Shown piece by piece: positions 1 to 16,732 of a stretch of 16,732 nt of DNA (position 1 is its first letter; every line of letters starts with the position of its first letter). The DNA is taken from contig JBDGTY010000039.1 of NCBI GenBank assembly GCA_042216335.1, positions 1 through 16,732 of the forward strand. Reading direction: 5' to 3'. The position numbers and the translations under genes are program-made. The notes under the pieces are model-generated. The model saw nothing but the letters and a program-made list of their open reading frames with translations. It had not been told where the DNA came from and ran no database searches. Source of the DNA: Candidatus Nanohalobium sp. (lineage in GTDB: Archaea > Nanohalarchaeota > Nanosalinia > Nanosalinales > Nanosalinaceae).

Positions 1-2228
1 ATGTGTCCGAGGTTGCATGCCTCGTAATTCTCTAACGGCTGTTCACCGCAGTTGTGAACTACTAATCCATTGGCTATGAAGCTGTGAGTGTCTGGCTCCG
101 TTAGATCATAGACATCTTCATGTCCGTCCTTCTCTAGAGATTCTACTCTTGCTGTGAACTTTTCTCTGTAAGGTCCTCTTGTGTAATTGGATAGTTTTTC
201 TTCTAGTTTCCGGTTCTTGTCTTCTCTGAGGAATCCGATCTTTTCCTGGAACTCTAGAAGGCTACCTTTACTGATCATTAGATCGTGCTGTGCCTTGATG
301 TCGTATTCCTTCATGCCTCCTTTGCCGTCAGGCATCTCTCTTCTTCCTTCCTCTCTTCTCTCCGTGTAAACCTTGCTGTAGATTCCGAAGTTGAGAAGAA
401 GCTGCTGAGTTTCCTTGAGAAGCTCTTCGTCGCTGCTTGAAAGCCGTACAGACACGCCTTTTTCTACATTACCTTGTACAGAGCCGTCAGCTGTGAATAG
501 TCCCTGTAGGAATCCCTTGGCCATCTCTTTGCTCGATCTGAACACTTTTTCAGGAACCTGCAGTTTCTCTTCATCCAGATTATATTCGGAAGCCAGTTCG
601 TAGAGTCTTTCCGATCTTACTCTCTCTTCTCTGGCTTCTGCTGTCTGTCTGTGTCCCTCTCTTCTCTGGACCTGCTGTACTCCTATCTCATAGTCGCCGT
701 TCCCTTCAGGAGTTCTAACTACTTCGTTAGCGTACCCTGCGAATTCTTCCGAAATCTCTGTGTCTTCATCGTAGAAGTGGAGTACTGCTCTCTCCTCTGA
801 TTGCTTCATCTGGCCGTCGCCGACAAGCCATCCAAGGACGCGACCCTCTTCTTCTGAACCTCCGTGGCCGAAAGATCCTTCACGGTCTAGGATATGGAGT
901 TCATCGTCTTCCTCAAGGTTCTGTGCTTCCTTCCAACCGTCTTCTGTCATAACCTTATGGTCGGCCGTCAGTCTGAGTTCAAATCCTTCAACAGTCTCTA
1001 GCTTGTAGACATCTTTTGTACCTGTCTTATAGACGCTGGAAGCCTCCTTAACCTTTTCATCACTGCGTCTACTGTCGACAACTATATCAGTAGCGATTCT
1101 CTGCTCGTAAAGCTCCTCAGCAGTGAATACTCCCTGATCGGTTGAAATCAATGTATCTCCGGTTACACAGGGATTTGTGGCCTCTATCCGGTGTTCAGGG
1201 TGTTTTTCGGTGTCGAAGCTGTGCATCTTGTTGGCTTCGTCGTACATGAAGAGCCCTGGTTCTCCGTTTCTCCATGCACCGTCGATCAGGCATTCCCAGA
1301 TGAATCTTGCTGGCAAAGTCATTTCTTCGCCTGGCTCGAGATCTATGTCGTATTTCTGGACTTCTTCTCCGAAAGTGTGTGCGAAGTCTCTCCAGAAGTT
1401 GTCATCTTTCCCTTGGTCGCTTCCTGCTGCCTCCGGATACCATTCCTCATCGCTGTTGTAGAACTCCGCAGTCATCTCAGCGACTTCGAACGGTTCATCG
1501 GTTCTCGGGTTGATGAGTGTGTATTCTTCGTCGTTCTTGACTGCGTCCATGAAGTCTTCTGTTAGTCCGACGGAGATGTTGAAGTTTGATAAGTTTCCTT
1601 CCTTTCTCTTGGCGGTTACGAAGCGGAGGATGTCGGGATGGTCTACTTTCATGATTCCCATCTGTGCTCCTCTGCGCTTCCCTCCCTGTTTGATGGTTCC
1701 GCACATCGTGTCGTATACCTGCTGGAAGCTTAGAGGGCCGGAAGATACTCCTCCAGTAGAGCTTACGATGTCGCCTTTCGGCCTCATCAGGTGGAACGGA
1801 TAGCCCATGCCTCCGCCACTCTGGAAGATCTTTGCGGCGTCGTGAACAGTGGAAAAGATCGAGTCCATATCGTCCTCAGGGTGGACGACGAAGCAGGCTG
1901 ATAGCTGCTGCAGTTCTGCGCCCGCGTTCATCAGCGTCGGGCTGTTGGGCATGAATGCGAGGTTTGTCATAAGGTCAAAGAACTCCTGCCAGCTCTCATC
2001 GTAATCCACGTCATCGTATTCCTTGTCGGGCTGTGCGACGTTCTTGGCGACACGCTCGAACATCTCTTCCGGGGTCTCGACGGTCTCCCCTTCCTCGTCC
2101 TTCAGGAGGTAGCGCGACGGAAGGATGCGTTCGTACGCGTTCTCCGTCAGTCTTTCCTCGACTGTGTCGCCTGTTACTCTTTTGACTGGCAGTTTGAAAT
2201 CTGACTTTTGTTTGACTTTGTTAGCCAT
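1..2228 (-). CDS. nrdJ: Class II (adenosylcobalamin-dependent) ribonucleotide reductase, intein-containing, 3' end beyond the window
   Basis: Not in the ORF track because it has no stop in the window. Manual translation from ATG 2228 gives [44 protein letters not shown]...[20 protein letters not shown]...GGGMGY...[10 protein letters not shown]...HPDI..F...NFNISV...AWRNGEPGL...IEATNP[intein][16 protein letters not shown]. These are the canonical RNR motifs. The gene lies directly downstream of nrdR. Confidence 0.96.
51..1169 (-). mobile_element. Intein with LAGLIDADG homing endonuclease (373 aa) in NrdJ at the NP/CGEQ site
   Basis: Begins [10 protein letters not shown] (block A). Contains [11 protein letters not shown] (block B), VLGWLVGDG (block C), [12 protein letters not shown] (block E) and LLLNFGI (block H). 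Ends [21 protein letters not shown] followed by Cys+1. It is 1119 nt and in frame. Confidence 0.96.
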
Positions 2229-2260
2229 GGTTAAACCACTTGGAAATATAGGTTAAGTTA

Positions 2261-2701
2261 TCATTTTGACTTCAGAGACTCTACAGCCTTCTTGAAAGAC
2301 TCCGCATCCTGGAAATTGTCGTAAACCGAGGCGAACCGTATGTAAGCCACCTCGTTCCTGGTGCTGAGCTCTTCCTTGATCCTGTTTCCTATCTCTCTAG
2401 TTTCTACTTCGTTCTTGCCTCGCACCATGTTCTTGACGGATTCGACGACTTCCTCAACGTCGTCATCTGTGAGAGATGTGCTTTTTGCGGCCTTCTCGAC
2501 TCCTTCACGTACCTTGTCCTCGTCGAACGTTTCTTTTTCACCGTCTTCCTTGATGACTTTGATGTCGAAGTCTTCCGCCTTCTCGTACGTTGTGAACCTC
2601 TCGCCGCACTCTGCGCACTCCCTTCTTCTCCGAATCTTTCCTTCAGATTCTCGCGAGTCGACGACCCGCGTATCTCCGTCGTCGCAGTAGATGCAGTGCA
2701 T
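2261..2701 (-). CDS. nrdR: Transcriptional repressor NrdR (Zn ribbon + ATP cone)
   Basis: MHCIYC...TRVVDSR...IRRRRECAECGERFTTYE zinc ribbon, then an ATP cone ending EVAYIRFASVY. A GAGGTAA RBS lies at 2711-2717 on the minus strand. Confidence 0.96.
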   Translation of the reverse strand: MHCIYCDDGDTRVVDSRESEGKIRRRRECAECGERFTTYEKAEDFDIKVIKEDGEKETFDEDKVREGVEKAAKSTSLTDDDVEEVVESVKNMVRGKNEVETREIGNRIKEELSTRNEVAYIRFASVYDNFQDAESFKKAVESLKSK

Positions 2702-2732
2702 TGGATATAGTTACCTCTGGCTGAACAATCAA

Positions 2733-2748
2733 CCACTACATGTCGTGG
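2733..2748. promoter_or_regulatory. NrdR-box-like operator 1 (CCACTACATGTCGTGG)
   Basis: Near-perfect 16-bp palindrome matching the bacterial NrdR-box consensus acaCwAtATaTwGtgt at most conserved positions, upstream of nrdR-nrdJ. Confidence 0.8.
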
Positions 2749-2765
2749 AGAACCTTCTCCCCTCC

Positions 2766-2781
2766 CCACTACATGTTGTAC
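2766..2781. promoter_or_regulatory. NrdR-box-like operator 2 (CCACTACATGTTGTAC)
   Basis: The first 11 nt are identical to box 1, and it starts 33 bp (about 3 helical turns) from box 1. Confidence 0.78.
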
Positions 2782-2810
2782 TTTCGTATCCAGTATTTAC
2801 CCTCCCACTC

Positions 2811-2819
2811 CTTATATAT
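2811..2819 (-). promoter_or_regulatory. Putative TATA box of the nrdR-nrdJ unit (possibly bidirectional)
   Basis: CTTATATAT (ATATATAAG on minus) is the only strong TATA-like element in the divergent intergenic region, about 30 nt upstream of box 2. Confidence 0.55.
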
Positions 2820-2901
2820 CCTGCGATGTTGACCAAAAACGAATGTTGAGCAGACAGTGACAAACCCGACTTAAGAGTTCTTCTCGAAGCCTGATTTAGA
2901 G

Positions 2902-3723
2902 ATGTCTCTGGAGGATCCTGAACCCACACTCGAGAAGATGGCCAGGGCGCTAGACGGAATGGAGATTAAAGATGCTGAAGAGAACTTTGCCAAATCCAGA
3001 GGAAAGGAAAATACAGTACCTGAAAGATTACAGGCATGGGCGGTTCTACACAACATACGGGAGAGCGCAGAGCCAAATCACGACAGCTTTGGCCATATGC
3101 GGGAAGCAGTTAAGAGTCAGAGGCTTGAACCGCTCCTCAAAACAGTGCAGACTAATCCGAGGAGCAAGCGTGATGAAGACCAGGAAGTTGGATACCACAG
3201 GTTTTCTGCGTTAAGAGCTTTGACAGAGGATGTAAATCCTCAGATGGTCTGCAGAGTAGGAGATACAACGCTTGAAGATACCATGGAAGAGTTCAAACGG
3301 GAAGGACTTGTGGATGAAACAATGGAGGGATACAAGCCCACCAGCAAAGGCAGAGCATTAGTGGAAGGGCTTTCACCCATCTGGAACTCCTACGATAACA
3401 AAATGGCAGGCGACAGCGAGGCCGGCCAGTTCATACAGAGCATAACAGGTTTCAACACTATTCCGGGAGAAAAACTGGATGCATACTTTCAAACTGTCGA
3501 AACAGACCACAGCATCTCTGAAATATCCGGAGACTTGAGCTGCAGTCAGAAAACAGTTGGGAACTGGTACAGACGATGGAGAGATGACTTCGATATGTTC
3601 GACGACACATTCTGTGATAGAAGACTAACAGTCACAGGAGGCAGAAACTACGCAGTTCTCTCCTATACCACCCACAGGATAGATGAATCCTCAGAAACGC
3701 AGTACATCAAAACAGAGTTTTAA
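2902..3723 (+). CDS. Hypothetical protein with two putative winged-helix segments
   Basis: 273-aa acidic ORF. TLEDTMEEFKREGLVDETMEGYKPTSKGRALV and SISEISGDLSCSQKTVGNWYRRW...RRLTVTG resemble wHTH recognition helix + wing patterns. Confidence 0.6.
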   Translation: MSLEDPEPTLEKMARALDGMEIKDAEENFAKSRGKENTVPERLQAWAVLHNIRESAEPNHDSFGHMREAVKSQRLEPLLKTVQTNPRSKRDEDQEVGYHRFSALRALTEDVNPQMVCRVGDTTLEDTMEEFKREGLVDETMEGYKPTSKGRALVEGLSPIWNSYDNKMAGDSEAGQFIQSITGFNTIPGEKLDAYFQTVETDHSISEISGDLSCSQKTVGNWYRRWRDDFDMFDDTFCDRRLTVTGGRNYAVLSYTTHRIDESSETQYIKTEF

Positions 3724-3746
3724 AAATAGCAGAACCAGCCCAAATC

Positions 3747-5534
3747 ATGACAGACAAAATTGTACCCGACACATCCATAATTATAGACGGAGAGCTCTCC
3801 GACCTGATTGAAGAGGGGGAAGTCTCCGATGTAGAAGTCGTTATCCCGGAGTTCGTGGTCGACGAGCTGGAGAATCAGGCGAACAAGGGAAGAGAGACCG
3901 GTTACAAAGGTATCGAGGAGCTGGAGAGTCTTCACGACTTCGATTCCATCGAGGTCTCCTTCACGGGCAGGAAGCCGACAACGGAAGAGATAGAGATGGC
4001 GCACCACGGCAGGATCGACGCACTCATCCGTGACGTTGCCGAGGAGATGGGTGCGACGCTCTACACCGGAGACTACGTCCAGTACCGAATAGCAGAGGCC
4101 AAAGATATCGATGTACGTTTCTTCGAGCAGGAAGATGAACTCGAGTTCTCCCTGGAAGACTACTTCGACGACAAGACCATGAGCGTCCACCTGAAGGAAG
4201 GAGAAGTAGCGAAGGCGAAGAGAGGACTGCCAGGAGAGTTCGAACTCCAGAAGATAGGCGAAGAAATAATCGAAAGAGAGGAGATCGACGAGCTGATCTC
4301 CGAGACAGTTGAGAACGCCGAGATGAGCGATGACGGCCTGGTGGAGATGGAGGGGAATGGCGCGACAGTCCTCCAGATCGGGAAGTACAGGATCGCCATC
4401 ACAAGACCTCCTTTCTCCGAAAAGGCGGAGATCACTGCCGTTCGGCCGGTCGCAAAGGTCGGTCTTGACGACTATGACCTGAGCGATGAGCTGATGGAGC
4501 GGCTGGATGAGAAGGCCGAGGGAGTGCTTATCGCAGGAGCTCCAGGGCACGGAAAGTCTACCTTTGCCCAAGCACTGGCCGAACACTACGAGGAAAAGGA
4601 CAAGGTTGTCAAGACTATGGAGAAGCCGCGTGACCTAGACGTAGGACCAGGGATCACGCAGTACACGGGACTTGACGGCTCGATGGAAAACACCGGAGAC
4701 TTTTTGCTTCTCGCACGACCCGACTACACTATCTTCGACGAGGTAAGAAAAACGGAGGACTTCGAGGTATTCTCCGACATGCGGCTCGCAGGAGTCGGAA
4801 TGATAGGTGTTGTCCACGCTTCGCAGGCGGTTGATGCAGTCCAGAGGCTGATCGGCCGAGTCGAGCTCGGCATGATCCCCGAGGTCTGTGACACAGTCAT
4901 CTTCATCCAGAACGCAGGAGTCGAGAAAGTCTACAAGGTCGAACTGACGGTCAAAGTACCGGAAGGGATGACGGAGGAAGACCTCGCAAGGCCTGTGGTC
5001 CAGATCTCACGCTTCGAGAATGATGCACCAGAATACGAGATATACACGTACGGAGAGGAGACAGTCGTCGTACCTGTAGAGGAGTCAAGCGTCGAGTCCG
5101 GAGCACAGAGACTGGCACGCGACCAAATCAAGCACCGCCTTCAGAAACACGTAAAGAACCCGCAGATAGAGTTCATCTCCGACGACCACATCCGACTCAT
5201 GGTAGATGAGAACGATATCCCGCAGATCATCGGCCAGGGTGGAGAAAGGATAGACGAGATAGAGGAAGAGCTTGGGCTCAGCATAACAGTCGAGCCCCGG
5301 GGCGCCTCAAGCCAGGAAGACCTGGACTACAGTATCGATGAGAGAGGAAACTCGGTCGTCCTCGAGATCGGCGAAAGCCACTCAGGTCAGGACGTCGACA
5401 TATTCGACGGCGATGAGTTCCTTTTCACAGCAACGGTCGGGAAGAACGGAGAGGTATCACTTACCAAGAGTTCGGACATGGCGGGAAGGCTCTTGAGATC
5501 AGCCTCCGACAACAAGTTGAGCGTGAAGAACTGA
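3747..5534 (+). CDS. PIN domain - P-loop ATPase - KH protein (PINA/COG1855 type, Holliday junction branch-migration ATPase family)
   Basis: N-terminal PIN (IVPDTSIIIDG, IPEFVVDELE, IDALIRDVA, LYTGD), Walker A GAPGHGKSTFAQAL, Walker B YTIFDEVRK, DMRLAGVGMIGVVHA, and a C-terminal KH loop IIGQGGERI. Confidence 0.92.
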   Translation: MTDKIVPDTSIIIDGELSDLIEEGEVSDVEVVIPEFVVDELENQANKGRETGYKGIEELESLHDFDSIEVSFTGRKPTTEEIEMAHHGRIDALIRDVAEEMGATLYTGDYVQYRIAEAKDIDVRFFEQEDELEFSLEDYFDDKTMSVHLKEGEVAKAKRGLPGEFELQKIGEEIIEREEIDELISETVENAEMSDDGLVEMEGNGATVLQIGKYRIAITRPPFSEKAEITAVRPVAKVGLDDYDLSDELMERLDEKAEGVLIAGAPGHGKSTFAQALAEHYEEKDKVVKTMEKPRDLDVGPGITQYTGLDGSMENTGDFLLLARPDYTIFDEVRKTEDFEVFSDMRLAGVGMIGVVHASQAVDAVQRLIGRVELGMIPEVCDTVIFIQNAGVEKVYKVELTVKVPEGMTEEDLARPVVQISRFENDAPEYEIYTYGEETVVVPVEESSVESGAQRLARDQIKHRLQKHVKNPQIEFISDDHIRLMVDENDIPQIIGQGGERIDEIEEELGLSITVEPRGASSQEDLDYSIDERGNSVVLEIGESHSGQDVDIFDGDEFLFTATVGKNGEVSLTKSSDMAGRLLRSASDNKLSVKN

Positions 5535-5568
5535 ACAGGCTTTTATTCAGTTGTTTCAAACTTAACGT

Positions 5569-6723
5569 GTGAGACAGCTACAGGTAACGGCACCTAACAG
5601 GAAGAAGTCAGAGGCCAGGGACGTTCTGAGGGAATACTCCAGCGAACTATCGAGTTCCGAGGTACAGAAGGACGGTGATGGAAGGAAGAAGGCGGTGGAG
5701 TTCACTGCCACGGTCGAGTCAGAGGATATCGACGAGCTTACGGAGGAACTGAAGGATATTGATGACCTTGAGAACGGAGAACTATCCATCCGGGTGCTTG
5801 AACAGGAGAGCCTGATCAAGAAAGGCCAGAAGACGAAGGGCTCTTTCTCCACTCTGAGCCAGGAGGAGATATACAGCAAGGCACAGGAAGCCGGACAGTT
5901 CAACATAACTCAGTGGAGCCTGGTGGCCGCCTCGTCAGCCATCGCGGCACTCGGCATCGCCTCGAACAGTATAATCGCAGTTATCGGAGCCATGATGCTC
6001 GCACCGATGCTCTCACCTTTCATAGCTTCATCAATCTCCCTTTCAGTCGGAGACCGAACTTTGATGAAGAAATCTCTGGCAGCTGGCACAGCCAGCATCT
6101 TACTGGCTTTCCTGACTGCCTTCGTGATTTTCCTACCGATAAAGTTCTCTGTGACCTCCGCACTCAGCACCGTTCTCGCACCAAGCCTCCTGGCAGTACC
6201 TCTCTCCATAATAGTAGGGGCAGCTGCCGCACTCAGCTTCACAACCGGGTTCCGAGATCAGATTGCAGGAGTGGCAGTGGCTGTAGCGCTTGTTCCTCCG
6301 ATCGCTGCGGCAGGACTGACATTCGGGGCAGGAAGATACCTCCTAGGTTTCAAGGCGTTAAATCTTGCGGTCATGAATGCACTGGCAGTACTGGTTTCCG
6401 GCTACGTAACTCTGAAAGCTCTCGGCCTTGAACCTTCGACCTACTACAAGAAGAAGGATGCGGAGGCGATGTGGAAGGCTGTTCCAATCGGCCTGGTTGC
6501 TATAATGCTTCTGGGCATCCCTCTCAGCTTTTCCTTCTATGACAGTTCTGTAAACATGGGAGTGGAAGATAAGGCCCGGGATTTTTTCGGTGATGGTTTG
6601 ATAGATGTGCAGAGGAATCAGGGAGAGTACACTGTGATCGCCACAGGGAATTACAGCATTTCCAGGTTCGAGTCACATTTTGATGAGAGGGAAGTCGATG
6701 TGATAATGCTGGAAAGGAAATAG
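5569..6723 (+). CDS. DUF389 / TIGR00341-family membrane protein
   Basis: GTG start. Small soluble N-terminal domain, then AVIGAMMLAPMLSP and IAGVAVAVALVPP motifs with about 7 hydrophobic helices. Confidence 0.85.
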   Translation: MRQLQVTAPNRKKSEARDVLREYSSELSSSEVQKDGDGRKKAVEFTATVESEDIDELTEELKDIDDLENGELSIRVLEQESLIKKGQKTKGSFSTLSQEEIYSKAQEAGQFNITQWSLVAASSAIAALGIASNSIIAVIGAMMLAPMLSPFIASSISLSVGDRTLMKKSLAAGTASILLAFLTAFVIFLPIKFSVTSALSTVLAPSLLAVPLSIIVGAAAALSFTTGFRDQIAGVAVAVALVPPIAAAGLTFGAGRYLLGFKALNLAVMNALAVLVSGYVTLKALGLEPSTYYKKKDAEAMWKAVPIGLVAIMLLGIPLSFSFYDSSVNMGVEDKARDFFGDGLIDVQRNQGEYTVIATGNYSISRFESHFDEREVDVIMLERK

Positions 6724-6745
6724 AAAGTAAATGGGAAAATAAGTG

Positions 6746-7906
6746 TCAGTGTTCTTTGCTCTTCTCTTTTTCGTCGCGGATGACTCTGTTCATCTCTGCG
6801 AGACAGTCGTCTACGACTTCTAGCAGGTCCCAGGCCTCTGACTGAACCGTGGTCTGGCCGTACTCGGAAAAGAGTTTCATCGTGGCCTCATAGCGATGTT
6901 TCTTGCCGTCTTTCTCCGCCTTTTTTACCCTGAGGTTGAGTTCCTTCGGCCTCTCCAGTTTTCTGCCAAGGCTGCCTCTCAGCTGTGTCTCGATCTTTTC
7001 GTGGACTGCGGCTTTTTCCTCGTCGACTTCGATGCCTGTCAGGTTGACCAGTACTGCGTTCCTCTGGCGGAGGTTGGCGACTTCCTCTATGAAGTCCTTG
7101 ACTGCAACGAAGCTTTCCGGGTACTGGTCATCGACCACTATAAGCTCTTTTGCATCTCTATCGGACATCTTCTGGATGGCTTCGTCCGCATCGACGTGTC
7201 CTTCAACCGTCAATGGCGTCCTGTCCATAATCTCTTCAACGTCTATATCCGACATCGAGTCCTTCTCCGATCCGCCTGAAATCCTGAGGTCGCTGAGCGA
7301 GTCCCGGGAAGTTCCTCCACTGCCCTGTCTCTCCCGTGAGATCATTACCTTCAGGAGATCGGTGGACTTGATGATACCTGTCAGTTTTCCATCGCTGTCG
7401 AGCACCGGGAGGCGGGAGATGTTGTTGTCCAGCATCCTGTGCCGTGCCTCCTCGATCGAATCCTCCTCGAACACCTTCAATACTTCGTTGGCGCCGAGGT
7501 CCATGGTCGTGACCTGTGAGAACTCTTCTGCATCGACGAAAGCCTCCCTAAACTCCTCGTCGCCGACTACTCCCTGGAGCTTGTCGTTATGTGTCTGCAC
7601 CAGCATCTTTCTTCCGGACTCGATCCTGAGCTCTGCGATATCGACCAGTGAATCGTCTGTGTCAAAGTTCGGTGGCTGATGCATCACCTTTTCCAGGCTG
7701 GCGGTGTCCGGATTGAACTGGACGTGCCTGATAAGATCTCTGTACCCAATAGCTCCTTCCAGACCTCCCTTGGAGTCGACCACAGGCAATGCACGGAGAT
7801 CGTTTTCCTCCATCCTGTTCTTGGCCTGTGCAAGGCTGGCATCGTTCTGCACGGTTTCCGGCTCTTCATTCATGACTTCGGTCGCGGATACGTCTCTCAA
7901 ACTCAT
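6746..7906 (-). CDS. 4xCBS + C-terminal HPF/RaiA-like domain; archaeal ribosome hibernation factor (Hib/AHA type)
   Basis: Four CBS repeats (e.g. MEENDLRALPVVD, MLDNNISRLPVLDSDGKLTGII). The last ~100 aa (VNLTGI...ELNLRVKK...RYEATMKL...VQSEAWDLLEVVDDCLAEMNRVIRDEKEK) follow the HPF beta-alpha-beta-beta-beta-alpha pattern. Start placed at ATG 7906, downstream of a GAGGTG RBS. Confidence 0.82.
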   Translation of the reverse strand: MSLRDVSATEVMNEEPETVQNDASLAQAKNRMEENDLRALPVVDSKGGLEGAIGYRDLIRHVQFNPDTASLEKVMHQPPNFDTDDSLVDIAELRIESGRKMLVQTHNDKLQGVVGDEEFREAFVDAEEFSQVTTMDLGANEVLKVFEEDSIEEARHRMLDNNISRLPVLDSDGKLTGIIKSTDLLKVMISRERQGSGGTSRDSLSDLRISGGSEKDSMSDIDVEEIMDRTPLTVEGHVDADEAIQKMSDRDAKELIVVDDQYPESFVAVKDFIEEVANLRQRNAVLVNLTGIEVDEEKAAVHEKIETQLRGSLGRKLERPKELNLRVKKAEKDGKKHRYEATMKLFSEYGQTTVQSEAWDLLEVVDDCLAEMNRVIRDEKEKSKEH

Positions 7907-7916
7907 TTTTCCCACC

Positions 7917-8417
7917 TCAGTCTACCAAATATTTGTCGGACTTTTTATCCATGTCGATGAAGTTATCGGCAGCCTCTCTCAGCTCCTTAGCACTGCTTCT
8001 TCCAAAGCTCATGACTTCGACCCTTGTACCCATCGCCCGCAAATGGTCGACAAGCACTGCAAAGTCTCCGTCACCAGTCACCAGGACAACGGTATCAAGC
8101 TTCTTCGCCTGCTGTACCATGTCGACTGTCATGCCGAGATCCCAGTCTCCCTTCTTCTCACCGCCATAGAACTCCTTCAGCTCCTTGATCTTGACCTCAT
8201 AGCCGATCTGACGCAAGGCCTCGAAGAAGTTATCCTCGCCAGGAGTCTCACCTTTAACGACATAAGCAGAGGCCCTAACCAGTTCACGGTTCATCACCGC
8301 TGAATCCAGGACCTTCTTGAAATCGACCTTTGTATCGTATAGATTTTTCGCACTGTAGTACATGTTTTGAACGTCGACGAAGACGCCGACTCTCTGATCA
8401 TTGTGGATATTAGACAT
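7917..8417 (-). CDS. NYN domain protein (LabA/DUF88, PIN-like nuclease fold)
   Basis: VGVFVDVQNMY, KKGDWDLGMTVD, LVTGDGDFAVLV..LRAMGTRVEV and LREAADNFID motifs. Start moved to ATG 8417 (MSNIH). Confidence 0.9.
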   Translation of the reverse strand: MSNIHNDQRVGVFVDVQNMYYSAKNLYDTKVDFKKVLDSAVMNRELVRASAYVVKGETPGEDNFFEALRQIGYEVKIKELKEFYGGEKKGDWDLGMTVDMVQQAKKLDTVVLVTGDGDFAVLVDHLRAMGTRVEVMSFGRSSAKELREAADNFIDMDKKSDKYLVD

Positions 8418-8532
8418 AAATTTTCTCACTTCAAGTTCGAATATACACTGAAAACCAGCCGGACCAATAAACATCCGGCAGCTTTCAATAAAACACAAAA
8501 GAAAAAACGAGTCTTATAAGAGGTTCGAATTC

Positions 8533-9375
8533 CTAGTTCCTCAAATCCCTGATCTTCTCGATGTTCTCCCTGTAGCTATCACGGTTGTCCTGCGGCGTCT
8601 CCAGTATCATTGGCAAGCCTTCCAGCTCCTCAGAGTTAACGACATTCCGGAATCCTTCCTCCCCAATCTCTCCGTATCCGATATCCCCGTGGTTGTCTTT
8701 CTCCGACCCACGCTCATCCTTCGAATCGTTGAGGTGAAGCACCTTAACCTTCTCCAGCCCGAGATCCTCCTCAACTTCCTGAAGAAAATCTCTGAATCCC
8801 TCCTCGGAGACAAGATCGTAGCCAGCCGCGTGTGCATGGCATGTGTCGATGCAGACGCCGATCCTCTCCTCTGAGGTCTGAGCAAGGTCGATCATCTGAC
8901 GAAGTTCTCCCATGGATTTGCCCAGTGTCGTGCCTTTTCCGGCCGTGTTTTCAAGCAGAAGAGTCACATCTTCCGGGATATCCAGTTCATCGATGCCCTC
9001 AGCAATCCTCTCGATGCCGGTCTTTCTTCCGCTTCCGGTGTGGGCACCGGGATGGAAGACCACGTACTCAACACCGAGTGTCCCTGCCGCATCAAGCTCG
9101 GCCTGAAGACAGTCAAGGGACTTCTGGAACAGGTCGTCCTTCGGCGTCGCCAGGTTAACGAGGTAGGTCGAGTGGATGACGTACGGGTTCTGCCCTTCCT
9201 CACCCCTTCTTTCCTGAAATTTTTCTCCATCTTCTTTCTCATACTCCGACACGCTCCAGGTACGTGGCGAACCTGCGAATATCTGGCCACAGTTCCCGGA
9301 TTCCTCTTTCTGCCTGTCTACTGCTTTTTCTACGCCGCCTGAGATCGAAACATGTGCGCCTACACGAAAAGTCAT
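8533..9375 (-). CDS. nfo: Endonuclease IV (AP endonuclease family 2)
   Basis: GAHVSISGG, QIF..SPR.W, HSTYLVNLA, VFHPG, LLENTAGKG, GVCIDTCHAHAAGYD, HLNDSK, DNHGDIGYGEIG and ILETP motifs. Start at ATG 9375 (MTFRVG). Confidence 0.95.
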   Translation of the reverse strand: MTFRVGAHVSISGGVEKAVDRQKEESGNCGQIFAGSPRTWSVSEYEKEDGEKFQERRGEEGQNPYVIHSTYLVNLATPKDDLFQKSLDCLQAELDAAGTLGVEYVVFHPGAHTGSGRKTGIERIAEGIDELDIPEDVTLLLENTAGKGTTLGKSMGELRQMIDLAQTSEERIGVCIDTCHAHAAGYDLVSEEGFRDFLQEVEEDLGLEKVKVLHLNDSKDERGSEKDNHGDIGYGEIGEEGFRNVVNSEELEGLPMILETPQDNRDSYRENIEKIRDLRN

Positions 9376-9419
9376 GTATACAGGTTCAGAAGTGAGCTTC
9401 AATAAGTTTTCGAAAAACT

Positions 9420-9575
9420 CTATTCCTGGATGATCCTCTCCCTGGCCTTCTCCTCATCCAGACTTCCGTCGTGCTGGCGGTCGAAGTGCTGCTGCGCCCT
9501 GTGTACTGCCTCTCTTCTTGTGTCGGCCCTGAACTCACGTTCGCAGAGGCTGCATCTGTATCGGTATGGCATCAT
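9420..9575 (-). CDS. Small C2H2-type metal-binding protein (DUF1059-like), about 51 aa
   Basis: MMPYRYRCSLCEREFRADTRREAVHRAQQHFDRQH gives CxxC...HxxxxH. TTTATATA lies at 9603-9610 on the minus strand, about 27 nt upstream. Confidence 0.65.
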   Translation of the reverse strand: MMPYRYRCSLCEREFRADTRREAVHRAQQHFDRQHDGSLDEEKARERIIQE

Positions 9576-9697
9576 CTCCTCTCGGTCAAATAGGCGAAGT
9601 GGTATATAAAGAGTATTCTTACACTCCAATCCCTGTCACAGGAGGTACCGGTTCACCCCAGCACAATAAAAGAGTTTGTGTAATAAAGTTGAACTAT

Positions 9698-10762
9698 ATG
9701 CCACAGAGAATTCTGGAGAAGATAACCACAGCACAGGAGGAACACGCACTGGAAGTGATACTGCTGTTCTTCTTCCTGACGCTGGCGATGGTACCCGGTA
9801 TGGCAAGGGTCGAGACGATTGTGGCGCTGGAGAACATGATGCCTTCTAGTTCGACACCGGTAGAAGGGTTCAACAATCTCCGGGCTGAAGGAATCGGAAA
9901 AGATTCGATCGCAGTACAGGTCTCCGCAGGACAGACAGAGGAAGGCGTCAAGGACATCACAAGCAACGCATCGAGAAAGTACATCAACTTGCTATCCGGA
10001 GAGATAAACGAGATATACGGTGTTACATCAGTATACAACCCTACAGAGGTTCGGGGATTGACGGACAGTAAGAAACAGACCTCCGTCATAATAGCATACA
10101 CATATATGGGCGACTCCGGAAAGGAGATGGAGAGGATATTCAGGGAGATACGCCAGGAAGCAAAGTATAACAGGCCGGAAGGTATTGAAACACGGATATC
10201 AGGTGTTCCAGCCGTCCAACAGAGACTCTCCGAAATGGTTCAGCGAGATAAAAACGTAACGACAGCTATCTCTCTCGTACTTGTGTTTTTCATAACTCTC
10301 GGGCTTTTCCAGGGCAGCTTCTCATCCGCAATCATGCCACTTCTCGTGGTCGCACTCTCGGTCGTCTGGCTGTACGGAACGATGGGCTACCTCGGAATCC
10401 CGCTTTCCACTCTCGCAGGATCCGTCGCAGCACTCGTCATCGGGATAGGAATCGACTACTCGGTTCATATACTCAATACATACAGGTTCCACCGCAGGGA
10501 CAATACCATCGAGGAAGCATTATCCGAAGCAGTCGGTGAGACGGGGGTGGCGATTATCGCGACCTCTGTAACAACCATCAGCGCGTTCCTGGCTTTCCTC
10601 GTCGGAAAGATGCCCGAGATGCATCGCTTCGGATTGATCATGTCCATCGGCATCGGTTACGCCCTGCTCTTCAGCTTCTTCCTTCTCCCTTCCGTCTTCG
10701 TCCTGGAGGAGAGGCTGATGAAGAAAATCCATGAATCCATCAACTGGAGACACGACTTCTGA
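9698..10762 (+). CDS. Half-size RND/MMPL-family transporter subunit A (354 aa)
   Basis: One TM, an extracellular domain, then five TMs. ISGVPAV and GIGIDYSVH (TM4 Asp), AVGETGVAIIATSVTTISAF. Start at ATG 9698 (MPQRIL). Confidence 0.88.
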   Translation: MPQRILEKITTAQEEHALEVILLFFFLTLAMVPGMARVETIVALENMMPSSSTPVEGFNNLRAEGIGKDSIAVQVSAGQTEEGVKDITSNASRKYINLLSGEINEIYGVTSVYNPTEVRGLTDSKKQTSVIIAYTYMGDSGKEMERIFREIRQEAKYNRPEGIETRISGVPAVQQRLSEMVQRDKNVTTAISLVLVFFITLGLFQGSFSSAIMPLLVVALSVVWLYGTMGYLGIPLSTLAGSVAALVIGIGIDYSVHILNTYRFHRRDNTIEEALSEAVGETGVAIIATSVTTISAFLAFLVGKMPEMHRFGLIMSIGIGYALLFSFFLLPSVFVLEERLMKKIHESINWRHDF

Positions 10763-10771
10763 GGTACCATT

Positions 10772-11833
10772 ATGATAGTAGAGGAACTCGCGACAAGACT
10801 GGTCGAATACCAGGCGGAGAAACCCTACAGAGTGCTCCTGATACTTGGAATCGTCACAGCGATGATCGTCCCAGGGATGCTGCAGTTACAGATCAAACCC
10901 AGCACGGAAGCTATACTGCCGAAGGACGACCCGGTGGTCGAGTCACTGGACACGCTGAGAGCAAAGTTCGGCGGAGACACCACGTACATTGTGATACAGG
11001 GGAAAAACGACCTGAGAAACCGGGAAACGATGCAGAAACTGCTGAGGATCGAGAACAGAGTTCTGAGATCCCAGAACGTGGTATCTGTAATCTCACCTGC
11101 CTCAATGCTTGAGAAAAGGTATGGCCGGATACCCTTGGACCAGGATAAGCTTGAATCATTCAGCTACGGCAGCCTTATGGATGATGACTACCGGACCGCC
11201 ATAATCTCTGTCCGGGCGGACACACAGGCGAAGTCAGGCGAGATCAAGAACCTGTTCAACAACATCAAGCTGGCAGTAGAGGCCGAGATGCCGGGAACCG
11301 GCTACTACCTCACCGGCTACAACATGATCAACCTGGCCACGTTCCAGGTCATCATCAGCGACTTCATCCGTATAACCGCCGTATCCTTCACGGCCGTACT
11401 TGGAGTGCTCTTCCTGGTATTCAGGGACCTTAAACGCATGCTGCTGCCTATGACCCCGGTCATACTGGCCCTGGTCTGGATGCTCTGCCTCGGAGGATAC
11501 CTGGGAGCGGATCTGACGATCATCTCGATGGTCTCTGCTGCGATGATAATGGGACTGGGAATCGACTTCGGTATCCACGTCACAAAGAAGTACTTCTCCA
11601 CGAAGAGAGGTGCAGAAGGGATGAGCGAGACCATGACAGAGCTCTCCCGTGGGCTCCTGGGAGGCTCAACGACGACTGGAGTAGGCTTCCTGGCGCTTCT
11701 TGCAGCAAACCTTTCCGGCATGCACGCACTCGGCATCTTCCTGTTCACAGGCATCATGTCAGCCTACATCGGCGCAGTATTCCTGCTTCCAACCCTGATA
11801 ATGCTTGTAGACGGTGCAGAACCGGTTGCATAA
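10772..11833 (+). CDS. Half-size RND/MMPL-family transporter subunit B (353 aa)
   Basis: Same 1+5 TM layout with GLGIDFGIH and GGSTTTGVGFLAL. A GAGGT RBS overlaps the upstream stop codon. Confidence 0.88.
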   Translation: MIVEELATRLVEYQAEKPYRVLLILGIVTAMIVPGMLQLQIKPSTEAILPKDDPVVESLDTLRAKFGGDTTYIVIQGKNDLRNRETMQKLLRIENRVLRSQNVVSVISPASMLEKRYGRIPLDQDKLESFSYGSLMDDDYRTAIISVRADTQAKSGEIKNLFNNIKLAVEAEMPGTGYYLTGYNMINLATFQVIISDFIRITAVSFTAVLGVLFLVFRDLKRMLLPMTPVILALVWMLCLGGYLGADLTIISMVSAAMIMGLGIDFGIHVTKKYFSTKRGAEGMSETMTELSRGLLGGSTTTGVGFLALLAANLSGMHALGIFLFTGIMSAYIGAVFLLPTLIMLVDGAEPVA

Positions 11834-11848
11834 GGTGAAAATTATACT

Positions 11849-13147
11849 ATGGAAACAACAACACGACACACGGCATTCAAACTTGCATTTACGCTTTCGA
11901 TTATCGCATTTTCGATTTCAACAGTTTCAGCTGCTCCAAAACTTGATGGAGTAAGCTTTGATCCTGCATTCATATCAGCGGGCGATAGAGTGAATATCTC
12001 CACCAATCTCGAGGCAACACAGTACCCGGAGAAGGACTGGGATTCAGAGAAAGAGCTTAAAGCAGTTCTCAAGCCCGGCAACCGTTTGACCAGGGAATAC
12101 GTCACGATAGAGAAAAGCCGCGACGAATCTATAGGCTTCCTCTACCCGCAGGGAATCTGGAACCAGAAGTACCAGGTCAAAGTGGATTCAGGAGCACCGA
12201 CAGGCAACTACAGGTTCGAGATCCACATCCAGTACCTGGAAAACGGCGAACCAGTGAAGATAAGTACAGGAGATGGTGAGAGCAACTTCACAGTCATCAG
12301 GGACTTCACCATGCCGGTCGACAACGAAGGAGTCGATCTCTCAGCCAACGTCGAGAAAACAGAGCCGACCACTCCGAGACCGGGAGACGACTACGTCGAA
12401 GCCCATATCACCTACACCAACACAGGCAACAAACCACTGGAAGAGATAGAGATCAGGCCGGAGACACCAGTGAACATCTCACCAGCTTACTCTCAGAGTG
12501 AGAAATTCTACATCAACCAGCTTCTCGAAGGACAATCAGCTAAGAGAACGCTAACGCTGGAGCTTAACGAGGATCTGAAGCCCGGCCTCCACTGGATAGA
12601 TCTCAAAGCGACCTACGAGGACGAATCCGGCAATCCGTACTCGGAAACACTGAAAGCACCGCTCAGGGTGGAGGGCAGACCTGATCTCGAACTGGTCAAC
12701 GCGGAGACCGAGATGAAGGCCGGTGCCACGAAAAAGCTCCACATCAAGGTGAGAAACACTGGCGAACAGGATGCCGAATCAGTTACAGCAAGGATGATCG
12801 CGGAGAGAACACAGCCGTTTGCCCTTAAAGACAGATCAAACTATATAGGAGAGATAGAAGCAGGAGAAACAGGTGAAGCAGTGCTGAAGCTCTCCGCCGA
12901 GAGATCAGCCAACCTGAAAACCCATCAGGTCAAGATACAGCTTAGAGCAATGGGAGACAGCGAGGAAGGCGATAACTCGGTCTATACGTTCACGGAAGAA
13001 GTGAAGATCACGCTTGACGGCAGGACACAGTCCCCGCTCATATCTTTCGGCATAGCAGCGGCAGTCCTCGTGGCACTGGCAGCCGGCTACCGCTACTTCA
13101 AAAACGTGGGAAAATCCGAGGAAGAGGCACACGGAGGTGAGAATTAA
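11849..13147 (+). CDS. COG1361 S-layer-domain family / CARDB-like surface protein with signal peptide and C-terminal TM anchor
   Basis: Signal peptide ending VSA-A, repeated Ig-like beta segments (PGD...TYTNTGN, VRNTGEQDAESV, YIGEIEAGE), and a C-terminal hydrophobic helix followed by YRYFK. Confidence 0.8.
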   Translation: METTTRHTAFKLAFTLSIIAFSISTVSAAPKLDGVSFDPAFISAGDRVNISTNLEATQYPEKDWDSEKELKAVLKPGNRLTREYVTIEKSRDESIGFLYPQGIWNQKYQVKVDSGAPTGNYRFEIHIQYLENGEPVKISTGDGESNFTVIRDFTMPVDNEGVDLSANVEKTEPTTPRPGDDYVEAHITYTNTGNKPLEEIEIRPETPVNISPAYSQSEKFYINQLLEGQSAKRTLTLELNEDLKPGLHWIDLKATYEDESGNPYSETLKAPLRVEGRPDLELVNAETEMKAGATKKLHIKVRNTGEQDAESVTARMIAERTQPFALKDRSNYIGEIEAGETGEAVLKLSAERSANLKTHQVKIQLRAMGDSEEGDNSVYTFTEEVKITLDGRTQSPLISFGIAAAVLVALAAGYRYFKNVGKSEEEAHGGEN

Positions 13148-13332
13148 TGGATGGCAAGAAAAGGTTCATGAGAAGGCTCGCGGGAACGATGGTCCTGATC
13201 GGGTTCATCGGCGGATGGTTCATCCACCCGTACATCTACCTTGTCGATGCCTTCGTAGGCCTGAACATGTGGCAGAGCTCGTTCACCGACTTCTGCCCAC
13301 CTGAAAAATTCTACGACAGGTTCCTGTCCTGA
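13147..13332 (+). CDS. DUF2892 (YgaP-like) small membrane protein
   Basis: RRLAGTMVL...FVGLNMWQSSFTDFCP motif. TAATG overlap with the upstream gene, and a GGAGGTGA RBS. Confidence 0.82.
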   Translation: MDGKKRFMRRLAGTMVLIGFIGGWFIHPYIYLVDAFVGLNMWQSSFTDFCPPEKFYDRFLS

Positions 13333-13399
13333 AAATTTTTCTCCAATATTCTCTTTTTATCCCTGTGGTTTTATCACGGAGCTCTACCAGTTCTAAGTT

Positions 13400-13633
13400 A
13401 TGGAAAAGAACGTAGGTGATACTGACGGTCTTGTCAGGATGGCGCTTGGAGCGGTTCTGGGCCTGGTTTCCCTTGTGGTGCTGGCTCAGGATATGGGCAT
13501 GGTTTCCGAGCTGCTGCCTCTGCCGGCTGTCGCTTCACCGATCCTCGGTGTAGTGGCTCTGGTGCTGCTTGCTACCGGTTACACAGGCAAGTGCGCTCTT
13601 TACTCCGCTCTAGGTGTCGATACCTCGGAGTAA
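13400..13633 (+). CDS. DUF2892 small membrane protein (second subtype)
   Basis: MEKNVGDTDGLVRMALG...LLATGYTGKCALYSALGVDT matches the NVG..DR..R / T....CP.Y..LG..T pattern. Confidence 0.85.
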   Translation: MEKNVGDTDGLVRMALGAVLGLVSLVVLAQDMGMVSELLPLPAVASPILGVVALVLLATGYTGKCALYSALGVDTSE

Positions 13634-13637
13634 AAAT

Positions 13638-13891
13638 CTAGCTTATCTTCACTTCTTTCTTTTCTTCTTTTTGCGGGTTCCATTCGATCTCCAGCTCCAG
13701 CGAAATCTCGTCTCCTTCCTCCTCGACCTTGATCTCGAACTCCGGCTCCTCAGTGGGCTTCAGGTTGACTTCCTCGCCACCCGAGCTCAGTGTGATGTCA
13801 CATTTCTCCAGTCCTTAGGAGATCTTCTTGAGGCTTTCCGTGATTTTTCCTTTGGGATCTTCTGCTCTGTCTTCATCAAAACTTTTTTCAT
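13638..13891 (-). pseudogene. Amphi-Trp domain gene with a frameshift and an internal stop
   Basis: ATG 13891 gives MKKVLMKTEQKIPKEK. After a frameshift at the A5 run (13844-13848) it reads ITESLKKIS*GLEKCDITLSSGGEEVNLKPTEEPEFEIKVEEEGDEISLELEIEWNPQKEEKKEVKIS*. The internal TAA is at 13815-13817. SLELEIEW is the amphi-Trp signature. Confidence 0.75.
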
Positions 13892-13914
13892 AGTAACATA
13901 TGAAACTGAAGCGG

Positions 13915-13921
13915 TTTATAT
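13915..13921. promoter_or_regulatory. Putative shared bidirectional TATA box
   Basis: TTTATAT lies about 22-24 nt from both divergent start codons (13891 minus, 13943 plus). Confidence 0.45.
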
Positions 13922-13942
13922 CTTGAGAACACAGAGGTATCC

Positions 13943-14500
13943 ATGAAAGACGGAAATTCTGAAGACCATGTAATCGATGCGGAGAAAGCGGATAAGCTTG
14001 AAGACGAGTCAAGGTACAGGATACTCTCACGTGAGGAGCTCCTGGCCCAGGTAGAGGAGGGCGATACTGTCCTGGACGTTGGGTCGGGCACAGGGTTCTT
14101 CACGGATGATATTGCAGAGAAAGCCGGCAAGGTCTACGCAGTCGACTTCCAGAAGGGCATGCATGATTACTACAGGAAGAAGGGGGTGCCGGAGAACGTC
14201 GAGCTCGTCCATTCAAAGGTCTCGGAGGTCGAACTGGGTGAAGAAGCTGACCTGGTCGTCTCCATTCTATCACTGCATGAGATTGATCTTGAGAAATCGC
14301 TCAAGAGGTTCGAGGAGGTTCTTGCTGACGACGGAAAAATTTTTGTAGTGGACTGGAGCAGGAACGCGGAAAAAGATGATGTTCCTCCGAGGGAGAAGCT
14401 CTACACTGCAGACGAGGCCGGTGTAAAGTTTTCGGATTGTTTCGATGTTGAGCAGAGCTTGGAGAGGCATGACACGTTCATTTTGAAGGCCTCCGGGTAG
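13943..14500 (+). CDS. Class I SAM-dependent methyltransferase
   Basis: VLDVGSGTGFF (motif I), VYAVD, ADLVVSILSLHE and VLADDGKIFVVDW. GAGGT RBS upstream. Confidence 0.9.
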   Translation: MKDGNSEDHVIDAEKADKLEDESRYRILSREELLAQVEEGDTVLDVGSGTGFFTDDIAEKAGKVYAVDFQKGMHDYYRKKGVPENVELVHSKVSEVELGEEADLVVSILSLHEIDLEKSLKRFEEVLADDGKIFVVDWSRNAEKDDVPPREKLYTADEAGVKFSDCFDVEQSLERHDTFILKASG

Positions 14501-14501
14501 C

Positions 14502-14867
14502 TTATTTCACCCAGGCTTCTTCCTTGCTTCCTTCTTCCAGGTTGCTGCGACCCCATTCGATCATTTCTTCGACAAGCGGGAGAAGTTTTTCGCCGAAATC
14601 TGTCAGCGAGTAGGTGATCTTGACAGGTTTCTCGTCCTCGACTTTTCTCTGGATTATGCCGCGTTCCTGCATCCGTTCCAGGTTGTCGCTGAGTGTCTTG
14701 TTCGTGATTCCGCCGATTTCTTTCTTCAGCTCGTTGAAACGTATCTCGTCGTTGTCTCCGACGTGGAACGTGATCACAGGCACCCATTTGTGCCCGAGGA
14801 TCTTGCTTGTGGACTTCAGCGCGCACCATTCGTCTCCTTTGCACCAGACCGGGATTCTTTCAGTCAT
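14502..14867 (-). CDS. HxlR/DUF24-family winged-helix transcriptional regulator
   Basis: WC.....WCALKSTSKILGHKW, RFNELKKEIGGITNKTLSDNLERMQERGIIQR and PVKITYSLTDFGEKLLPLVEEMIEWG. Confidence 0.92.
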   Translation of the reverse strand: MTERIPVWCKGDEWCALKSTSKILGHKWVPVITFHVGDNDEIRFNELKKEIGGITNKTLSDNLERMQERGIIQRKVEDEKPVKITYSLTDFGEKLLPLVEEMIEWGRSNLEEGSKEEAWVK

Positions 14868-14971
14868 CTAGTATCAGCCTCGAAACCTTGTGTTCTAGTG
14901 GATACTTCCGCCTTTAATATCCTGTGGAAACCAGGTTTACGTATGAAATCTTTGGAGGTTTTCTCGAATCT

Positions 14972-15778
14972 ATGACCGGAAATAAAAGCATTAAACTTGA
15001 ATTCACGACGAAACAGGCAGCGGCCGCCACACTTGTGATAGGACTGGTGGCGGGCGGATTCGCGGGCTTTACCGCTGGAACTATGGCGGCAGCGCCGACC
15101 GGAGCACCGGCAGATGGAAATAAAGATGGTCAGAGAGCTCAGAAGGCGTCGGACAGCCAGACTTCGGAAGAGGTTTTCCGGCAGATATCGAACGATCTTG
15201 GGCTTGATACCAGCCAGGTGATGCAGTGCTACCAGAATTCCAGCAACAGTGAGGCCTGGGAGGACAAGAGGAAGGCGGTGCAGAACCTTGGAAACTTCGG
15301 GACTCCGACTTTTTTCGTTGGGAACCGCGATAAAGGTTTCGTCCGGATCACTGGAGCTCAGCCGCTTTCAAGCTTCGAGCAGGCGTTCAAAAAGGTCAGG
15401 AGCGACGATCCAGGGAACCTGACAAGCCTTGAGGGCATCGAGCTTGAGGGAGAGCCGAGCAAGGGTCGGGAAAACGCCTCGATAAAGGTTGTGGAGTACA
15501 ACGAGTTTGGATGTCCGTTCTGTTCGGAGTGGAACGGCTTTGATGCATCCGGCAGGACGCCGATCGACAGGATGAAGATAGCTGACAGCCTTGAGAGGCA
15601 GTACATCGATACAGGGAAGGTCGAGCTTATCGTGAAGGATTATCCCGTGCCTCAGTTGCATCCGAATGGTCCGAAGGCTCACAGGGCCGCGAACTGTGTC
15701 TTCAAGCACGAGAGGGACGGTTACTTCGACTTCCACGACGAGCTGTTCAAGAGGCGTGAAAGGTGGATGCAGGGCTGA
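14972..15778 (+). CDS. Membrane-anchored DsbA-family (Thioredoxin_4-like) oxidoreductase with circularly permuted domain order
   Basis: N-terminal TM, then LGLD...C, GTPTFFVG and ITGAQPLSSF (normally C-terminal), followed by EPSKGRENASIKVVEYNEFGCPFC...YIDTGKV....KDYP...HPNGPKAHRAANC...FHDELF (normally N-terminal). GGAGGT at 14954-14959 supports ATG 14972. Confidence 0.85.
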   Translation: MTGNKSIKLEFTTKQAAAATLVIGLVAGGFAGFTAGTMAAAPTGAPADGNKDGQRAQKASDSQTSEEVFRQISNDLGLDTSQVMQCYQNSSNSEAWEDKRKAVQNLGNFGTPTFFVGNRDKGFVRITGAQPLSSFEQAFKKVRSDDPGNLTSLEGIELEGEPSKGRENASIKVVEYNEFGCPFCSEWNGFDASGRTPIDRMKIADSLERQYIDTGKVELIVKDYPVPQLHPNGPKAHRAANCVFKHERDGYFDFHDELFKRRERWMQG

Positions 15779-15782
15779 TAGC

Positions 15783-16313
15783 ATGACCGCGACGATAGAA
15801 TTCAATCTAACGGGATGGTGGAAGGATTTTTTCCAGGGTTTGACGGCCTCGGTCTCAACAAGGAGGAGGGCTGTGGCCACTGTTTTCACCGGATCGGTGG
15901 CTTTCCTCCTCTCTATCTTTTCCGCTAATCCCGGCTACTCGATGCAGATGCTTTCCGCTGGAATCCGGTACTGGGGCATCGCGTTCATCACAAGGTTCAC
16001 CGGCGTCATCATGAACACAGGCTACACAGGCATGTTCCTGACCTTGATTTTCTCGGCACTGGTCGGGGTGACGATGACCAACACGCTGATTCAGTTAAGG
16101 ATGAACCAGGTTGATTTCAGCAGCCTCGGCGCCGTACCCGGGTTCCTCGCAGGAGGATGCGCCTCGTGCGGAGTCGGAGTCCTGTCGCTTCTCGGGTTCG
16201 GCGGGGTACTGGCATCACTACCATTCGCCGGGAACAGTCTGAGACTTGGCGGCGTACTGCTCCTGCTGGTGCTCATCGCCCGGAACGGCGACCCACGCAC
16301 ATGCAGCATCTGA
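15783..16313 (+). CDS. Uncharacterised membrane protein (about 4 TM) with a GCASCG motif and C-terminal Cys
   Basis: 176 aa starting 4 nt after the DsbA stop. Hydrophobic helices, GFLAGGCASCGVGVLSLLG, ends DPRTCSI. Confidence 0.75.
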   Translation: MTATIEFNLTGWWKDFFQGLTASVSTRRRAVATVFTGSVAFLLSIFSANPGYSMQMLSAGIRYWGIAFITRFTGVIMNTGYTGMFLTLIFSALVGVTMTNTLIQLRMNQVDFSSLGAVPGFLAGGCASCGVGVLSLLGFGGVLASLPFAGNSLRLGGVLLLLVLIARNGDPRTCSI

Positions 16314-16367
16314 AAGACACGGAGTCCTACCAGTAGCTTTATACTGGCATAACACCAAGTAACTACC

Positions 16368-16732
16368 ATGTACGACAGGATTTTACTGCCGACGGATGGA
16401 AGCGAAGGAGCGGAAAAAGCAGTCGAACACGCATTAAGCCTGGCGGAGAAGTACGACGCCGAACTCCATGTGCTGAACGTCGTCGATGTCAGATCACAGA
16501 GCACCACGGAAATGTGGACGAACGTACTCGGCGAACTGGAGGACGCAGGAGAAGAACTAACCGAAGAGATAGTCCGGAAAGCAGAGGAAAAAGGAATAGA
16601 GGCCAAACCGGAAGTCATCAAAGGCATACCATCAAGAGAGATAGTCTCTCACGCCGAGGAAGACGACGTCGACCTCATCGTCATGGGAACACATGGAAGA
16701 ACAGGATTCGACAGAGTACTGGTCGGGAGCGT
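16368..16732 (+). CDS. Universal stress protein (UspA family), 3' end beyond the window
   Basis: MYDRILLPTDGSEGAEKAVEHALSLAEKYDAELHVLNVVD...GIPSREIVSHAEEDDVDLIVMGTHGRTGFDRVLVGS. TTTATA box at 16338-16343. Confidence 0.95.
   Translation, partial: MYDRILLPTDGSEGAEKAVEHALSLAEKYDAELHVLNVVDVRSQSTTEMWTNVLGELEDAGEELTEEIVRKAEEKGIEAKPEVIKGIPSREIVSHAEEDDVDLIVMGTHGRTGFDRVLVGS

Follow-up and report, generated by a model that had tools for sequence, protein, structure and literature searches.

Membrane recycling of exported thioredoxin-fold enzymes

To our knowledge, only three kinds of membrane protein recycle exported thioredoxin-fold enzymes: DsbB, VKOR, and the DsbD/CcdA type. Conductors of the last type possess six to eight helices, against four in the protein described here.

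DsbB has its four cysteines in the periplasmic parts of the protein (PMC10907172), and in VKOR four cysteines are conserved (PMC4555120). CcdA is built on an inverted repeat, and a buried cysteine pair that switches sides has been proposed for it (bioRxiv 2022.09.07.506916). In the Scs system, both of the oxidoreductases ScsC and ScsB bind Cu(I) (PMC10907172). In MerT, a helix pair bearing a membrane cysteine pair acts together with cytoplasmic cysteines as a relay (PMC5715351). CPHC is the active-site motif of E. coli DsbA (PMC8366655); within the thioredoxin family, sequence is a poor guide to function (PMC7949104).

A dsbA–X gene pair in Nanohaloarchaeota

The window, that is, the whole stretch of DNA analysed here, comprises 16,732 nucleotides of Candidatus Nanohalobium sp. 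(contig JBDGTY010000039.1), from a genome of 1.02 Mb that is 96% complete; among homologues that carry a name, the nearest are from Nanohaloarchaeota. A gene for a DsbA/BdbD-type thioredoxin-fold protein and one for a membrane protein, designated X, lie on the same strand with 4 nt between them, and an HxlR-family gene is divergent, 5′ of the pair (Table 1). ORF and hydropathy analysis agreed with the first-pass annotation on all coordinates, the size and spacing of X, its four hydrophobic segments, the Gly-flanked CASC, and the third cysteine. A divergent HxlR-family gene is found upstream at six of the six closest loci (L001–L006), and this regulator likely controls the dsbA–X operon. A sigma-70 promoter scan, whose model is of the bacterial type and ill-suited to archaea, gave no match at the operon. 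The universal stress protein gene downstream was considered as a part of the system and rejected; it is missing from the 45 commonest neighbour clusters and is probably unconnected.

Table 1. Features of the dsbA–X locus, in window coordinates
Feature	Position	Strand	Basis and remarks
HxlR-family winged-helix regulator	14502..14867	-	Pfam HxlR, E=1e-24
DsbA/BdbD-type thioredoxin-fold protein (P0001, 268 aa)	14972..15778	+	ATG 14972, TGA 15778; Pfam DSBA and Thioredoxin_4 in swapped order
DsbA N-terminal membrane anchor (residues 15-41)	15014..15094	+	Hydropathy; only hydrophobic segment
GTP loop of DsbA	15299..15307	+	Motif read; precedes active site
CPFC active-site motif of DsbA (residues 181-184)	15512..15523	+	Motif read
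Protein X (P0002, 176 aa), four-helix membrane protein	15783..16313	+	ATG 15783, TGA 16313; C-terminal hairpin MerT-related
CASC of X (C126, C129), Gly-flanked	16158..16169	+	Conserved in 149/150; predicted mid-membrane to inner leaflet, helix 3
C174 of X	16302..16304	+	Conserved in 141/150; predicted cytoplasmic
Universal stress protein gene, cut by contig end	16368..16732	+	Pfam Usp

Elsewhere in the window, the minus strand carries an ORF (3-2228) that we take, from reading the ORFs by eye, to be ribonucleotide-reductase-like, with an apparent intein containing a homing-endonuclease region; a presumably NrdR-like gene (2261-2701) stands before it. On the plus strand (9566-13147), two half-size MMPL/RND-type membrane genes are followed by a CARDB/Ig-domain surface protein (Pfam), and the run closes with a pair of small YgaP-like membrane genes and a gene for a methyltransferase.

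A circularly permuted DsbA

P0001 passes both Pfam cut-offs for DsbA-like proteins (PF01323 and PF13462) and contains the CxxC, a helical insertion, and the GTP loop, which we take to be the cis-proline loop of the thioredoxin fold. DSBA positions 116–190 fall on residues 60–139 and Thioredoxin_4 positions 4–94 on residues 160–266; because of this permutation, the GTP loop lies 5′ of CPFC. The order of the Pfam matches bears out the earlier description of the protein as permuted, and the permutation is real. The protein is predicted to be membrane-anchored and to face outward. Engineered DsbA tolerates circular permutation.

An unpermuted close relative of P0001 has Bacillus BdbD, which is an oxidase, as its best PDB sequence match (E=5e-11), with further matches to 3f4r and 4pwp. 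P0001 resembles BdbD and class II DsbAs in being a membrane-anchored thioredoxin fold with a helical insertion, a CxxC, and a TP loop. It differs from them in the natural permutation inside the helical insertion, in its CPFC, and in an extra loop after the active site; its gene is, moreover, linked to X, whereas theirs are linked to DsbB/BdbC.

Permuted forms account for 13 of the 133 DsbA ORFs in the loci examined (11 distinct), all from Nanohaloarchaeota, and all ten inspected end at the same point of the helical insertion. Unpermuted proteins of three genomes (G004, G015, and G061) are nearer to P0001 than are three other permuted DsbAs, and a single clade of permuted proteins was rejected (AU p=1.8e-5; a quick tree of 10 versus 11 rows, an earlier tree having been seen beforehand). 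This implies that the chain was permuted there at least twice, or once followed by reversal; two origins at an identical cut are the more probable history. Pairing with X is equally seen for unpermuted DsbAs, so the system can do without permutation. In DsbAs of the core loci (L021:2211-3212 and others), an N-terminal C2H2-like zinc-finger segment, predicted to be cytoplasmic, precedes the anchor.

X defines a large family

Neither X as a single protein nor 150 members of its family matched any Pfam or NCBIfam model, and Pfam alone likewise gave nothing for 30 members. A PDB sequence search found no match for X or for its short paralogue (see below), and the ESM Atlas returned three archaeal clusters, all without names. 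The AlphaFold model is all-helical (pLDDT 87, lowest around CASC); Foldseek found no match to it at E<=0.001, and the best VIA-align hit (Z 8.3) is an unrelated helical bundle, with DsbB, VKOR, and CcdA outside the top 50 and MerF unlisted, an absence that is non-excluding.

A 30-row profile of X collects 1,725 representatives at 50% identity. It matches 62 of 70 Nanohaloarchaeota genomes (26 of the 28 near-complete ones), 31 halobacterial plasmid records, 68 genome loci mostly from Woese- and Pacearchaeota, 58 of 201 genomes in a further phylum of ~1-Mb genomes, and 13 of 201 Patescibacteria genomes, one of the 13 being a false match to SecY. C126 and C129 are kept in all but one of 150 rows and C174 in all but nine, at a mean column identity of 27%; at that identity, such conservation, for which the first-pass annotation had asked in the case of the CxxC, is not due to chance. 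X is a real, large, and widespread family without annotation.

A literature search, with supplements and most subscription journals outside its scope, returned no description of the X family or of an X–DsbA pair, no paper on DsbA and disulfides in Nanohaloarchaeota, and no naturally occurring circularly permuted DsbA; the accessible part of PMC11227280 contains nothing on the family. As far as that search reached, the family is uncharacterised.

Longer, fused forms of X numbered 0 among 7,998 candidates, a weak negative given that fusions were found in other searches. In Patescibacteria, X fusions (L171:484-1992, L176:424-2259, L179:1330-2937, and L178:222-1475) have large C-terminal domains with conserved cysteine motifs; these domains are cysteine-rich, three of the four share one type, and none has a Pfam name. 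Selenocysteine was considered in three distant X matches and rejected, the in-frame TGA codons being ordinary stops.

Predicted topology and cysteine placement

Hydropathy locates the hydrophobic segments of X at about residues 28–50, 79–105, 115–147, and 152–167. Over 150 rows, mean K+R is 4.4 at the N terminus, 2.5 in loop 2, and 2.7 in the C-tail, with 1.5 in the 36-residue loop 1 (D+E 1.7) and 0.2 in loop 3. The predicted topology has the N terminus inside, loop 1 outside, and loop 2 inside, followed by an outer turn (LPFxG), helix 4, and an internal C-tail. CASC lies ~11–14 residues within the uncharged 33-residue stretch 115–147, and not at its start as first described; from it to the predicted outer turn at P147 is a further 18 residues. 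The charge bias would place CASC mid-membrane or in the inner leaflet, contrary to the outer-face position that had been envisaged, and C174 in the cytoplasm. If so, a membrane cysteine pair together with a cytoplasmic cysteine would give the layout of a trans-membrane relay. C174 falls near the cytoplasmic-loop cysteine of MerT in an alignment that is weak.

C174 is kept in 106 of 110 DsbA-linked members versus eight of 19 copper-only members, counts in which kin are not independent, and in 30 of 31 members with neither DsbA nor copper neighbours. The copper-only contexts are dominated by a distinct, short-tailed type of X that lacks C174. This short-tailed relative, found in small-genome archaea (L354-L359, L169, L083, L100, L119, and L125), recurs in copper islands beside CopA, HMA, and cupredoxin genes.

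Linkage of X to DsbA

Linkage was assessed in 160 loci, a set that includes the duplicates L115/L142 and L110/L170, and the counts ignore kinship. DsbA is encoded within 1.5 kb of X in 114 loci and is absent from that range in 46; the conservation of neighbourhood put forward as a check by the first-pass annotation holds across phyla. A same-strand DsbA gene within 150 nt of X is present in 32 of 40 Nanohaloarchaeota loci (40 of 43 matches; two cut by contig ends), 44 of 68 loci mostly of Woese- and Pacearchaeota, four of six halobacterial plasmid loci (hand-chosen from the 31 records), 13 of 30 loci of the further phylum of ~1-Mb genomes, and eight of 18 Patescibacteria loci. DsbA is upstream of X in Nanohaloarchaeota and mostly downstream in Woese- and Pacearchaeota, and among the neighbour clusters no other gene recurs as often. 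The window's genome holds a second X/DsbA pair, on contig C17, where an unpermuted DsbA lies inside a common cdc48-dsbA-X-map block. An X–DsbA fusion (P0266, 442 aa) occurs on one contig only and may be a read-through artefact. In the halobacterial plasmid loci L060-L065, genes for thioredoxins, YeeE/YedE, TauE, TusA, rhodanese, SCO/TlpA/CcdA, and copper functions cluster with X.

X alongside DsbB, VKOR, and CcdA

Among the 70 Nanohaloarchaeota genomes, DsbB is present in 41, VKOR exceeds the cut-off in 16, and DsbD/CcdA-like matches occur in 28. An anti-correlation of X with dsbB and VKOR, predicted at the outset, did not appear: DsbB or VKOR is found in 48 of the 62 X-bearing genomes (22 of the 26 near-complete ones) and neither in 14 (four of 26), and the window's genome itself encodes an intact DsbB (C45:1864-2463) with CRLC and a second cysteine pair. 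The argument from anti-correlation for X as a DsbB substitute was rejected on these counts. The absence of a detectable cytochrome c oxidase subunit I (COX1) gene from the genome does accord with the suggestion of little or no respiratory chain; DsbB and a CcdA-like gene (C67:1-662) are present there together with a single UbiA-family gene.

PF02683 (DsbD/CcdA) matches were obtained in 26 of the 62 X-bearing genomes and in none of the other 36 (none in 16 of the 26 near-complete genomes); as the matches are weak, a homologue may have gone undetected in some of the 36.

DsbB appears to have a DsbA line of its own. In 14 of 25 dsbB loci (25 of 45 matches examined), a DsbA gene lies within 600 nt. 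A quick tree put 11 of 12 DsbB-linked DsbAs into a single group (SH-aLRT 91), separate from 24 X-linked rows; the remaining one is a long branch. The third DsbA of the window's genome (C4; CPAC, unlinked) is weakly placed among the X-linked rows, which counts against a clean X/DsbB split of the DsbAs in this genome. CP(F/Y/W)C is the motif in 88 of 104 X-linked DsbAs, and the 14 DsbB-linked ones have CPHC (four), CPVC (three), CPFC (three), or others (four). DsbB or VKOR genes occur within 1.5 kb of X at five loci (L071, L076, L077, L032, and L167), including loci of Woese- and Pacearchaeota, which is in keeping with complementary rather than redundant roles. Nanohaloarchaeal VKOR domains (L051-L054) are fused to a further membrane region of ~200 aa, and not to a thioredoxin domain.

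By sequence, X itself belongs to none of these families, as the first-pass annotation had supposed. None of 150 members matched the Pfam models for DsbB (PF02600), VKOR (PF07884), or CcdA/DsbD-beta (PF02683 and PF13386), and hhalign gave 0.17%, 0.18%, and 0.26%, respectively, against shallow alignments of 9, 6, and 4 rows. Like DsbB and VKOR, X is a four-helix membrane protein with a CxxC and a genetic tie to a DsbA-like protein. Unlike DsbB, it has three conserved cysteines only and lacks a second outer pair, its CxxC being predicted to be buried and its third cysteine cytoplasmic; the conserved loop cysteines of VKOR are absent too. In its proposed job, X would resemble CcdA, DsbD beta, and ScsB, which connect a cytoplasmic thioredoxin to an outer thioredoxin-fold partner via membrane cysteines; it differs in having a CxxC in one helix plus a cytoplasmic cysteine, where CcdA/DsbD have two distant cysteines on inverted repeats.

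Relationship to MerT and metal context

The Mer-like alternative of the first-pass annotation proved sound as regards ancestry, and in function it is still a live rival. X often adjoins a short paralogue of 130–160 aa. Profile comparison (hhalign) joins X to this paralogue at 97% and the paralogue to MerT at 88–91% (score 42–45; shuffled maximum 20), and the direct X–MerT comparison reaches 6% (score 22.4, against a maximum of 19.8 in 60 shuffles). With a 27-row MerT HMM, 13 of 15 non-mer matches among 6,276 ORFs were short-paralogue or MerT-like ORFs. Pfam MerT (PF02411) matched one of 150 X members, at E=0.021, and exceeded its cut-off in none of the 70 genomes. Judged by these profiles, X is a remote relative of MerT and not a MerT member, the link running through the short paralogue. 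The short paralogue (L002:1089-1487; plasmid matches H31-H70) reaches plasmids of Rhodococcus, Streptomyces, Arthrobacter, and Alphaproteobacteria, where it is recorded as ‘hypothetical protein’.

X shares with the MerT, MerF, and MerE hairpin a helix with an in-membrane cysteine pair, a short outer turn, a second helix, and a cytoplasmic cysteine (PMC5715351). It differs from MerT in two extra N-terminal helices, a missing third helix, and a CxxC with a single cytoplasmic cysteine in place of the vicinal CC and cytoplasmic pair. Its partner gene is dsbA in most loci, whereas MerT is partnered by merP and merA; a MerA-like neighbour within 1.5 kb was found in three of 160 loci and not in the window's genome.

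Copper or mercury genes (cupredoxin, HMA, multicopper oxidase, CopA, MerA) lie within 1.5 kb of X in 28 of the 160 loci, among them just two of 40 Nanohaloarchaeota loci versus 13 of 30 in the further phylum of ~1-Mb genomes. MerA-like genes with a C-terminal CC stand beside X family members at L026, L098, and L185. In the window's genome, no HMA domain was found, and its two GGTCxNxGC flavoproteins both lack a terminal CC. At L155 (261-2001), a MerT-like gene with a vicinal CC (Pfam MerT, E=7e-5) stands between DsbA and X, with a cupredoxin gene adjoining; this arrangement may link the Mer family to that of X. In our reading, the superfamily comprises copper-handling branches and a DsbA-coupled branch that includes X.

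What X may do

The interpretation that we tentatively place ahead of the others, while holding it to fall a little short of an even chance, is that X serves as a cysteine conduit of the MerT kind and thereby holds the surface DsbA in its reduced state, in the manner of DsbD, CcdA, and ScsB but without belonging to them. It would then be an alternative to DsbD/CcdA, so far undescribed, and not a replacement for DsbB. Electrons would flow outward from cytoplasmic thioredoxin via C174 and C126/C129 to CPFC; X would contact DsbA physically, and an oligomer or a conformational change would expose the buried cysteine pair to the outer side. The reduced surface DsbA might act as a disulfide reductase or isomerase, with a role in repairing or isomerising the disulfides of surface proteins, perhaps during copper stress, as is the case for Scs. 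By analogy with ScsB, which does this for ScsC (PMC10907172), the DsbA-coupled branch would most likely feed electrons outward. Several observations count for such a conduit: the window's genome encodes a thioredoxin (CGPC) and a TrxR-like protein with CAVC, linkage to DsbA crosses phyla, C174 tracks that linkage, PF02683 is unmatched in more than half of the X-bearing genomes, and, since DsbB is present with its own DsbA line, the oxidative job already has a candidate. Others count against it. X lacks an outer cysteine that DsbA could reach, DsbA is missing from 46 loci and C174 is nonetheless kept in neighbourless members, the best PDB match of the DsbA is an oxidase, and the characterised relatives of X are the MerT family alone, which moves metal and not electrons. 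Moreover, the CcdA-like gene of the window's genome, with its counterparts in other X-bearing genomes, means that X is not needed there as the only reductant carrier.

The relatives of X lead to an unlikely but serious competitor, in which X, like MerT, carries a thiophilic metal (Cu(I), Hg(II), or Ag(I)) and the DsbA-fold protein is its surface metal donor or thiol keeper. The transitive homology through the short paralogue, the metal neighbourhoods (above all those of the further ~1-Mb-genome phylum), the MerA-like neighbours, the L155 arrangement, and the Cu(I) binding of ScsC and ScsB (PMC10907172) all speak for it. It sits poorly, however, with the scarcity of metal genes around X in Nanohaloarchaeota, with the lack of HMA domains and MerA-type C termini in the window's genome, with the near-core status of X and its frequent place in the housekeeping cdc48-dsbA-X-map block, with the absence of Pfam MerT matches above the cut-off and the differing cysteine pattern, and with the fact that copper-island members are largely the distinct type without C174. 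A quinone-independent substitution for DsbB or VKOR, with X re-oxidising DsbA and passing electrons inward to a cytoplasmic acceptor, is considered improbable. It would draw on the same X–DsbA linkage, the BdbD match, the missing COX1, and the 14 X-bearing genomes with neither DsbB nor VKOR, but the other 48 have one or the other, DsbB-linked DsbAs form a separate line, and a reducing cytoplasm would be ill-suited to take up electrons from a DsbA-type oxidase. We regard with similar doubt a separate cysteine job for X, such as moving sulfur or persulfide, sensing redox state, or holding a structural metal, with DsbA co-regulated or X its client. On halobacterial plasmids, X does have YeeE/YedE, TauE, rhodanese, TusA, and MBL-fold genes around it, a rhodanese gene comes next after X in L066-L068, and 34 of 160 loci lack both DsbA and metal genes in the vicinity; the near-zero X–DsbA spacing in both gene orders and several phyla, the one fusion, and the lack of any comparably recurring neighbour are difficult to reconcile with it.

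Implications

The family is a strong candidate for a further kind of recycler, given its 1,725 representatives, its lack of a Pfam or NCBIfam model, and its tie to DsbA across phyla. That X adds to DsbB, VKOR, and DsbD/CcdA a fourth class of membrane thiol-redox conductor, structurally independent of these three and with an ancestry shared with Mer transporters, is a conceivable outcome that we rate as somewhat less than evenly poised. If it holds, the class would be near-core in Nanohaloarchaeota and would extend to other archaea with small genomes, to Halobacteria, and to CPR bacteria, and the mercury relay of MerT would be one offshoot of a large and older family of electron- and copper-handling conduits. 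Cultured Halobacteria carry the X–DsbA pair on plasmids, which makes the proposal testable now. As for the DsbA, its circular permutation appears to be natural and to have arisen more than once at one site. These findings bear on the management of surface disulfides in non-respiring DPANN archaea and CPR bacteria and on the origin of the Mer transporters.
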